Both the position numbers and the translations under genes were made by a program. Positions 1 to 64,000 of a stretch of DNA of 64,000 nt are shown piece by piece. The first letter of the stretch is position 1. Each line of letters begins with the position of its first letter. Source of the DNA: an archaeon CG10_big_fil_rev_8_21_14_0_10_43_11 (GTDB lineage Archaea; Nanobdellota; Nanobdellia; PEZQ01); assembly GCA_002763265.1 (NCBI GenBank), contig PEZQ01000007.1, positions 63,368 through 127,367 on the forward strand, given 5' to 3'. The notes under the pieces were generated by a model. That model was not told the origin of the DNA. It saw only the letters and a program-made list of their open reading frames with translations, and ran no database searches.

Positions 1-1278
1 GTAATAGCGAAGCGCGCCAAGACCAATCTTTTCTGAGAGCACGCTCATTTGTTTTTTTGTGATGCCTTTGCGCTTTTCAAGCTCGACTTGCGCTTTTTTT
101 GCAAGCTCGTCAAGCAAGTCGTCTGCGTCCACAGTTGTTCCTTCACGTGATTTAATCCTGCCCGTTGGCAGGCCAATCATGCCGTAGCTTAAGTGGCGCA
201 CTCCTTTTGCTGCTTTGAGTTTGAGCATGTTGAGAATTTCAAACAAAACCTTGAAATGGTAATCCTGTTCATTTGCAACCACATACAGCGACTGGTCATA
301 ATGAAAGTCAGCATATTTTTGCTTTGCTAAATACAGGTCTTGTGTGATGTACACGCTTGTGCCATCTGCGCGCAACAACACTTTTTCGCCCAATGGTTTT
401 CCAAGGTCAATTATTACTGCACCATCCTCACGCTTTTTGAACACGCCTTTTTTGACCCCATCAAGAACGAGTTTTTTTCCACGTTCGTAGATATCGCTTT
501 CAAAATATTCTTTGTCAAACTTCAAGCCAAAGCGTTTGTATGTTTCATAAAATCCGTCAAGCGCCCACGCATTCATTTTCTTCCACAACGCGCGAACCTC
601 AGGGTCATTGTTTTCCCATTTGACAAGCATGTCTTGAGCTTCTTTTTGCAGTTCTTCATGTTCTTTTGCTTTTTGTGAAAACAAGACGTAATAATCGCCA
701 ACAAAGTGGTCTGACTTCTTATCCGGCTTCTTATTCTTGCCCCACAACTGGTAGGCAAGCATTGATTTGCAAATGTGAATGCCCCGGTCATTATTCAAAT
801 TCACCGGTTTGACGCGATAACCCTGGCTTTCAAGAATGCGGGAAACTGATTCGCTTAAGACCATGTTTCGCACGTGGCCAATGTGGAGTGGCTTATTTGT
901 GTTTGGCGAGGGCGACTCAAGAACAACCACTTTTTTGTTTGGTTTTTTAAACCCGAATCTTGATTTCTCTTTTGAAATGCAGGACAATACTTGTTTTGAA
1001 AATTCTGCTTTGTCAAAAAACAAATTCACATACGGGCCTTGGGGCTTTGCATCAATAAACAATGCACTCTTTGACACGTCAAGAGTATGAATAATGTCCA
1101 TTGCAATTTGCATAGGGCTTTTTTTGCGCTCTTTTGCTAAACTAAAACACGGAAATGCGATATTTCCAAGAGACTGGTCTGGTGGCGTTTCGAGCAGTGC
1201 AAAAACCTCTTTTGTTTTTAGACCAGTAGGTTTTGCTAAGAGCTTTGTAGCCTCATTAAAACCAAATTCCACACTCAT
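1..1278 (-). CDS. argS: Arginyl-tRNA synthetase (ArgRS), 3' end truncated by window edge
   Basis: Minus-strand translation from ATG at 1278 gives MSVEFGFNEATKLLAKP...; class I HIGH motif PLHIGHVRN verified at about 900-874; C-terminal anticodon-binding region ...KIGLGALRYY runs off position 1. Absent from ORF track because no stop lies in the window. Confidence 0.85.
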   Translation of the reverse strand, partial: MSVEFGFNEATKLLAKPTGLKTKEVFALLETPPDQSLGNIAFPCFSLAKERKKSPMQIAMDIIHTLDVSKSALFIDAKPQGPYVNLFFDKAEFSKQVLSCISKEKSRFGFKKPNKKVVVLESPSPNTNKPLHIGHVRNMVLSESVSRILESQGYRVKPVNLNNDRGIHICKSMLAYQLWGKNKKPDKKSDHFVGDYYVLFSQKAKEHEELQKEAQDMLVKWENNDPEVRALWKKMNAWALDGFYETYKRFGLKFDKEYFESDIYERGKKLVLDGVKKGVFKKREDGAVIIDLGKPLGEKVLLRADGTSVYITQDLYLAKQKYADFHYDQSLYVVANEQDYHFKVLFEILNMLKLKAAKGVRHLSYGMIGLPTGRIKSREGTTVDADDLLDELAKKAQVELEKRKGITKKQMSVLSEKIGLGALRYY

Positions 1279-1306
1279 ACTAAGACAGTCCCTCCCTTTA
1301 AATGAG

Positions 1307-1381
1307 TGGGCGTGGAGGGATTTGAACCCCCGATCCCCTGGTTAGAAGCCAGGTGCCTTATCCAGACTAGGCCACACGCCC
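1307..1381 (-). tRNA. tRNA-Arg (anticodon UCU)
   Basis: Minus-strand sequence GGGCGTGTGGCCTAGTCTGGATAAGGCACCTGGCTTCTAACCAGGGGATCGGGGGTTCAAATCCCTCCACGCCCA folds as a cloverleaf: 7-bp acceptor stem, anticodon stem CCTGG/CCAGG, loop CTTCTAA with anticodon TCT, T-loop TTCAAAT. CCA not encoded. Confidence 0.85.
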
Positions 1382-1500
1382 GTTTAGTATGAGTGCAACT
1401 AAAAAAGTCAGAAGTACTGGCGGTTTCTGGGACACTCACCATACATAACAACAGTTACACCCTTAAATGCCTTAAAAAAGTTTCCACCACCCCAAAAATC

Positions 1501-3126
1501 CTACTTGCGGTAAGGTGAGCTAAAACTCTTATTGCGGTAGAGAAGGTAGCCAACAATTCCTGCTGCTCCGACAAAAATGAAGATGATAAGCGCAGAGACA
1601 AGGGTAATTACCGACTCTTTTTGTGCTAGCGCGCACCCGCTTGTTGTGCATGATGTTTCACATACTTCAACAACAACCCAGGCAAGGCCATCACTTGAAC
1701 AGCGTTCAAGCACGTTGTCAGAACAGCGTGGCTGATTTGGCGTGCAGGCTAAACTCGCTTCTTCAATGAGCGCGTCAGCAAACAATTCTGAGGAAAACCC
1801 GTTTACAAGCGTGTTAAGCACGCTTGAAGAATTAGATATTTCGCGCGAAACCGTGTAGTTTACCACAAACTCGTCACCAGGCTCAACAGAATCGTAGGTA
1901 ATAAGGTATTCAGGGTCTGCAGTAACCACTTGAATAGAACGCGCGCCACGCGCGCTTACGATAATGCTTCCCGCGTGCTCTGCAAACGTTTTTGGAACGC
2001 GCTCGTAGATGGTGAAGTTTTGAACAGAATGATTTCCCGCATAGCGTATTCGTGTGCTCACTACGGTCCTTCCGGGTTCAGCGCGTGCGCTGCGGTCAAT
2101 ACTTGTTTGTGAAGTGATAAGTTGTGAGAGCTGCAATAAGTTCTGCTGAGCAGGGTCTGCAAGCTTATCTGCTGCAAGCACGTTTTCGAGTGCGCCAAGG
2201 AGTTTTGTGTTATTGATAATGCCCCGCGGTGCGATGGTTCGTTGCGTGCGCGCCATTGATTGAGTAACATTACTTAGTGCTTCCTCTTCTGTTTCATTCG
2301 TTGTGGCTGATTGAGTTTGGTTTGTTTGCGTTTCGTTTATTGTCTGCGTCTGGTTCGTGCTGGATGATGGCGTATCATACGATACTACTGTAGTAGTCGT
2401 GCTTGAAGAAGATGCAGTCACCGTAAGAGACGTGTACTCAACAAGCGTTTGCCCGTTGCCACCCGTAATAGTTGTGCTCACGTTATACGTATTAGCTGAT
2501 GATGCTGAAAGCGAGTAATTAAGGTCAATAACTGAACCCCCCGTAATAGAGCCGCTTACAGAGCCTGACACAAGTGACGCACTCACGCCAGAGGGAGATG
2601 AGGAAACACTTACTGAATAATTTGTTGTTTCTCCCCCCGTGTTGTGAACGCTTACTGCCCAATAGGACGCAGCACTTGCAGTAACACTTGAGGCTGAAAG
2701 CGCTGATGAGGACGCAGCCAGACTCGCAGGAGCAGGAACAATAAGCCCGGTTTGCTGACTGTCTGAAAGGCTTCCGCCCGTACCTGAATCAGTGCCTGAA
2801 AGGCTTGCCGTGATTTGACCGGTGTAATCGCCTGCAAGACTAGCAGAACACGACCAGCTGGCAGAACCAGTGCCTGACGCACTTAATGAAACATCTTGAG
2901 GCGTTGAGGGTGAACATGACACGCCTGAAGGCAGGGTGAGTGATGCTTTAACACTTGACACTTGCGAGCCTGAAGCATATAATGAAATTGTGAAAGAAGA
3001 CGCTTGTGACGCGCTGTCAGGAATACTGATGCTCGTAATTGAAAGCGAACCTGCTGCGTGCGCGGGAAGCGCAAACACACTAAACGCTACAAAAAGGGCT
3101 GCAATCAGTAATGCGTTTCGTTTCAT
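1501..3126 (-). CDS. Ser/Thr-rich secreted cell-surface protein with C-terminal Cys cluster and single TM anchor
   Basis: 541-aa ORF; N-terminal signal peptide MKRNALLIAALFVAFSVFALPAHA; very high Ser/Thr content; C-terminal CTPNQPRCSDNVLERCSS...CETSCTTSGCA followed by TM helix and YRNK tail. Start abuts the stop of the upstream 1732-aa gene. Confidence 0.6.
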   Translation of the reverse strand: MKRNALLIAALFVAFSVFALPAHAAGSLSITSISIPDSASQASSFTISLYASGSQVSSVKASLTLPSGVSCSPSTPQDVSLSASGTGSASWSCSASLAGDYTGQITASLSGTDSGTGGSLSDSQQTGLIVPAPASLAASSSALSASSVTASAASYWAVSVHNTGGETTNYSVSVSSSPSGVSASLVSGSVSGSITGGSVIDLNYSLSASSANTYNVSTTITGGNGQTLVEYTSLTVTASSSSTTTTVVSYDTPSSSTNQTQTINETQTNQTQSATTNETEEEALSNVTQSMARTQRTIAPRGIINNTKLLGALENVLAADKLADPAQQNLLQLSQLITSQTSIDRSARAEPGRTVVSTRIRYAGNHSVQNFTIYERVPKTFAEHAGSIIVSARGARSIQVVTADPEYLITYDSVEPGDEFVVNYTVSREISNSSSVLNTLVNGFSSELFADALIEEASLACTPNQPRCSDNVLERCSSDGLAWVVVEVCETSCTTSGCALAQKESVITLVSALIIFIFVGAAGIVGYLLYRNKSFSSPYRK

Positions 3127-6100
3127 TTATGACACCGAAAATATGTTTGTTGCAACTGCAGTTGCTGAAGATATGTCAAGGCGGACAAAGTAATTACCAC
3201 TCATCGTATTCGTGCTGTTGAGCACGCCATAATAATTACTGCCTGATACTTGGTTGAGCGGAGTTGAAAACGAGGTGGTCTCGTTTGATGTTGCATTAAA
3301 CGTAATGGTAGTTGCCGTTGCATTTGCTTCATTAGTCAAAAGATACACGTCTTCGTTACTTGCAAAGCGTGTCGCGTTAGTTGACACACTTGAACCTGTC
3401 CAGATAATTGGAACTGACCCTGACGCAGGCGCAACGCTTACAACTTTTGTCTCGCTTCCCACACCAGGAACAAACGCTTTGAACACGTACAAGCCAGGAC
3501 TTGCAAGGGTGATATTAACAGGCGTGACTTGTGAAATGCCGCCACTCAAAACCACACTTCCATTATCATAAGCAAGGTTTTTTGCTGCAGGCGAGAACAC
3601 AGTAAGATTTGCTGTCGTGCTCGCGCTTGAACTGAGATTTGCAAGGAAACTTTCTCCTGCAACAATTGATGGAACGGAGAGATTGATTTGGGCGCCTGCA
3701 CTCTTTATGCTAATAAACGCAAAGCCAAAACCAACTGACTGGTTTACAAACATGCGCACACCAACAGGGTAGTCGCCAAGAACGCTTGTTTCATTAGGAA
3801 TTGAAATATTTATTATGTATGGCTGGCTTCTACCTGTAGTATTAAATGCCTGTTTGATTTCTCCTTTTGGCGTGAAAATTGAAATTGAACTGCTTGAAGC
3901 ATTAACCTCGCCACCAAGGGTTACATTAATGACCTGCACATTAAGCGTAATGTTCTCGCCTGGCGCGTACTGAGGTTTTGATGAATTAACCACCACTTTT
4001 AAGCGGCTGACTGCAAATCCTGAGTAGAATTGCACACTTGGACTGTTCGTAAGAAAGGCATGGATGAAATAATCGCCGTCAGTGTTGTTTGCAGTTATGT
4101 TGTATGTTATTTTTGCAACACCTGACGCGCCAGTTATTGCCGTTCCAACCGTGGTTGGCTTAAGCGTTTTTGAACCGATTTCAAATGTCACGTTCTTTCC
4201 AGCAATAGCAGTGTTATTCGAGAATGATACGAGTGCACTAAACGTAGCAACATCACCGGGACGGTATGGGTTTTGGAAAGGCTTGTCTGATTTTGCATCA
4301 ATGTTGAGTGCAGTGCCACCGGTAACAACAAAGTGTACTGGCGGCGCAAACCCGCGCTCGCCGCTTGGCGTTGTCACACTCACTTCAAGGTCGTAGCTGT
4401 GTGTTGGCGCGTCTTGCGGGATTGGAAAGCTGATTGTTGCGTTTCCGTCAGTTGTCGTGTTTGATGGAAGCTCAATGCGGTTTCCAAACGCCCAGATAAT
4501 ACCATCAACAACAGAATCGTCTGGCACGTTTCCACTGTTTGACGCATTAATAAAGAGCGTTACAAAAGAGCCCGGTGTTGCGTTGTATGACGTGACTTCG
4601 CTTCCCGCAGTAGCGTTAAGCAAGCTCACTTTAAGCGAAGATACCTGCAATCCAATGAATTGTGATTGACCGCCAACAACGATTCGCACGTAGTTGAAAC
4701 CGGGTTTTGACGCGTTCAAAAGCACGCTTGCCCGACCGGCTTCGTTTGTAGTGCTCACATTCGCGCTTACGTTAATATCATTTGGCGGTTGGGCTTTAAA
4801 GAGCGTTGCTGCAACGGCAGTTGCGTCAATAGCGGTGCCGTTTGGATAACTTACACTAATCGTGACATTCACGTGTTCGTTGGTATCATAACTGAATTTG
4901 TCTGTTTGCGCGTGTATGATGTACGCGTTCACGTCAAAGCCGGTGAAGAATTTTTGAGAATTTGCATTTGCATCAGTAACCGTAAGCTTAACATCGTGAT
5001 GGCCTACCGCATGACTGCTCAAATTAACGTGCCAAAAACCGCCATCAACTTGTTCGCCAGCAAATGAAACTGAATCGTTTCCGTCAACAACGGCGCTTAT
5101 CGAACTTATTGACACGTCAGGCGGGAAGAACATGTTAATGAACACGTCATCAGTAGCTTCGTACACAGGACGATCAGGGTGGACAAAAGAATCAAGACCG
5201 CGAATATCAAAGCCATAGAATGTTTCAATCCGCACCACGTCAGTTCCTGTATCACGCGAGATTTTGAGTTGCACGTTATGGAAGCCAAAACTCCACTGCC
5301 CGTTCGTGCCAAGACTTGCTGGGTCAAGTGAAATACTTGTTTTTCCATCACTGCCCGTGAGATTAATAATTGGCGTATTACTATTATCAACTACTGCCTC
5401 AACAGTTGCATTCACAAGCGGGTCGTTGTCTGCAGCGTTCAATACTTCAACATTCAGCTTGACTATGTCTTCTGGTTTGTATTTTTGGCGTTCTGATTCA
5501 ACTTTGATGTTAAGATTGCTGACTTGAATCCACCGGTTTGAAACACCATACCGTCCGTCTGCTTCAATTTTCACGGTAAGTTCGTAGAAACCCACTGAGG
5601 AAGGCATAGTGAGGTTAAGTGTTCCTTCACCATCAGCAATGCCTGAAGACGCGTTTACGATGCTCACTGCGTTGCCGTTTGCGTCATGCATTTCAACAAT
5701 GATGGCTGACGTGTTTTGCGCAACAGGTCCTGTTGCGTTGAACGCGAATATTTTTGCCGAAACGCTTTGTCCCGTGCCAAAACTAAAGCCCGGTAGGTCA
5801 AGACCAAGCACGAAGTCAAAAAGATTGATAGGAAAAATCGTGGTTGAAGAGAACGTCACGCCGTCAGTACTGTTTGTTGCATTAAGCAGCAACCAGTACT
5901 TGTCACCAATAAGACCGAGTTCGCTTGCGTTAAGGGTTGCATTAAAACTGTTTGCCCCCGGACCGGTTGGGTCAAAGGTGAAATTGATTGGGCTGTCTGT
6001 TGCAGAAGATTTGTTGACAAAAAGTATGTGGCCGGTGAGGTTAACAAAGGTGCTGTTTAATGGTCCGGTGCTGCCCATAACTGATGCAAAGAGTGTATTA

Positions 6101-8325
6101 TTGTCTGAGAGCGTCATTGAGTCAGGAAACATTGGCTGCACCTGCCACGCGTTTCCTCTTCGCAGGTTAACATTTGTTGTTGCTCCTGCAGTAATTGTAA
6201 ATGCTGTGCTGTTATACACACCAAGAAAACGACTCATTTCAAAGCGAGGCGCGAGCTCAATTGTGTAGGAGCCTGCTGGAAGCGGGATGCTGATATTTAG
6301 GTCAGGATTTTGGCCAAAACCAAGAATGTCTTGGAGTATTGTGCCATCAGGGTTGAGGTAGTAGATAGTTTTCCCGTTTACTGAATTTCTAATGACAATG
6401 TTTGTTTCAAACCAGAAATTGAACTGCGAAATGAGTTGCGGACTTCCCCCGGTTGGATTAAAAATATTTTGAAAATCAGTAACTGAAAGATTAAGTGAGC
6501 CCGGCTCTGAAAGATTGCAGGTGCTTGCTGTTGCACTTCCTTGCATAATTGTTACTTCGCTTTGACACACACCAATTGCAGGACTACTCCCCCCTGGCCC
6601 GCCGCCAAACGTGGAATTTTTTCCAAGCAAGTTGAAAAACACATCATCATTAGACACGGGTGCAAGCAGTGAGAGAATCAGGTTTTGCGGCAGCGACACA
6701 CCAGTAAAAATTGAAAGCATGTTGATTTTTCCTGCAACTGCGCTTCTCAAAAGACCGATACCATTTGTAACCACTTTACTTAACTCGCTTAACACAAGAG
6801 CCGCGCTGTTGAGCGTTACATTAATGTCAACGCGACCACCATCCTCGAGTTGAAGGGGTGAGAGAATTACTGTTGCGCTTTGCGCGAAGTAACCGCGGTT
6901 TCCATTTGTTTCCACCGTAGGGAAGTATATTGGCACGCCATCAGTAGTTTCATTGCTGATAATATAAAACTGGTAGATAGGGTATGGATAGGAACCAAAA
7001 TCATCTGAAATCATTTGCGTTGTTGGCACGCTTAAACTAAATCTTCCGTTTGCGTCAGTAACGGTTGAATTAATAAACGAGATACCAAAACCACCACCCC
7101 CTCCCTGATAGAGTTGGGCATAAACAATCGCGTTAGGAACGGCATTTTTTGTGCTGTTTATGACTTTGCCAATAAACGCGGTGTAATTAGTAGTAGTGTT
7201 CACAACAGTGATATCCGCGCCAGTCATGCCAGTTGACGGTGTCATGAACGGATACGAACGCAAGCCGACTCCTGACACGTTTGCTTGGATATTATAGAAG
7301 TGATTGTTTGCAATAAAAAAAGGAAAACCTCCTTTTGGTCCATCACCGCCGCCTTGCGGGGGTACGGAGTGGTAGACAAGTGCGTCGGTTTCATAATCGG
7401 TTAAGTTAAGTTCTGCAATGTTTGGCTGTGAGGGCATGCCTGGTGAAGTGCTGTACAATTGGGGCGAGACAAAACCCACTGCTGCGGGCGTTTGAAGAAT
7501 TACGTTAAGCGCGGTGCCCGGAGTGATATTGACAACCGCGGACGTGTTTGATGTAATAAAATCAAAAGCAAAAATGGATGCGGTCGCGTTTATCTGGCAA
7601 TCACTTGAAGGTCCTTCGCCTTCTGAAGGAAACGGTATGCCCCGCGTTACGCACATGTTATTGGATATGGCGGGTGTTGGGCTGATACAATCACCTGAAT
7701 CAACTTGTCCTAAACAATGAATTGCGTAATACCCTGAGGTATCTGTTGCTGCAGGACCTGACGCGATAAAAGATTTTGTGCCATTATTGTAGGTCATGAG
7801 CAGTGTGTTTTGAATTGGGTTATCATCTTCATCAAGCGCGTGCAACGCAACGTAGTTGATGGTAAACATGCTGCCGTTACAGCCCACGCCTTCGGCGCAT
7901 TCTGCAGCGGTAGTTGCGTAATTTGTTTTGTTAAAAAGCGTGGCATTAATTTGAATCGTACTGTTTGTAAATGGCGCGTTCGTAGCATTTAATACGAGGT
8001 CTACACAACCCCCTCCTGTTTCATTAGTGAGCCCGACTGCGTTGTCGAAGGGAGCACCATTAAGAAGCGTTGCGTTTGTTATGTTAAATTCAGGACTTGA
8101 GAAATTAAAAGGACCCGTGCCATCATACCAGAGGTTGAAATCCTTGACTGTTTGAAGCGTGCCCGCACAAATGGTTATGCTTTGGTTGCCAGCAGTATTG
8201 TACGCGTCAGAAAGACAAAACAGAGTTTGACACGAGTTTTGCAAAACAGCGTAAGACGACGCAGGCAAGAGCAGGATAGGTGCTAAAAACAACAAAACGT
8301 ATACTGCCCCCTTCCCACCCAACAT
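3127..8325 (-). CDS. Giant secreted surface protein (1732 aa), sequon-rich, probable S-layer or adhesin-like glycoprotein
   Basis: Uninterrupted 5.2-kb ORF; signal peptide MLGGKGAVYVLLFLAPILLLPASSYA; many N-x-S/T sequons (NQS, NFS, NIT, NAT, NLT...); no recognisable enzymatic motifs. Confidence 0.6.
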   Translation of the reverse strand: MLGGKGAVYVLLFLAPILLLPASSYAVLQNSCQTLFCLSDAYNTAGNQSITICAGTLQTVKDFNLWYDGTGPFNFSSPEFNITNATLLNGAPFDNAVGLTNETGGGCVDLVLNATNAPFTNSTIQINATLFNKTNYATTAAECAEGVGCNGSMFTINYVALHALDEDDNPIQNTLLMTYNNGTKSFIASGPAATDTSGYYAIHCLGQVDSGDCISPTPAISNNMCVTRGIPFPSEGEGPSSDCQINATASIFAFDFITSNTSAVVNITPGTALNVILQTPAAVGFVSPQLYSTSPGMPSQPNIAELNLTDYETDALVYHSVPPQGGGDGPKGGFPFFIANNHFYNIQANVSGVGLRSYPFMTPSTGMTGADITVVNTTTNYTAFIGKVINSTKNAVPNAIVYAQLYQGGGGGFGISFINSTVTDANGRFSLSVPTTQMISDDFGSYPYPIYQFYIISNETTDGVPIYFPTVETNGNRGYFAQSATVILSPLQLEDGGRVDINVTLNSAALVLSELSKVVTNGIGLLRSAVAGKINMLSIFTGVSLPQNLILSLLAPVSNDDVFFNLLGKNSTFGGGPGGSSPAIGVCQSEVTIMQGSATASTCNLSEPGSLNLSVTDFQNIFNPTGGSPQLISQFNFWFETNIVIRNSVNGKTIYYLNPDGTILQDILGFGQNPDLNISIPLPAGSYTIELAPRFEMSRFLGVYNSTAFTITAGATTNVNLRRGNAWQVQPMFPDSMTLSDNNTLFASVMGSTGPLNSTFVNLTGHILFVNKSSATDSPINFTFDPTGPGANSFNATLNASELGLIGDKYWLLLNATNSTDGVTFSSTTIFPINLFDFVLGLDLPGFSFGTGQSVSAKIFAFNATGPVAQNTSAIIVEMHDANGNAVSIVNASSGIADGEGTLNLTMPSSVGFYELTVKIEADGRYGVSNRWIQVSNLNIKVESERQKYKPEDIVKLNVEVLNAADNDPLVNATVEAVVDNSNTPIINLTGSDGKTSISLDPASLGTNGQWSFGFHNVQLKISRDTGTDVVRIETFYGFDIRGLDSFVHPDRPVYEATDDVFINMFFPPDVSISSISAVVDGNDSVSFAGEQVDGGFWHVNLSSHAVGHHDVKLTVTDANANSQKFFTGFDVNAYIIHAQTDKFSYDTNEHVNVTISVSYPNGTAIDATAVAATLFKAQPPNDINVSANVSTTNEAGRASVLLNASKPGFNYVRIVVGGQSQFIGLQVSSLKVSLLNATAGSEVTSYNATPGSFVTLFINASNSGNVPDDSVVDGIIWAFGNRIELPSNTTTDGNATISFPIPQDAPTHSYDLEVSVTTPSGERGFAPPVHFVVTGGTALNIDAKSDKPFQNPYRPGDVATFSALVSFSNNTAIAGKNVTFEIGSKTLKPTTVGTAITGASGVAKITYNITANNTDGDYFIHAFLTNSPSVQFYSGFAVSRLKVVVNSSKPQYAPGENITLNVQVINVTLGGEVNASSSSISIFTPKGEIKQAFNTTGRSQPYIINISIPNETSVLGDYPVGVRMFVNQSVGFGFAFISIKSAGAQINLSVPSIVAGESFLANLSSSASTTANLTVFSPAAKNLAYDNGSVVLSGGISQVTPVNITLASPGLYVFKAFVPGVGSETKVVSVAPASGSVPIIWTGSSVSTNATRFASNEDVYLLTNEANATATTITFNATSNETTSFSTPLNQVSGSNYYGVLNSTNTMSGNYFVRLDISSATAVATNIFSVS

Positions 8326-8341
8326 TATAACATATTACACT

Positions 8342-8357
8342 GTTAAATATATATAAA
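8342..8357 (-). promoter_or_regulatory. TATA-like promoter element (GTTAAATATATATAAA on + strand) 17 nt upstream of the 1732-aa gene start
   Basis: AT-rich element read on minus strand as TTTATATATATTTAAC; the identical 16-mer recurs at the same spacing upstream of the 544-aa surface protein gene (16795-16810). Confidence 0.5.
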
Positions 8358-8411
8358 CTTGCTTGAAAAAGAGCACAACATTATAATGCATGCACGCGCA
8401 CAAGACACGGT

Positions 8412-9059
8412 ATGGAGCAAGAATTGCGCATCGTTGTTGACCATCGCGAGCTCAAAAGTGGAGTTGTCAAAGAATTGTTTCGAAACAAGGTACATATCAT
8501 AACTGAACAACTCGCGATTGGTGATTTCATTCTTGGCGAGCATGTAGTGTGCGAGCGAAAAGGCGTGGAAGATTTTGTAAACAGCCTACTTGACGGAAGA
8601 CTCTTCAAACAAGTCAAACAGCTTAAAGACGCGTACAAAAAACCGTTTCTTATTATTGAAGGCACGCGAGACATGTACTCGGTTCGAAACGTGCACGCAA
8701 ATGCAATACGCGGGGCAATGGCAAGCCTTGCTCTTGACTTCTCATTACCCATTATTTTTACAAAAGATGAAAAAGATACGGCTCACTTTTTTATCACCAT
8801 TCTCAAGCGCGAAAAAACTGACACGCAGGCAAACCTGCGTGCAGCACCAAAACCTTTAACGGACGTTGAATTGATGGAATACATCGTGTCCTCGTTTCCG
8901 GGAGTGGGAAGACGAACTGCGCAAAATATTCTCTTACAATTCAAAACCATTCATTCATTTGTCACAAGCGAACATGAACAGCTTACAAGCGTTGAGGGTG
9001 TGGGAAAAATCACGGCAGAACGCATTAAAGACATTATACAAAAGAGGTATAAACAATAA
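8412..9059 (+). CDS. XPF/Hef-type structure-specific nuclease (ERCC4 nuclease domain plus C-terminal HhH2)
   Basis: 215 aa; ERCC4 signature VVDHRE...GDFILGEHVVCERKGVEDFVNSLLDGRLFKQ (GDF...ERK...D); C-terminal helix-hairpin-helix FPGVGRRTAQNIL...VEGVGKITAERI. Confidence 0.75.
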   Translation: MEQELRIVVDHRELKSGVVKELFRNKVHIITEQLAIGDFILGEHVVCERKGVEDFVNSLLDGRLFKQVKQLKDAYKKPFLIIEGTRDMYSVRNVHANAIRGAMASLALDFSLPIIFTKDEKDTAHFFITILKREKTDTQANLRAAPKPLTDVELMEYIVSSFPGVGRRTAQNILLQFKTIHSFVTSEHEQLTSVEGVGKITAERIKDIIQKRYKQ

Positions 9060-9373
9060 AAAAATAGCGGGGGGATAGGAGAAAATGCTCTAAATACACG
9101 ACATCCACACTATATGTGAAACGCTATGAATGTTATCAAAAACAAAAGCATCAGGGCTTGAAAAAGATTGAAAACTATGAAAAAACTTGAACCTAAAGTA
9201 ACCAATCAGGAAAACAGGCACGCCTTTATTACGTATTGGTCTGAATACGTGCGAACGCACCCTGATGGAAAACGCAAAACACTTTCCCTTAACTGCAGAA
9301 CAATATTTAACCCTCAAAAAAGAGCCCTACAGCAAGCGCGCGCAAAGATTAAAGATAGCACCACACCTAAAAA

Positions 9374-9997
9374 ATGAGTATGGCATCAAAAAAATGGCAC
9401 GCGTTGTGGACTCCGCAAAACAAAAAACGCCTGCGCGTACTCGAATTCTTCACCCGATTTCTTCTCCTTGCCATCCCGCTCTATCTTATCATGTACTCCC
9501 CACTCTCGCTTTATTTTGCTGAAGACCTTATTGCAAATATCAGCGAATACGCCCTCACTATAAGCGGAAAAGCAGTGTTGAGAAGCGAAGGGGTCGAATA
9601 CAACGGGCTTGCCATGCCCCTACTCTACGTGCAGGGCATTGAAAAAGGCGTGGGAATCGCGCGCGCATGCACGGGCTACCGCTCATTTATCGCGCTTGCT
9701 GCGCTTATCTTCGCGGTGCCGCGCATACCAAACAAGAAACGACTCTTAGGGCTCATAGTCTTTGCACCCATTCTCTTTTTTACAAACATTGTTCGGGTTG
9801 TCTCAACTATCTGGATTGGCGCAACCTTCGGGCTTGACTGGTTTGAGCTCACGCACACATTCTTGTGGAGAGAAGGGCTTATCGCGCTCATCCTGCTCAT
9901 GTGGGTGGTGTGGCTGCTTCGCGTGCAAAACATCTCGATGAGAAGCGTTTGGCGCAGGGCAAAAATGAACGTGACGGGTTTTATACAGAAAATATGA
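9374..9997 (+). CDS. Exosortase/archaeosortase-family membrane protein (short form)
   Basis: 207-aa polytopic membrane protein; ARACTGYRS followed about 35 aa later by TNIVRVVSTIW resembles the Cys-Ser/Thr-Gly and Asn-x-x-Arg signatures of the exosortase/archaeosortase (EpsH) family as recalled from memory. Start codon uncertain. Confidence 0.5.
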   Translation: MSMASKKWHALWTPQNKKRLRVLEFFTRFLLLAIPLYLIMYSPLSLYFAEDLIANISEYALTISGKAVLRSEGVEYNGLAMPLLYVQGIEKGVGIARACTGYRSFIALAALIFAVPRIPNKKRLLGLIVFAPILFFTNIVRVVSTIWIGATFGLDWFELTHTFLWREGLIALILLMWVVWLLRVQNISMRSVWRRAKMNVTGFIQKI

Positions 9998-10024
9998 AAT
10001 ACCCACGCCACATCAAAAACGAGT

Positions 10025-10879
10025 ATGAATGAAAGGGAAGCGCGTGTTGTACAGTACTTGCGAACAAACGGACCAAGCCTGCCAGTACAAGTGTCAAAAG
10101 CACTAGAAGAAAATGTGATGTTTGCTTCAGCACTGCTTGGCGGGCTTGTGGCTACAAAACAAATCAGGCTTACGCGAAAAAAAATCGGCAACTCACCGCT
10201 CTACTTTCTGCCAGAACACATTAATCACGCACGAAGAATCATTTATGACCGACTTGACCCTCGAGAAAAAGAATTAGTTGATTTTGTCACTAAAAAAGGC
10301 GTGGTGCGCGAGGACGAGCTCACCCCAACTGAGCGGTTTTTTATCAAGGACTTGGTTGATTTTTTTGAATCAGAACAAGAAAACAACCAAACGTACTGGA
10401 AAGTGCCCGGAACAAATGCAAAACCAACGCTTGAACCGCCAAAACCTCTTGTGTCAAAACCAGAGCCGAGCGCGCGAAGAGAGGAACAGCAACCCTTTAT
10501 CAAACAAGAAGCAGAACCCCACGAGGAGAAAAAACCCATCCATCTCAAAGATTCAGGTGATGATGAGTTCACGCGCAAAGTAAAACACTTCTTTGTCAAG
10601 CGGGGTATTCGCATTCTCAACACGGATGTGGTGCGAAGCAATGCGGAAATAAACTTTACTGTGCAAATCCAGGGAGACTTGATTCCCCAAACCTATTTTG
10701 TAAAAGCGCGCAAGAAAAAGAAAATCAACGACAACGACCTTATTGCTGCATGGTTTGAGGGACGAAAGCAAAAAGCACCCATACTCTATCTCGCAACAGG
10801 AGAGCTCACTAAAAAAGCGGAAAAATTCTTAAAAGAAGAGTTTGGCGAAAACTTCACGTTTCTCAAAGTAAGCGTGTAG
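10025..10879 (+). CDS. Hypothetical protein, N-terminal winged-helix-like region, acidic linker and C-terminal alpha/beta domain
   Basis: 284-aa ORF with coding-like composition; no catalytic motif recognised with confidence. Confidence 0.35.
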   Translation: MNEREARVVQYLRTNGPSLPVQVSKALEENVMFASALLGGLVATKQIRLTRKKIGNSPLYFLPEHINHARRIIYDRLDPREKELVDFVTKKGVVREDELTPTERFFIKDLVDFFESEQENNQTYWKVPGTNAKPTLEPPKPLVSKPEPSARREEQQPFIKQEAEPHEEKKPIHLKDSGDDEFTRKVKHFFVKRGIRILNTDVVRSNAEINFTVQIQGDLIPQTYFVKARKKKKINDNDLIAAWFEGRKQKAPILYLATGELTKKAEKFLKEEFGENFTFLKVSV

Positions 10880-10916
10880 AAATCTTTAAAATCCAACATG
10901 CAATGTTCTTACATTC

Positions 10917-11894
10917 ATGGAATCAGATGCCAAAATCTATGTTGCAGGACACCGCGGACTTGTAGGCTCCGCGCTTGTGCGAAAACTTGAAGAGCGGGGC
11001 TACACCAATCTTGTGTACAAAACCTCACGCGAACTTGACTTGCGACGACAAAGCAGTGTTGAAGCATTCTTTCAAAAAGAAAAACCAGAGTATGTTATCA
11101 TTTCTGCAGCAAAAGTTGGCGGCATCATGGCAAATAAACAATCACCTGCAACCTTTCTTACTGACAATCTGCTTATTGAAACTAATCTTATCAAAACCGC
11201 GTACGAGACGGGCGTAAAAAAACTATTGTTTCTTGGAAGCTCGTGCGTTTACCCAAAATTCGCGCGCCAACCCATGCGAGAAGAATACTTTCTTACCGGT
11301 CCGCTTGAGCCAACCAATGAAGGGTATTCTGTTGCAAAAATTGCGGGCATGGAACTGTGCAAACACTACCACACCCAATACGGGGCGGAATTTTTCTCAG
11401 TCATGCCCACAAACCTATATGGCCCGCACGACAATTTTGACCTCACGTCTTCGCACGTGATTCCCGCGCTCATACGCCGATTTCACGAAGCAAAAGAGCG
11501 CGCAGACAAGACCGTGACGCTTTGGGGAACGGGCAGTGCAAAGCGCGAGTTCATGCACGTGGACAGCTTGGCAGATGCGCTCGTCTACGTGATGGAACGC
11601 GTGAGTCTCGAAGACATTGCACGCCTTGACTGGGAAGAAAACGCGCCAAACAAAACCTTTGTCAACATTGGCACGGGAACTGACATCAGCATCAAAGACC
11701 TTGCCTACAAGATAAAAGACATTGTCGGCTACTCGGGACGCATTGAACACGACCTTACCAAGCCTGACGGCACGCCACGAAAACTCTTGGACGTATCAAA
11801 ACTCTCACAACTTGGCTGGAAAGCAACCATTGATTTTGACGCAGGCCTTAAACAAACCTACGCATGGTATCTTGAAAACATAGCCTCACGCTAA
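10917..11894 (+). CDS. fcl: GDP-L-fucose synthase (GDP-4-keto-6-deoxy-D-mannose 3,5-epimerase/4-reductase)
   Basis: 325 aa; N-terminal Rossmann IYVAGHRGLVGSAL; SDR catalytic region GSSCVYP...YSVAK; overall collinear with bacterial Fcl/WcaG. Confidence 0.85.
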   Translation: MESDAKIYVAGHRGLVGSALVRKLEERGYTNLVYKTSRELDLRRQSSVEAFFQKEKPEYVIISAAKVGGIMANKQSPATFLTDNLLIETNLIKTAYETGVKKLLFLGSSCVYPKFARQPMREEYFLTGPLEPTNEGYSVAKIAGMELCKHYHTQYGAEFFSVMPTNLYGPHDNFDLTSSHVIPALIRRFHEAKERADKTVTLWGTGSAKREFMHVDSLADALVYVMERVSLEDIARLDWEENAPNKTFVNIGTGTDISIKDLAYKIKDIVGYSGRIEHDLTKPDGTPRKLLDVSKLSQLGWKATIDFDAGLKQTYAWYLENIASR

Positions 11895-12015
11895 AAGACG
11901 CAAGCGCAAATGGAGAGGATACTGAAGAAGCAAAAAGGAAAGATTAAATCTTTAAGTTGAGAACGTGTAGCTGATAATAAGAGTTATATGGCTCAAAGCA
12001 TTATACGTTTTTATA

Positions 12016-12225
12016 ATGAAAGAATTTAATATAATTATTGAAAAAGGTGAAGATGGTTATTTAATTTCTGAAGTAGTTGGACTTCCTGGATGCCATACAC
12101 AAGCAAAATCTATGGATGAATTGATTAAGAGAACTAAAGAAGCAATTTCATTATATCTTAAATCCAAAGATGACTCTGTTGACGTTACAGACACGTTCAT
12201 AGGTATGCAGAAAATAGCACTATAA
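12016..12225 (+). CDS. hicB: HicB-family antitoxin
   Basis: 69-aa protein MKEFNIIIEKGEDGYLISEVVGLPGCHTQAKSMDELIKRTKEAISLYL typical of HicB/UPF0150; immediately followed by hicA with a 1-nt gap. Confidence 0.6.
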   Translation: MKEFNIIIEKGEDGYLISEVVGLPGCHTQAKSMDELIKRTKEAISLYLKSKDDSVDVTDTFIGMQKIAL

Positions 12226-12226
12226 C

Positions 12227-12454
12227 ATGTCAAAATTGCCACTTTTATCCGCTAGAGTATTCTTTAAAGTTTTAAGTAAACTTGGGTTTGAAAAGATAAG
12301 GCAAGAAGGAAGCCACGTATTTTTTAGGCATCCAGACGGAAGAACAACGGTAGTACCGAATTACCCTAGAGAAAAACTGAATCGTGGACTTCTAAATAAA
12401 ATTGTAAAGAAGGATTTGGAAATTACAAGAGATGACTTAATGAAACACGTGTAG
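12227..12454 (+). CDS. hicA: HicA-family toxin (mRNA interferase)
   Basis: 75 aa; KVLSKLGFEKIRQEGSHVFFRHPDGRTTVVPNYP matches the HicA dsRBD-like motif (GSH...H). Confidence 0.7.
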   Translation: MSKLPLLSARVFFKVLSKLGFEKIRQEGSHVFFRHPDGRTTVVPNYPREKLNRGLLNKIVKKDLEITRDDLMKHV

Positions 12455-12584
12455 ACCAACTTTTTCGATTTCGTCTAACTGGGAGAAAAAAGTTAAGGAA
12501 TAGAATACCCTATACGGGTCTAATATAGAACCATCCTATTATTAGTCTGAAAGTACACGCGCGTTGTCATGCGTGTGCGCACGC

Positions 12585-13250
12585 TTAAAGAAGGTGACGC
12601 TGTGCGCGCATCACATATTCGCGCGCCTCGTCATGGCTTAGAAGCTCAATGCTGCCTTTTTTGGCAAGCGCAGTGAGCTCTTCTTTAAGCATGGAGTGAT
12701 AGTTGTCAAAGCCTTTTAGCGCAAGAAGAGCCGATGCATTGTGGCGCGGGTCTTTGATGAATAAGAAACTTTTTTTGTCTTTTGCAAGAAAGCGCGTCCA
12801 TAACCTGTTTTCGGGAATGAGCATGACGCCAATCTTAGCACGCTCAAACGCAATTTGTTCACGCGCATTAAAAAGCAGGGTGCCAAACGCGTTTTTGCCA
12901 ACGCGTGAGCGGCGCTCTTTTGGAATAACGGTAAGGTATTCTAAAAACAGTAAGCGTTTTATAATCGCATCAAGTTTTGGAATTGATAAAAAATCTTGGA
13001 CAAAACCCGCATGGCAGTTTTGAGAAAAGAGCGCGTAGCCAATAACGTGAAACCCGTGTTCTTCGCGTTTTGCAAGCAGTAATACTTCAAACTCGTTGAG
13101 CATGGAAAAAAACGCGCGCGCGTGTTTTTTATTAAACCAGTACCACGCGGCGCGAGCTTGTGCCGGGTTTTTCGCACACGCGAAACAAGTGTTCTTGCGG
13201 TTTTTTGCAATCCGTTGCGTATTCAAGATTTTCAAAAAGCACGTGCGCAT
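12585..13250 (-). CDS. Hypothetical protein, possibly frameshifted (overlapping ORF 13132-13368 in another frame)
   Basis: 221-aa ORF; a 78-aa ORF overlaps its 5' end in a different frame, suggesting a frameshift or alternative start; no confident family assignment. Confidence 0.3.
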   Translation of the reverse strand: MRTCFLKILNTQRIAKNRKNTCFACAKNPAQARAAWYWFNKKHARAFFSMLNEFEVLLLAKREEHGFHVIGYALFSQNCHAGFVQDFLSIPKLDAIIKRLLFLEYLTVIPKERRSRVGKNAFGTLLFNAREQIAFERAKIGVMLIPENRLWTRFLAKDKKSFLFIKDPRHNASALLALKGFDNYHSMLKEELTALAKKGSIELLSHDEAREYVMRAQRHLL

Positions 13251-13400
13251 CGTGGTCGTTTTTGAAGTGAAATACGTGGTAGGGCTCGCTTTGCCATAAC
13301 CGGTTGCGTGCGCATTCGCGCTCTTTTTTCCACACGTTCATACCCGTACGTAAAGCATGTGCGCGCATATAAGAATTGTTGAAAAAAAAGGTGGGGGGTA

Positions 13401-13475
13401 TAGCGGGAGGAGGATTTGAACCTCCGACCTCAGGGTTATGAGCCCTGCGAGCACTCCAAACTGCTCTATCCCGCT
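13401..13475 (-). tRNA. Initiator tRNA-Met (anticodon CAU)
   Basis: Minus-strand AGCGGGATAGAGCAGTTTGGAGTGCTCGCAGGGCTCATAACCCTGAGGTCGGAGGTTCAAATCCTCCTCCCGCTA: A1:U72 pair and three consecutive G:C pairs in the anticodon stem (GGG/CCC) are archaeal initiator hallmarks; loop CTCATAA. Confidence 0.85.
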
Positions 13476-13556
13476 ATCAATAGGTTCTCTAAGGGCTATA
13501 CCCTCGCCGTACTTGAAACATGAAAGCTCCTTTTAAAGTTAACTGAAACGTAGACG

Positions 13557-13587
13557 TTGCACATAACGTGACTATAGTTATGTGCAA
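13557..13587. repeat. Perfect inverted repeat TTGCACATAAC-(9 nt)-GTTATGTGCAA
   Basis: Seen directly: 11-nt arms separated by a 9-nt spacer, between tRNAi-Met and the RelE-like TA pair. Confidence 0.6.
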
Positions 13588-13725
13588 AGCCCAATTCTTA
13601 ATAACTTTTTTAAATGTGAACGACCATTTTAACAAATGTGTTGAGGGATTGAGGGGGAGTCGCATGCTAATTTATAATTCTAGTATTACAAAAAAGTTTA
13701 AAAAGACTTTAGCATTCGCTAACTC

Positions 13726-13965
13726 ATGCTTATGACAAATAAATCGTTCATAGATTCAGAAGATGTGTTGGATGTTGAATTCGCGATTAAGAACGCAGAA
13801 GAATATCAAACCATTGAAGAATTAGCAAATGAGATAAAGAAAAGTAAGAAACTTGTAGAGCGAATCGTCTTTTATTTGCAAGAAAAGAACAGAGTCATAC
13901 TAAACAAGGAGAAAAAGATTATCTGGATTTACCAGCCAGAACTAATAAAAAACGCGGTGTTTTAA
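13726..13965 (+). CDS. Putative antitoxin of RelE/ParE-type TA pair
   Basis: 79-aa ORF placed 3 nt upstream of a RelE-like toxin ORF; AT-rich; assignment by context only. Confidence 0.3.
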   Translation: MLMTNKSFIDSEDVLDVEFAIKNAEEYQTIEELANEIKKSKKLVERIVFYLQEKNRVILNKEKKIIWIYQPELIKNAVF

Positions 13966-13968
13966 AAA

Positions 13969-14307
13969 ATGGCTTGGTGGGAGGATAAGGAAATAAAAGT
14001 GGGTTTCTTAAACAAAGACGTTGAAAACCAGATTGAAGAATTCAACAACAGCAGTTTCAAAGCAATATATCATAAGATACAAGAAATTAAAAAATTGTTG
14101 AAAGACAATCCAGAAATGGGAAGAAACGTTAAAAAGAAGCTCATTCCCAAAAAATATAGGGGTTTTTCAAACCTTAACATAATCAATCTCCCCGACGGTT
14201 ATAGATTATTATACACCATTGGAGGTTCTAATGATATTGAAATTGTGGGCGTTTTGCTTGTAGATTGCTTATCCCACCCTGATTATGATACACTTTTTAA
14301 TTTCTAA
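13969..14307 (+). CDS. RelE/ParE-superfamily toxin (putative)
   Basis: 112 aa; C-terminal PDGYRLLYTIGGSNDIEIVGVLLVDCLSHPDYDTLF resembles the RelE/YoeB core (YR..Y ... I.H..DY). Confidence 0.45.
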   Translation: MAWWEDKEIKVGFLNKDVENQIEEFNNSSFKAIYHKIQEIKKLLKDNPEMGRNVKKKLIPKKYRGFSNLNIINLPDGYRLLYTIGGSNDIEIVGVLLVDCLSHPDYDTLFNF

Positions 14308-14467
14308 TACTGAGCGTTCCCCCTATTTTGGTGAGTTCTCTTAATTCTTTTGATGTCATTATCCAGAATGCGTCATTACTTTCTTTTATGTAGTTGAATA
14401 CGCGGTGAATTGCGCCCAGGCAGACCCCGCAAAAGAATGTGAAAAAAAAGAGTTGGTGATGAACCGT

Positions 14468-15154
14468 TTAGAGTTGGCTCATCATTTGTTTGCGGTACAG
14501 GTAGAGTGCAGCTGCAATAATCACAACTACAATGCCCGCAAGTCCAATCCAAAGCATCCAGTTCGTGCGTGGTTCTTCTTCGCTCACGCCGGTTTGAGCA
14601 GTTACGTTCTCTTCTGCAACCGGTGCTGAGATAACATCTGCTTCTGCACAGTCTGCTTCACAGCTTGCTGTAGTCTCGCTACCTTCACAGACGCCGTCTC
14701 CGCACGTGATGGTTCGTACCGTGACGGTTTGTGCCGCGCTTTCCTGACTGACTGAAGTTGGTGTTGATTGCGCGTACAAGTAGGGTCCAAACGAATAGCT
14801 GCCTTCAGTGATTGGCGCGAGCGTGGTGTACGAAAACGTGGCGCTCGTGAGGTTTTGAAGTGACGTGTCAAATTCAACGTCAATGTTTTGTCCGACAATC
14901 GTGACAGTAACGTAATCTTGTGAGAACCCGCTTACTGACCAGTCTTGCACGCTCCAGCCGTTTGGTAGTTTGTCTGAGAGCGCGAATCCTGCGGGGCTCT
15001 CGGTTACGATGCTAACACTTATAGTCACGATTTCTCCAGATGCTGCGCGCGCGGGGCTGATGCTTCTGCTCACGCTCTCAGCGTGTGCTGCACCTATGAA
15101 TAAGAGGAGTGCGAGTGCGAATACGATTTTTTTCATGATTTTTCTATCCTCCAA
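14468..15154 (-). CDS. Secreted surface protein with C-terminal Cys cluster and single TM anchor
   Basis: Signal peptide MKKIVFALALLLFIGAAHA (from the internal Met); C-terminal CGDGVCEGSETTASCEADC then TM helix and YRKQ tail; same topology as the 541-aa protein. Overlaps the stop of the upstream 544-aa gene. Confidence 0.5.
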   Translation of the reverse strand: MEDRKIMKKIVFALALLLFIGAAHAESVSRSISPARAASGEIVTISVSIVTESPAGFALSDKLPNGWSVQDWSVSGFSQDYVTVTIVGQNIDVEFDTSLQNLTSATFSYTTLAPITEGSYSFGPYLYAQSTPTSVSQESAAQTVTVRTITCGDGVCEGSETTASCEADCAEADVISAPVAEENVTAQTGVSEEEPRTNWMLWIGLAGIVVVIIAAALYLYRKQMMSQL

Positions 15155-16778
15155 AGTATGTTTCTATTGAGTCAAAGAGTTCTCTGAGCGTGAGCGCGCT
15201 TGAACCGCTAAAGTACGAGTCTATCAGGTCAAACAAGTCTCGAAGCGTGCTTATGGTGGTTTCAAGTTTTGCAAAGATTGCAAAGTACGAGAAGCCAGGC
15301 GTTTTTGCTTCAAAGTAGTAGTTCTCGCCGTCACTGCTCACAAGGGTTGTTGGCAACGTGCTCCACGCCCCGTTGTGGAAGCGGGTGAGCCTGATTTGAT
15401 TGGTTTTGTAGCCGTTTTCTTCAAGCCATGCTTTTGGCAGCTGGAATTCTACAACTGCTTCTTCAATGTCATCGTTGCTCACACTTGACGTAAATTCAAG
15501 GTAGCGGTAGATTTCTGAGAGTCCTGCAATTGCAAAGCCTGACGTTTCAGTTGGTTCTTCAGCGAGGGTTTGCACACTTATTGTGACGTTTGTTTGCGTG
15601 TTTTTTGTGGTAATGCTCAGTGATTTAATGTTCGTGCTGCTTGCATTTTCAAATTCAAGTTTTTTAGCAAGTCCCGGCGGCACGATTGGAAGCGTTTTGT
15701 TGACTTTAACCACGTTTACTTGTGCGGGCGTGTTTTTGGTCTTGTTTGTTGCAGGCGTGCTTGTTGAAACCGTGATGGTGACTCCTGCCCCCACTGCGTA
15801 ACTGAGGCTGAAGTATTGGGTTGATGACGTGCCGTAGTTTCCTGCAGCGTCACTGCACGTTACATTGATTGCGTGCTGTCCGTTTGCAAGGTCTGAGGTG
15901 TTGACTGACGTGGCCGTGTTGTTTGTTGCCGAGCCAATCGTAGTATTTGCGCCATCAAGCGTGTAGAGGCACGTGGAAGAGGTTGATATGTCATCCACTG
16001 CCGTGAACGTGACATTAACAAGCGTGGTGTTATAGGTAAGATTCAATGGATACGTCAAGCTCACGGTTGGAGCCACTGAGTCAATTGAGAATGATGTTTT
16101 ATTATTAATGTTAGAATAAATGAAATCACCCGTGCCATCTTGCGCGTGAGCGCTCAAGAATGCAGTATAGTTTCCTGTTGTCGCAAGCGTTTCAGCAGTG
16201 AGGTTCCAGGTAATATTATAGCGAAGTTCGCCTCCCGCATACAAACCAGAATCACTATATCCCGAAACATATCCATACCCATAGCCGTTAGCGAAAGATT
16301 CGTTGTTATTACCATACGACGTTGAGCTTATGTCGTATCCATATCCGTACCCATATAGATTCGTGCTTGACGCATAACCAACCGTGTAAATTGGGTAGAT
16401 AGTAAGATTTCCGCAACCAGAAACTGCAGTACCACCCGGCGTGAACACACACGTTTTGTTGACTTGACCACTAGAAATTGTAAGTGTCAAATTCTTAACA
16501 GGTATTCGCTCACCTGCATCAATATCAACGCCAACAGTAAAGTTTACGGGGTCAAGTGCTTTGTAGGTTGACTTATCTGCAGATGATGTGACGGTGACTG
16601 CCTGAGCTGGTCCTGAAAGAATTAACAAACTGAGTATGAGAAATGATACAATGAATGGACGCAGAATTTTTTTCTTGTCTTTTTTTGCGGGTCCTAGATA
16701 GATGCTCTTAACTTTGCCATCTACTCGTGCTGACTCGTAAAGATATTCCTTCCCATTAATGGTTCGTTTGAAAGCCAT
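15144..16778 (-). CDS. Cell-surface protein with Tyr/Gly repeats and a C-terminal PGF-pre-PGF-like region
   Basis: 544 aa; hydrophobic segment ILRPFIVSFLILSLLILSGPAQA; YGYGYGY and NGYGYGY repeats; near C-terminus ...NGAWSTLPTTLVSSDGENYYFEAKTPGFSYFAIFA followed by two tandem about 14-aa repeats (LRDLFDLIDSYFSG / LRELFDSIETYFGG). Confidence 0.5.
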   Translation of the reverse strand: MAFKRTINGKEYLYESARVDGKVKSIYLGPAKKDKKKILRPFIVSFLILSLLILSGPAQAVTVTSSADKSTYKALDPVNFTVGVDIDAGERIPVKNLTLTISSGQVNKTCVFTPGGTAVSGCGNLTIYPIYTVGYASSTNLYGYGYGYDISSTSYGNNNESFANGYGYGYVSGYSDSGLYAGGELRYNITWNLTAETLATTGNYTAFLSAHAQDGTGDFIYSNINNKTSFSIDSVAPTVSLTYPLNLTYNTTLVNVTFTAVDDISTSSTCLYTLDGANTTIGSATNNTATSVNTSDLANGQHAINVTCSDAAGNYGTSSTQYFSLSYAVGAGVTITVSTSTPATNKTKNTPAQVNVVKVNKTLPIVPPGLAKKLEFENASSTNIKSLSITTKNTQTNVTISVQTLAEEPTETSGFAIAGLSEIYRYLEFTSSVSNDDIEEAVVEFQLPKAWLEENGYKTNQIRLTRFHNGAWSTLPTTLVSSDGENYYFEAKTPGFSYFAIFAKLETTISTLRDLFDLIDSYFSGSSALTLRELFDSIETYFGG

Positions 16779-16794
16779 TACTTTTCATAAGCGT

Positions 16795-16810
16795 GTTAAA
16801 TATATATAAA
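16795..16810 (-). promoter_or_regulatory. TATA-like promoter element (GTTAAATATATATAAA), second copy
   Basis: Identical 16-mer and identical 17-nt spacing to the start codon as at 8342-8357. Confidence 0.5.
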
Positions 16811-16976
16811 GCTTTTTACATTACTCAATAAGGCATTTACACTACGCTAAAAATGTGTTACACTACAGAGTGAGAACGTGTTTATTTCTTTTTCAAGTTC
16901 TTTAAGCTCGTTTATTAACCCATTCCCCTGCGTGGTGTTTTTCAAGAAATTGTGCGGCATTGAAAGTATGTAACAA

Positions 16977-17789
16977 TTAGACTGCTTCTTGTTCTTCTGC
17001 TTCCCCGCTGTTAATCAGCAAACTTGAAATCAGTATGAGCAATCCGCCCGCAATGCTTATTCCAATCCCCAAAGCTCCAATGTCTCTGGTTTTAACGTAT
17101 AAAATTGCTACACCAATGAGCGAAAGCGCTGCACTAAGAAGGTAATCCCCTTTCGTTACTTTTTTTGTCTTCTCTTCTTGTTTGACGGGATGAAAAAAGG
17201 TTGCTGCGCCAAGAATGGATATGATGATTATAGCGTATGTGAAATTTATAGATAATTCTTTGAATTCATTTACGAGAAGTAAACACAAAAAGATAAGGAT
17301 GCTTAATTGAAATGCGTAGTTTATGAGGAGTTCTGTTTTTTGTTCGTGATGAGAATATTCGTGTAATTTTGTATGTGCGTAACGTCTAGTATGTTTGAAC
17401 TGTCTTGACAGGATTATTTTTATATGGTTAACCGTATTGAGAGGTATTCTTTTTTTGAAATACGCCATAGTTTTGCCCACTGTTTTTGCAAGCGCTCGTA
17501 CGTTGCGATTGAATGAAGTGAATGTTTTTTTGAGTAGTTTGCTTATTGTTTTTACGGGTTTTATTCTGTTAAGAAAACAGCGGATACTCACTACATTCCT
17601 GTGCCGTAAACGAAAGTTTATGCGCACAGCGAGTGTGAGTGTTGCAACACCCAGCGTTAAGAGCAGTATCCGTTCTGATAGGTTTTGCAGATACGTGCTT
17701 TCTCCTTTTACAAACCAAAGAACGAGGGTTACCAAAGTTAGGCTGCTTAATGTTTCTCCTAGTATTTGTTTTATTTTTTGTTTTTCCAT
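16977..17789 (-). CDS. Hypothetical polytopic membrane protein
   Basis: 270-aa ORF with several hydrophobic helices and a basic cytoplasmic loop; overlaps the next ORF by 19 nt in a different frame. Confidence 0.35.
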   Translation of the reverse strand: MEKQKIKQILGETLSSLTLVTLVLWFVKGESTYLQNLSERILLLTLGVATLTLAVRINFRLRHRNVVSIRCFLNRIKPVKTISKLLKKTFTSFNRNVRALAKTVGKTMAYFKKRIPLNTVNHIKIILSRQFKHTRRYAHTKLHEYSHHEQKTELLINYAFQLSILIFLCLLLVNEFKELSINFTYAIIIISILGAATFFHPVKQEEKTKKVTKGDYLLSAALSLIGVAILYVKTRDIGALGIGISIAGGLLILISSLLINSGEAEEQEAV

Positions 17790-18175
17790 AATATTTTATT
17801 TTTAAATCTTGACTCATACTTTTTGAAAACTAAAGGAAAGAGGATTATGAGAACGGATTGTATTAAAAGGTTTAACGCGCTTAACTCTATTCTCAAGTAG
17901 TAGTTTGTGAAAAAAGTTAACATTGTCATGCTTGCGATACTAAGTGCAACACTAATCACGAATGTTTCAAGTTTGTCAATTTTTTGGATGAATGTCCTTG
18001 TTATACTATATCCTGGAAGAAAGAGTATAAAGGGAATCCCGTACACCGCGCGTAATGATGAGGTTAACGTAAACGATGGCGTTAGGGCTAGGACTAGCGC
18101 GCATAGCGTTAGTATTACTATACTGGTTCCAGCAAGTACCCACTGCCTACGCAGACTTATTTCTTTCATTATCAA
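17771..18175 (-). CDS. Hypothetical small membrane protein (4 predicted TM)
   Basis: 134-aa hydrophobic ORF; could be the N-terminal part of a frameshifted gene together with 16977-17789. Confidence 0.3.
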   Translation of the reverse strand: MIMKEISLRRQWVLAGTSIVILTLCALVLALTPSFTLTSSLRAVYGIPFILFLPGYSITRTFIQKIDKLETFVISVALSIASMTMLTFFTNYYLRIELSALNLLIQSVLIILFPLVFKKYESRFKNKILWKNKK

Positions 18176-18255
18176 ACGTAAGTGTTGCTAAGTTTTTAAT
18201 GTTATTCAATACGTGACATATTAACTTTTAACTATGCAACCGCTTAGCTATTTGC

Positions 18256-19770
18256 ATGAAAGTGGGGCTTAATTTTTTGAAAAACAAGTATTTCTTACTC
18301 TTGCTCATTTTAGGTCTTGCCTTTGTGTTAAACTTTCATATGCGCCTTGACTACGAATTTCCAATTCATGTTGATGAATGGAAGTCTTGGGCAATTTCGC
18401 AACAAATAGAAAACGACGGCATCCCCTACACAGAACCGTATCTCCAACAAAATGTAGTCCATCGCGATTTAGAAATTGGTACATTCCTTTCCATAAGTAT
18501 AATACAACAGGTAACGGGCATCCCCTGGTTGAATATATTCAGGTTCATGCCCGTAGTACTCTTACTCTTAAGCACTCTCACCGTGTATTGCATTGGAAAA
18601 CGAGAAAATATAGGGTTAGAAAGCGCACTTGTCTACACGCTTATTCCTACAAGTGTACGTTTACTTGGCCCCGTATTTCTTGTTCCAGTTTCATTCACGC
18701 TTCTTTCTGTTCTTATTGGGATACTCTTATTGACGCGAGAATTAAAAACAAAACACATTCTTACAAGTGTAAGTATTATTACACTCTATCTCGCATATGC
18801 GTATCCTCCGGCACTAATCCTATTAGGTTTTATTGTCTTGCCATTTATCGTGTTTCAAAAAAGATTCTTATTAAGTATACCATTTTTTATAGCAATAGTG
18901 GTATCCATTCCACAACATCTTAGGTATGTTATAGAAACAGAGGGGCGAGCACTTTCATTTACAGTTATTCCTGTAGTTCTAGATGTGGCGCGAGAGTTTG
19001 GTGTGGTTCTTACTGCACTCTTTGTTATTGGAGTGTATCTTGTTTGGAAACATGAGAATAGACGACTCAAGTATTTCTCGATCACAAGCATGTTTCTCTT
19101 AGTGATTATCTTCTTGTTTCACATTCAAGATTTTTCGTTTCTCATTCCTCCAACGCGCGCGTATTTCTATCTAATGGTGCTCATGGTTTTTCCAATTGGT
19201 TATACAATAAAAAACCTCATTGAACAAAAGCATGCCGCCCTTACTATAACCCTCCTGATTTTTTTGCCATTTATTCTATTTCTGATTCGAACTAATCCCT
19301 TTACCAAACCAAGTGCGGATTGGATATTTCACATCACGTTCATTCCACTGTGTATAGGAATTGCAAGCATTATGGTCCCCTTGTCTCTTCGTAAAAGAAA
19401 ACACGCGCTTACTATTCTCTGTCTTACTACCCTCATTATTGCTATTGTTATTCCTGCGTTTCAACGGAATTTAGACATGCCATACTACAATGTTATTGAT
19501 GAGCATGAATATACAACATTTCTCTCATTAAAAGAGCAATACACTGGCGGTGTTGTTGCAATTGACCCGTGGAAAGCACTTGCATTTACCCCGTTAACAG
19601 GACTTCCAGTATATTCACGAATTGGTGACGGACCAAATGAATTTTTGGCAGAACGGAATCAAGAGTTAAACTGGTTCTTTGAAGAGAACTGCGAGAATAC
19701 AACATTTATAGAAAACAATAATATTGGTTTATTCTATCCAGATACTTATTGCACACAGATTATTAAATAG
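18256..19770 (+). CDS. Large polytopic membrane protein, possible GT-C-type glycosyltransferase or glycan polymerase
   Basis: 504 aa, more than 10 hydrophobic helices, first gene of the glycan cluster; family not resolvable by eye. Confidence 0.4.
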   Translation: MKVGLNFLKNKYFLLLLILGLAFVLNFHMRLDYEFPIHVDEWKSWAISQQIENDGIPYTEPYLQQNVVHRDLEIGTFLSISIIQQVTGIPWLNIFRFMPVVLLLLSTLTVYCIGKRENIGLESALVYTLIPTSVRLLGPVFLVPVSFTLLSVLIGILLLTRELKTKHILTSVSIITLYLAYAYPPALILLGFIVLPFIVFQKRFLLSIPFFIAIVVSIPQHLRYVIETEGRALSFTVIPVVLDVAREFGVVLTALFVIGVYLVWKHENRRLKYFSITSMFLLVIIFLFHIQDFSFLIPPTRAYFYLMVLMVFPIGYTIKNLIEQKHAALTITLLIFLPFILFLIRTNPFTKPSADWIFHITFIPLCIGIASIMVPLSLRKRKHALTILCLTTLIIAIVIPAFQRNLDMPYYNVIDEHEYTTFLSLKEQYTGGVVAIDPWKALAFTPLTGLPVYSRIGDGPNEFLAERNQELNWFFEENCENTTFIENNNIGLFYPDTYCTQIIK

Positions 19771-19810
19771 ATAGAGTATGGGAGTATAAAACACGGTTAG
19801 TATTATAATC

Positions 19811-21277
19811 ATGAGAATAGATGAAATTATATCAATTAAGAATTCAAACATAGCTAAGGCTTCTATTTTCATATTGTCAAGTAAAATTATCACAATCCCG
19901 ATAGGGATGCTGCTTTTGAGCATTTTAGGAAGAAATTTATCAACGACTGAATTTGGTTTGCTTTCATTTGTACTTTCATCTGCAGTAATAATTTCATCGG
20001 TACTCGAACTGAATATTAACACGGCTATTACCGTGATAAGCTCTTCACATTTTGGGAAAAAAATGAATAAAAACGGATTCGCTGTCTTAAAACTCGGATT
20101 ATTAGCAAAATTAGCTGTTACAATGATATCTTTACCAGTAGGAGTATCACTCTCAGGCCTACTCGCGAATAACGTGTTTCATAATGCTTCATTTGAACTT
20201 CCCTTAGTTTACACGATGATACTTGCCACTGCAATTAACTTAAACAATTATTTATCCACAATTGTTAGAACATTACACAAATTTCGATCAATCTCTCTTA
20301 TTCGAGTGACCGAAGACATCATAAGAATTCTATTAATTTCATTATTCATCATCAAAGCGGATCTTACTGTTAGTAACACTATCATCTCATATATAATAGC
20401 ACTGCTCTTATCAGGGGTAGCCTATGCAAGTATTTCACCAGTAATCAACATATTGACCGCACGGATATCAAAGCGGATTACTCTAGAAGTTATTAATTTT
20501 AATAAATGGTTGATGTTTGGTCTCGCCATAAGTACAATTGGGCACAACATCGCGGCACCAATAATAACTTATTTCATTAGTGTTGAATCTGCAGGGCTAT
20601 TCTATGCTGCATTCAAAATATTAAGCCTTATGTTCCTACTATCCAACTCTTTGTCATTTATACTCCTCCCAACTTTTTCTAGACTTGAAAATGAGGAACG
20701 CTTAAAGAATACACTTAAACTATTAATAGAACGCATGAGCTTAATTGCATTTCCCATTGCTTTTGGTGTCATTGCTATTTCCAAGAATATTATATTAATT
20801 ATCTTTGGAAAAAATTATTTGGCAGCCAGCTCTGTGCTTAACTTATTGATTCCAGGATTGATTGCAGGACTTTTAACTACTGGAGCCGGACAAGCATTAT
20901 TAAGTATTAAACGCGTAAGGGAAGTTCAAATTATCCCCTTAGTTAATCTAATCTCAAATACAATAATCAGTATAGCACTAATCTCTCTTTTTGGTCTAAA
21001 TGGAGCAGCAATAGCCCTTAGCATCGGTTATGTTCTAGAGTTCTTAGTAGCATGGGGCCTAGTGTTTGTATACATACGACCAAATATAGATATACTTAAC
21101 ATTTCCAAATACTTCATCGTTTCGTTGCTTATGTATACATTTGTGTCAAAGATAGTAATTTCAAATATCGTTCTTGACATGATAATAAGTATCCTAGCGG
21201 GGATAATTATATATTCTATTGGCGTTTTCGTACTATTCAATTACCCGAGCAAAAAAAATGAAAGTTGGCCTACTTAG
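19811..21277 (+). CDS. Oligosaccharide flippase (Wzx-like, MOP superfamily polysaccharide biosynthesis protein)
   Basis: 488 aa with about 12-14 TM helices and composition typical of Wzx/polysaccharide-biosynthesis transporters; sits among glycosyltransferases. Confidence 0.65.
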   Translation: MRIDEIISIKNSNIAKASIFILSSKIITIPIGMLLLSILGRNLSTTEFGLLSFVLSSAVIISSVLELNINTAITVISSSHFGKKMNKNGFAVLKLGLLAKLAVTMISLPVGVSLSGLLANNVFHNASFELPLVYTMILATAINLNNYLSTIVRTLHKFRSISLIRVTEDIIRILLISLFIIKADLTVSNTIISYIIALLLSGVAYASISPVINILTARISKRITLEVINFNKWLMFGLAISTIGHNIAAPIITYFISVESAGLFYAAFKILSLMFLLSNSLSFILLPTFSRLENEERLKNTLKLLIERMSLIAFPIAFGVIAISKNIILIIFGKNYLAASSVLNLLIPGLIAGLLTTGAGQALLSIKRVREVQIIPLVNLISNTIISIALISLFGLNGAAIALSIGYVLEFLVAWGLVFVYIRPNIDILNISKYFIVSLLMYTFVSKIVISNIVLDMIISILAGIIIYSIGVFVLFNYPSKKNESWPT

Positions 21278-22358
21278 AGGACCTTATCTCCGCGCGAATG
21301 GGGTACTTCCATGGGAATATCTACATAACCATTCTAACATAGCTGTGACTGCCTACGCTAGCAAACCCAAACGATTTGAATATTCATCTCTTAATATGCC
21401 AGTAAAAGAATTGTTCTGGCCCGAAGGCTATTCAAAGGCTGTTAGATTCGCACTAACTAAATTAAAATTTCCAAGAAATCTGCTTTTCGATATTAAACAA
21501 GTAGTTAACGAAAATGATATTCTACATGTAAGCGAAAACTACCATCTTTTCTCCTATCAGACAGCAAAATATTGTAAGCGAAAACGATTTTTTTTTGCAC
21601 AAGGTGAAAACATCCCGCACCCCTCATCCCAGAACAGTTATTTAATAAAACACATTAAACGGTTTGTTAATAAGAACGCAGAGAAGATAACAACAACCAC
21701 AGAATTAGCAAAGAAAGCATTAATTCATGAAGGAGTAAATGATGAAAAGATATTCATTGTCCCAAACGCAACAGACACGAACCTCTTCACACCAGAACCC
21801 AAAAGAACAAGTGGAACAGACTTACCCAAAGAGCTAGAAACCACATTCAACATTATTTTTGTTGGTCGCCTGAGCGAACAGAAGGGAATACCTTGGCTAC
21901 TAGATGCTTTCAAAAGAATCAAAAAAGAAGATGTGCGACTTATTCTTATTGGAAAAAATGTTGAGCATTTCAATGTACGACATAAGCACATCTATCACAT
22001 CCCTTATGTCGAACATCAACAGTTACCAAGAATTTATAACTTAGCAGACATAGGGATATTACCAAGTATACCTACCAAAAACAATGAAGAACAGTTCGGT
22101 CAAGTTGTGCATGAAGCCATGGCATGCGGAAAGCCTACACTTGTGACAAATGTGGGGGGTATGCCTGAGATAGTTACTGAAAAAACAAGCTTTGTAATAA
22201 ATTATAAATCACCACAGGATATTAAAGAGAATATCTTATACTTTTACCAAAATGAAACGGAAAAGAAAAGAATGGGTCAAGCTGCAAGACAGCATATAGA
22301 AAGAGAATATACTCCACGCATCATCGCAAACAAACTAAAGAGGCTATATCATGAATAA
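21258..22358 (+). CDS. Glycosyltransferase family 4 (GT-B fold)
   Basis: C-terminal GT4 signature EQFGQVVHEAMACGKPTLVTNVGGMPEIV. ORF track starts at 21219; internal Met at 21258 chosen to avoid a 59-nt overlap with the flippase. Confidence 0.75.
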   Translation: MKVGLLRGPYLRANGVLPWEYLHNHSNIAVTAYASKPKRFEYSSLNMPVKELFWPEGYSKAVRFALTKLKFPRNLLFDIKQVVNENDILHVSENYHLFSYQTAKYCKRKRFFFAQGENIPHPSSQNSYLIKHIKRFVNKNAEKITTTTELAKKALIHEGVNDEKIFIVPNATDTNLFTPEPKRTSGTDLPKELETTFNIIFVGRLSEQKGIPWLLDAFKRIKKEDVRLILIGKNVEHFNVRHKHIYHIPYVEHQQLPRIYNLADIGILPSIPTKNNEEQFGQVVHEAMACGKPTLVTNVGGMPEIVTEKTSFVINYKSPQDIKENILYFYQNETEKKRMGQAARQHIEREYTPRIIANKLKRLYHE

Positions 22359-23127
22359 CCAACTTCATGAAACAATATGCAAATTCTCTGAGGTAAACAA
22401 AGAATATAGCCCCGATGAAGTAACGCAAAAATTCTTTCCACAGACAGTATTTCCATCAGCAAAACTGCGAATTAAAGTAATACAGAAATATTCACGAGAA
22501 AGAAGTTTTTTGCTTGATGCAGGATGTGGAACAGGATGGGTTTCTTCTGAGCTTTCGAAAAATAGGAAAATTATATCTCTAGATTTATCAGACTCTGCGC
22601 TGGGAGAAGCTAAAATGCTGAAAACATTCACAAAATCAACAAATACCTTAGTAAAAGCGGATGTTCAAAAAATTCCAATTAAAAATAAAAGCATAGATAC
22701 CATTTTTTCTTTTTCGATGATTGAGCATATACCTAATGTTAATAATGCTCTTGGTGAGTTTAAACGAATTTTAAAAAAAGATGGAAAGATAATAATACTC
22801 GTTCCAAACAAGTATGGCGCTTATTGCGTGCTCTATGATATATTGATGAATAGAGGCGGACAACACAATTATGGGAACATACGCACAGATCATGAGAACT
22901 TACAGGGCTTTTCCGCATGGAAAAATGTCTTTGAAGAGAACAATCTTAAACTATTAGAAACGCTGAATACAGAATTTCTCACACCATTCATCGCATACAT
23001 TTTCAAGAGGAGTAATAAACAACAAAAATCAACAAAAACTCTAAGGAAAATTGACTCTTTCATCGCGAAGTTCGTGCCAAAACATATTGCTTCTGCATGG
23101 ATCTTTATTTTAGAGGAGAGAAAATGA
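22351..23127 (+). CDS. Class I SAM-dependent methyltransferase
   Basis: Motif I LLDAGCGTGWVSSEL; post-I acidic residue; DTIFSFSMIEH. Confidence 0.7.
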   Translation: MNNQLHETICKFSEVNKEYSPDEVTQKFFPQTVFPSAKLRIKVIQKYSRERSFLLDAGCGTGWVSSELSKNRKIISLDLSDSALGEAKMLKTFTKSTNTLVKADVQKIPIKNKSIDTIFSFSMIEHIPNVNNALGEFKRILKKDGKIIILVPNKYGAYCVLYDILMNRGGQHNYGNIRTDHENLQGFSAWKNVFEENNLKLLETLNTEFLTPFIAYIFKRSNKQQKSTKTLRKIDSFIAKFVPKHIASAWIFILEERK

Positions 23128-23912
23128 TCTGCTTAACCGGAGACGTTCACCACATCATAAATTCAAAAGAACAACAAATCTGTGATAAAACTGAACAAGA
23201 ACTTGCAATTACTTACACAGAAATCGCAAGAAAAAATGGACTCAAAATCACACTGTTCCTAACTGGAAAATGCGCGAAGGACAAAGAATTTATTCAAACA
23301 TTACAAAACTTTGAGAACCTAGAAATTGGGGGTCACACATATAGTGCGTTCCGCCCGACAATACTATACAAATTCATGAAAAAGATGAGCGGAAAAACGT
23401 ATGGCCCGTATTTCAATCAGGCACTTGATATTTCTTGGACGATAAAAGCGTTCAAAAAGAGAGGAGTAGACATCACTTCATGGCGCACACACGCCTACGC
23501 ATCTGATGCTAACACAGTGAAAATATTACAAGAACAAGGAATAAAAGTCATATCAGATATCGTTAAACCAAATATTGAACCAAAAGAAGAAAACGGGGTA
23601 ATGATTTTACCAATTAATGTGCTGCCTGACCATGAGCATTTATATCATGGATTTAGAACAAAGACAGTTGTAACTAATTTTCTTAAAACAGGATGGACAG
23701 ATTCCTTCACCAATAAATCATTCAGTGGAGATCAATGGCTCAAACAAGTTAAGGAACAAATAAGAGAAAATGAAAAACAAGGAATTGTTTCTACATTAAT
23801 TGTCCATCCACAATGCATGTACAATCTTAACAAATTTAGCACATTTAAGCAATTATGCAAGACGTTAAAAGGATACGGAACAAGCAATGCACGGGATATC
23901 ATATGCGACTAG
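23124..23912 (+). CDS. Putative polysaccharide deacetylase-like hydrolase
   Basis: Resembles divergent carbohydrate deacetylases (MICLTGDVHH..., GGHTYSAFRP); weak assignment. Start set at the internal Met (ORF track 23097). Confidence 0.35.
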   Translation: MICLTGDVHHIINSKEQQICDKTEQELAITYTEIARKNGLKITLFLTGKCAKDKEFIQTLQNFENLEIGGHTYSAFRPTILYKFMKKMSGKTYGPYFNQALDISWTIKAFKKRGVDITSWRTHAYASDANTVKILQEQGIKVISDIVKPNIEPKEENGVMILPINVLPDHEHLYHGFRTKTVVTNFLKTGWTDSFTNKSFSGDQWLKQVKEQIRENEKQGIVSTLIVHPQCMYNLNKFSTFKQLCKTLKGYGTSNARDIICD

Positions 23913-24868
23913 ATATAATAACTGAATTCACTGAAAAAACTAAAAAACAATGGGATAATCTAATATATCATTCAAAAACAGGCACTTTCTTCCAAACAAC
24001 AGAATGGCTTGAAAGTGTACAAGCAGGATTAAACCTACCAGCAAAGCATCTAGTTGCTTACGAAACAGATAGGTTAATAGGCGTTTTCCCCAACTTCATC
24101 AAAAACAAGAGGGCAAATATCAAGAAAAACGTGTCGATACCTCTTGGCAGTGGAGGACCTGTGATCATCAAAGATGAAAAAAAAATAATACATCTCATGC
24201 TAAAATTACTTGACAAGAACCTATACTCCCAACATAAAATAATCTGTCATGACCACGCATATCTCAGATATAATGATTTTTTTAAGTTGTTTGATTACAA
24301 ATTAGACATGGATAGTTGTAGATTCATTATCGATCTTGATTCCTATAATATTAATAAAGACGTGAAACCTTCAAGAAAGCGAAAGATAAAAAACGCAAAT
24401 AAAAAGATTCAGATTTCAATCCTTCCTTTAACTGAAGATAACCTACGCACTTTTTACGCGCTCTACAGTTCATTAGTAAAAAAATTTGGTTCAACTGCTC
24501 TCCCCTTCAATTTTTTTAGTGTATTATTAGAAAAATGCGCATCAAACATTCTCTTAGTTGGCGCTTCGCTTGAAAAAATTATCATTGGCAGTCACCTGTA
24601 CATACTTGATAACTCGCGTTCAACAATATTTCACTTCCTAAGTGGGATTGAAAAAGGATATACAAATGACCATATATCTGATATACTACACAAGTATGCC
24701 CTTAACTGGAGCGTACAAAACGGATACCGGTACTATGATTTTGGTAATGCTCGCACAAATTTCGAGGATGGGTTATTCAGATACAAAGAAAGCTTTGGCG
24801 GTAGACCTGTACCAACAATCACATGGACGAAAAATTCAAAACTATATAAATTACTGAAAATAAAGTGA
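23900..24868 (+). CDS. FemAB-like / GNAT-fold acyltransferase (Acetyltransf_6-like)
   Basis: About 320 aa two-lobed GNAT-like protein (TEWLESVQAG..., ...LYILDNSRSTIFHFLSGIEKGY...YYDFG) typical of FemAB-related proteins associated with polysaccharide loci. Confidence 0.5.
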   Translation, partial: HMRLDIITEFTEKTKKQWDNLIYHSKTGTFFQTTEWLESVQAGLNLPAKHLVAYETDRLIGVFPNFIKNKRANIKKNVSIPLGSGGPVIIKDEKKIIHLMLKLLDKNLYSQHKIICHDHAYLRYNDFFKLFDYKLDMDSCRFIIDLDSYNINKDVKPSRKRKIKNANKKIQISILPLTEDNLRTFYALYSSLVKKFGSTALPFNFFSVLLEKCASNILLVGASLEKIIIGSHLYILDNSRSTIFHFLSGIEKGYTNDHISDILHKYALNWSVQNGYRYYDFGNARTNFEDGLFRYKESFGGRPVPTITWTKNSKLYKLLKIK

Positions 24869-25470
24869 TAACAATGAAAAGTATAGACTGGACATCTCTA
24901 ACCCGATATTCAAAAGAATTCAAACCAATACGGAGATATCCTCTCATATATGGCAATATCAAAGAGTTTATTGCAAGAGAAGCTCTACCTAACGCAAAAA
25001 TTCTTGACATAGGTGGGGCCGACAAAAATATGAAAAAAACAATGAAAAATAAGATATGTGTTTATAAGTCCTTTGACATCGACAAAAGAAATACGCATGA
25101 CTTCTATTCCATACATAAAATAAACGGCAGATATAACATAGTTCTAATGATTGGGATATTAGACCATTTGGAACTATCTGATGTTTACACTTACCTTAAA
25201 AAAAGTTATGATGTGCTAGACGATAACGGGTTATTGTTCATTCAAGTGAGCAATGTGTACCATCCAACAAGTCAACGACATGATCCGCAACACAGAACCT
25301 ATCTTCCTGGAAAGAACTTATATTCTCTACTAAAAATCTTAGGGTTCAAAAACATAACAATAATTAGAAACGGCGTCCATAAAAATTTTAAACTCCCATT
25401 AAAGAGAATATTGTCTTGGGCGCTTGACATAGATTACGCACCATATTTACTCATAGAAGCTAAAAAATAA
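24865..25470 (+). CDS. SAM-dependent methyltransferase (putative)
   Basis: 201 aa; AKILDIGGADKNM glycine-rich motif I-like; MIGILDHLE. Confidence 0.5.
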   Translation: MITMKSIDWTSLTRYSKEFKPIRRYPLIYGNIKEFIAREALPNAKILDIGGADKNMKKTMKNKICVYKSFDIDKRNTHDFYSIHKINGRYNIVLMIGILDHLELSDVYTYLKKSYDVLDDNGLLFIQVSNVYHPTSQRHDPQHRTYLPGKNLYSLLKILGFKNITIIRNGVHKNFKLPLKRILSWALDIDYAPYLLIEAKK

Positions 25471-25525
25471 AGACAACATCAAATTCACAAAACTATTTAT
25501 ATGATTATCAATTGTTATCTTTCAA

Positions 25526-26923
25526 ATGAAAGTTTTGCTTGTTAATCCCTACTATCCTGAAGATGTACGACGCGAAGAAGATTGGAACGGATTATGTCCC
25601 GGAAGTAAAGTAGTGCCAGAACATATGCTCCAAATAGCAGCAGAAATAAGGAAGGTGCATGACCTAAAAGTTATTGATTGCCTTATAACAAAAACAACTG
25701 TTGATGACATCAATATGCACAATTTTGATGTTGTAATTTCTATGGCCTCTTACAAATTAAAACTTGAGTATGAACTTGCCTATTTAGAGAAAGCAAAGGA
25801 AAGTGGAGCCATTACTATCCTTGTTTTAAATGACGCATATGCAGGGGGTCTTGTTATGAATGAACATCATTTCATTGATATTCTTATGAGAGAAGAGAAA
25901 GAGTTTGTCATAGAGGAATTACTTGACGCAATAGAAAAAGAACGTGACCTAAAGAACATAAAAGGCATATTATTCAGACGAAACGGGCAAATCATTTCAA
26001 CACCAAAATATGTTACAATAGATTTTTCTAAACTGCAATTTCCTGCTTATGATTTAATTGACATGAAAAAATATACTTTTTCACCTGTTCGATCAGCAAA
26101 AGGCTGTCCCTTTAAATGCACTTTTTGCCATCAAGGAGCGTTACATGGAAACCAAGCGAAGTTCGTACCTATGGAAAAGATAATTAAAACGTTATCATAC
26201 ATTAATGAATACAAAAACATCAAGAGAGTTCTTCTTCTCAATGAAGATTTTGCAGTTAATGATCAATATGTTCATGACTTATCAGAACAAATAATTAATA
26301 ATGATATTAATTTAAAATTGACAACATCATTACGAGCATACATGCTAAAGAATGAAACATTATACACATTCAGAAAAGCAGGATTTGACTTGTTGCATCT
26401 TGGTCTTGAAAGTGCAAATGACTTTATACTAAAGAAGATTAAAAAAGGTATTAATAAAAGCATGATTGAACGCGGATTAAAAAAATTGAAGAAATTCAAT
26501 TTTATAATTCATGCTTCAATGATTGTTGGATTTCCGTGGGACAGCAGAGAAACATTATTAGAAATGGAACAGTTTCTTAATGAGTTCTTTCCTAGATATA
26601 TACAAAATTTCGGTGTAAATTTTCTTGTCCCAGAACCTGGAACAGAAATATATACAACGATGAGAGAAATGAAACTAATTAACGGTCCACTACGTGGAGG
26701 TCAACGTGGCTCATTTTTATTTTTAAAACCAAACGCAAAAACACTGTACCTATCCAAAGACGAACTTGCAAGATTAAGAGAACAAATTATTCGTAATGTA
26801 CGATATAACCCTAAAAAAAGACTGCAGGTGTTTCTTAAGCAACAAACTAATGATGTGCAATTTAAAATAAGCGACGCACTAAATATATACGAACAATACA
26901 AACTTCATAAGAGCGAGGTATAA
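25526..26923 (+). CDS. B12-binding radical SAM enzyme (class B radical SAM, probable methyltransferase)
   Basis: N-terminal cobalamin-binding-like domain followed by radical SAM cluster motif CPFKCTFC (CxxxCxxC); 465 aa. Confidence 0.75.
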   Translation: MKVLLVNPYYPEDVRREEDWNGLCPGSKVVPEHMLQIAAEIRKVHDLKVIDCLITKTTVDDINMHNFDVVISMASYKLKLEYELAYLEKAKESGAITILVLNDAYAGGLVMNEHHFIDILMREEKEFVIEELLDAIEKERDLKNIKGILFRRNGQIISTPKYVTIDFSKLQFPAYDLIDMKKYTFSPVRSAKGCPFKCTFCHQGALHGNQAKFVPMEKIIKTLSYINEYKNIKRVLLLNEDFAVNDQYVHDLSEQIINNDINLKLTTSLRAYMLKNETLYTFRKAGFDLLHLGLESANDFILKKIKKGINKSMIERGLKKLKKFNFIIHASMIVGFPWDSRETLLEMEQFLNEFFPRYIQNFGVNFLVPEPGTEIYTTMREMKLINGPLRGGQRGSFLFLKPNAKTLYLSKDELARLREQIIRNVRYNPKKRLQVFLKQQTNDVQFKISDALNIYEQYKLHKSEV

Positions 26924-27963
26924 ACCTGCTTTGTTTTTTCAAAAACAATACTTGGCTTATGCTTTTTAAAATCATATTGGGGTATATTTGATTTCAGAGA
27001 GTTAACAATCGAGGAGGAAAGACCTCTTGGTGTAAAATCAGTAATGCGCGATTCTTTAGGAAAGTATGAAAATTCTGAGATAAAGTCTGGAACCAGAACT
27101 TGTGTTCCACAAAAAAGCGCCTCTAATACAACCCGACCTAACGCCTCTCTCTTTGAGGGAAGGATGAGCATTTTTGCTACGCTAATTAATGATAAAACAG
27201 CAGGAGGGTCTAATTGATCTAAATAATGGATTCTTTGATTTTTACGTGTGTACTTGGCTAAGACTTCTCCAAGAGAATTCTTGCCAATAATAACAAGATG
27301 TAATTTATCCTTTTCAAGAAATTTCATTGCTTTTATCAAATTCAAAAGACCTTTATCATTAGAGGCATCGCCAACAAAAATCAAAAAATTGACTCCATTC
27401 AATCCATAGGTAGAAATTACCTTCTCAACAAAGGACTTTTTAGGAAGCTGCGCCTCAAAAGGCAAGGGTATATAGTTTACTTTTTCTTTGTTAAGTGAGT
27501 TTACGTGTTTTTTGGTATTTTCTGACATTACGATCACTCTATCTCCTTTCGAAAAAATCTTTCTCTCACAACCTGTGTCCCTAACGTCAGTAATTAACGG
27601 CTTTCCTAAAAGTTTAGCAGCAAGGATAGTTCCATAACAGTCAACATGTGAATGCGCATGAACTATTGAAGGATTAAAAAAAGAAATAACAAAGAAAGAT
27701 AAAACAAAAGAAAGAAGATATTTTGTTCGTTCTGCTAAAGCACCAATATATCTAGTTTTCCGCAGATAATTTTTTGGTAAAACTCTAAGAAAAATAATCT
27801 TGCCACGTTTCTCAACGATTTTGGCATGTTTATTAAAAACGGTAAGCAAACAAATAGCATCTACGTCAGGATCATGCGTAAAATAGCCTACAAGCATAGC
27901 AAAGTATATACTGGCTCCGCCTCTTGTCGGTTCAAAAATAGGGCTTACCAACAGCAGTTTCAT
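26905..27963 (-). CDS. Glycosyltransferase family 4
   Basis: GT-B C-terminal motif EALGRVVLEALFCGTQVLV. Confidence 0.65.
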   Translation of the reverse strand: MKLLLVSPIFEPTRGGASIYFAMLVGYFTHDPDVDAICLLTVFNKHAKIVEKRGKIIFLRVLPKNYLRKTRYIGALAERTKYLLSFVLSFFVISFFNPSIVHAHSHVDCYGTILAAKLLGKPLITDVRDTGCERKIFSKGDRVIVMSENTKKHVNSLNKEKVNYIPLPFEAQLPKKSFVEKVISTYGLNGVNFLIFVGDASNDKGLLNLIKAMKFLEKDKLHLVIIGKNSLGEVLAKYTRKNQRIHYLDQLDPPAVLSLISVAKMLILPSKREALGRVVLEALFCGTQVLVPDFISEFSYFPKESRITDFTPRGLSSSIVNSLKSNIPQYDFKKHKPSIVFEKTKQVYTSLL

Positions 27964-29144
27964 CTAACCACTCTTAACTTCGTATAAAATATGTGCAAAG
28001 AAGATTTGTGTTTGTTCCACAGATATTTTGATTCCAAAAGTGATTTCCCATTTTTTGAAAGTAACGCTCGTAGCTTTCTATTACGCGCAAGTTGTCTAAT
28101 TTTTTTTCGAAAATTGGACCAGGTGTCTGCTATTAGAATATTTTTACCATCAGTATAGTCAAGTCCTTCTGCTCCAACTTTTGTAGAGATAACAGGAAGA
28201 GCTGCATTCCAGTAATCAAGAATCTTAAATCTCGTACCCCCTCCTTGTAACAAAGGAACGATAGCTATATCGCACCGAGATAAAAAACTGTATATATCTT
28301 CAACAAAGCCAACAACTTCAACATTTTTAGATGAGACGGAAACCTCACCCGAACCAACAACTACAAACTTAAACTCAGGCATTCTTCTTGCAATATACCG
28401 ATCAATAATCGAAATCGCTTCAAAATTTGGATAGTAGTTTAATGAACCATGAAATATGATAGTACAACCAGTCTTATCAATATTCTTAATTTCATACGAA
28501 GACGCCAACGCATTAGGAATTACCAAAATGTAATCTTTGAGGCCATGCTTTTGTAAAATCGTTTTATCAAGATTAGATGGAACAATAACACCATCAGCTA
28601 ACTTCAAACAAAATAGTTCCCAACTCTTAAGAAGAGATGCTGCTGGCGATTTTCCCTTGCTTCTTAGAACCTTATGAAACTCAATATTATGTTCATCAAC
28701 AACCAGTTTTAATCCTAAAAGACGTGTTAGAAAAAAAGCACCTACAGATAATGCGGGAAATTCAACTTGAATGATATCGAGTTTATGTTTCTTAGCAACA
28801 TATAATACTTTTAAAAAAAGATCTATCCTATACGAAAAAGAGATGTGCGCGGCTTCTGAAAGCGGGAAAGAATTAGAACCACCCAGTATAAAAAATAGAA
28901 ACGAAATTATATTATCAAAAAGAAAGTAAATTGGCAGAAAAAGATAATAAGACATAAAAAGTGGAGTTGGATATTTTAACCTATCAGAATTAGCATAGTA
29001 AAAATTATTTTTATGCACTATGAAAGAATCTACCTGCTTAGATAGTCCACTAATACGAGCAATAGCTCCCGCACTAGAATTTTTTCCAGCAGTATTCTCA
29101 AGATTTAAGTATGTTAAAAAAGCAACTCTCATGACCGCACACAC
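27960..29144 (-). CDS. Glycosyltransferase family 4
   Basis: GT-B organisation; LLQGGGTRFKILDYWNAALPVISTKVGAEG; 4-nt overlap with downstream gene. Confidence 0.65.
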   Translation of the reverse strand: MCAVMRVAFLTYLNLENTAGKNSSAGAIARISGLSKQVDSFIVHKNNFYYANSDRLKYPTPLFMSYYLFLPIYFLFDNIISFLFFILGGSNSFPLSEAAHISFSYRIDLFLKVLYVAKKHKLDIIQVEFPALSVGAFFLTRLLGLKLVVDEHNIEFHKVLRSKGKSPAASLLKSWELFCLKLADGVIVPSNLDKTILQKHGLKDYILVIPNALASSYEIKNIDKTGCTIIFHGSLNYYPNFEAISIIDRYIARRMPEFKFVVVGSGEVSVSSKNVEVVGFVEDIYSFLSRCDIAIVPLLQGGGTRFKILDYWNAALPVISTKVGAEGLDYTDGKNILIADTWSNFRKKIRQLARNRKLRALLSKNGKSLLESKYLWNKHKSSLHIFYTKLRVVR

Positions 29145-29229
29145 AACTTTTTAGTATGGAATACACTATTAAGGATTCTGATATCACAGATGAAAAAAAA
29201 TAGTGCGAGTTCAACAAGAAACGATAGCT

Positions 29230-30297
29230 CTACTGGTCAGACTTAAATACACCCTGTAGCAGATTATGTAAGCTCTCGCCAACAGAACTAAAAGAATAGT
29301 TTTTTAAAACAGTTTTCCGTGCATTAGAACCCGTTTTGTGAAACTTGGAGAAATTTTTTGACATCTTGTTGATATAATTGACGATCTCATCATTATTTAG
29401 CAAGATAATATCGCTATCTAAATTGAACTCATTAAGACCTTCAACACCCTTATCATTAGTGATGGTTGGAATCTCACAAGCAGCTGCTTCTAGAATCTTA
29501 TTAAGACTACCTGAGGTCTTAAATAATGGGATTACTAATAGAACATGATTAGATGCCAAAATATCTGCGTAATTTTCCACATAACCCAAGTAATGAATAG
29601 TTTTAGAGTCAGATTTTTGAGGTGATTTTCCTATAACAAAAAACTCGATATTAGAAGAAAAACATGCCACGTTTTCCTCAACAAAATTAAGCGTGTTTTT
29701 ATTATACACAGAATCGAAAGGACCAACAAGTGCTACTCTAAACACATCATTGTTTTTTCTTTTTGGATAGAAAACGCTTTCATCAATAATATTATTTATT
29801 GTTTGAATCTTTTTAACACCATATTCCCTACGATAATACTTAGTAATATTTCTTGAAGCACAAATAACAAAATCACTCTGCCTAATTATAAATCTCTCAA
29901 GTAATGACTTTCTTCTGGTAACATGAAACTCCCTTGATTCTTCGGAGATGATCCCATGAAAATCGTATATCAATCTTATTCTCTTAAGTTTTGCCACTAC
30001 TGCGATTAAGAAAAAGCCATGTAAAACGCCTGAAACAAGAAATACGTCATAAGTTCGTGACATAAAGAGCAATATTTTCAAATACCATAAGAGACTATAC
30101 AATGGATAAAGAAAAGATTTAAACATTGGGGGGATTCTAGAAAGCAAAAAAGGAGTCTTTTCAAACGTAGACAAGACTTTGACATTATATGAGGGTTCTA
30201 ACATAGATGCAAAATTCTTAGGCCTAACAATATTACCACAATTTTTACTCCAATCTCCAAACACAATAAGCCCTATCTTCACAAAATGAGTATACAA
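29230..30297 (-). CDS. Glycosyltransferase (GT4-like)
   Basis: SGSLNKILEAAACEIPTITNDKGVEGL C-terminal sugar-donor binding motif. Confidence 0.6.
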   Translation of the reverse strand: MYTHFVKIGLIVFGDWSKNCGNIVRPKNFASMLEPSYNVKVLSTFEKTPFLLSRIPPMFKSFLYPLYSLLWYLKILLFMSRTYDVFLVSGVLHGFFLIAVVAKLKRIRLIYDFHGIISEESREFHVTRRKSLLERFIIRQSDFVICASRNITKYYRREYGVKKIQTINNIIDESVFYPKRKNNDVFRVALVGPFDSVYNKNTLNFVEENVACFSSNIEFFVIGKSPQKSDSKTIHYLGYVENYADILASNHVLLVIPLFKTSGSLNKILEAAACEIPTITNDKGVEGLNEFNLDSDIILLNNDEIVNYINKMSKNFSKFHKTGSNARKTVLKNYSFSSVGESLHNLLQGVFKSDQ

Positions 30298-30323
30298 GAA
30301 TTAAAAATAAAAAGTAATAGGTA

Positions 30324-31958
30324 CTACTCTACTTTATATACAGAAATTATTTGAGAAAACACCTTTGTTGTCGGGTCTTTGCCACTTTTTGTGTAAACTA
30401 AATCTAAATGTGAATCATTCGATTCGCTTGCTATATAGTCTGAAAGATAAGGCCACCGCTCATAATGACGTAAAGGATATAAGTGAAGAACAATCAGATA
30501 GTCAACTGAATGATTTTCTATCAATCGCTCAAATTCTATTCTTCTTCTTGGAACGCTTGTTATTTCTTGATTCGCATATACGGTAAGCGCAGTATACGCA
30601 TTAGAGAGGATACTATCAGACGAATTCGTATTTTGGAATATCCAGCTAGCAGCATCTGATAAAAACTCGTCAGATTGAACAGGAAAAAACAGAGATGAAA
30701 AACTAATTAAAACAACAAAGAGGAGGGTTACTGCTAAGAAAAATATACGAGGAGTAAAGACTTTTTTGAAGCTGTACACTACAAGAAAAGAAAATATTGG
30801 TAAAACAAACAGAAGATGTCTTGTTCCATGAGCCCAGTAGACTAAAATAAAAGCAAAGACAGAATAATAAAAAATAAGAATCGCTAATAATATTTGTTTT
30901 GGTATTTTACGCTTACCCAGAAATATAAGAAGTGGTAATCCTATCAACAGAGCAGTGTGACCAAATAGAGAGGCTAGCCTATTTTGAATTATTCCGAGAT
31001 TATCTGATAACGAACGCAAAAATTCAAAGGAGTCTGTTACTAAAAAACTTAAACTCGGCAAGGAAAAAACAAGTAAAACAAAACTCATAATTAAAAAAAG
31101 TTTTATTTTTTTGGAACGGGAAAAGAAGAATAAAGGGAAGAAAATAAAGGAAGATTGTTTAATCAAAAAAGAAAGGGTAAGAAAAATATATGAACTAAAC
31201 AAGAGCGATCTATTCCTTTCTTTGCTATATCTTAAGAATAAGAATAAGCTAAAAGATAATGTAATCGCTAAAAAAATATCAGAGTATAAACGTGGTGAGT
31301 TAAACCATACTGTAGGAAAAACAACTACCAGTAAAGAAGCAAACCACGCTAAACGTTTTGAAAAAAGTGAGCCGATAAGATAGGTAACTATTGGTAATAG
31401 AGATGATAAAAAAATCATCACATAACGCAAAAATAGAAGAGAAAAATGAAGTTCACCGAAAAAAGCAAGAACAAGAGAGAAGAATACACGGAAAATATTT
31501 GAAAGGGCTAAAAAAGTGGAAGGGTGTAAAATAGACCAGGCGTAAGCATATTCATCCTCGGTACCCATCATATGTAAGTTCCGCGTCAGTTGTAAAACTA
31601 AAAAAATAAAAGAAAGGCAGATTATAAAAAGTTCCGATTTCTCAGGATTCACCTGTTTATTGAAGTCTAAAAGGTGCAAGATTGTAAGAACAACAATAAA
31701 CAAGTTGCAAAATAGTAGAGCGCTAATACTAATAAAGTAACTTAAAAACTGTATAATTGAAAAAATACTCAACACTCCTAAAATACCAGCAATCAAAAGC
31801 TCAAGAAAAGAAAAGAGTTTATTAAATGGTTTAAACAAGGTTGCAAAACCAATACCAATAAAGGGTAGTGACAGAACTACAAGAAAGAGAGTATTCTCCT
31901 CTAGTAAGCCTATGTTTAATAAAACCAACCCTATAAGCGGATAAAGCCAAATACGCAT
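30324..31958 (-). CDS. GT-C-type membrane glycosyltransferase or glycan polymerase (ArnT/PMT-like)
   Basis: 544 aa; more than 10 N-terminal TM helices followed by a roughly 120-aa soluble C-terminal domain, the topology of GT39/GT83-like enzymes. Confidence 0.4.
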   Translation of the reverse strand: MRIWLYPLIGLVLLNIGLLEENTLFLVVLSLPFIGIGFATLFKPFNKLFSFLELLIAGILGVLSIFSIIQFLSYFISISALLFCNLFIVVLTILHLLDFNKQVNPEKSELFIICLSFIFLVLQLTRNLHMMGTEDEYAYAWSILHPSTFLALSNIFRVFFSLVLAFFGELHFSLLFLRYVMIFLSSLLPIVTYLIGSLFSKRLAWFASLLVVVFPTVWFNSPRLYSDIFLAITLSFSLFLFLRYSKERNRSLLFSSYIFLTLSFLIKQSSFIFFPLFFFSRSKKIKLFLIMSFVLLVFSLPSLSFLVTDSFEFLRSLSDNLGIIQNRLASLFGHTALLIGLPLLIFLGKRKIPKQILLAILIFYYSVFAFILVYWAHGTRHLLFVLPIFSFLVVYSFKKVFTPRIFFLAVTLLFVVLISFSSLFFPVQSDEFLSDAASWIFQNTNSSDSILSNAYTALTVYANQEITSVPRRRIEFERLIENHSVDYLIVLHLYPLRHYERWPYLSDYIASESNDSHLDLVYTKSGKDPTTKVFSQIISVYKVE

Positions 31959-32020
31959 AAGAAAAGATTACCTAACAGCAGAATTTAAAGTTATTATCAA
32001 TCAAAACTATAGAGAAATCA

Positions 32021-33076
32021 CTAACAAATCTGTTCATATAACTGAGAAACTCTCTGCAAAATAAGAGACCACGAATGATTCTTCATTACGAAATTCCTAC
32101 CGTTTCTTTTAAGCTTTAAACGTAACTCCTTGTTTATAATAATATCAAACATTGCAGCTTCTAATGAATCAATATCTCCAGAATCAATAATCATGGCAGA
32201 ATGCTCTTCCTCAAGAATTCTATGACCCCCAACAGCAGTAGTGATGACTGGAAGCCCAGCTGATAAAGCTTCTAACACTGTTAGTGAAAATCCTTCAAAG
32301 TATGAGGGGTTAAGAAGAACATCTGCTTTATTAAAGACAGTAGGCATGTTAGCATGCGAAATGCTGCCCAAATAAGTAACACCTTCAGTTTCTTTTGCAA
32401 GAGACAAGAGGGATCCCTTACCTGCAACTAAGAGTTGAACAGTTTTATATTTAGCATGCACGCGTTCAAATGCAGAAATTACATCATGAAATCCCTTTGC
32501 TTTTGTCAGACTTGACGCAAAAAGAAACGTGTTTGAAAAACGCTTTTGAACAGGGTAAAAAAGCTCAGTATCAACTGGATTCGGCAGATATGAAGAGGAA
32601 ACTTTGTTAATTTCGCTCTGGTAGCTTCTCTGTGAATTCCTATCACAAAACGCAACGTGATCTGGAGAGAAAAGTGACAACATGATTTTTTTATAGTGGT
32701 TAGAACCTGCGTTTGGCGTTTTAAGAGAATTGAGGGAATGAAAAAGAAAAGGAACTTTTGTTTTTAGAGAGACAACTCGAAGTGCTGGTATTGAAGACCA
32801 AGAAACGGAATGAATGATATCACATTCTTTGAAATATGCGACATGTTTCAAGATAGATCTGCTATTCTTAAAAAAACGAATCGGAAACGACGCAGTAGTG
32901 TTTGAAAGCGCATTCGTAAATGCAGCTTTGATTTTTTCTTCATTATTAGAAAAAGAAAAAATAGTGGTTTCAATACCCTTTTTTTGCAAAGAAACAGCTA
33001 AATCATGGATATGATTAGTTCCACCATAGTTATGGTCAGAAAGATTCATATCATCAATAATAAGACAAGCTTTCAT
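32021..33076 (-). CDS. Glycosyltransferase family 4
   Basis: YFEGFSLTVLEALSAGLPVITTAVGG motif. Confidence 0.7.
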   Translation of the reverse strand: MKACLIIDDMNLSDHNYGGTNHIHDLAVSLQKKGIETTIFSFSNNEEKIKAAFTNALSNTTASFPIRFFKNSRSILKHVAYFKECDIIHSVSWSSIPALRVVSLKTKVPFLFHSLNSLKTPNAGSNHYKKIMLSLFSPDHVAFCDRNSQRSYQSEINKVSSSYLPNPVDTELFYPVQKRFSNTFLFASSLTKAKGFHDVISAFERVHAKYKTVQLLVAGKGSLLSLAKETEGVTYLGSISHANMPTVFNKADVLLNPSYFEGFSLTVLEALSAGLPVITTAVGGHRILEEEHSAMIIDSGDIDSLEAAMFDIIINKELRLKLKRNGRNFVMKNHSWSLILQRVSQLYEQIC

Positions 33077-33720
33077 TATCTCACTCCTACCTTCTTTGCT
33101 ATCACTACAGTATAGGGTGCAATAAGTTTAAGAGGGAATCCTATTCCCTTTGTCCGGATAATTTCAAAACCACTATCTTGAAGTAATTTTTGTATCGTGG
33201 CAAAGGACCTACTGCATAACAGAAATTCATCACTGCTTTTTTTTCGATATCTCCACCACAAGAGGGGGTTACATGAATTTTTGAACTCAAAAATTAGAAT
33301 TCCTTCTTTCTTAAGAACGGCGTGCATTTGTTTAAGAGAGTTGACAACAACATCATCGGGAAGGTGGTGCATCACATCCACACAAAGAACAAAATCGAAG
33401 GAACTGTCCCTGAACGGTAAATTTTCCGCATCAGCATTAACGGGGCAGGGTGGAAACTGAACAGTCTTCTTAAAAAATTGCAACATATTAAATGAAAAAT
33501 CAACTGAAACAACAGATAAGCCGCGTTTAAGTAGTTGCGAAGAGTAAATACCAGGACCACAACCAAGGTCAAGTAACGTGCCTGAACGATTTTCTAAAAA
33601 ATCAAGCACGTAAGATAGTTCTCTTTTTTTAAGACGACCCCATGGTTTTGAGTCATCAAACATAGCCATAGGGGGGTCATTATCATAATGTTTTCTAATA
33701 TTATCTTTAGCGATTACCAT
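33076..33720 (-). CDS. Class I SAM-dependent methyltransferase
   Basis: LLDLGCGPGIYSSQL motif I; CVDVMHHL. Confidence 0.7.
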   Translation of the reverse strand: MVIAKDNIRKHYDNDPPMAMFDDSKPWGRLKKRELSYVLDFLENRSGTLLDLGCGPGIYSSQLLKRGLSVVSVDFSFNMLQFFKKTVQFPPCPVNADAENLPFRDSSFDFVLCVDVMHHLPDDVVVNSLKQMHAVLKKEGILIFEFKNSCNPLLWWRYRKKSSDEFLLCSRSFATIQKLLQDSGFEIIRTKGIGFPLKLIAPYTVVIAKKVGVR

Positions 33721-34327
33721 TTTTTATCACAGCGATATAAAAATGTCTAAATGGCTTAGAATAGTTCTCATACAACACTTTTGCCCCAGACTGCTCATAC
33801 AATTCATGCCATTCAGTTAATGTTCTATACTTTGTTCCCCCATCAAGACATTTCCACCATATATTCTTTATCAAACGCACAAACCCCTTGTTGGAATTAA
33901 TATTATCCAATATTAACGTGTAGCTTGAAACACGTAATGATTCCTCAATAGCATAAACTACTTTACCAATAGGTATATGATGCACAACCGATGACAAAAC
34001 GCTCAAATCAAAACTGTTATCACGGAAGGGAGCATTTTCTGCGCGACCTACGACAAATGACTTAGTTAGGTTAGATGCATGTTTAACCATTTCAAAACTT
34101 GGATCTATTCCATAAAATTTTTCAACATCCAATCCTAAATTCGTTTGTAAATCCCCCCGACCACAACCAAGATCAACAATAGAACGAACATTAAACCTTA
34201 AAACTATATCTTGAACGTCCCATGTCTTCTTAAAATAACGCTTAGCATATTTCCCTACTCTTGATAAAAGCACTATCTTCATTCGATAAAGTGAGGGTGT
34301 ATCAAATATCCTTTCTTGTAAACTCAT
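33707..34327 (-). CDS. Class I SAM-dependent methyltransferase
   Basis: IVDLGCGRGDL motif I; VLSSVVHHI. Confidence 0.7.
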   Translation of the reverse strand: MSLQERIFDTPSLYRMKIVLLSRVGKYAKRYFKKTWDVQDIVLRFNVRSIVDLGCGRGDLQTNLGLDVEKFYGIDPSFEMVKHASNLTKSFVVGRAENAPFRDNSFDLSVLSSVVHHIPIGKVVYAIEESLRVSSYTLILDNINSNKGFVRLIKNIWWKCLDGGTKYRTLTEWHELYEQSGAKVLYENYSKPFRHFYIAVIKNGNR

Positions 34328-35430
34328 TTTAATATCCCCTTATAAAAATTAATCGTAGCTAAACCAACATGTTTCCATGAATATTTTAAAGCTATAACCC
34401 CTTTTAATTTGTATCCTACCTGCGTAATATCTCTTTTATTGTTAATAAACTTCATAATAGCTCTACCCAACGCCTTACCCGAATAAGGTTCTATAACCAC
34501 TCCTAGTTTCTCCTTTAAAAATAATTCAGAAACACCCGCACCATACGTAACAATCACTGGTTTGCCCATAGCGCCGGCTTCAAGGGCAACCATACCAAAA
34601 CTTTCCTCAATCGACGGGGAGGGTAGCACGAACACATCACACTCTTCATACATCTTTAGAAGCTCTTTTTCTGGGAGAAAGTTCCGAAAAATTATTTTTC
34701 TCTCAAGACCAAGTTCAAGTACTTTTTTCTTAATCATTGCTTCTTGCGGACCATTGCCAACAATAGTAAAACTCACCTTTTCATTCTCGAGTAACTTTGC
34801 AGCGTCAACTAAATAGTCCAATCCCTTATAACGTCGTAAAGCACCCACAAACAAGACTTGTAACGGAGAATGAAGATTTCTCTTTTTGGCAACAAATTTT
34901 TTCGTGTCAACACCATGATAAATAACGTTTATTTTCTTCTTGTACCTTGAAAGAAATTTTGATGATTTAATTGCCTTACGCGAATTAACAATGATACCTG
35001 CAGCATGCTTCAAAATGAAAGTATAACAAAACTTATTATACAACGAAGAAGGCAATCCGAAAAACCAGTTCATGCGAATCTCTTTACCATGAGAATAGAC
35101 AACATAGGTCTTTCTCGCAATAATACATGCAAGAGCCCCAATATCTAAAAAAATAGGATGCGGATAATGGAGTTGCACGATATCCGCATCAGACTTCAAA
35201 ATTTCAAAGAAAATCCCTAAAGAAAAAGGCATACCAAGAATGGATAGTGATTTAACTCGCTTTATGGGAATTCCATCCATAACTTCAAAAGATTTTTTAG
35301 AGCCTAAAGTCGAGGTAAGCACTGAAACATCATGACCTTGTTTCATCATTTCTTTGCTCAAATAATACACGTAGTAAGGCACCCCACCTTTTCGTGGAAG
35401 AAACGTTGAAGGAACTTGCAATATCTTCAT
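34324..35430 (-). CDS. Glycosyltransferase family 4
   Basis: ESFGMVALEAGAMGKPVIVTYGAGVSE motif. Confidence 0.75.
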   Translation of the reverse strand: MKILQVPSTFLPRKGGVPYYVYYLSKEMMKQGHDVSVLTSTLGSKKSFEVMDGIPIKRVKSLSILGMPFSLGIFFEILKSDADIVQLHYPHPIFLDIGALACIIARKTYVVYSHGKEIRMNWFFGLPSSLYNKFCYTFILKHAAGIIVNSRKAIKSSKFLSRYKKKINVIYHGVDTKKFVAKKRNLHSPLQVLFVGALRRYKGLDYLVDAAKLLENEKVSFTIVGNGPQEAMIKKKVLELGLERKIIFRNFLPEKELLKMYEECDVFVLPSPSIEESFGMVALEAGAMGKPVIVTYGAGVSELFLKEKLGVVIEPYSGKALGRAIMKFINNKRDITQVGYKLKGVIALKYSWKHVGLATINFYKGILK

Positions 35431-36518
35431 CCAAACAATTCCTCCATTAGTGGTACGACACGCGCGTCAACAGGTATTCCCAAAACCCGCGAAGCCAGAC
35501 TATCCGAAACAGGACACACCCCTCTCTCAACAGGAAACCCACCAAACAAGGAAACTGCTTCAACCCCTTGCTTCTTTAGTCTGAGGATTGTATTCGCTTT
35601 ATAGTCTGTTGAAAACATAAGACGATTAAACGTGCTTTTTCCATTTTCTTTTTGCACAACAAAGCCGTGTTCACTTAGTTTTTTCCTCAAGAGAAGTGAC
35701 ACTTTTCGTCTATGCTCTAATTCAAGGGAAAAGTCACGCAATTTCACAATTCCCAGTGACGCGAGATACTGTGACGGATTCGCAGCTAATTGCGATGATA
35801 GATGGGCATATTGAGTTTTGAGACGTTTCTGTTTGACAAAATGTCCTGCATATGAATAGACTGTTTCATTAGTAAGGACAGACGCCACAAAATTTCGTAC
35901 GAAATTCGTTAGGCCTTGTGATGAAAAGGCAACACGCTGTTTTATGAATGAGTGCACCCCCTCATTATTTGTTGCAACAGATCCTAAACCACCAAGGGCA
36001 AGCGATTTTCCCAAACCAAAACTAAAAATAGTTGCATCAGCAAAAGAACCTACACACCTATTTTTGTATCGTGCACCAAATGCGGTTGCTGCATCATCAA
36101 TAAAAAAAAGTTCATTATCCTGACAAAAATCGTGCAACTCATCTAAGCGCGCAGGATTACCAAAAGGGTCAACTGAAATAAGAATCTTTGAACCAGTTTT
36201 TGCAAAATCCACATTTTCTGAGTCAAGCGCATAATCCTCACTACGCACGTCAGCAAGAACAGGTTTTGCCCCAGCATATTTCACAACGTCTGCAACAATG
36301 TCTGCAGTAAACGCGGGCATGACAACTTTTGACGGCGCGCCAGCGTACTTTAGTAGGTGAAACAATGCCTGTCTTCCAGATGCACAGAGCGCAACATATT
36401 TTACTCCCAAAAAGTCACTCAGTTCCTTCTCGAACTGGGATATGGATTGCTTGTTCATCCTAAAAAGTGCAGTGTATGCTTCGTTCAGACTTAATTGAGG
36501 TGTGTGAGCAGGAATCAA
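35427..36518 (-). CDS. DegT/DnrJ/EryC1/StrS-family PLP-dependent sugar aminotransferase
   Basis: 363 aa; fold-type I aminotransferase pattern with Asp (FFIDDAATAFGA) and Lys-containing loop (SFGLGKSLA). Confidence 0.7.
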   Translation of the reverse strand: MIPAHTPQLSLNEAYTALFRMNKQSISQFEKELSDFLGVKYVALCASGRQALFHLLKYAGAPSKVVMPAFTADIVADVVKYAGAKPVLADVRSEDYALDSENVDFAKTGSKILISVDPFGNPARLDELHDFCQDNELFFIDDAATAFGARYKNRCVGSFADATIFSFGLGKSLALGGLGSVATNNEGVHSFIKQRVAFSSQGLTNFVRNFVASVLTNETVYSYAGHFVKQKRLKTQYAHLSSQLAANPSQYLASLGIVKLRDFSLELEHRRKVSLLLRKKLSEHGFVVQKENGKSTFNRLMFSTDYKANTILRLKKQGVEAVSLFGGFPVERGVCPVSDSLASRVLGIPVDARVVPLMEELFG

Positions 36519-37535
36519 CTACGGAAACCTCCGTTTTATCTGAGGGCCGATATAGGGATTGCATAAGACTCTTTGAGCATGCTTGACAAGCGGAGAAAGA
36601 AAAAGAAATTTTTTCTTATCTATGCTCTCCCCTTTTACGTGCACGCTATTGAGAATGGCTTGTTTTGAACCCCACTTGCTTTTAAAACGCATATACGAAT
36701 CACGGGGTTGGGTTCTACCAAAATCTATGCGAGAACAGCCTACATCTAATGCATGTTTTATTTGTTCATTATACAGCACATCATTTGACATGCAAGAACT
36801 ATATGATAAGTTAGAGGCCATGTTCCACATAAGTGCTGTTTTTCCATGATAAAACGTAAGCATCACTCCAATAGGGATTTCATACGTATAGCACATGGTA
36901 AAACGGGCACAGTTCACATATGAGTTTATATTCGTAAATAATGACTTTGCATGCGGCGGACTTCCCAATTCTTTCATTCGTTTGATATAGAATGAATAGT
37001 ATGTATCAATATCCTTGGTTTCACACACATGAATGCCTGAATTATTTGCTTTACGGATTGCTTTTCGAATTCCAGATTTTTTTGTGTAAACACCATGCCA
37101 AATATCATTATCAAAATCTTTTCCAGCAATGTCAAGATAGTACAGGTAACCATTCAGTTTCTTGTTCTCATGGGCAATAGGATAAAATGGAGACTCTCTA
37201 AATTCGATAACGTCCGCATCAAATGACTTGTAAAATTCAATAAATTTTTGTATATCCTCAACTCTGTTGACAAGAGGATACCCGTACTCAGCAAAAGGCT
37301 GAGAAACAATAGAGTTACCCTTAATTGTTTTAACAAGAAAAGCAGGGCAAACACCAACAATCTTGCCTTTATCCTCGAGAATAGTGTAAAGTGGTTTGTA
37401 GCCATACGTTTCTTCTAACACTCGCTTCCAACCAAGCGTGTGAAAAATAGTGCTATGCGGATGTTTTTTGACATACTCATGATAGGTGCGTTCTTGTGCT
37501 GATTCCAGCAATTTTACCGGCATTGTATTTAACAA
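36519..37535 (-). CDS. FemAB-like / GNAT-fold acyltransferase (second copy)
   Basis: 338 aa, same two-lobed architecture as 23900-24868. Confidence 0.5.
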   Translation of the reverse strand: MLNTMPVKLLESAQERTYHEYVKKHPHSTIFHTLGWKRVLEETYGYKPLYTILEDKGKIVGVCPAFLVKTIKGNSIVSQPFAEYGYPLVNRVEDIQKFIEFYKSFDADVIEFRESPFYPIAHENKKLNGYLYYLDIAGKDFDNDIWHGVYTKKSGIRKAIRKANNSGIHVCETKDIDTYYSFYIKRMKELGSPPHAKSLFTNINSYVNCARFTMCYTYEIPIGVMLTFYHGKTALMWNMASNLSYSSCMSNDVLYNEQIKHALDVGCSRIDFGRTQPRDSYMRFKSKWGSKQAILNSVHVKGESIDKKKFLFLSPLVKHAQRVLCNPYIGPQIKRRFP

Positions 37536-38359
37536 CCTCCATGATATGTTATCACGTTCTTAGGATACAAGTTAAGCATATCACGAAAACAAGTGAAATT
37601 AAAATCTTCATCTTGCAACGTATCCAAAACAGAACCAAACACACTTTGATAATAGTTTCCTGTTCTCCAGCGAACTCTAAACGGGAGAGGTGTTGATGCC
37701 AGATTAAGAAATTCCCAAGGGTGAAAATACAAACAAATTGTCTGCGAGTGCGCAGTCAAACGTTGCACCCCATCTAAAACAAATTGTTTTCCAAGCAAGC
37801 GAACCCACGCACCACCCAAGGGCAATTTAAAAACAGGATGAACTGACAACGGAAATTCAGGAATACTCATATTTTGAGGAAATTTCTTACCGCCATAAAA
37901 AAAAGGTATTTTAATGCTTGGCATATAAGAGCTACTATACTGATACCCGGCTTGCTTAAGCAGGTGATAATCTTCGTGGTTCATGCTAAACGTTGGAGCT
38001 CGAAAGCCAATCACTTTTTTTCCTGAAATTTTTTCAAGCACCTTCTTAGATTCCACAACTTCTCGTCTAAAATCATCTTTTGTACAGCGGTTAAGAAACG
38101 GGTGCGTTTGAGAATGTGACGCGATTTCATGTTTTCGCGCAATTTCTTTGATTATATGTTGGTTCTTTTGGGCAAACTCACCTACCACGAAAAACGTTGC
38201 CAAAACATCGTGATTGGCCAACATATCAAGAATCAAACCAAGCGCGTGAGAAAGGTCTAGGTCAAGCTCATCTTTTCTCACGCCCCGTCTCAACGCTTTT
38301 TTTCCTGCAGGAATGTGATACAAGTTCTCAACATCAAAGGAAATAATTGCTTGTTTCAC
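37529..38359 (-). CDS. Polysaccharide deacetylase family protein
   Basis: N-terminal ISFDVEN...LATFFVVGEFAQKN...HEIASHSQTHP resembles NodB-type deacetylases (DVE in place of D-D, His-containing motif). Confidence 0.6.
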   Translation of the reverse strand: MKQAIISFDVENLYHIPAGKKALRRGVRKDELDLDLSHALGLILDMLANHDVLATFFVVGEFAQKNQHIIKEIARKHEIASHSQTHPFLNRCTKDDFRREVVESKKVLEKISGKKVIGFRAPTFSMNHEDYHLLKQAGYQYSSSYMPSIKIPFFYGGKKFPQNMSIPEFPLSVHPVFKLPLGGAWVRLLGKQFVLDGVQRLTAHSQTICLYFHPWEFLNLASTPLPFRVRWRTGNYYQSVFGSVLDTLQDEDFNFTCFRDMLNLYPKNVITYHGGC

Positions 38360-38607
38360 GTTTTCCCCTTCCTCCTCCTTGATTGAACGCGCACAAGACT
38401 CAACTCATCATTTAAGACAGAAAGTTTAACCTCAAGATTCTTAACTTCCTTAAACAACATGAACAGTAAGAACACAATAACAAGAATGCTAAAACCAAGA
38501 ATTGCATTTGTTCTCGTCCCAATACCCGTTATAACAAGGACATATTTAACAAAATCCACACCCACTGAATAGAGCAGCATTGCAAGACCAACAAGCGACC
38601 AGCTCAC
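38356..38607 (-). CDS. Small membrane protein with C-terminal coiled coil (DUF2304-like GT2 partner)
   Basis: 83 aa; two TM helices then EVKNLEVKLSVLNDELSLVRVQ. Confidence 0.35.
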   Translation of the reverse strand: MSWSLVGLAMLLYSVGVDFVKYVLVITGIGTRTNAILGFSILVIVFLLFMLFKEVKNLEVKLSVLNDELSLVRVQSRRRKGKT

Positions 38608-38702
38608 AAATTCAAAAAATTCAAGCTTACTTTTTCGCGCAAGCGTATAACTCTTAAAGAGAATAAAAATACCAAGAGCAAAACTGACAGCATAAAGGAG
38701 TG

Positions 38703-39401
38703 CTATTTTCTACCACCGCCAAATATAAGAAACGTAAAAATAATATTTGTCATGCGAACAGGATAAAAAAAGAAGCTCTTAAATGAATTGAGATGAGAAG
38801 AACCATGTTCGCGAAGCGTCATTTTTACTGATACCTCTTTTATCTTAAATCCTTTACGTGCCATCTCAAGCATTTGCTGAACAGCAGGATACATATCAGC
38901 ACAGCGTTCAAGTTTTTTCAGACTCGAAACCTTAAACACTTTATAACCTGAAGTAACATCAGTAATGTCAAGCTTGGCAAGATGCCTTACTACAAACGTG
39001 AACCACGCGATGCCGCAGCGACGAACAAAACTAAACTTTTTATGGCTGCCATTCAAAAACCTGCTACCAATAACTAAATCATATTTACCGCTCAAAGCAG
39101 GACGCAAAAGTTTAGGAATATATTTTGGGTTATGCTGAGCATCCCCATCTAATTGAATAACATAATTATATCCTTCACGAATAGCATACAAGTGACCTGT
39201 TCTTTGCGCAGCACCATAACCCCCCGCCCAAACACGCGAGATAACAAAGGCGCCTGCTTGGCGCGCTAATTGAGCAGTTCTGTCTCCTGACCCATCATCA
39301 ATTACAACCACGTCCCGCACGTATTTTTTGGTTTGAGAAACCACACCAGCTATGGTTGCTTCTTCATTATGCGCAGGAATAATCGCAAGTACGCGAGGCA
39401 T
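38703..39401 (-). CDS. Glycosyltransferase family 2 (dolichyl-phosphate sugar synthase-like)
   Basis: LAIIPAHNEEATIAGVV...VVVIDDGSGDRT (GT-A DxD region); 232 aa. Confidence 0.8.
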   Translation of the reverse strand: MPRVLAIIPAHNEEATIAGVVSQTKKYVRDVVVIDDGSGDRTAQLARQAGAFVISRVWAGGYGAAQRTGHLYAIREGYNYVIQLDGDAQHNPKYIPKLLRPALSGKYDLVIGSRFLNGSHKKFSFVRRCGIAWFTFVVRHLAKLDITDVTSGYKVFKVSSLKKLERCADMYPAVQQMLEMARKGFKIKEVSVKMTLREHGSSHLNSFKSFFFYPVRMTNIIFTFLIFGGGRK

Positions 39402-39454
39402 ACGTATGTAATGTTGCTAACTGTTTAAAAGAATTGTTTTCTCACAGAACGGAC

Positions 39455-39721
39455 TTACACATCCTCTTCTTCCACTAGCATGGGCGCAGCCAATGCAGGG
39501 GGTGAGAACGTAAAATAAACCGTGTCAAAAAAATTGATTCGCGCCCACACGCGTTCGTGCGCGTAATAGATAACAAGCGTGAGAAACAATTCTAACGCGC
39601 TCACAGACAATGCAAGCGTCATTTTTCTGGTGAATATAAATACAAGAAAAAACGTGGTAAGCGTTGCAACAAAACGCCAACTAATACTTTTTGCAATGCT
39701 CTTAACATGAGAATCACTCAT
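39455..39721 (-). CDS. Small membrane protein (DUF2061-like)
   Basis: 88 aa; KSISWRF...YYAHERVW motif recalled as characteristic of DUF2061. Confidence 0.35.
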   Translation of the reverse strand: MSDSHVKSIAKSISWRFVATLTTFFLVFIFTRKMTLALSVSALELFLTLVIYYAHERVWARINFFDTVYFTFSPPALAAPMLVEEEDV

Positions 39722-39723
39722 AA

Positions 39724-40953
39724 CTATAACACCACGCCAGCACCAATTGGTCTGCCGTTGCGCAACAAGACTAAGCGACCAAGACTCTCCACATCCGAGA
39801 ACTTCTCAAACGCAAGATTTTCACGCGTGGTTAATAACACCATGCCTGCCTCGTTCTCGGCTAACAGATTATTGTCAAGAACAGCATCTTCACCAGCGGT
39901 ATTGACTTTTTGCACGATACGCAAGACGCGGGCTTGAACTAAACGCGTGCCAAGGCGAATATCAATATCTTCACCTTCACGAAGTTCATTGTCAGTAAAC
40001 ACAATAACCTGCGAATTAATAGTATTGCTCACTGCAGTGAGGCTTTGCGTGTATGACACCGCACCAATAAGCTCAGACGTTACAAGCGCGCCATTGAGTT
40101 TTAAACCAACACTCTGACCCTCTCTTGCACTCATAAGCGAACCCGTAAAATCGCGCACATCAACCACTGTTGCAAAAAGACCGTGAGGCGCGATTCCCAC
40201 TTTCTCACCCACACGCAATGAACCGCTCACAACCGTTCCAAGCGCGTAGTTTTCACCATCAATGTCTATCACATCCTGAATTGGCATGCGAAAATGCTGT
40301 TCTTTTGCTTCTTTTTGTGCAGCCTTCTTGTCAAGAATTTGCATAAACGTTTTTGGATACCATGCCAAGTTTGCAGAGGGTTCAATCACATTATCCCCCA
40401 CTTTCGCTGAAAGCGGGACAAAGGTCATGTGCTGTTGTTCAAAACCAACAGAAGTCAAATATTCCCCCACAACACGCTTCACTTCATTAAAACGTGTCTG
40501 AGAGTAATCAACAAGGTCCATTTTGTTTACGGCAACAATGACTTTTTTGATGCCAAGAAAATTAAGCAAGAACGAGTGTCGCTTGGTTTGTTCTTCAACC
40601 CCCTCTTTTGCAGAAACAAGGAGCACTGCTGCTTCTGCCTGGCTCGCGCCTGAAATCATGTTTTTGATAAACTCTTTATGACCCGGACAGTCAATAATTT
40701 GATACTCATAGTTTTCACTCAAAAAAGGGATTCGAATAATGTCAATAGTGATGCCCTGTTCGCGCTCTTCTAAAAAACTGTCAAGCACAAATGAATACTC
40801 AATATCTTTTCCAAGCGCTTTGCTTTGAGCAAGGACTTCATTGACTTTTTCTGGTTTAAGAGAATTCGTGTCAAAAAGCAAACGACCAATGAGCGTTGAC
40901 TTCCCATGGTCAATGTGGCCTACAAATACCAAACGAATAACCGGCTTTTCCAT
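39724..40953 (-). CDS. cysN: Sulfate adenylyltransferase subunit 1 (GTPase, CysN-like)
   Basis: EF-Tu-like GTPase motifs GHIDHGKST, DCPGH, NKMD; 409 aa; directly downstream of cysD with a 6-nt gap. No APS-kinase domain fused. Confidence 0.8.
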   Translation of the reverse strand: MEKPVIRLVFVGHIDHGKSTLIGRLLFDTNSLKPEKVNEVLAQSKALGKDIEYSFVLDSFLEEREQGITIDIIRIPFLSENYEYQIIDCPGHKEFIKNMISGASQAEAAVLLVSAKEGVEEQTKRHSFLLNFLGIKKVIVAVNKMDLVDYSQTRFNEVKRVVGEYLTSVGFEQQHMTFVPLSAKVGDNVIEPSANLAWYPKTFMQILDKKAAQKEAKEQHFRMPIQDVIDIDGENYALGTVVSGSLRVGEKVGIAPHGLFATVVDVRDFTGSLMSAREGQSVGLKLNGALVTSELIGAVSYTQSLTAVSNTINSQVIVFTDNELREGEDIDIRLGTRLVQARVLRIVQKVNTAGEDAVLDNNLLAENEAGMVLLTTRENLAFEKFSDVESLGRLVLLRNGRPIGAGVVL

Positions 40954-40959
40954 TACGTA

Positions 40960-41754
40960 TCACATATATCCAAGACTGCGAAGCTTTTGCATCGTGTACG
41001 TGTCCTCTTTATCCTGCGCACGACCTGACCGCTCAGAAAGGTTGCTTGTCTTAAGCTCGTCAACAATCTCTTGTATACTGCTTGCTGTTGAATCAACAGG
41101 GAACGTGCAGGGTTGGCAGCCAAGACTTCGGTAGCGCTTGCCATTTTGTGCAAAATAAAGAGGGTTTGTTGGGATACCCTCCTGCAACACGTACTCCCAC
41201 ACATTTAACTCAGTCCAATCCAAGATAGGATGCACGCGCGTGTGCGTACCTTCATCAGTTGATTTCACAAACAAATCCCACATCTCAGCAGGCTGGTTTT
41301 GATAATCCCACTTAAACTCCTTATTGCGCGGTGAAAACACGCGCTCTTTTCCGCGAATGCCATGCTCATCACGTCTAATAGCAAGAATAAGCGCATCAAA
41401 CCCGTACTCTGCCATGCAATCTTTAAGCGCTTGCGTTTTAAGCGCGTTACAGCATTCAAACTTGCGCACGTTTGACATGCCATCAGCAAGTGCTTTTTTG
41501 TTTTGCGCAACAATCAAATCAAGATTCCACTCATCAACAAGCCGGTCACGAAACGCGTACATCTCCTTAAACTTGTAACTCGTATCAATATGAATAACTG
41601 GAAACGGGACTTTACCAAAGAATGCTTTTTTTGCAAGCCACACGTTTGCCGTAGAATCTTTTCCCACGCTCCACATCATAGCAGGGTTTTTGAATTGCTT
41701 TTTTGCTTCCCGAATAATATAAATGCTCTTATTTTCTAATTCCTTCAAATCCAT
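40960..41754 (-). CDS. cysD: Sulfate adenylyltransferase subunit 2 (CysD)
   Basis: PAPS-reductase-like fold with SVGKDS P-loop; collinear with E. coli CysD including the C-terminal ...LGY tail. Confidence 0.85.
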   Translation of the reverse strand: MDLKELENKSIYIIREAKKQFKNPAMMWSVGKDSTANVWLAKKAFFGKVPFPVIHIDTSYKFKEMYAFRDRLVDEWNLDLIVAQNKKALADGMSNVRKFECCNALKTQALKDCMAEYGFDALILAIRRDEHGIRGKERVFSPRNKEFKWDYQNQPAEMWDLFVKSTDEGTHTRVHPILDWTELNVWEYVLQEGIPTNPLYFAQNGKRYRSLGCQPCTFPVDSTASSIQEIVDELKTSNLSERSGRAQDKEDTYTMQKLRSLGYM

Positions 41755-41769
41755 GACATAACCACCAGT

Positions 41770-42018
41770 TTAATCTAAATAACCAAGAGAACGCAAACGC
41801 GCTTTCACTTCCTCCTCATCATCTTTTGAGGGGGTAGATGTTTGCTTGCCTTTGGGCAATACATCACTGTCTTTTCGTTCAAGCTCTGAAACAACTTGGC
41901 GCAACACATACGTTACGTAATCCGAAACACTTGTAAACCCGCTTCCCTCCAACCGTTTTTCAATGTTCTCATAGAGCTTTCGAGGAATCGAAACCGTTGT
42001 ATGTTTTCTCCCCAACAT
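41770..42018 (-). CDS. Ribbon-helix-helix (CopG-like) protein with CysD-like C-terminal tail
   Basis: 82 aa; N-terminal beta-strand and helices TTVSIPRKLYENIEKRL...SVSDYVTYVLRQ typical of RHH; C-terminus ...EEEVKARLRSLGYLD resembles the CysD tail ...MQKLRSLGYM. Confidence 0.5.
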   Translation of the reverse strand: MLGRKHTTVSIPRKLYENIEKRLEGSGFTSVSDYVTYVLRQVVSELERKDSDVLPKGKQTSTPSKDDEEEVKARLRSLGYLD

Positions 42019-42118
42019 AACACTGTGTTTTAATTAAACTGCATTAATAAGCATTACGCCTCTGAGCTGGAGTACTGACGAAATACTTTTATTATACTGC
42101 CCGTTAAAGTAGTGCGTT

Positions 42119-43399
42119 ATGCGTGGGAGAACCGTTATTTTTGGCATTGATGGCGTACCCTATGAACTCATGCAAGATTTATCAGATAGAGGAGTCATGC
42201 CTCACTTCAAAAAATTACGGGAACAAGGCACCTTCAAAAAATTGCGCTCAAGCATTCCTGACATTTCTTCTATTGCATGGAGTTCAATGATTACGGGGAA
42301 AAATGCAGGCGAGCACAACGTGTACGGTTTTATTGACTTAATTGAAGGAACCTACACCATGCGTTTTCCCAATTTTAAAAGCGTCATGCAACCTGCATTT
42401 TGGCAAGAAGATGATAAAAAGTACGTGATTTTGAACGTTCCCTCAACATATCCTGCAAAAGAAATCAATGGCCTGCATGTATCTGGATTTGTTGCAATTG
42501 ATATGGATAAAGCAGTCTATCCCGCAGACTATTTGCAAACACTCAACAATATAGACTACCGAATTGATGTTGACTCAATGCTTGGGCACGAAGCGCAGGA
42601 ATTATTTATCAAAGATTTGTTCTACACGCTTGAAAAACGAAAAGCACTACTCGATAAAACGTGGACAGAATTTGAGTGGGATACGTTCATGTATGTGGTC
42701 ACCGGCAGTGACCGGCTCGGCCATTTCTTATGGGAAGCATACCACAACGCAGAACACAAGCACCACCAAGATTTTTTAAATTTTTTCAAAAAAGTAGACG
42801 AACAAATTGGTGACGTGGTCTCGCGCATGCATGAAGATGATAAACTCCTCATGCTCTCAGACCATGGTATGGAACAGGTTAAAACAAACGTGTTCGTGAA
42901 TGCATTCCTGCGAGAAAAAGGATTTTTGAACGCGGATTATGACCTGCGCGCAGGCTACAATAATATCAAAGAAGGAACCAAGGCATTCTGTCTTGACCCA
43001 GGACGAATTTATCTGAATCGAAAAGGAAAATATCCAAAAGGTGAAGTACTTCTTGAAGAAGAAGCAGAAATTATTACTGAATTAATCAAAGCGTTTGAAT
43101 CGCTTGAATGGAACGCTCAAAAGGTCGTTGCAAAAATCTACAAACGAGATGACATCTATCATGGTCCCTACACGAAAAACGCGCCAGACCTTGTGATTGA
43201 GGGAGCGTCAGGTTTTAACATGCGAGGAAACATCATCAAAAAAGAAATCTTTGCAGACGAAATTTTCACGGGCAAACACACCCTCGAAAACGCGTTCATC
43301 TATGTTAACACAAAACAACCAAACATCATCCCAGAAAATCCCACCATTGAAGACGTGGTGGACATTATGAAAAAACTCCAACACGTGAATGAACAATGA
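42119..43399 (+). CDS. Alkaline-phosphatase-superfamily protein (type I phosphodiesterase / nucleotide pyrophosphatase family)
   Basis: VIFGIDGVPYEL...IPDISSIAWSSMITGKNAGEHNVYGF matches metal-site motifs of the phosphodiesterase/AlkP family. Confidence 0.65.
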   Translation: MRGRTVIFGIDGVPYELMQDLSDRGVMPHFKKLREQGTFKKLRSSIPDISSIAWSSMITGKNAGEHNVYGFIDLIEGTYTMRFPNFKSVMQPAFWQEDDKKYVILNVPSTYPAKEINGLHVSGFVAIDMDKAVYPADYLQTLNNIDYRIDVDSMLGHEAQELFIKDLFYTLEKRKALLDKTWTEFEWDTFMYVVTGSDRLGHFLWEAYHNAEHKHHQDFLNFFKKVDEQIGDVVSRMHEDDKLLMLSDHGMEQVKTNVFVNAFLREKGFLNADYDLRAGYNNIKEGTKAFCLDPGRIYLNRKGKYPKGEVLLEEEAEIITELIKAFESLEWNAQKVVAKIYKRDDIYHGPYTKNAPDLVIEGASGFNMRGNIIKKEIFADEIFTGKHTLENAFIYVNTKQPNIIPENPTIEDVVDIMKKLQHVNEQ

Positions 43400-44916
43400 A
43401 CTGCAAAAACGGAAACAAAACCTGCTGGAACTGTCCTGCCGCCGTATTCAAAGGAAATGTTGACTTTCGCGCGTGCGGACAATCAAAAGAAGACATCAAA
43501 TCAAAACAAGGCGACAAAGGCCAAATTATGATTGAATGCTCACGACGACCTGAACTTGGCTACTTTGAACCAAACTTGACATTTGAACAATGCAACCAAT
43601 GGGAAGAAAGCGAATACGGCTACAAACTAAAAGACATGCGCGTCATGATTCTTGGCATGGATGGCTACCTTGGCTGGAGTCTTGCCCTCAAACTCGCACG
43701 ACTCGGCTACAAAGTATCAGGGTTTGACAATTACTGGAGACGACGTTGCGTTGCAGAAAAAAATTCGCACTCAATCACGCCAATCCTCCCCATGCAAGAG
43801 CGCTTGCAAGCAGCAAAAGAAGTATTTGATGTTGACATCGCCTTTGCAGAAATTGATATTCGCGAGCGAGACAAACTCAAAAACTTTCTTAAAGAACACA
43901 AACCAGAAGTAATTATCCATTATGCAGAATGCCCAAGCGCACCCTACAGCATGGTAAACGCTGAGCACGCGATAAACGTACAAGACAATAACGTACTTGG
44001 CACACTCGGGCTACTCTTCTTAATTAAAGAACTTGTTCCAGAATCAACACTCATAAAACTTGGAACTATGGGCGAGTACGGAGCCCCCCTCACGGGCAGG
44101 CCAATTTTTGAGGGGCTCTTTCCTGCAGATGCTACAATTGAGTGGAAAGGGCAAACGTGGAGTCTTGGCGGGGAGATGACACCACGAGACCCCGTAAGCT
44201 TTTATCACGTTTCAAAAGTGCAAGACACGTTCAACGTATATGAAGCATGCAAGTACTGGTGGTTGCGCTCATATGATATCATGCAGGGCGTGATTTATGG
44301 CGTGCACACAAACGAAATCAGTAAAGATAAACGATTACTTACCCGTTTTGATGCTGATGAATGGTTTGGCACGGTAATAAACCGTTTTGTTGCTCAAGCA
44401 ATTCTTGGTATTCCCCTCACTATATATGGAAGCGGCGAACAAATACGCGGATTCATCGCGTTAGAAGACGCCATGCAGTGCATGGTGCGCCTCATCAATT
44501 CACCGCCAGAACCCGGACAATATGATGTAGTCAATCAAGTGTCTGGACTCTACAAAGTACGAGAACTTGCAGATACCGTAGCAAAGGTTGGCAAAGAATT
44601 TGGCTATACTGTTCGTATACAACGAATCGAAAATCCGCGAGTGGAAGCTGACAATCATCCCCTTGAAGTAGTGTCAACAAAACTTCCAAACACGTTTGGA
44701 TTCAAGACGCAAACTACGCTTGAGCAGGAAGTGCGACACATGTTTGAAATTCTCACACAACCCGAATCTCTTGAACGCCTTGAAGCAATGAAACATGCAA
44801 TCATCCCTGAAACACGCTGGGATGGGACTAAGAAAAAATCAGAAACGCTTGAACTCTACAATAACACAGTCAACACTAAAACAAGCAGATTCGAACCAAA
44901 GCTTCATGAAACATGA
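43396..44916 (+). CDS. UDP-sulfoquinovose synthase (SQD1/SqdB/Agl3-like) with about 80-aa Cys-containing N-terminal extension
   Basis: From internal Met at 43636: MRVMILGMDGYLGW...HYAECPSAPYSMVNAEHAINVQDNNVLGTLGLLFLIKE...KLGTMGEYGAP, near-collinear with plant SQD1 (...SAPYSM...HNNV.GTLNVLFAIKE...KLGTMGEYGTP). Upstream 80 codons in-frame contain CWNC...C...C. Confidence 0.8.
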   Translation: MNCKNGNKTCWNCPAAVFKGNVDFRACGQSKEDIKSKQGDKGQIMIECSRRPELGYFEPNLTFEQCNQWEESEYGYKLKDMRVMILGMDGYLGWSLALKLARLGYKVSGFDNYWRRRCVAEKNSHSITPILPMQERLQAAKEVFDVDIAFAEIDIRERDKLKNFLKEHKPEVIIHYAECPSAPYSMVNAEHAINVQDNNVLGTLGLLFLIKELVPESTLIKLGTMGEYGAPLTGRPIFEGLFPADATIEWKGQTWSLGGEMTPRDPVSFYHVSKVQDTFNVYEACKYWWLRSYDIMQGVIYGVHTNEISKDKRLLTRFDADEWFGTVINRFVAQAILGIPLTIYGSGEQIRGFIALEDAMQCMVRLINSPPEPGQYDVVNQVSGLYKVRELADTVAKVGKEFGYTVRIQRIENPRVEADNHPLEVVSTKLPNTFGFKTQTTLEQEVRHMFEILTQPESLERLEAMKHAIIPETRWDGTKKKSETLELYNNTVNTKTSRFEPKLHET

Positions 44917-45227
44917 CAAAAGAAATCAGCGATAAAACATTTAAACAAGAGGTTCTAGAGAAAACGCTTCCTGTTATTGTCAAGTTTTGGGCAAGCTGGT
45001 GTCCGCCATGCAAGGTAATGGAGCCCATGATAGAATCACTTGAAAAACAAATACGCGGACAAGCCATTATTGTGAACCTTAATGCTGACAAAAATCCTTT
45101 CACAACTGCCCACTACAACGTAAAAGGGTTGCCAACACTTATCTTTTTCAAAAACGGTGAAGAAAAAGCACGACTCATTGGCGCACAAGGACCACAAACT
45201 ATACTAAACACACTTGAAACAATATAA
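44913..45227 (+). CDS. Thioredoxin (CPPC active site)
   Basis: 104 aa; VKFWASWCPPCK active-site motif; thioredoxin-fold length; 4-nt overlap with the upstream synthase gene. Confidence 0.8.
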   Translation: MTKEISDKTFKQEVLEKTLPVIVKFWASWCPPCKVMEPMIESLEKQIRGQAIIVNLNADKNPFTTAHYNVKGLPTLIFFKNGEEKARLIGAQGPQTILNTLETI

Positions 45228-45229
45228 CC

Positions 45230-46177
45230 ATGAACATCTTGATTACCGGCGGACTGGGATTTATTGGTAGCAACTTCACCGAATACGTGCTCAAAAACAC
45301 AGACTGGACAGTGCGAATTTTTGACAATTCAACTGACACCGCTTTGCTTGAAAAAAATGAAGACACCGACAACAACAGGGTTACAATCATAGAGGGAGAC
45401 ATTAAAAACAAACAACAAATCGAAAACGCAGTTGAAGGATGCGACTTTGTTGTGCACCTCGCAGCACAAGTAGGCGTAATAGAATCAATAGAAGACCCTC
45501 TTTTTGATGCACACACCAACGTGATAGGAACCATTAACATGCTTAACGCATGCAAAAAATATGCCGTCAAACGTGTCGTGCTTGCCTCATCAGCCGCACC
45601 GCTTGGCGAACAAGAACCTCCCGTTCATGAACAAAAAGTGCCAAGACCACTCAGCCCTTATGGTGCGAGCAAACTTGCAAATGAAGCGTACGCAAGCGCG
45701 TTTGCAGGCTCATATGGACTTAGAACTATCGCATTACGATTCTCAAACGTGTATGGCCCAAAATCAACCAACAAAACAAGCGCTGTTTCAAAATTCATCA
45801 AACAAATCGTGGCAGGCGAACAAATCACCATATACGGAGATGGCAAGCAAACCCGCGACCTTATTCACACACACGACATCAGTACCGCAATTTACTTAGC
45901 GCTCACAAAAGAACTCAAAAACGCGTTCTCCCTTTTCCAGCTTGGAACAGGAAAAGAAACAAGTGTGAACACGCTTTTCTCGCTTATAGAAGAATCCTGC
46001 AAAAAACACGGAATCAGCGTAAAACCGCCTGTGCACGAGCCAGCGCGTGCAGGCGAGATTCTGCGCAATTATTCTGATATTTCTCTTGCAAGAAAAGAGC
46101 TTGGTTTTGAGCCGGATGTTAGTATTGAACAAGGCATTGACAGGACCGTTACCTGGTTTGTTCAAACAGCTACATGA
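45230..46177 (+). CDS. NAD-dependent sugar epimerase/dehydratase (SDR family)
   Basis: MNILITGGLGFIGSNF Rossmann motif; catalytic YGASK. Confidence 0.8.
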   Translation: MNILITGGLGFIGSNFTEYVLKNTDWTVRIFDNSTDTALLEKNEDTDNNRVTIIEGDIKNKQQIENAVEGCDFVVHLAAQVGVIESIEDPLFDAHTNVIGTINMLNACKKYAVKRVVLASSAAPLGEQEPPVHEQKVPRPLSPYGASKLANEAYASAFAGSYGLRTIALRFSNVYGPKSTNKTSAVSKFIKQIVAGEQITIYGDGKQTRDLIHTHDISTAIYLALTKELKNAFSLFQLGTGKETSVNTLFSLIEESCKKHGISVKPPVHEPARAGEILRNYSDISLARKELGFEPDVSIEQGIDRTVTWFVQTAT

Positions 46178-46644
46178 TTATTAAGCATTAAAAAAACAAG
46201 GCTTAGAAAAATAAAAACCATGTCAAGGGTGAGTTCTTCAAAACTTATGGGATACAGCCAGTGCCCTACTTTTACCAAACGCTCATGCGCCTTTCTAAAA
46301 TAGGTGTGGTCAAACAACCAGTGAGAAAGAGCCGCACAAAATACAATAACACCAGATACTGGTGAAAAAATCATGATAAAAGAGGAAACCACCATAAAAA
46401 AGAGAATGCCATACTTGCGATGCAAAAAGCTTCGTTCAAAACCCAAATGCTCAAACGCAGTATTCCACGCTTTTTGCACGCTTAATTCTCCTTTCACACG
46501 CCAAAAATTAATCACGTGGTCAAGGTCGATGATTGCTGCAACAAAACCTGCAAGCAAAAAATGCCACCATGCGAGCGGTAAAAAAAGATTGATAACTGCA
46601 GCTACACAAAAACCAATCAACACGTGCGTTCGAGGCATCATCAT
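46162..46644 (-). CDS. Membrane-bound metal-dependent hydrolase-like protein (DUF457/YdjM-like)
   Basis: 160-aa, 4-5 TM helices, AGFVAAIIDLDHV His/Asp motif. Confidence 0.45.
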   Translation of the reverse strand: MMMPRTHVLIGFCVAAVINLFLPLAWWHFLLAGFVAAIIDLDHVINFWRVKGELSVQKAWNTAFEHLGFERSFLHRKYGILFFMVVSSFIMIFSPVSGVIVFCAALSHWLFDHTYFRKAHERLVKVGHWLYPISFEELTLDMVFIFLSLVFLMLNNHVAV

Positions 46645-46889
46645 TTCACGTAAAGCGCGTCTATTTGTTTTGCAAGAGAATAATCCTTTTCGGTTACTCT
46701 CTTCTTGGCATGCGTAACTAACATAATACGCACCGTATTATATGAATAAATCAACACATCAGGATGATGATTTGCCTGCTCTGCTAGCAACCCAATATGA
46801 TTAACAAAACCAACTGCAGACATAAAATCCTCAAAAGAAAACTCTTTTACCAACTGCCCATTCTCAAGCTTCCATGCCATACCACACAT
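46641..46889 (-). CDS. Pterin-4a-carbinolamine dehydratase (PCD/DCoH)
   Basis: 82 aa; EQANHHPDV...VTH signature. Confidence 0.7.
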   Translation of the reverse strand: MCGMAWKLENGQLVKEFSFEDFMSAVGFVNHIGLLAEQANHHPDVLIYSYNTVRIMLVTHAKKRVTEKDYSLAKQIDALYVK

Positions 46890-46920
46890 GATAGGAACGC
46901 GTGTTTATTAAAAGCTGCGC

Positions 46921-48732
46921 TTACCCAGCTCCGCCTCCACCACCGCCAGCGCCGCCACCAAAACCCCCGCCGCCACCAAAACCGCCAGCGCCACCCGAAC
47001 TCTTGGGCGAACCAGCAGCATACGCGCTATTAAAACCAATATAAAACGCAGGATACCACAAAACAGGCCCAAGCGAACTTCTCTCAAAATCAGGCATAAA
47101 CAATTCCATTGCCTTAATCACGTTCTGCGCTTCGCCAAGGGCAATACCATACACCAAATATTGTTCCCAGAGCACAACTGATTGAGGAGGGTGTTCTTTT
47201 ATCAAGCTAAAATCTGACAAGAACTTCTTAAAATTATTCCACTTATAATAAAACAAGGCACCCTCAACAGTTCTGCGCCCCACAACCGCCATAGGCACGA
47301 CAAGCGTGAGTGCGCTTATCACCACAGAAAAAAGGGTTGCCCACCCAATACTAATTGCAGGATACGAATACGCGCTACTTGACACAAGCACAAAAAACAT
47401 AAGCGCGACAAAGATGGTAACAAGACTTGTGCCAAGAACAACGTGCACCCCTGTTGCGTCAAATAATTGTTTTTTTGAGAAGCGAGAACTCACCAAGTAT
47501 TTCCATTCTTTAAACACGCGGTCAAAAGCACGCCAATTTGTTTGATTCTGTATGTGGCCTTGAAACTCGCTCCACAACAATTCATTGCCTTGAGCCACGC
47601 TTTTCACGTATTCAAGAACCAACTCTTCAAAATCGCGCAACGGTTTTTTTGCGTGCACAAAGGTAAGTTTGAAATCCTTTTCAACCTTTTTTCCAAAAAG
47701 ACCCGCTTTCTTGTGTGACACGCGTGTGAGTTTGACAAAACCTTTTGTAACAAGGTCAAAAAGGGTTGCTAAAAACCCGTCAAGCGTAGGTTCACTACTC
47801 CTGCCAAGGCTTGCAAGAAACATCGCATTCACTTCAGCAGGCGCGTGCTCAGTTGGGGGTTCACGCTCGTACACGCCAAAATACTCAACGTCAGGCTCGC
47901 GACCAAATTTGAGATACACGAGCGCAAACACGAAAAGAGGGAGCAAAATCAAAAGAGGCATGAGTTGGAAAACATAAAACACGAGCGCGTTTTGTGTGTT
48001 ATGAGTGTTTTGCTGTGCAAGAATTTTTTCCTCTCCAAGACCCGGCATGCGCTGTGCAACATTAGGTTTGGTGAACGCTGCACCGGGCATAAGAGCGCGA
48101 AACTCAAGCCACTGCCCTTTTGGCAAATCCTTTGCGGTAATGGTGTACATGCTTTGTGAAGACGCGTAGCGCGCATTCACGCCATAATAGGGTTGAAGCC
48201 AGAAGTTACTAACAGGCGTCGAGAAATTAATTGTGGCATACACGTTTTCAAGTGCTTCCCACTCGCGACCCCACACCTGAAAATGAATGTCTGCTACATC
48301 ATCATACACGTACACCGCACCATTAAGCACGTAGTCAAAACTGACAACCTGTTTTTGATTACATACAGGATTTGTGAACGTGATTTTTCCCGTAGCCTGC
48401 GCTGATGAACCACCAATCAACACGGTGTTTGGTATGTTGGCGCTTGGCGCAAAGTTTGTAACACGCTGACCTTGCGCAAGCGGGATGGTACGGTACGCAA
48501 ACGTGTAGCACCCCGTAAAATCAAACATGATGTCTTCATGAACCGCAATAGAACCGTTTTGGAGCACGTTCACCGTCACGTTTGCGTCAGAAAGCGCGTA
48601 ATGCTTTTGTGAAAATGAGGAAATGACAAGAGTCGGATGAAAAACTGCAAGCAAAAAAAGAAAAACGCCTAGTGAAAATATAAAAAAAACAAAAACGCGT
48701 TCAAATGTGTTGCTTTGAATAATGCGTGCCAT
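46921..48732 (-). CDS. DUF2207-family membrane protein with C-terminal Gly-rich tail
   Basis: 603 aa; N-terminal signal/TM, large extracytoplasmic domain, central TM helices, cytoplasmic domain and SGGAGGFGGGGGFGGGAGGGGGGAG tail; located directly downstream of lemA. Confidence 0.55.
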   Translation of the reverse strand: MARIIQSNTFERVFVFFIFSLGVFLFLLAVFHPTLVISSFSQKHYALSDANVTVNVLQNGSIAVHEDIMFDFTGCYTFAYRTIPLAQGQRVTNFAPSANIPNTVLIGGSSAQATGKITFTNPVCNQKQVVSFDYVLNGAVYVYDDVADIHFQVWGREWEALENVYATINFSTPVSNFWLQPYYGVNARYASSQSMYTITAKDLPKGQWLEFRALMPGAAFTKPNVAQRMPGLGEEKILAQQNTHNTQNALVFYVFQLMPLLILLPLFVFALVYLKFGREPDVEYFGVYEREPPTEHAPAEVNAMFLASLGRSSEPTLDGFLATLFDLVTKGFVKLTRVSHKKAGLFGKKVEKDFKLTFVHAKKPLRDFEELVLEYVKSVAQGNELLWSEFQGHIQNQTNWRAFDRVFKEWKYLVSSRFSKKQLFDATGVHVVLGTSLVTIFVALMFFVLVSSSAYSYPAISIGWATLFSVVISALTLVVPMAVVGRRTVEGALFYYKWNNFKKFLSDFSLIKEHPPQSVVLWEQYLVYGIALGEAQNVIKAMELFMPDFERSSLGPVLWYPAFYIGFNSAYAAGSPKSSGGAGGFGGGGGFGGGAGGGGGGAG

Positions 48733-48738
48733 GCCTTT

Positions 48739-49320
48739 TTAAAATGATACTTTTGGCGCACCCTTCTCAGCTTCAGGCAGGTTGAACACGTCTTTTTGCG
48801 CAAACCCAAATAGTTTTGCAAACATGTTTGATGGAAACATTTGCACTTTATTGTTGTACATAAGCACTGTGTCGTTGTAGAACTGTCTTGCATACGCGAG
48901 TTTATCCTCAGTTTCTGCAAGTTGTGCTTGCAAGCTCACAAAATTCTCATTTGCACGAAGCTTTGGATAATTCTCTGCAACCGCAAACAACGTCTTAAGC
49001 GCAGAGGTTAACATATTATTTGCACTCAACTTATCCTCAGTTGATTGTGCAGACATCATGCTTGCACGCGCTTTTGTGACATTTTCAAACACACTTTTTT
49101 CATGCTTTGCATACCCCTTAACGGTCTCAACCAGATTTGGAATAAGGTCTGCTCGACGCTTGAGCTGCACGTTTATTTGACCAAGTGAATTCTCAACACG
49201 ATTTTTGAGCACGACAAGTGAATTGTACACGCTCCACGCCACAATGACAAGGAGCACAATTAACCCAATGGCAATAGCGCCAATCCACTCTAACATACTA
49301 TCACACAAGACCGAACACAC
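48739..49320 (-). CDS. lemA: LemA-family protein
   Basis: N-terminal TM then [44 protein letters not shown], characteristic of LemA. Confidence 0.8.
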
Positions 49321-49350
49321 TTAAAACCATTATGTTTTTCAAAAAAAGAA

Positions 49351-49782
49351 TTATATAAAACGGGTATATATCTTCGTGGTAAATTGTATAACTATCTCTG
49401 CATACTCTTTATCGAACTGTTTGCCATAATACAAAATACCATTTCTAAAATAGCGCAATTTATTCAAGAGGCGAACTTCTGTTTCAGAAAACTTAAGTTT
49501 TCTCGAAAAGGCAACTTCCGCTTCATGAGCGCCATGCCCTACACTTGAAAACCCTTGTTCATACATCTTTGCTCGTATTAAAAACATAATAATATTATAA
49601 CAGTATTCAACATAATCATTTGCATTCGTATCATCTATGCCAAGTCTATCTACCATGTTCTGTAAAATGAAGAATTTTCGCTTCGCTTCTGACAACATAC
49701 TTCGTGCTCGCTCTACATCGTTACTTCCTTTTTTTATAACCCCCTCTTCAAGAAATTCTTCAAAAGACTTTACTATTCTCAT
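49351..49782 (-). CDS. HEPN-like / nucleotidyltransferase substrate-binding protein (putative toxin partner)
   Basis: 143-aa all-helical ORF overlapping by 4 nt the upstream minimal nucleotidyltransferase gene; family inferred mostly from context. Confidence 0.4.
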   Translation of the reverse strand: MRIVKSFEEFLEEGVIKKGSNDVERARSMLSEAKRKFFILQNMVDRLGIDDTNANDYVEYCYNIIMFLIRAKMYEQGFSSVGHGAHEAEVAFSRKLKFSETEVRLLNKLRYFRNGILYYGKQFDKEYAEIVIQFTTKIYTRFI

Positions 49783-50318
49783 AACTCAACACCCCCCTCT
49801 AAAACAATGCCATTAAGAAGATTATTTTTAAGATGTTTGTGTATAGATTTCCAAGAATCATAAAAATTAATGTTTATCATCTTGTGTAATTCTTTTTCGT
49901 ATGCCGCAACATTAAGGTATTTTTCTTTTCTTCCAATCACTGCAATGTCAATGTCTGATCCTTTTGTATCTTCTCCTCTTGCATAACTACCAAAGAGAAT
50001 AATCGTTGCACCTGCAAGTTTTTCCTCAAGAAAATCAGATAAACCAGAAACATAGACCAATCTAAGATTTTCAACACGTTTAAGTTGAATCGCTCGTGGA
50101 TAGTTTATATTAAAAGACACGAAATGTGCAGTTCTAGTCTTTTCTCGCTTCGCGAGATTCTCATCTAAAAGCCGATGTACTGCTTTAGAAACAGCAGTAG
50201 GAGAAACGGATAATAAACCAGCTAGTTCTCGCTGACTTAATTTTTCTCCCGCCCGCTTGCACAACAAAGAAAATAATGCTGTTTCAAGTCGTGTAAACTC
50301 TTGTTTATACTTATCCAT
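49779..50318 (-). CDS. Minimal nucleotidyltransferase (MNT) with N-terminal HTH
   Basis: GSYARGEDTKGSDIDIAV (GS...DxD NTase motif); N-terminal HTH LSQRELAGLLSVSPTAVSKAVHRL. Confidence 0.7.
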   Translation of the reverse strand: MDKYKQEFTRLETALFSLLCKRAGEKLSQRELAGLLSVSPTAVSKAVHRLLDENLAKREKTRTAHFVSFNINYPRAIQLKRVENLRLVYVSGLSDFLEEKLAGATIILFGSYARGEDTKGSDIDIAVIGRKEKYLNVAAYEKELHKMININFYDSWKSIHKHLKNNLLNGIVLEGGVEL

Positions 50319-50654
50319 TTTAGTTTAAATGTGTCTATTTTAGTTTATATATGTTTTGATAGACAACCACTCAAAAAAAGAGAATTTTAAAAACTATGAG
50401 CAGGTGATAAAACACTATAAAAATCTGGACTGAAATTGGTTACGTTGCATACTACACTCAAAATCTCAGAAAGGACAAACAATTATTCAAACAAAAAAAA
50501 TTATAGACTCACAAATAAAAGCAAGCAGGGCGCTATGTAACAAACGCGTTACGCATAAAAATTATAAACCACAAGCACGAAACTATTTGCACTCAATCAA
50601 TCTCGTATAACCACCCCACCATTTAACAAAAAAAAAGCAAAAACTATTTATAAT

Positions 50655-50670
50655 GTTCGTATATACGAAC
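50655..50670. promoter_or_regulatory. Perfect 16-bp palindrome GTTCGTATATACGAAC, candidate DtxR-family operator
   Basis: Seen directly; ends 6 nt upstream of the likely DtxR start (ATG 50677). Confidence 0.45.
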
Positions 50671-50676
50671 AAAGTA

Positions 50677-51084
50677 ATGACTACTGAGACGCGTGAAGAC
50701 TACATTCGCGCCATCTGGAAACTCAAAGAAAAAAACGGCGCGGTCAAATCAAAAGACGTGGCAGAAATGACGGGTCTTGCAAAATCAACGATTTCTGAGC
50801 GCCTGCGCGGCCTCAAAGATGAGGGGCTTGTCACTTTCAAACCCTACACCGACATAACACTCACCAAAAAAGGAGAAGCGCTTGCAGCAGAGCTCACGTA
50901 CAAGCACAGGCTCATTGAAGTTTTTTTACACAAAACACTGGGCATGCCCATCAACAAGATTCATGACGAAGCAAACCGGCTTGAACACGCGTTTTCTGAC
51001 GAGTCAATCACGCATCTTGCGCGCTTTCTTGGCAACCCAAAAAAAGACCCGCACGGCAGCCCCCTACGAGGCAAAAAACCATGA
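50677..51084 (+). CDS. DtxR-family metal-dependent transcriptional repressor (MntR/SirR/TroR-like)
   Basis: TETREDYIRAIWKL...VKSKDVAEMTGLAKSTISERLRGLKDEGLV (wHTH) plus metal-binding helical domain. ORF track starts at 50653; internal Met 50677 preferred. Confidence 0.8.
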   Translation: MTTETREDYIRAIWKLKEKNGAVKSKDVAEMTGLAKSTISERLRGLKDEGLVTFKPYTDITLTKKGEALAAELTYKHRLIEVFLHKTLGMPINKIHDEANRLEHAFSDESITHLARFLGNPKKDPHGSPLRGKKP

Positions 51085-51992
51085 ACAAGCTCATCATCGC
51101 TCTGTTTGGGCTCCTGCTTTTGGGCGGGTGCACCGCGCAAACTACGACTGATGACGCGCGCATACGCGTCGTGACCACGATTGGCATGATTACTGACATC
51201 GTCCAAAACGTGGGCGGCGACTACGTACGCGTGACGGGTCTTATGGGTCCTGGCGTTGACCCGCACCTCTACAAAACAAGTGAAGGAGACGTGCGCGCCA
51301 TGAGCAGCACAGACATCATCTTCTACAACGGACTGCATCTGGAATCAAAAATGGGCGACGTGATTGAAGGCATGGAACAGCTCACGCACGTTGTTGCCGT
51401 TACTGACTACCTTAACAAAAGTGAACTGCTTGATTTTCCCGCGTTTCCCGGACAATACGACCCGCACGTCTGGTTTAACGTGAAATACTGGATGAACGCA
51501 ACACAAAAAGTCCGCGATGAACTCATCAGATACGACCCTGCACACGCGCAGTACTACAAAGACAACGCACAAACCTATCAGGCAGGTCTTGAAGCGCTTG
51601 ACGCGTACGTGACTGCCCAGATTCAGCGTGTACCCGAACAACAGCGCGTACTCATCACAGCCCATGACGCGTTTAGTTATTTTGGGCGCGAATACGGCCT
51701 TGACGTGCGCGGACTCCAAGGCATCAGCACTGAAGCTCAGGCAGGCACAGGCGACGTGCAAGAACTTGTTGACTTCATTGTTTTGCAAAAAATAAAAGCC
51801 ATCTTCATTGAATCATCTGTTCCTGAACGAAACATAAAAGCAGTGGAAGAAGCAGTTGAGGCAAAAGGCTGGAACGTGTCAATTGGCGGCGAACTCTTCT
51901 CTGACGCCATGGGTGACGCGGGCACGTTTGAAGGCACGTACATAGGCATGGTCACGCACAACGTGGATACCATCGTGGGCGCACTCTCGTGA
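51081..51992 (+). CDS. Metal ABC transporter substrate-binding lipoprotein (TroA/ZnuA/MntC family)
   Basis: Lipoprotein signal MNKLIIALFGLLLLGGC; cluster-9 SBP length and His/Asp-rich metal-site regions. Confidence 0.8.
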   Translation: MNKLIIALFGLLLLGGCTAQTTTDDARIRVVTTIGMITDIVQNVGGDYVRVTGLMGPGVDPHLYKTSEGDVRAMSSTDIIFYNGLHLESKMGDVIEGMEQLTHVVAVTDYLNKSELLDFPAFPGQYDPHVWFNVKYWMNATQKVRDELIRYDPAHAQYYKDNAQTYQAGLEALDAYVTAQIQRVPEQQRVLITAHDAFSYFGREYGLDVRGLQGISTEAQAGTGDVQELVDFIVLQKIKAIFIESSVPERNIKAVEEAVEAKGWNVSIGGELFSDAMGDAGTFEGTYIGMVTHNVDTIVGALS

Positions 51993-52735
51993 TTAGTATG
52001 AAAAAAGAATTAGCACTCAGCGTAGACGACTTAACCGTTGCGTACAACGAAAAACCAGTACTTTGGGACATTGACGCGCACGTGCCTCAAGGCGTGCTGC
52101 TTGCCATTGTCGGACCAAACGGGGCGGGAAAAACAACGTTTATCAAAAGCGTGCTTGGACTTATTAAACCCGCAGCGGGCACGGTCACGTTTTTTGCCAA
52201 ACCCTACCAGGCAAAACGAAAAAAAATAGCGTACGTGCCTCAGCGAACCAGCGTTGACTGGGATTTTCCCGCAACCGTGCTTGACGTGGTGCTTATGGGA
52301 ACGTACGGCCAGCTTGGCTGGATTCGCCGTGCTGGAAAAAAACAAAAACAACACGCATATCAAAGCCTTGAGCGCGTTGGCATGAGTAAATTTGCAGACC
52401 GCCACATCAGCCAACTCTCAGGCGGCCAACAACAACGCGTCTTTCTTGCGCGCGCACTTGTTCAAGACGCTGACGTGTATCTCATGGACGAACCCTTTGC
52501 AGGCGTTGACACAACCACTGAACAAGCAATTCTCGCACTCTTGCAAAACCTGCGAAAAAAAGGAAAAACCGTGATTGTTGTGCACCACGACTTGCAGACC
52601 GTGAAAAAATATTTCGACTGGGTCATGCTTCTTAACGTGCGAAAAATCGGTTTTGGACCAGTTGAAAGCGTGATGACAAACGAGAACTTGAAAAAAACGT
52701 ACGGGGGCACGGCTGCATTTCTAGAAAACGAGTGA
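51989..52735 (+). CDS. Metal ABC transporter ATP-binding protein
   Basis: Walker A GPNGAGKTT, signature LSGGQQQRV, Walker B DVYLMDEP. Confidence 0.85.
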   Translation: MISMKKELALSVDDLTVAYNEKPVLWDIDAHVPQGVLLAIVGPNGAGKTTFIKSVLGLIKPAAGTVTFFAKPYQAKRKKIAYVPQRTSVDWDFPATVLDVVLMGTYGQLGWIRRAGKKQKQHAYQSLERVGMSKFADRHISQLSGGQQQRVFLARALVQDADVYLMDEPFAGVDTTTEQAILALLQNLRKKGKTVIVVHHDLQTVKKYFDWVMLLNVRKIGFGPVESVMTNENLKKTYGGTAAFLENE

Positions 52736-52744
52736 AACCACACC

Positions 52745-53887
52745 ATGCTTGAACTCTTGTACAACCTTTTTTTTGATTACACACTTCGAAATGTGGCGCT
52801 TGGCTCTGCCACTATTGGGGTGCTCTCAGGCGTGCTTGGTAGCTTTGCTGTGCTTCGAAAAAAAAGCCTGCTTGGAGACGCAATCTCGCACGCAGCCCTT
52901 CCTGGCATTGCACTCGCATTTCTTTTTACCCTTAGCAAAAATTCGCTTGTACTCCTTTTTGGCGCCATGCTCGCCGGTCTTGCAGGCGCAAGCATCGTGC
53001 TTATCGTGCACAAAAACAGCAAGATAAGTGAAGACGCCGCGCTTGGCATTGTCCTCTCCTCATTTTTTGGGCTGGGTATTTTTCTTCTCACCATTATACA
53101 ACGCATTGCAAGCGCAAAAAAAGCAGGTCTTGAAACCTTCCTGTTTGGCAACGCATCAACCATGCTTGCAAGCGACGTGTACACCCTGCTCTTTTTTGCA
53201 GGCCTCGCGCTCGCGCTGACCGCGCTTTTTTGGAAAGAGTTCAAGCTCGTTTCCTTTGATTACGCGTACGCTAAAACCCTGGGGTTTCACACTCTTGGCA
53301 TTGAAGCGCTCATTACTGCGCTTATCGTGCTTGCTATTGTGATTGGACTCCAAACTGTTGGCGTCGTGCTTATGAGCGCGTTTATTATTGCGCCTGCAGT
53401 TGCAGCACGCCAATGGACTAAAACCCTCTTTGGCATGGTCACACTCTCAGCACTGTTTGGCGCCGTCTCAGGCGTGAGTGGCGCCATGATAAGCAGCGCT
53501 CAGCGAAACGTGCCAACAGGACCCGTTATCGTAATTGTCATGAGTTGCATTGTCTTTTTTTCCCTGCTCTTTTCTCCAACACGCGGCATTGTAAGCGAAA
53601 AAATCAAAGACGCAAAAAAACGAAAAAACCTTGACGTCAAAGGCGTGCTCATAGACGTGTTCTTACTCTCACACAATCACGCGAAACGAACCCACCCTCA
53701 CCACGTGAGCGCGATTCAGGCAGTGTCGCACGCGTCAGCAAAAAACAGTCTTGACGTGCTTGAACAACTCGGGCTTGTAACACAAGACGCGCACGAGTAT
53801 TGGCGCCTTACTCCTGCTGGCGTGCTGGAAGCAGAAAAAATACTGCAAAAAAAAGGAGGTGGTCCCTCACATGTTAGTGCAAGCTGA
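52745..53887 (+). CDS. Metal ABC transporter permease (ABC-3 family) with C-terminal winged-helix-like extension
   Basis: About 270-aa polytopic permease core followed by about 100-aa soluble tail (...LDVLEQLGLVTQDAHEYWRLTPAGVLEA...). Confidence 0.75.
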   Translation: MLELLYNLFFDYTLRNVALGSATIGVLSGVLGSFAVLRKKSLLGDAISHAALPGIALAFLFTLSKNSLVLLFGAMLAGLAGASIVLIVHKNSKISEDAALGIVLSSFFGLGIFLLTIIQRIASAKKAGLETFLFGNASTMLASDVYTLLFFAGLALALTALFWKEFKLVSFDYAYAKTLGFHTLGIEALITALIVLAIVIGLQTVGVVLMSAFIIAPAVAARQWTKTLFGMVTLSALFGAVSGVSGAMISSAQRNVPTGPVIVIVMSCIVFFSLLFSPTRGIVSEKIKDAKKRKNLDVKGVLIDVFLLSHNHAKRTHPHHVSAIQAVSHASAKNSLDVLEQLGLVTQDAHEYWRLTPAGVLEAEKILQKKGGGPSHVSAS

Positions 53888-54992
53888 AATCATCCTGCTT
53901 GCAAGCGTAGTCGCAAGCGCGTGCGCCATTCCCGGTGTGTTCTTGGTATTGCGAAAAATGAGCTTACTAAGCGACGCAATAGGCCATTCTATTCTTTTAG
54001 GAATCGTGCTCGGGTTTTTTATCTCACGCACCCTCAACTCACCGCTCCTCATTATAGGCGCAGCACTCATGGGCGTGTTCTCTGTTTTTTTAACCCAAAA
54101 AATCAAGAACACCGGCAGAGTTAAAGAAGACGCTTCAATTGGACTGGTGTTTCCCTTTCTCTTCTCGCTTGGCGTTATTCTTATCACGCGATTTGCAAGC
54201 AGAGTGCACATTGACACTGACGCAGTCCTGCTTGGAGAAATTGGGCTTGCACCATTCAACCGGCTCGTGCTTGGAGGCATTGACCTTGGACCCGTTTCAT
54301 TATGGATTATGAGCACAGTACTCGCGCTCAACGTGCTCTATGTTATCACATTCTACAAAGAGCTCAAGCTTGTAAGTTTTGACCAGGGACTTGCAAAAAG
54401 CCTTGGCTTCTCAACAGGATTTATCCATTACAGTCTTATGACTTTAGTAAGCATCACCACAGTAAGCGCGTTTGACTCAGTTGGCGCCGTGCTCGTTGTT
54501 GCCCTTATCATCGCGCCAGCTGCGAGCGCCTACCTTCTTGTTAATAGTGTGTCATCAATGCTTTTTTTGAGCGCGGTTTTTGGTGTGCTCTCAGCAGTCA
54601 CGGGCTACGCGCTTGCAAGCATGTTTAACGCATCTATCGCAGGCGCTATCGCAGTCATGACGGGCGTGTTCTTTTTGTGCGCATTTCTTTTCTCACCCCG
54701 CCACGGTGCGTTTTTCAGGCTTGCAAAGAAACGGGGGCAGAAAAAACTGTTTTCACTCCACATGCTGCTTGTGCACTTGCTTGACCATGAAAAAACACGT
54801 GATGAACCAGTGGAGAACACGATTGCAAACGCAGTAGAGCACATGAAATGGGCGCCTGCTTTTTCGCGCGAACTCGTCTTGCTTGGCACAAAAAAAGACT
54901 GGCTCTACGAAAAAAAACAGCGCCTCTACCTCACCTCCACGGGCAGAAGCGTTGCAAAACAGGTCATGCAAACGACAAGAATGGAGTATTAA
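53859..54992 (+). CDS. Metal ABC transporter permease (ABC-3 family) with C-terminal winged-helix-like extension
   Basis: Second permease paralogue; tail ...LVLLGTKKDWLYEKKQRLYLTSTGRSVAKQV... Confidence 0.75.
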   Translation: MVPHMLVQAEIILLASVVASACAIPGVFLVLRKMSLLSDAIGHSILLGIVLGFFISRTLNSPLLIIGAALMGVFSVFLTQKIKNTGRVKEDASIGLVFPFLFSLGVILITRFASRVHIDTDAVLLGEIGLAPFNRLVLGGIDLGPVSLWIMSTVLALNVLYVITFYKELKLVSFDQGLAKSLGFSTGFIHYSLMTLVSITTVSAFDSVGAVLVVALIIAPAASAYLLVNSVSSMLFLSAVFGVLSAVTGYALASMFNASIAGAIAVMTGVFFLCAFLFSPRHGAFFRLAKKRGQKKLFSLHMLLVHLLDHEKTRDEPVENTIANAVEHMKWAPAFSRELVLLGTKKDWLYEKKQRLYLTSTGRSVAKQVMQTTRMEY

Positions 54993-56278
54993 GCAATAAA
55001 CTGCATGCCCTTAAACAAAATAAGCGGAGCAATAAATGCTGATTTTTGAATTGGCTCACTGCCGATTGCGTTGATTTTCTTGATTGTATCAAACACGTTT
55101 CCGCTTATCATGCCTGACGAAATCGCGTGCGTTACCTCACCATTCTCAATTGCATACGCTTTTGCAAGCTCATTGCTAAAATCGCCTGACACGGGATTGC
55201 TCATGTGCGCGCCAGACACGCTTGACACGAGCACGCCTTTTTTAATTCCTGAAATAATATCGCTGCGCGATGCTGTTCCTCGCGCGATTACCACATTTGA
55301 TGCACCAATTGCAGGACGAGCAGTAAGTGATGAACAATTGCCTGTTGATTTTCTCTTTGCCAGATTTGCAGTGTAATAATCGTAGAGTCCTGACTTGAGC
55401 ACGCCTTTTTCAATAAGCACCGTCTTTTTTGCGCCAACACCTTCACTGTCAGACTCGTACGAGCCAAGACCATACTCAATTGTGGCATCATCAACAATGG
55501 AGAGTTTTGGTGACGCAACTTTTTCGCCAATCTTATGCGAAAAAAACGAATCTCCTTTGTGCAGAGCATACCCGTTGAGCGCTGAAACAAGGGTTTCACC
55601 AATCACATCCTGCAACGCCTCATGCTCCAAAACAACCGGGTACGTGCCGGTTTGGATTGGCTTTGGGTTTTGACTCTTGAGACATTCATCAATTGCTTCT
55701 TTTGCCACTTTTCCCGGGTTTGGTTGTTTTACAAACATATGACCTGACGAGCCAGTAATGTTGTTTTTGATAACATCCAGGCTCATTGAAACACCTGCAC
55801 GTATGTGCGAGTTTGACACGCCATTTGAATTTGCAACCAAGACCCGATGATGGCCTGTGCCCAGCCAAAGACCATGCATGCTCACCTTTGCGTGTTTTAC
55901 CATATCAAGCATGAGTTTTGCGTGCGCACCCAAATCCTCAACACTCATATCAAGGAGCGCAGGCTCAAAGAGCTTGACTGACGCTTTTGTGTCCTCAACA
56001 GGCAACCCCTTGAAGTGCCGGTCTTTTTCTGAGATGCGCGCAAGCTTTGTTGCCTGTTTGAGCGTTTCCTCCCACGTATCAGTGCGCGACGTGGTTGCAA
56101 CACCAGTTCTGCCATCAGGAAGCGTGACGCGAATAATCATGCGCTTTGAGTGCGAAAAATGAGGATAGAGAAGTTTATCTTTTTCATATACAAGCGACGT
56201 TTGCGTGCTCTCAGTAATACCCAGTTCTATATTATTGCGTTTATCACGTTTAATGATTTTATTACTCAGCTCTTCCAC
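54989..56278 (-). CDS. PmbA/TldE-family protein (TldD/PmbA metalloprotease partner)
   Basis: TldD/PmbA-fold protein immediately downstream of TldD. ORF track start 56395 overlaps tldD by 134 nt; GTG at 56278 (or TTG at 56281) just after the TldD stop is the more plausible start. Confidence 0.65.
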   Translation of the reverse strand: MEELSNKIIKRDKRNNIELGITESTQTSLVYEKDKLLYPHFSHSKRMIIRVTLPDGRTGVATTSRTDTWEETLKQATKLARISEKDRHFKGLPVEDTKASVKLFEPALLDMSVEDLGAHAKLMLDMVKHAKVSMHGLWLGTGHHRVLVANSNGVSNSHIRAGVSMSLDVIKNNITGSSGHMFVKQPNPGKVAKEAIDECLKSQNPKPIQTGTYPVVLEHEALQDVIGETLVSALNGYALHKGDSFFSHKIGEKVASPKLSIVDDATIEYGLGSYESDSEGVGAKKTVLIEKGVLKSGLYDYYTANLAKRKSTGNCSSLTARPAIGASNVVIARGTASRSDIISGIKKGVLVSSVSGAHMSNPVSGDFSNELAKAYAIENGEVTHAISSGMISGNVFDTIKKINAIGSEPIQKSAFIAPLILFKGMQFIA

Positions 56279-57635
56279 CAACAACCACCTTACTAATACG
56301 CATGTGCGGCGCAAACTCGCCAACAGGCACGCTTTGACCTGCTTTTCCGCAAAAACCTCCTTCTGAGAGCACACTCTTTTTGCCAATACCATCAATAAGT
56401 TGCAGAGTTTTGAGAATGTTTCCTGTCAAACTCACATCGCGAAGCGGTGTCGTTATCTCGCCATCCTTGATGAGCCATGCTTCTTGCGCGCCAAACACGA
56501 ATTTTCCCTCAGTGGGAATGACTTGGCCGCCACTTGAACCTGCCGCGTACACTCCCTCTTTTATGTCACGTATGAGTTCGTCTTTTGTGAACGTTCCCGG
56601 TCTAAGAATAGACGTGCTCATGCGAGGAATGGGAAAATGATAGACTGACTGGCTTCTGCCATTACCGGTTGGCTCTGCTTTCATTTTTGATGCGGTATCA
56701 AGTGAGTGCAAATAACCCGTGAGCACGCCATCCTTGATAAGCGGAGTCGTGGTTTTTTTCACCCCCTCACTATCATACTGGTACGAGCCAAAACTATGCT
56801 GGACCAGGCCGTCGCTAAAACTCACCAAAGGGCTTGCAACCGCTTTGCCCATCATGCCTTTCATCACTGACGCACCCTCCAAAATTGCATCAGCCTCGCA
56901 GGCGTGGCCTACTGCTTCATGAAAAAACACGCCAGAAAGTGCGCCATCACACACAAGCGGAAGCGTTTTTGCCGGCGCGTGTTTTGCATGCAATAAGCGA
57001 AGCGCCATAGCAACCGTATCTTGGGCAAGACCAACAATGCCCTTGTCATAAAACACTTCCAAACCCCCCGTGCGCGCATCACCTTTGTGCGCGCGCTGCA
57101 TAACATCTCCTTCGCGCGCAAGCGCGCTTACGCTATACATGGTTTTGTAATCAGTCTCAAAGAGCATACTTCCTTCACTGTCATAAAACTCGTTTTTTGA
57201 TTTCACACTTGCAAGCGTTGCAAACACGCGTCTGACGCGTTTGTCAACACCTTTTGTTGTTTTTGAAAGTAAGAGTACGCGTTTGAGTTGCTTTTCAAGG
57301 TCTTCGCCAAACGGGTTTTTCTCAGGAGTAACGGTTACGCTGTCTTTAACGCGCTGTTTTTTAATATGCACGTTTGCGCCGCGAACGCGGCCAAGCTTGA
57401 GTGCTTCACGAAACGCGTCTTGAAGGTTTTTCGTGTTTTGGGATGATACCATAACCCATGAGCCCTTATACACGCCGCGAACCCACAATGCTTTTGCATT
57501 ATGTGCACCAAGCGATTTTACGGACTGGTCTTCAACTGCAAGGTTTTGCGCAATTGAATCAGAAATAAGCATATCCCAATAATCAAACTCGTTTGCAATG
57601 CGTGGAATCTTCATCAAAACAATACTATGGTTCAA
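56262..57635 (-). CDS. tldD: TldD-family metalloprotease
   Basis: 457 aa with HEAVGH zinc-binding motif and C-terminal Gly-rich region typical of TldD. Confidence 0.8.
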   Translation of the reverse strand: MNHSIVLMKIPRIANEFDYWDMLISDSIAQNLAVEDQSVKSLGAHNAKALWVRGVYKGSWVMVSSQNTKNLQDAFREALKLGRVRGANVHIKKQRVKDSVTVTPEKNPFGEDLEKQLKRVLLLSKTTKGVDKRVRRVFATLASVKSKNEFYDSEGSMLFETDYKTMYSVSALAREGDVMQRAHKGDARTGGLEVFYDKGIVGLAQDTVAMALRLLHAKHAPAKTLPLVCDGALSGVFFHEAVGHACEADAILEGASVMKGMMGKAVASPLVSFSDGLVQHSFGSYQYDSEGVKKTTTPLIKDGVLTGYLHSLDTASKMKAEPTGNGRSQSVYHFPIPRMSTSILRPGTFTKDELIRDIKEGVYAAGSSGGQVIPTEGKFVFGAQEAWLIKDGEITTPLRDVSLTGNILKTLQLIDGIGKKSVLSEGGFCGKAGQSVPVGEFAPHMRISKVVVGGRAE

Positions 57636-57648
57636 ACGTTATTAAGGT

Positions 57649-59013
57649 TTACTTCACCACGCTGCTAATCTTCTTGCTCACATCCTGACTGTTTTTTAGC
57701 GCGTGCTTAACCACTTCAGAAATAGTCTTAACCGGAATAATTCTTATGCCCTGCAATTCCTTTTTTGAGAGCACCACATCTTTTTCGTTCATAGCAGGAA
57801 TAATCACCGTTTTGTATCCTGCGCGCACTGCTGCTTCTATTTTTTCGTTCACGCCGCCAACAGGCATGACCTCACCAGAAATTGACAAGCTGCCGGTCAT
57901 TGCTATTTCCTGTTTGACTGGCAATTTTTCAAGAGAAGAAATAATCGCGGTTGCAATGCTAATTGACGCGCTATCGCCTTCAACACCCTCATACGTTTGC
58001 AAGAACTGGATGTGAATATCATAATTCTCAATATTTTTTGACGAGTACTGTTTGATGACTGCGCTCACGTTTTGCACTGCCTCTTTTGCAATATCTCCAA
58101 GCCGTCCGGTTGCAATAATTTGTGACTCGCTCTTGCCAAACGAGCGGGCAACAACCGCTTCAATAGGCAGCACGATTCCTGAATGCGTTTCAGCACTGCC
58201 CAACACGGCAAGACCATTCACGCGGCCAACTTCTGCACCCTTGTTTCGAAGGATTTGATAGTCTTTCTTTTCAGTGGTGAATTTCTCAGTCATTTGCTGT
58301 TCAAGAGAACGCGCATACGTTTTTGCAGAGGTCACATCTTCTGGCTGTACATGTGTATGCTTTTTTTCGCGCGCAATATCACCTGCAACACGGATAAGAC
58401 CGCCAAGGTCGCGAAGTTTGAGCGTGAGATGTCCTTTTCTTCCTGCACGGCGTCGTGATTCATTAACAATTTCAAGCACAGCATCACGCGTGAAATGAGG
58501 AATTTTTGTGTCCTTAACTACTTCCTGAGCTACAAATCTAGCGAGGTATTCGCGGTTTTCTGGCGTGTCTGGCATCGTGTCATTCATGAATACTTCATAT
58601 CCATATCCGCGGATACGCGAGCGAAGCGCAGGATGCATTTTCTGCGTGGTTTCAGCATTTCCTGCAGCAACAAGAATAAAATCGCAGGGAGCGGGCTCGG
58701 TTTGAATCATGGCGCCGCTTGAACGTTCGCTTCTTCCAGTGATTGTCATTCTCTTTTCCTGCATGGCAGTCAAGAGTTCAATTTGCGTTTTTGGGCTCAT
58801 AGTTGCGATTTCATCAACAAACAAGACGCCCTTGTTTGCTTTGTGAATCGCGCCTGCAACCACTAACTCGTGGGCGGGCGTACCAAGACCGCCAGAATTA
58901 GTGGCTAACACGTCGCTTGCGATAACATTACCCGATTCAGTAGTAATATTATAGATATGCTCATCAACATCAATTTCACGAATTGATGTAATCTTATCCT
59001 CTTTCAAACTCAT
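57649..59013 (-). CDS. lonB: Split LonB protease, C-terminal half: intein C-fragment (39 aa) fused to LonB C-extein (Walker B and Ser-Lys protease domain)
   Basis: Begins [39 protein letters not shown] (intein blocks F/G, terminal Asn) then [10 protein letters not shown]...VLFVDEI (Walker B)...GDSASISIA (catalytic Ser region). Confidence 0.8.
58897..59013 (-). other. Intein C-terminal fragment (IntC, 39 aa) of split LonB intein
   Basis: Own ATG; block F-like [18 protein letters not shown]; terminal Asn followed by +1 Ser of the extein; same size class as known IntC fragments. Confidence 0.7.
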
Positions 59014-59036
59014 CTAGAATTGATAGGTCCGCTATC

Positions 59037-59054
59037 TTTAAAATAGTTTTTATA
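59037..59054 (-). promoter_or_regulatory. AT-rich TATA-like element (TATAAAAACTATTTTAAA on minus strand) 24-41 nt upstream of the IntC-LonB start
   Basis: Lies inside the 57-nt spacer between the two intein halves, which also carries four in-frame stop codons. Confidence 0.4.
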
Positions 59055-59070
59055 CGATGTGCAGAAAGAA

Positions 59071-60081
59071 TCATGCCACAAGAATAGTGTTTCCTACTCT
59101 TAAATCACGCGCAGCTACTTGTCCGTTATTTGTAAATATCTTATGTTCTGGGGTAACGGTTACTTTTTTCCCGCTCTCTGTTTTTATTTCAAACATTTTT
59201 CCACAATAGGGTCTCCTGTTTACTGCCACTACACCAACAGGTGCAACCATGTCCTCCTTAGCTCCAAGAATTGAATACTCTTTTTTTGGAAGGAAAACAG
59301 CCTCATAGCCTTCATCATTCCTTTCAACTGAATCTTTGTATTTTAATAAAATATCATCTACAAATTCCTTTATTTCAACAACCTTCTCTTCTTCTTTATC
59401 TCTTAAGGTTACATAATTAGAAGCCAAAAAACATTGAAACGGATCGTGCTTGACATCTCCTAAAAGCGCACCCTCATGACTGCCAGTTGCATCAACAAAG
59501 GGAGCCATTGCTTTTCCGGTGTTGTCTACCACGATTTTTGGCGCAAGCACTTGCACGCGCTGTTTTCGAAGCTGGTAGGATGCTAAATACACCATAAACA
59601 CAATAAGAAGCGCAAGCGTGGTAATCGTGCTTGCAATGCGGTTTGCTGCTTGCAGCACATCACTCTCACCCCTGCTTAAAAAGTCAAAAACAAAACCAAC
59701 AAGATTGATAACAAGAAGCATGCCAATCAGAATAAAGAGCGTTCTGTCGCGCCCGCTTGTCATGCTGCGCACTTGCTCTTTTATGCGCATTGTTCTTCCT
59801 TCACCTGCAGGAACCGTGGTGATAAGCGGGTGGTCTGTGTCTTTATCATTTGGAAGGCTGAGGATGTCAACAAGCTTTTCTTTTGACAATAATTCAGCAA
59901 GCGCTTGACCAAGCATTGACTTTCCGGTTCCCGGAGAACCAATAAGAAGGATATTTCTTCGCTGACGCGCTGCTTTTTGCACGATTTCAACTGCTTTTTC
60001 CTGACCAATAACTTGGTTAAGCGTTTGCTTGTCAACGCTAATCTCGCTTGTTGTTTTAAAGCCAAACTCTTTAGACACCAT
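59071..60081 (-). CDS. lonB: Split LonB protease, N-terminal half: LonB N-extein (Walker A and membrane anchor) fused to intein N-fragment (about 120 aa)
   Basis: GSPGTGKS Walker A; two TM helices inserted in the ATPase domain (LonB hallmark); extein ends ...GDVKHDPFQ, then CFLASNYVTL... (intein block A, Cys1) ...VTVTPEHKIFT (block B TxxH)...NTILVA followed by stop. Confidence 0.8.
   Translation of the reverse strand: MVSKEFGFKTTSEISVDKQTLNQVIGQEKAVEIVQKAARQRRNILLIGSPGTGKSMLGQALAELLSKEKLVDILSLPNDKDTDHPLITTVPAGEGRTMRIKEQVRSMTSGRDRTLFILIGMLLVINLVGFVFDFLSRGESDVLQAANRIASTITTLALLIVFMVYLASYQLRKQRVQVLAPKIVVDNTGKAMAPFVDATGSHEGALLGDVKHDPFQCFLASNYVTLRDKEEEKVVEIKEFVDDILLKYKDSVERNDEGYEAVFLPKKEYSILGAKEDMVAPVGVVAVNRRPYCGKMFEIKTESGKKVTVTPEHKIFTNNGQVAARDLRVGNTILVA
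59074..59433 (-). other. Intein N-terminal fragment (IntN, about 120 aa) of split LonB intein
   Basis: Starts with Cys codon TGT at 59433-59431 immediately after the extein Gln; block B TPEH present; ends at TGA 59071-59073. Confidence 0.7.
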
Positions 60082-60126
60082 GCACTAGTGATAGATACCG
60101 TTCTATTTTATATATCGTTCGAAACT

Positions 60127-61323
60127 TCAAAGACCATCATCAACACTTTTGAGAATAATATCATCATCAATGCGAAGACCAAGCGCGGGAATAATAGACA
60201 AACTAATGAGCGCAACAAGCAACACCCCCGCGCCAAGACCAAACAATTCGCTTGCCAACCCCACAGGAATAATTATTAACACAAAAATAAAGCTGTTTAC
60301 AATCGCGCTAAACGAACCAATAGTTGCGCGCGTCATTGACGGAACAAACCGGTTTTGGTAATCGGCAAACACCGCGCCAAAAAGCCCGCTTACAAACATG
60401 AACAGGTGCGCGTTTACCAAAAAGAACACAAGCGAGTCTGAAATGCCAAGAAGCCCAAGAGACGCAGCATACAATATCATCACAAGAATTGAGAAATATT
60501 TTGGTTTCAAAAACGTTTCAATAAAAGAACCCACCTTAACACCAACTCCCTGCATAATGGCAAGCGCGGCGTACACAAACCCAAACAAGAACAAATTTAC
60601 GCCAAATCCCGCAAGATAAAACTGGATGTAGATAAGAATAACAAGGCTGATATTGCTAAGCACCGCAAGCGCGAGCATGAGAATCACATAGGGGCGAACA
60701 TGCAGCATCAGCGTGATTGCATTAATGGTTTCCTTCCACACCGTTTTTGCTTTGATGCGCGCAGTTGATTCAGGCTCTTTGAATTTAAGAGCAACAAAAA
60801 GCGCGATAAGAGATATTACACTCATAAGCGCAAAATTGAGGCGATAATTGATTGACGCAATAAACGCGCCAAGAATAACTGCACTTCCAAGACCAATAAG
60901 ACGAAAAAGCGCGTTGTTGCTAAACGCGAGTTTTGCAAAGCGCGTTCTGCGTTCCTCACGAAGCGAATCATACATAAGCGCGTCACCTGACCCGCTATAA
61001 AACGTGCTGCCAAACGCGGCTAGAGAGAGCACAAAAAGAAATGAGAAAAAAGAGTGGGAAAAAATAGTAAGAAACGAGGCAAGCCCAAAGAGCACGCACG
61101 CAACCACAATTGACTTTTTTCTTCCTGAAACATCAGCAAACACGCCGGTTGGAAGCTCGCTTAAAAGAATAACAAGAGGACCTATTGCCTGAAGAATAAA
61201 GATTTGTGCAACAGACAAACCATTATCCTGCAAGAACACGACAATTGTTGACGCAGCGAGATTTGCAAATAAAAAGAATGAAAGAATATAATTGAGCCCA
61301 ATGTTTCTTCGATATGCACTCAT
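60127..61323 (-). CDS. MFS transporter
   Basis: 398 aa, 12 predicted TM helices, MFS signature GVFADVSGRKK between TM2 and TM3. Confidence 0.75.
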   Translation of the reverse strand: MSAYRRNIGLNYILSFFLFANLAASTIVVFLQDNGLSVAQIFILQAIGPLVILLSELPTGVFADVSGRKKSIVVACVLFGLASFLTIFSHSFFSFLFVLSLAAFGSTFYSGSGDALMYDSLREERRTRFAKLAFSNNALFRLIGLGSAVILGAFIASINYRLNFALMSVISLIALFVALKFKEPESTARIKAKTVWKETINAITLMLHVRPYVILMLALAVLSNISLVILIYIQFYLAGFGVNLFLFGFVYAALAIMQGVGVKVGSFIETFLKPKYFSILVMILYAASLGLLGISDSLVFFLVNAHLFMFVSGLFGAVFADYQNRFVPSMTRATIGSFSAIVNSFIFVLIIIPVGLASELFGLGAGVLLVALISLSIIPALGLRIDDDIILKSVDDGL

Positions 61324-61361
61324 TGCGTATCAAGTGAAAGGAGGGCAAAACACTAAAAGGT

Positions 61362-61652
61362 TTACTCAAAAGCGTCTTCAAATTCAACTGACGGCCGGTC
61401 ACCAACACTGGGGACCGCTGCTTTTGAGATAATCATGATATCAGAGATTGCTCGAACCATTTGGTGCGGAACAATGACGCCACGAGCGCCGCGCAATACC
61501 TTGAAAATAGGGCTTTCAGGGGTTGCATTAATCTTCCATCCCAGTACTTTATTCTGCTGAACAATCGCGTCATCAACTTCTCCAAAGAACTCTCCAGCAT
61601 CAGTGTAGACAGGAATGTTCCAGACGCTGCTTACAATTTTAGTTTGAATCAA
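61362..61652 (-). CDS. PRC-barrel domain protein
   Basis: 96 aa; ...TDAGEFFGEVDDAIV...GVIVPHQMVRAISD pattern typical of PRC barrels. Confidence 0.45.
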   Translation of the reverse strand: MIQTKIVSSVWNIPVYTDAGEFFGEVDDAIVQQNKVLGWKINATPESPIFKVLRGARGVIVPHQMVRAISDIMIISKAAVPSVGDRPSVEFEDAFE

Positions 61653-61729
61653 TTAACCGTCACCTACGCATATGATATCAGACCGCATTTAATTAAGTTT
61701 TCTCTTATCCTAATATACTATTAAGGGCG

Positions 61730-62410
61730 CTAGCTTGAAAAAAAGTCATTTGCCGTGTTTCTATCCCCTTCCTGCACGGTTTTAATAGGTTCAGGCTCTG
61801 ATTTTTTAGGCTCAGCAGTTTTTTCTTCTTGTTTTGGCTGCTTGACTGCTTTTGGTTTTTTTGGAGATTTTTGCTTTTGTTCAGGCTCAGCCACGGGTTC
61901 AACGAGTTTTTGCTGGGTTTCTCCGGGTGTTTTAGTAAACGCTTGTTTGAGCTGTTTTTCTGTAACATTAAAATATTTAAAAAATTTGGGCGTGAGACGC
62001 AAAAGCTTTGTTTTACCATACTCTTCTGCCTGCACCAAGCCAAGAGCAATTAATTCATTTACGTGACTATAACTCTTGTTTCCGCGCGCCTTGATAATGT
62101 CTGACTGCGTGATTGGCGAGCGGTACGCAACAATAGCAAGCGTCTTGAGAAGCGTGCTTGAAAATTCTGCTTCCAAAAAATTCTTGATTTCAGGAACAAA
62201 CTCATCTTCAACATTGAGTATGACCTGCTGGCTCGTGCTTGAAATTTTAAACGACGAGTTGGTTTGCACATACTTTTTTTGCAAACCAGACACTAACTCA
62301 TCTAGTTGCTGGTCGTTTAATGACATAAAACGCTTTATTTTCTGGCGTGCGAGCGCTCCTTCGCTTGCAAAAAGCAATGCTTCTAAAAACCGTTGTTTTT
62401 TTTCTGACAC
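61730..62410 (-). CDS. scpB: Segregation and condensation protein B (ScpB) with Lys/Pro/Glu-rich C-terminal tail
   Basis: LEALLFASEGALARQKIKRFMS N-terminal wHTH; second wHTH LKTLAIVAYRSPITQSDIIKARG; downstream of scpA. Confidence 0.7.
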   Translation of the reverse strand: MSEKKQRFLEALLFASEGALARQKIKRFMSLNDQQLDELVSGLQKKYVQTNSSFKISSTSQQVILNVEDEFVPEIKNFLEAEFSSTLLKTLAIVAYRSPITQSDIIKARGNKSYSHVNELIALGLVQAEEYGKTKLLRLTPKFFKYFNVTEKQLKQAFTKTPGETQQKLVEPVAEPEQKQKSPKKPKAVKQPKQEEKTAEPKKSEPEPIKTVQEGDRNTANDFFSS

Positions 62411-62469
62411 GTCTCAAAATCCTCCCTCTCTGCTAATGCAAGACTGTAGTATGCGATGCGCGTTTAAAA

Positions 62470-63243
62470 TCATTGTTGTTCATCGTTCTCGTTTAACTCT
62501 TCTTTGGCAAGGTCAGAATCATCAACAATCTCAACCATGATGTCGCCAAAACTTTTTTCTTGCAAAAGGTTCACCCGACCCCGGTTTGAGAGAATAATAA
62601 GCGGGATAAATGTCCAGATAATATCCTCACGCGACTGCGAGGGCGTGAGTTTTGAAAAGGGCAAGGTGCGCTTTTTTAACGTAGAAAAAAGGCTTCGCAA
62701 ACGGTCAAACACAAGAGTCAATTTTTGGCTGATTTTCATTTCTTTAAACGTGTGCTCAAACTTTTTTCGCTCTTGAAGTGCGTGCATGCGCTCGTGGCGC
62801 GCTTCTTTTCTATTTTTTACGGTGAGTGCGGAATCAAGCGCGCCCATGAGCTCTTGGAGCGTGACTTTGCGCGTTTTTGGTAAGGGAATTCGTGGCTCCA
62901 AATCCCGCACTTCAAGGGTAATGTCTTCTAGCAGGGAAACATGTTCTTGTTGTTCTTGCTCGTTTTTGTCTTCTTTGAACGCAAAATGTTTGCTTTTCAT
63001 GCGCAAAAGAATGGCAGCAATAAGAAGGATTTTTCCAGATAGCCTGAAATTGAGGTCTTTTAATTCTTTGATTTTTGCAAGGTACGCTTTTGTGAGTTTT
63101 GAAACGTCAATGTTCCACGGGTCAATGCCCTGCTCGCGCACAATATCAATAACCAAATTCTCCCACGTGAGTTCGTCATTGAGAATTTTTTGGTATAAAT
63201 CTTCACGTTTTTGCTCTTGACCATTCTCACTCATAGATAACAC
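62470..63243 (-). CDS. scpA: Segregation and condensation protein A (ScpA, kleisin)
   Basis: N-terminal ...IDIVREQGIDPWNIDVSKLTKAYL and C-terminal winged helix typical of ScpA. Confidence 0.75.
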   Translation of the reverse strand: MLSMSENGQEQKREDLYQKILNDELTWENLVIDIVREQGIDPWNIDVSKLTKAYLAKIKELKDLNFRLSGKILLIAAILLRMKSKHFAFKEDKNEQEQQEHVSLLEDITLEVRDLEPRIPLPKTRKVTLQELMGALDSALTVKNRKEARHERMHALQERKKFEHTFKEMKISQKLTLVFDRLRSLFSTLKKRTLPFSKLTPSQSREDIIWTFIPLIILSNRGRVNLLQEKSFGDIMVEIVDDSDLAKEELNENDEQQ

Positions 63244-63381
63244 ACGTGCATGCGGGAAATAAAAAGAATGTGCTACTTAGTCCTACTTGTAGTTGTCGCA
63301 CGCGTAGCCGTCTCCACTATTGAAGAGTTCAGTGATTTCTGTTGCATTCAAGGTTTTGTTAAACACCATGAACTCGTCAAT

Positions 63382-63789
63382 CTATCCGCTTGAACAAACC
63401 GCAGCATCAATAGTCACTTTCTCTCCAGATACAAGAAACACATGACAGGGCGAGCCACCTGTTATGATTGTGTCATAACAATGATCAACATCAGTTGAGT
63501 TACCATCTTCGCTAATACTGAACGTGGTGGCACAATAGGGGAGACTCTTTGCATCATCAGTATTATTAATGAAATTGTCCATTGACAAACAATGCTGAGC
63601 ACACTGATTACGGAGATTTACAATAGCGGGGCTTGTAACCGCTTCAGGTGAACTTGCAGTCGAAGATGATGGAAACAAAATATCATGCAATACAGGGTAT
63701 AGAACAAACAGGGATACGGCAAAACTCAAACCTAACAATACTCCAACACCAAGCAAGAAATATTTGTTTGCGAGTAAGCGCCCCTTCAC
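63382..63789 (-). CDS. Hypothetical membrane-anchored Cys-containing protein
   Basis: 135 aa; N-terminal TM/signal then Ser-rich linker and a domain with 6 Cys. Confidence 0.3.
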   Translation of the reverse strand: MKGRLLANKYFLLGVGVLLGLSFAVSLFVLYPVLHDILFPSSSTASSPEAVTSPAIVNLRNQCAQHCLSMDNFINNTDDAKSLPYCATTFSISEDGNSTDVDHCYDTIITGGSPCHVFLVSGEKVTIDAAVCSSG

Positions 63790-64000
63790 AAGTACTTACC
63801 ATTCACACGTGATTATAAAATTTTCTCAACTAACTTGTGAAAACCGTTGCGGTAATGACAGAAAAAAGGAGCACAGAAATTGATAGAAGAAAAATGAACA
63901 GATACTTCTTCTGATTCACGCAAGCCCTCCACTAGGGTACGGGCAAAGCAAGTATATAAAATGATAAGGAAATCTTGGAAAAAAGAGACAACAGAAATCC

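Follow-up and report, generated by a model that had tools for sequence, protein, structure and literature searches.

The lonB locus described here raises the question of how an archaeal LonB protease can be produced when its coding sequence is interrupted by stop codons within an intein. The locus lies on the minus strand of the analysed window, a 64,000-nt stretch of DNA from an uncultured archaeon of the Nanobdellota (PEZQ01; assembly GCA_002763265.1, contig PEZQ01000007.1, positions 63,368–127,367). According to the list of open reading frames and their translations, LonB is encoded there by two co-oriented ORFs together (Table 1). The initial annotation of this DNA placed a naturally split mini-intein at positions 58897–59433. 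Both ends proved to be exact, as the codon of Cys1 starts at 59433 and the codon of the terminal Asn ends at 58897. The translations also agree with the annotated halves of 120 and 39 aa: each lies in a separate ORF, stops intervene, and the C-half begins with an ATG of its own. We consider it highly probable that LonB is encoded by two adjacent co-oriented genes, which arose through a genuine split of an intein at the HDPFQ/SGGLGTP site, and that the exteins are joined by trans-splicing.

Table 1. Features of the split lonB locus (positions in the 64,000-nt window)
Feature	Position	Strand	Remarks and evidence
LonB N-half gene: N-extein, then IntN	59071..60081	-	336 aa and TGA; ORF translation, Pfam
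N-extein, 216 aa	59434..60081	-	Walker A (GSPGTGKS), two hydrophobic membrane segments; ends in GDVKHDPFQ
IntN, 120 aa	59074..59433	-	Cys1 (block A, CFLASN), block B TPEH; PF14890 and family HMM
Inter-ORF spacer, 57 nt	59014..59070	-	Three-frame translations; comparison with relative L085
TATA-like element ATTTTAAAG, putative archaeal promoter of a leaderless C-half mRNA	59036..59044	-	23–31 nt upstream of the C-half ATG
LonB C-half gene: IntC, then C-extein	57649..59013	-	454 aa and stop; ORF list, Pfam; NCBI annotation LonB
IntC, 39 aa	58897..59013	-	Met start, block F/G-like, terminal Asn; family HMM
C-extein, 415 aa	57652..58896	-	Starts at Ser+1; Walker B (VLFVDEI), LID, Lon protease domain
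TATA-like element TATATAAAA, putative N-half promoter	60106..60114	-	25–33 nt upstream of the N-half ATG; position peak

The two exteins carry different parts of LonB. Residues ~20–70 of the N-ORF are matched by the Pfam families Mg_chelatase/AAA, and the hydrophobic segments of the N-extein are located at ~114–135 and ~149–170 (Kyte-Doolittle, 19-aa windows above 1.8). The C-ORF is matched by Sigma54_activat/AAA_5, LonB_AAA-LID and Lon_C. This is the division of domains described in the initial annotation, in which one chain holds Walker A and the membrane anchor and the second chain Walker B and the protease. The intein is inserted between Gln216 and the Ser of the conserved HDPFQ/SGGLGTP motif. 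The insertion point is corroborated by the intein-free alleles P0122, P0090 and P0234, which run straight through DPFQSGGLGTP. Joining of the exteins in silico gives a spliced product of 631 aa, which aligns without a single gap to the intein-free P0122 (630 aa, 77.6% identity).

The sequence between the exteins was compared with known inteins at the level of profiles, single sequences and structure. The Pfam profile Intein_splicing (PF14890) matches residues 224–335 of the N-ORF above its curated cut-off (E 5e-10; profile positions 1–94 of 155). A family HMM based on contiguous or fused members was run on the six-frame translation of the window and matches two ORFs only: IntN at profile positions 1–122 (E 1e-43) and IntC at positions 126–167 (E 7e-17). 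The two halves cover complementary parts of a single intein profile. When fused, they align across the junction to the KlbA mini-intein of Methanocaldococcus jannaschii (E 1e-12, single sequence), and the family profile A6 matches KlbA (5e-21) as well as the CDC21, NrdJ-1, PolB, RadA and VMA inteins and hedgehog. Because IntC resembles the second half of IntN, mixed alignments of IntN and IntC fragments (MAFFT) were misaligned and were discarded. The HINT fold of the family is evident from the contiguous homologue P0142, which shares 40% identity with IntN and 53% with IntC of the window. Its alignment-based AF2 model (pLDDT 85.9, as compared to 33 for single-sequence AF2 of the contiguous homologue) has a low-confidence linker at the split position and matches the solved inteins RadA, TFIIB and KlbA with TM scores of 0.74–0.83. 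Alignment to inteins and modelling of the HINT fold had been named at the outset as ways of checking the intein diagnosis, and both uphold it, the modelling at the level of the family. The break is located in the loop between blocks B and F, which is the canonical site of endonuclease insertion and of splitting (alignment A6). At this position the contiguous L007 and P0142 carry a linker of 13–19 aa, and other members carry an insert of ~350 aa. The charge complementarity of DnaE-type halves was not observed in the window, where IntN has a charge of -1 and IntC of -5.

The searches for relatives returned at least 94 N-half clusters and at least 72 C-half clusters, most of them from DPANN archaea. 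Judged by these homologues, the LonB split is a large family that is common in DPANN archaea and extends well beyond the genome of the window. A tail of 110–140 aa follows the junction in 94 of the 117 intein-bearing homologues among the best 120 N-half matches. The site itself occurs in several states in the relatives. It can be free of an intein, occupied by a contiguous intein with an insert or occupied by a contiguous mini-intein, and the presence of contiguous inteins at this position was confirmed for Archaeoglobaceae, Micrarchaeota and other MAGs. Where the intein is split, the insert is fused to the N-half, a free-standing ORF lies between the halves (L014, L016, L017 and L090), the halves are adjacent with a relict spacer, or they are dispersed. 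The last state is defined by the absence of the C-half within 4–10 kb on either side, and a search for the missing C-halves of the Micrarchaeota genomes found only intein-free or partial proteins. An exhaustive search with IntN alone contributed little, as it mainly found unrelated inteins of other host proteins. The intervening protein of the relatives has no match in Pfam or the PDB, including a profile search of the PDB, and corresponds only to PHROG 14115. A "LAGLIDADG-like" assignment of the insert, suggested by its ILGATFGDGG motif, found no support in Pfam, the PDB profile search or PHROGs and was dropped.

The catalytic residues bear on whether the halves splice or only associate. The N-ORF continues from GDVKHDPFQ directly into Cys1 of block A (CFLASNYVTL), contains block B in the sequence VTVTPEHKIFT and ends in GNTILVA, followed by the TGA at 59073–59071; block G of the C-half reads VLATN/SGG. 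The window thus retains every catalytic position (Cys1, TPEH, terminal Asn and Ser+1), as had been stated initially. The test of block F came out negative: Asn replaces the Asp (F:4) and His that are usual in class 1 (YNITTESGN), both in the window and in the whole family. The penultimate residue of block G, usually His, is Thr in the window and K, S, H, A or T in the relatives. The Asp and His of block F and the penultimate His of block G are positions that vary among active inteins. The deviations weaken the case for an intein but do not overturn it. They also favour a different reading, namely that IntN and IntC form a non-covalent dimerisation module, so that the halves associate without splicing and LonB functions as a two-chain enzyme; besides the block F residues, most of the relatives, like the window, lack a penultimate His. 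However, each of the 117 intein-bearing proteins among the best 120 N-half matches has a nucleophile as its first intein residue (70 with Ser, 36 with Cys and 11 with Thr). The Asn/Ser junction is present in every one of the 72 split C-halves, whose IntC has a median length of 39 aa, and in the TPEH block of 26 split N-halves P-E-H is invariant and Thr nearly so. For docking alone these residues would be dispensable, and their conservation argues against a module of that kind. Furthermore, the non-canonical block F is shared by the contiguous members P0142, L007 and L011/L012, which must splice in cis, as an intact LonB is impossible without splicing. Association without ligation is therefore regarded as improbable.

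Still less likely is that LonB is a decaying pseudogene, in which stop codons have broken an intein-containing gene and neither half is functional. The spacer is indeed a visibly decayed relic with indels relative to that of L085, a split relative. Both ORFs, however, are intact over 336 and 454 codons. The comparison with L085 gave dN/dS values of 0.09–0.18 for the intein halves and the C-extein, with both intein halves at about 0.1–0.18; the values are approximate, since dS has almost reached saturation between these two genomes. By this measure, purifying selection acts on both intein halves. About a hundred divergent lineages share the split point and have conserved the catalytic residues, and the six-frame HMM search of the window revealed no further LonB gene. 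A decaying pseudogene is very unlikely on this evidence.

The initial annotation itself had named an assembly or sequencing error in 59014–59073, with the intein in reality contiguous, as the finding that would overturn the split. Metagenome-assembled genomes carry such a risk in general. However, four independent metagenome assemblies, obtained from different samples with different pipelines (JGI 3300004208, 3300004209 and 3300025850; ENA ERZ27293414), agree to 100% in the 537-nt region, and the same N-half protein is called in at least four assemblies. The objection fails on the identity of the four assemblies, and the region contains five stops, not one. Homologous splits are moreover present in many genomes, including megabase-sized contigs. 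An artefact is hardly conceivable under these circumstances.

The spacer is in frame with both ORFs, and the stops between them are TGA, TAA, TAA, TAG and TAG, four of which follow the TGA of the N-ORF; this number rules out a single recoded stop. Since one alternative frame is open across the 57 nt, recoding by read-through or by two programmed frameshifts could be imagined to yield a single polypeptide, but two frameshifts would be required, all three types of stop codon are in frame, the length of the spacer varies freely among the relatives (an overlapping ATGA, about 45, 57 and 144 nt, or 0.7–2.9 kb with other genes between) and the open frame is accounted for as what remains of a lost insert domain, so that recoding is very unlikely.

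The origin of the spacer can be traced with the help of L085. The spacer of this relative is 144 nt long, and a match to the beginning of the insert domain in P0010 and P0014 was obtained in its other frame (E 3e-5 and 3e-4, respectively). The spacer of the window retains only the 3′ end of a spacer of this type. As far as can be judged from this alignment, the 57-nt spacer is the descendant of a longer relict spacer left behind by a lost insert domain. Identity to L085 rises from 68% overall to 86% in the 36 nt immediately before the C-half ATG, a stretch that includes the TATA-like element. TATA-like hexamers peak at positions -33 to -28 from the ATGs of the genes in the window; those of the C-half lie at -31, -30 and -29, and the background for a window of 6 nt is 2.2%. 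TATA-like boxes are thus found at the genome-typical position before both ATGs. A scan for sigma-70 promoters and terminators was set aside, because the host is an archaeon, and the genome-internal analysis of TATA positions was used instead. The large DPANN family, the origin of the spacer with its TATA-like element and the fact that contiguous Lon inteins of Pyrococcus were already known go beyond the initial annotation.

We propose the following route to LonB by trans-splicing of the two halves. Two separate TATA-box promoters, one for each half-gene, would give rise to leaderless mRNAs. The N-extein–IntN, anchored in the membrane, and the soluble IntC–C-extein would then associate through the intein halves, which are expected to assemble into the HINT fold. 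Class-1 chemistry would follow, starting with an N-S acyl shift at Cys1 and transesterification to Ser+1 and continuing with cyclisation of the terminal Asn and an O-N shift. The exteins would be ligated in this way into the 631-aa LonB, and the two intein pieces would be released. The states observed in the relatives suggest how the arrangement may have come about: a contiguous intein with an inserted domain was probably split just before IntC, and the insert may later have decayed or been deleted, leaving the 57-nt spacer.

A wider interpretation can be offered only tentatively, and taken as a whole it is more doubtful than the split itself. The LonB split intein may be an old, inherited element that has been retained by selection in many DPANN lineages, rather than a passing stage of decay. 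It would then be indispensable for assembly of the membrane protease and might also act as a regulatory checkpoint, with halves expressed from separate promoters and an active ATPase-protease formed only after they have met and spliced. The family would comprise dozens of natural split inteins with Ser1 and Ser+1, and the ~350-aa insert may belong to an unrecognised family of homing endonucleases. If the halves do splice, an essential quality-control protease of genome-reduced archaea would depend on the post-translational ligation of a membrane-anchored and a soluble half.

Few natural split inteins have been reported, namely DnaE, Neq PolB and a handful from phages and metagenomes (PMC4031507, PMC2677866). 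The initial annotation knew of no split intein in Lon, and no published description was found in the accessible literature. Split inteins as such are known, but the large LonB family is apparently new and undescribed for Lon. Natural split inteins are workhorses of protein ligation technology. The family adds a new host protein and, from uncultured archaea, natural variants in very large number, many with Ser in place of Cys at position 1 and Ser at +1. Because every stage is found side by side at one insertion site, the long-standing model of split-intein origin becomes directly testable by comparative genomics.

A first point of comparison is the DnaE split intein of Ssp and Npu (Wu et al. 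1998, Iwai et al. 2006, cited in PMC4031507), with an IntN of 102–123 aa and an IntC of 36 aa. The likeness in size and break point noted in the initial annotation holds: both inteins are of the class-1 type and are interrupted between blocks B and F, in the loop where endonucleases are inserted, with a long IntN and a short IntC, each fused to a part of an essential enzyme. The DnaE parts are joined by protein trans-splicing, whereas trans-splicing of the LonB halves is predicted from their sequences. The two also differ in host, DnaE of a cyanobacterium as opposed to LonB of a DPANN archaeon, and in arrangement, as the DnaE halves lie far apart on the chromosome and the LonB halves are adjacent, co-oriented and 57 nt apart. 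Finally, DnaE has Cys at +1 where LonB has Ser, and the pairing of an acidic IntN with a basic IntC in DnaE is absent in LonB of the window.

The arrangement of the halves recalls the "fractured genes" with the split inteins gp41-1, NrdJ-1 and IMPDH-1 (Dassa et al. 2009), a report that mentions neither Lon nor archaea (PMC2677866). The LonB halves are likewise neighbouring genes on one strand, and an intervening ORF is present in the four relatives named above. In contrast, the window has only its spacer and no free-standing endonuclease gene between the halves, and the intervening protein of the relatives shows no detectable relation to the endonuclease family of Dassa et al. in Pfam, the PDB or PHROGs. 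Contiguous Lon inteins occur in Pyrococcus (Pab Lon and Pfu Lon; O'Brien et al. 2010), and at least one of them has been shown to splice, according to PMC4031507 (ref. 84) and PMC3906313. They share the archaeal LonB host with the window, but are contiguous, splice in cis and carry an endonuclease. The closest solved structure by sequence is the KlbA mini-intein (PDB 2jmz), which differs in being contiguous, in belonging to class 2 (Ala1) and in its host protein. A further counterpart is the PolB split intein of Nanoarchaeum equitans (Neq Pol), reportedly described by Waters and co-workers in 2003 and by Choi and co-workers in 2006, with its halves at distant loci. Like the LonB intein, it belongs to an archaeon with a reduced genome of the DPANN type, is naturally split and divides an essential enzyme into two halves. 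Its extein is PolB, however, its halves are distant and it is confined to one species, whereas the LonB split is found in many lineages in which the intermediates have survived.

LonB is encoded in the window by two consecutive genes (Table). The first 216 aa of the N-ORF, which end in GDVKHDPFQ, constitute the LonB N-terminus; they carry Walker A (GSPGTGKS) and, at about 114-135 and 149-170, two segments of strong hydrophobicity. The last 120 aa are IntN, which starts with CFLASNYVTL, contains VTVTPEHK and ends in GNTILVA, followed by TGA. The C-ORF begins with ATG 57 nt beyond the N-ORF in the same reading frame, and encodes 39 aa of IntC followed by Walker B, the LonB LID domain and the Lon protease domain. 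The initial annotation had placed the intein at 58897-59433, and these limits are exact, 59433 opening the Cys1 codon and 58897 closing that of Asn. LonB also resumes exactly after the insertion, as had been claimed. The exteins joined in silico (631 aa) align end to end and gapless with the intein-free LonB P0122 (630 aa, 77.6% identity), and DPFQSGGLGTP is uninterrupted in other intein-free LonBs. The neighbourhood comprises ScpA, ScpB, a 96-aa ORF, an MFS transporter, LonB-N, LonB-C and TldD/PmbA. L085, a split relative, has kept this neighbourhood; the intein-free relative L087 has kept the downstream part of it.

The proposed class-1-like intein is supported by several agreeing comparisons. 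Pfam Intein_splicing matches N-ORF residues 224-335 above the curated threshold, over profile positions 1-94 of 155, i.e. the N-terminal intein part only. When both halves were fused in silico and aligned with solved inteins, the best match was the M. jannaschii KlbA mini-intein (2jmz, E 1e-12), continuous across the break point. The profile of alignment A6, which contains ten fused or contiguous family members, matches KlbA at 5e-21 and also the CDC21, NrdJ-1, PolB, RadA, VMA and PolII inteins and hedgehog autoprocessing domains. In the six-frame translated window the N-ORF and C-ORF are the sole matches of the A6 HMM, with complementary, non-overlapping coverage (positions 1-122 and 126-167). 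The expected HINT fold was obtained for the contiguous homologue P0142 (N-half alignment as input; pLDDT 85.9, pTM 0.81; TM 0.74-0.83 against solved inteins); confidence is lower only in the linker matching the split position. The second half of IntN (consensus VLSVNRxxYKGKLIKITTESGK) resembles IntC (KIEKIxYKGKLYNLTTSSGN), making the pseudo-twofold symmetry of the HINT fold visible in the sequence and strong enough for MAFFT to misalign fragments.

Homologous sequences mark the split as a trait of the family. With the N-ORF as query, 883 proteins were retrieved. An intein directly follows HDP[FL]Q in 117 of the best 120, with Ser (70), Cys (36) or Thr (11) as residue 1, and 94 of the 117 end 110-140 aa past the junction. 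The best 120 C-ORF matches include 72 that start with Met and a median of 39 aa before N/SGGLGTP, 40 intein-free LonBs and one contiguous mini-intein LonB (P0142, 795 aa). Source names are those of DPANN archaea (Woesearchaeota, Nanoarchaeota/Nanoarchaeia, Micrarchaeota, Diapherotrites), and the halves are annotated as "hypothetical protein" or "ATP-binding protein" and as "ATP-dependent protease LonB". The closest relative of the window exteins, P0122 (L087:104-1996, Logan SRR22388187; 78-80% identity), is intein-free; intein presence thus varies among close relatives. Contig L087 has an extra 139-aa ORF between the LonB and TldD/PmbA genes. L017 (JAFCCG010000016.1, from a MAG labelled 'Chloroflexi bacterium'), probably a mis-binned DPANN contig, also carries an archaeal LonB that is split, with an insert ORF between the halves. 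The IntN search further returned several 740-925-aa proteins with an IntN-like match that ends at or near the C-terminus (P0362, P0368, P0369, P0426, P0441; P0368 with a LonB N-terminus). These also hold a complete LAGLIDADG-bearing intein; they may be multi-intein proteins that were truncated, or else additional split genes.

Ordinary protein trans-splicing of the LonB halves is the best-supported reading of these sequences. IntN and IntC would dock into a HINT fold, a thioester would form at Cys1 and be attacked by Ser+1, and cyclisation of the terminal Asn would leave the exteins joined. Against this reading, the family has Asn in block F at positions that are Asp and His in most inteins. 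Since contiguous members, for which no intact LonB is possible without splicing, share this pattern, it is regarded as peculiar to the family and not as a sign of decay. A further point against is the penultimate intein residue, which is Thr in the window and K, S, H or A elsewhere.

All rival explanations rank far below trans-splicing. A LonB of two non-covalently associated chains is unlikely. That the halves are a pseudogene is much less probable still: between the window and L085, both split, dN/dS is low (IntN 0.10-0.18, IntC 0.09-0.15; approximate, dS being near saturation) and similar to that of the C-extein, and by this measure neither intein half is decaying. An assembly artefact, foreseen initially as the refutation of the two-ORF break, is scarcely credible, since four assemblies made independently, from three JGI samples and one from ENA, share the 537-nt region at 100% identity and the full 2433-nt locus is identical in both contigs long enough to contain it. 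Recoding over the spacer deserves just as little credence: one alternative frame is open, but TGA is followed by TAA, TAA, TAG and TAG, and with five stops, among which all three stop codons are represented, a recoded codon is ruled out. The open frame is explained by comparison with L085, the closest split relative (syntenic contig), whose 144-nt spacer reads EDIIDTYSEIERDSAHNYYKYLREQGV... in another frame and matches the start of the ~350-aa insert of other N-halves (E 3e-5, 3e-4). The window retains only the 3′ end of this relic.

In relatives, this insert takes the place of the endonuclease in the LonB intein. It is conserved, with an invariant G-D-G-G core inside ..ILGATFGDGG.., and has no match among Pfam and PDB sequences; its sole match is PHROG 14115 (unknown function). 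It may represent an unrecognised homing-endonuclease family. A scan of species-representative genomes with contig look-ups showed that one insertion site offers a complete evolutionary series of intein states (Table). The LonB C-extein motif is absent within 4-10 kb of the N-half on either strand in L018, L025, L088 and L092. L088 and L092 are syntenic Micrarchaeota genomes (GCA_016212475.1, GCA_041305345.1) with FtsZ and PyrI/PyrB upstream and eIF5A, UbiA and S6e downstream of the N-half; there the C-half was not located within 10 kb on either strand.

Split LonB intein locus, related features and states of the insertion site (L, loci or contigs of relatives; P, homologous proteins)
Feature or state	Position or locus	Strand	Basis or detail
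N-ORF, LonB N-half + IntN, 336 aa	59071..60081	(-)	ORF list, translation
C-ORF, IntC + LonB C-half, 454 aa	57649..59013	(-)	ORF list, Pfam
IntN/IntC internal resemblance	59100-59240 vs 58897-59013	(-)	alignments A3, A4
LonB neighbours in window	56262-57635, 60127-61323, 61730-62410, 62470-63243	(-)	
N-half	L088:10001-11134, L092:10001-11116		
Free-standing insert ORFs	L016:4719-5771, L014:4447-5535, L017:2168-3328, L090:3411-4526		
Insert, fused form	P0004, P0015, P0075, L005, L010, L089		
Intein-free	L046, L049, many euryarchaea		
Contiguous large intein	Archaeoglobaceae L011/L012; L020/L022		L011/L012: 462 aa, same YN.TTETGN...KN/SGG signature
Contiguous mini-intein	L007, P0142		L007: 172 aa
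Split, ~350-aa insert fused to N-half	L010, L089, L093		C-half start abutting/overlapping
Split, insert fused to N-half	L005		C-half after about 250 nt
Split, same insert as free-standing ORF between halves	L014, L016, L017, L090		
Split, gap with unrelated content or no insert ORF	L019, L021		
Split, halves adjacent/abutting, without insert	window, L085, L013, L008		

Upstream of the 54 long ORFs in the window, TATA-like hexamers show a sharp maximum between -33 and -28 relative to the ATG. Such a peak is the signature of archaeal leaderless transcripts and points to leaderless mRNAs for the majority of this archaeon's genes. TATA-like elements precede the C-half (ATTTTAAAG, -31 to -23) and the N-half (TATATAAAA, -33 to -25); 2.2% of random 6-nt windows hold such a hexamer. 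Over the 36 nt preceding the C-half start codon, the window and L085 share 86% identity, compared with 68% over the locus in full, and the mismatches in these 36 nt are concentrated between the TATA element and the start. From these positions and this conservation we infer a putative promoter for each half. Translational coupling is implied instead in other lineages, where the stop codon of the N-half and the start of the C-half overlap (ATGA).

The observation of a split LonB intein is thus confirmed and its interpretation supported. If trans-splicing is true, an essential membrane protease would rely on post-translational ligation. For intein specialists and protein engineers, the family offers a large natural repertoire with many Ser1/Ser+1 members. 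In line with the initial remark that no description of a split Lon intein was known, no paper on one in Lon/LonB, or on DPANN split inteins beyond N. equitans, was found in the full-text literature, where subscription journals are thinly covered and a prior report is possible. Natural split inteins are known from cyanobacterial DnaE, N. equitans PolB and metagenomic "fractured genes" (PMC4031507, PMC2677866), and biochemical work exists on contiguous Pyrococcus Lon inteins (O'Brien et al. 2010, cited in PMC4031507; PMC3906313). The LonB split inteins are in practice a new, large family, with chemistry and concept already known. Unlike the DnaE halves, with their charge complementarity, IntN and IntC show none, which counts against trans-splicing; the solved intein closest to their fusion is the KlbA mini-intein.
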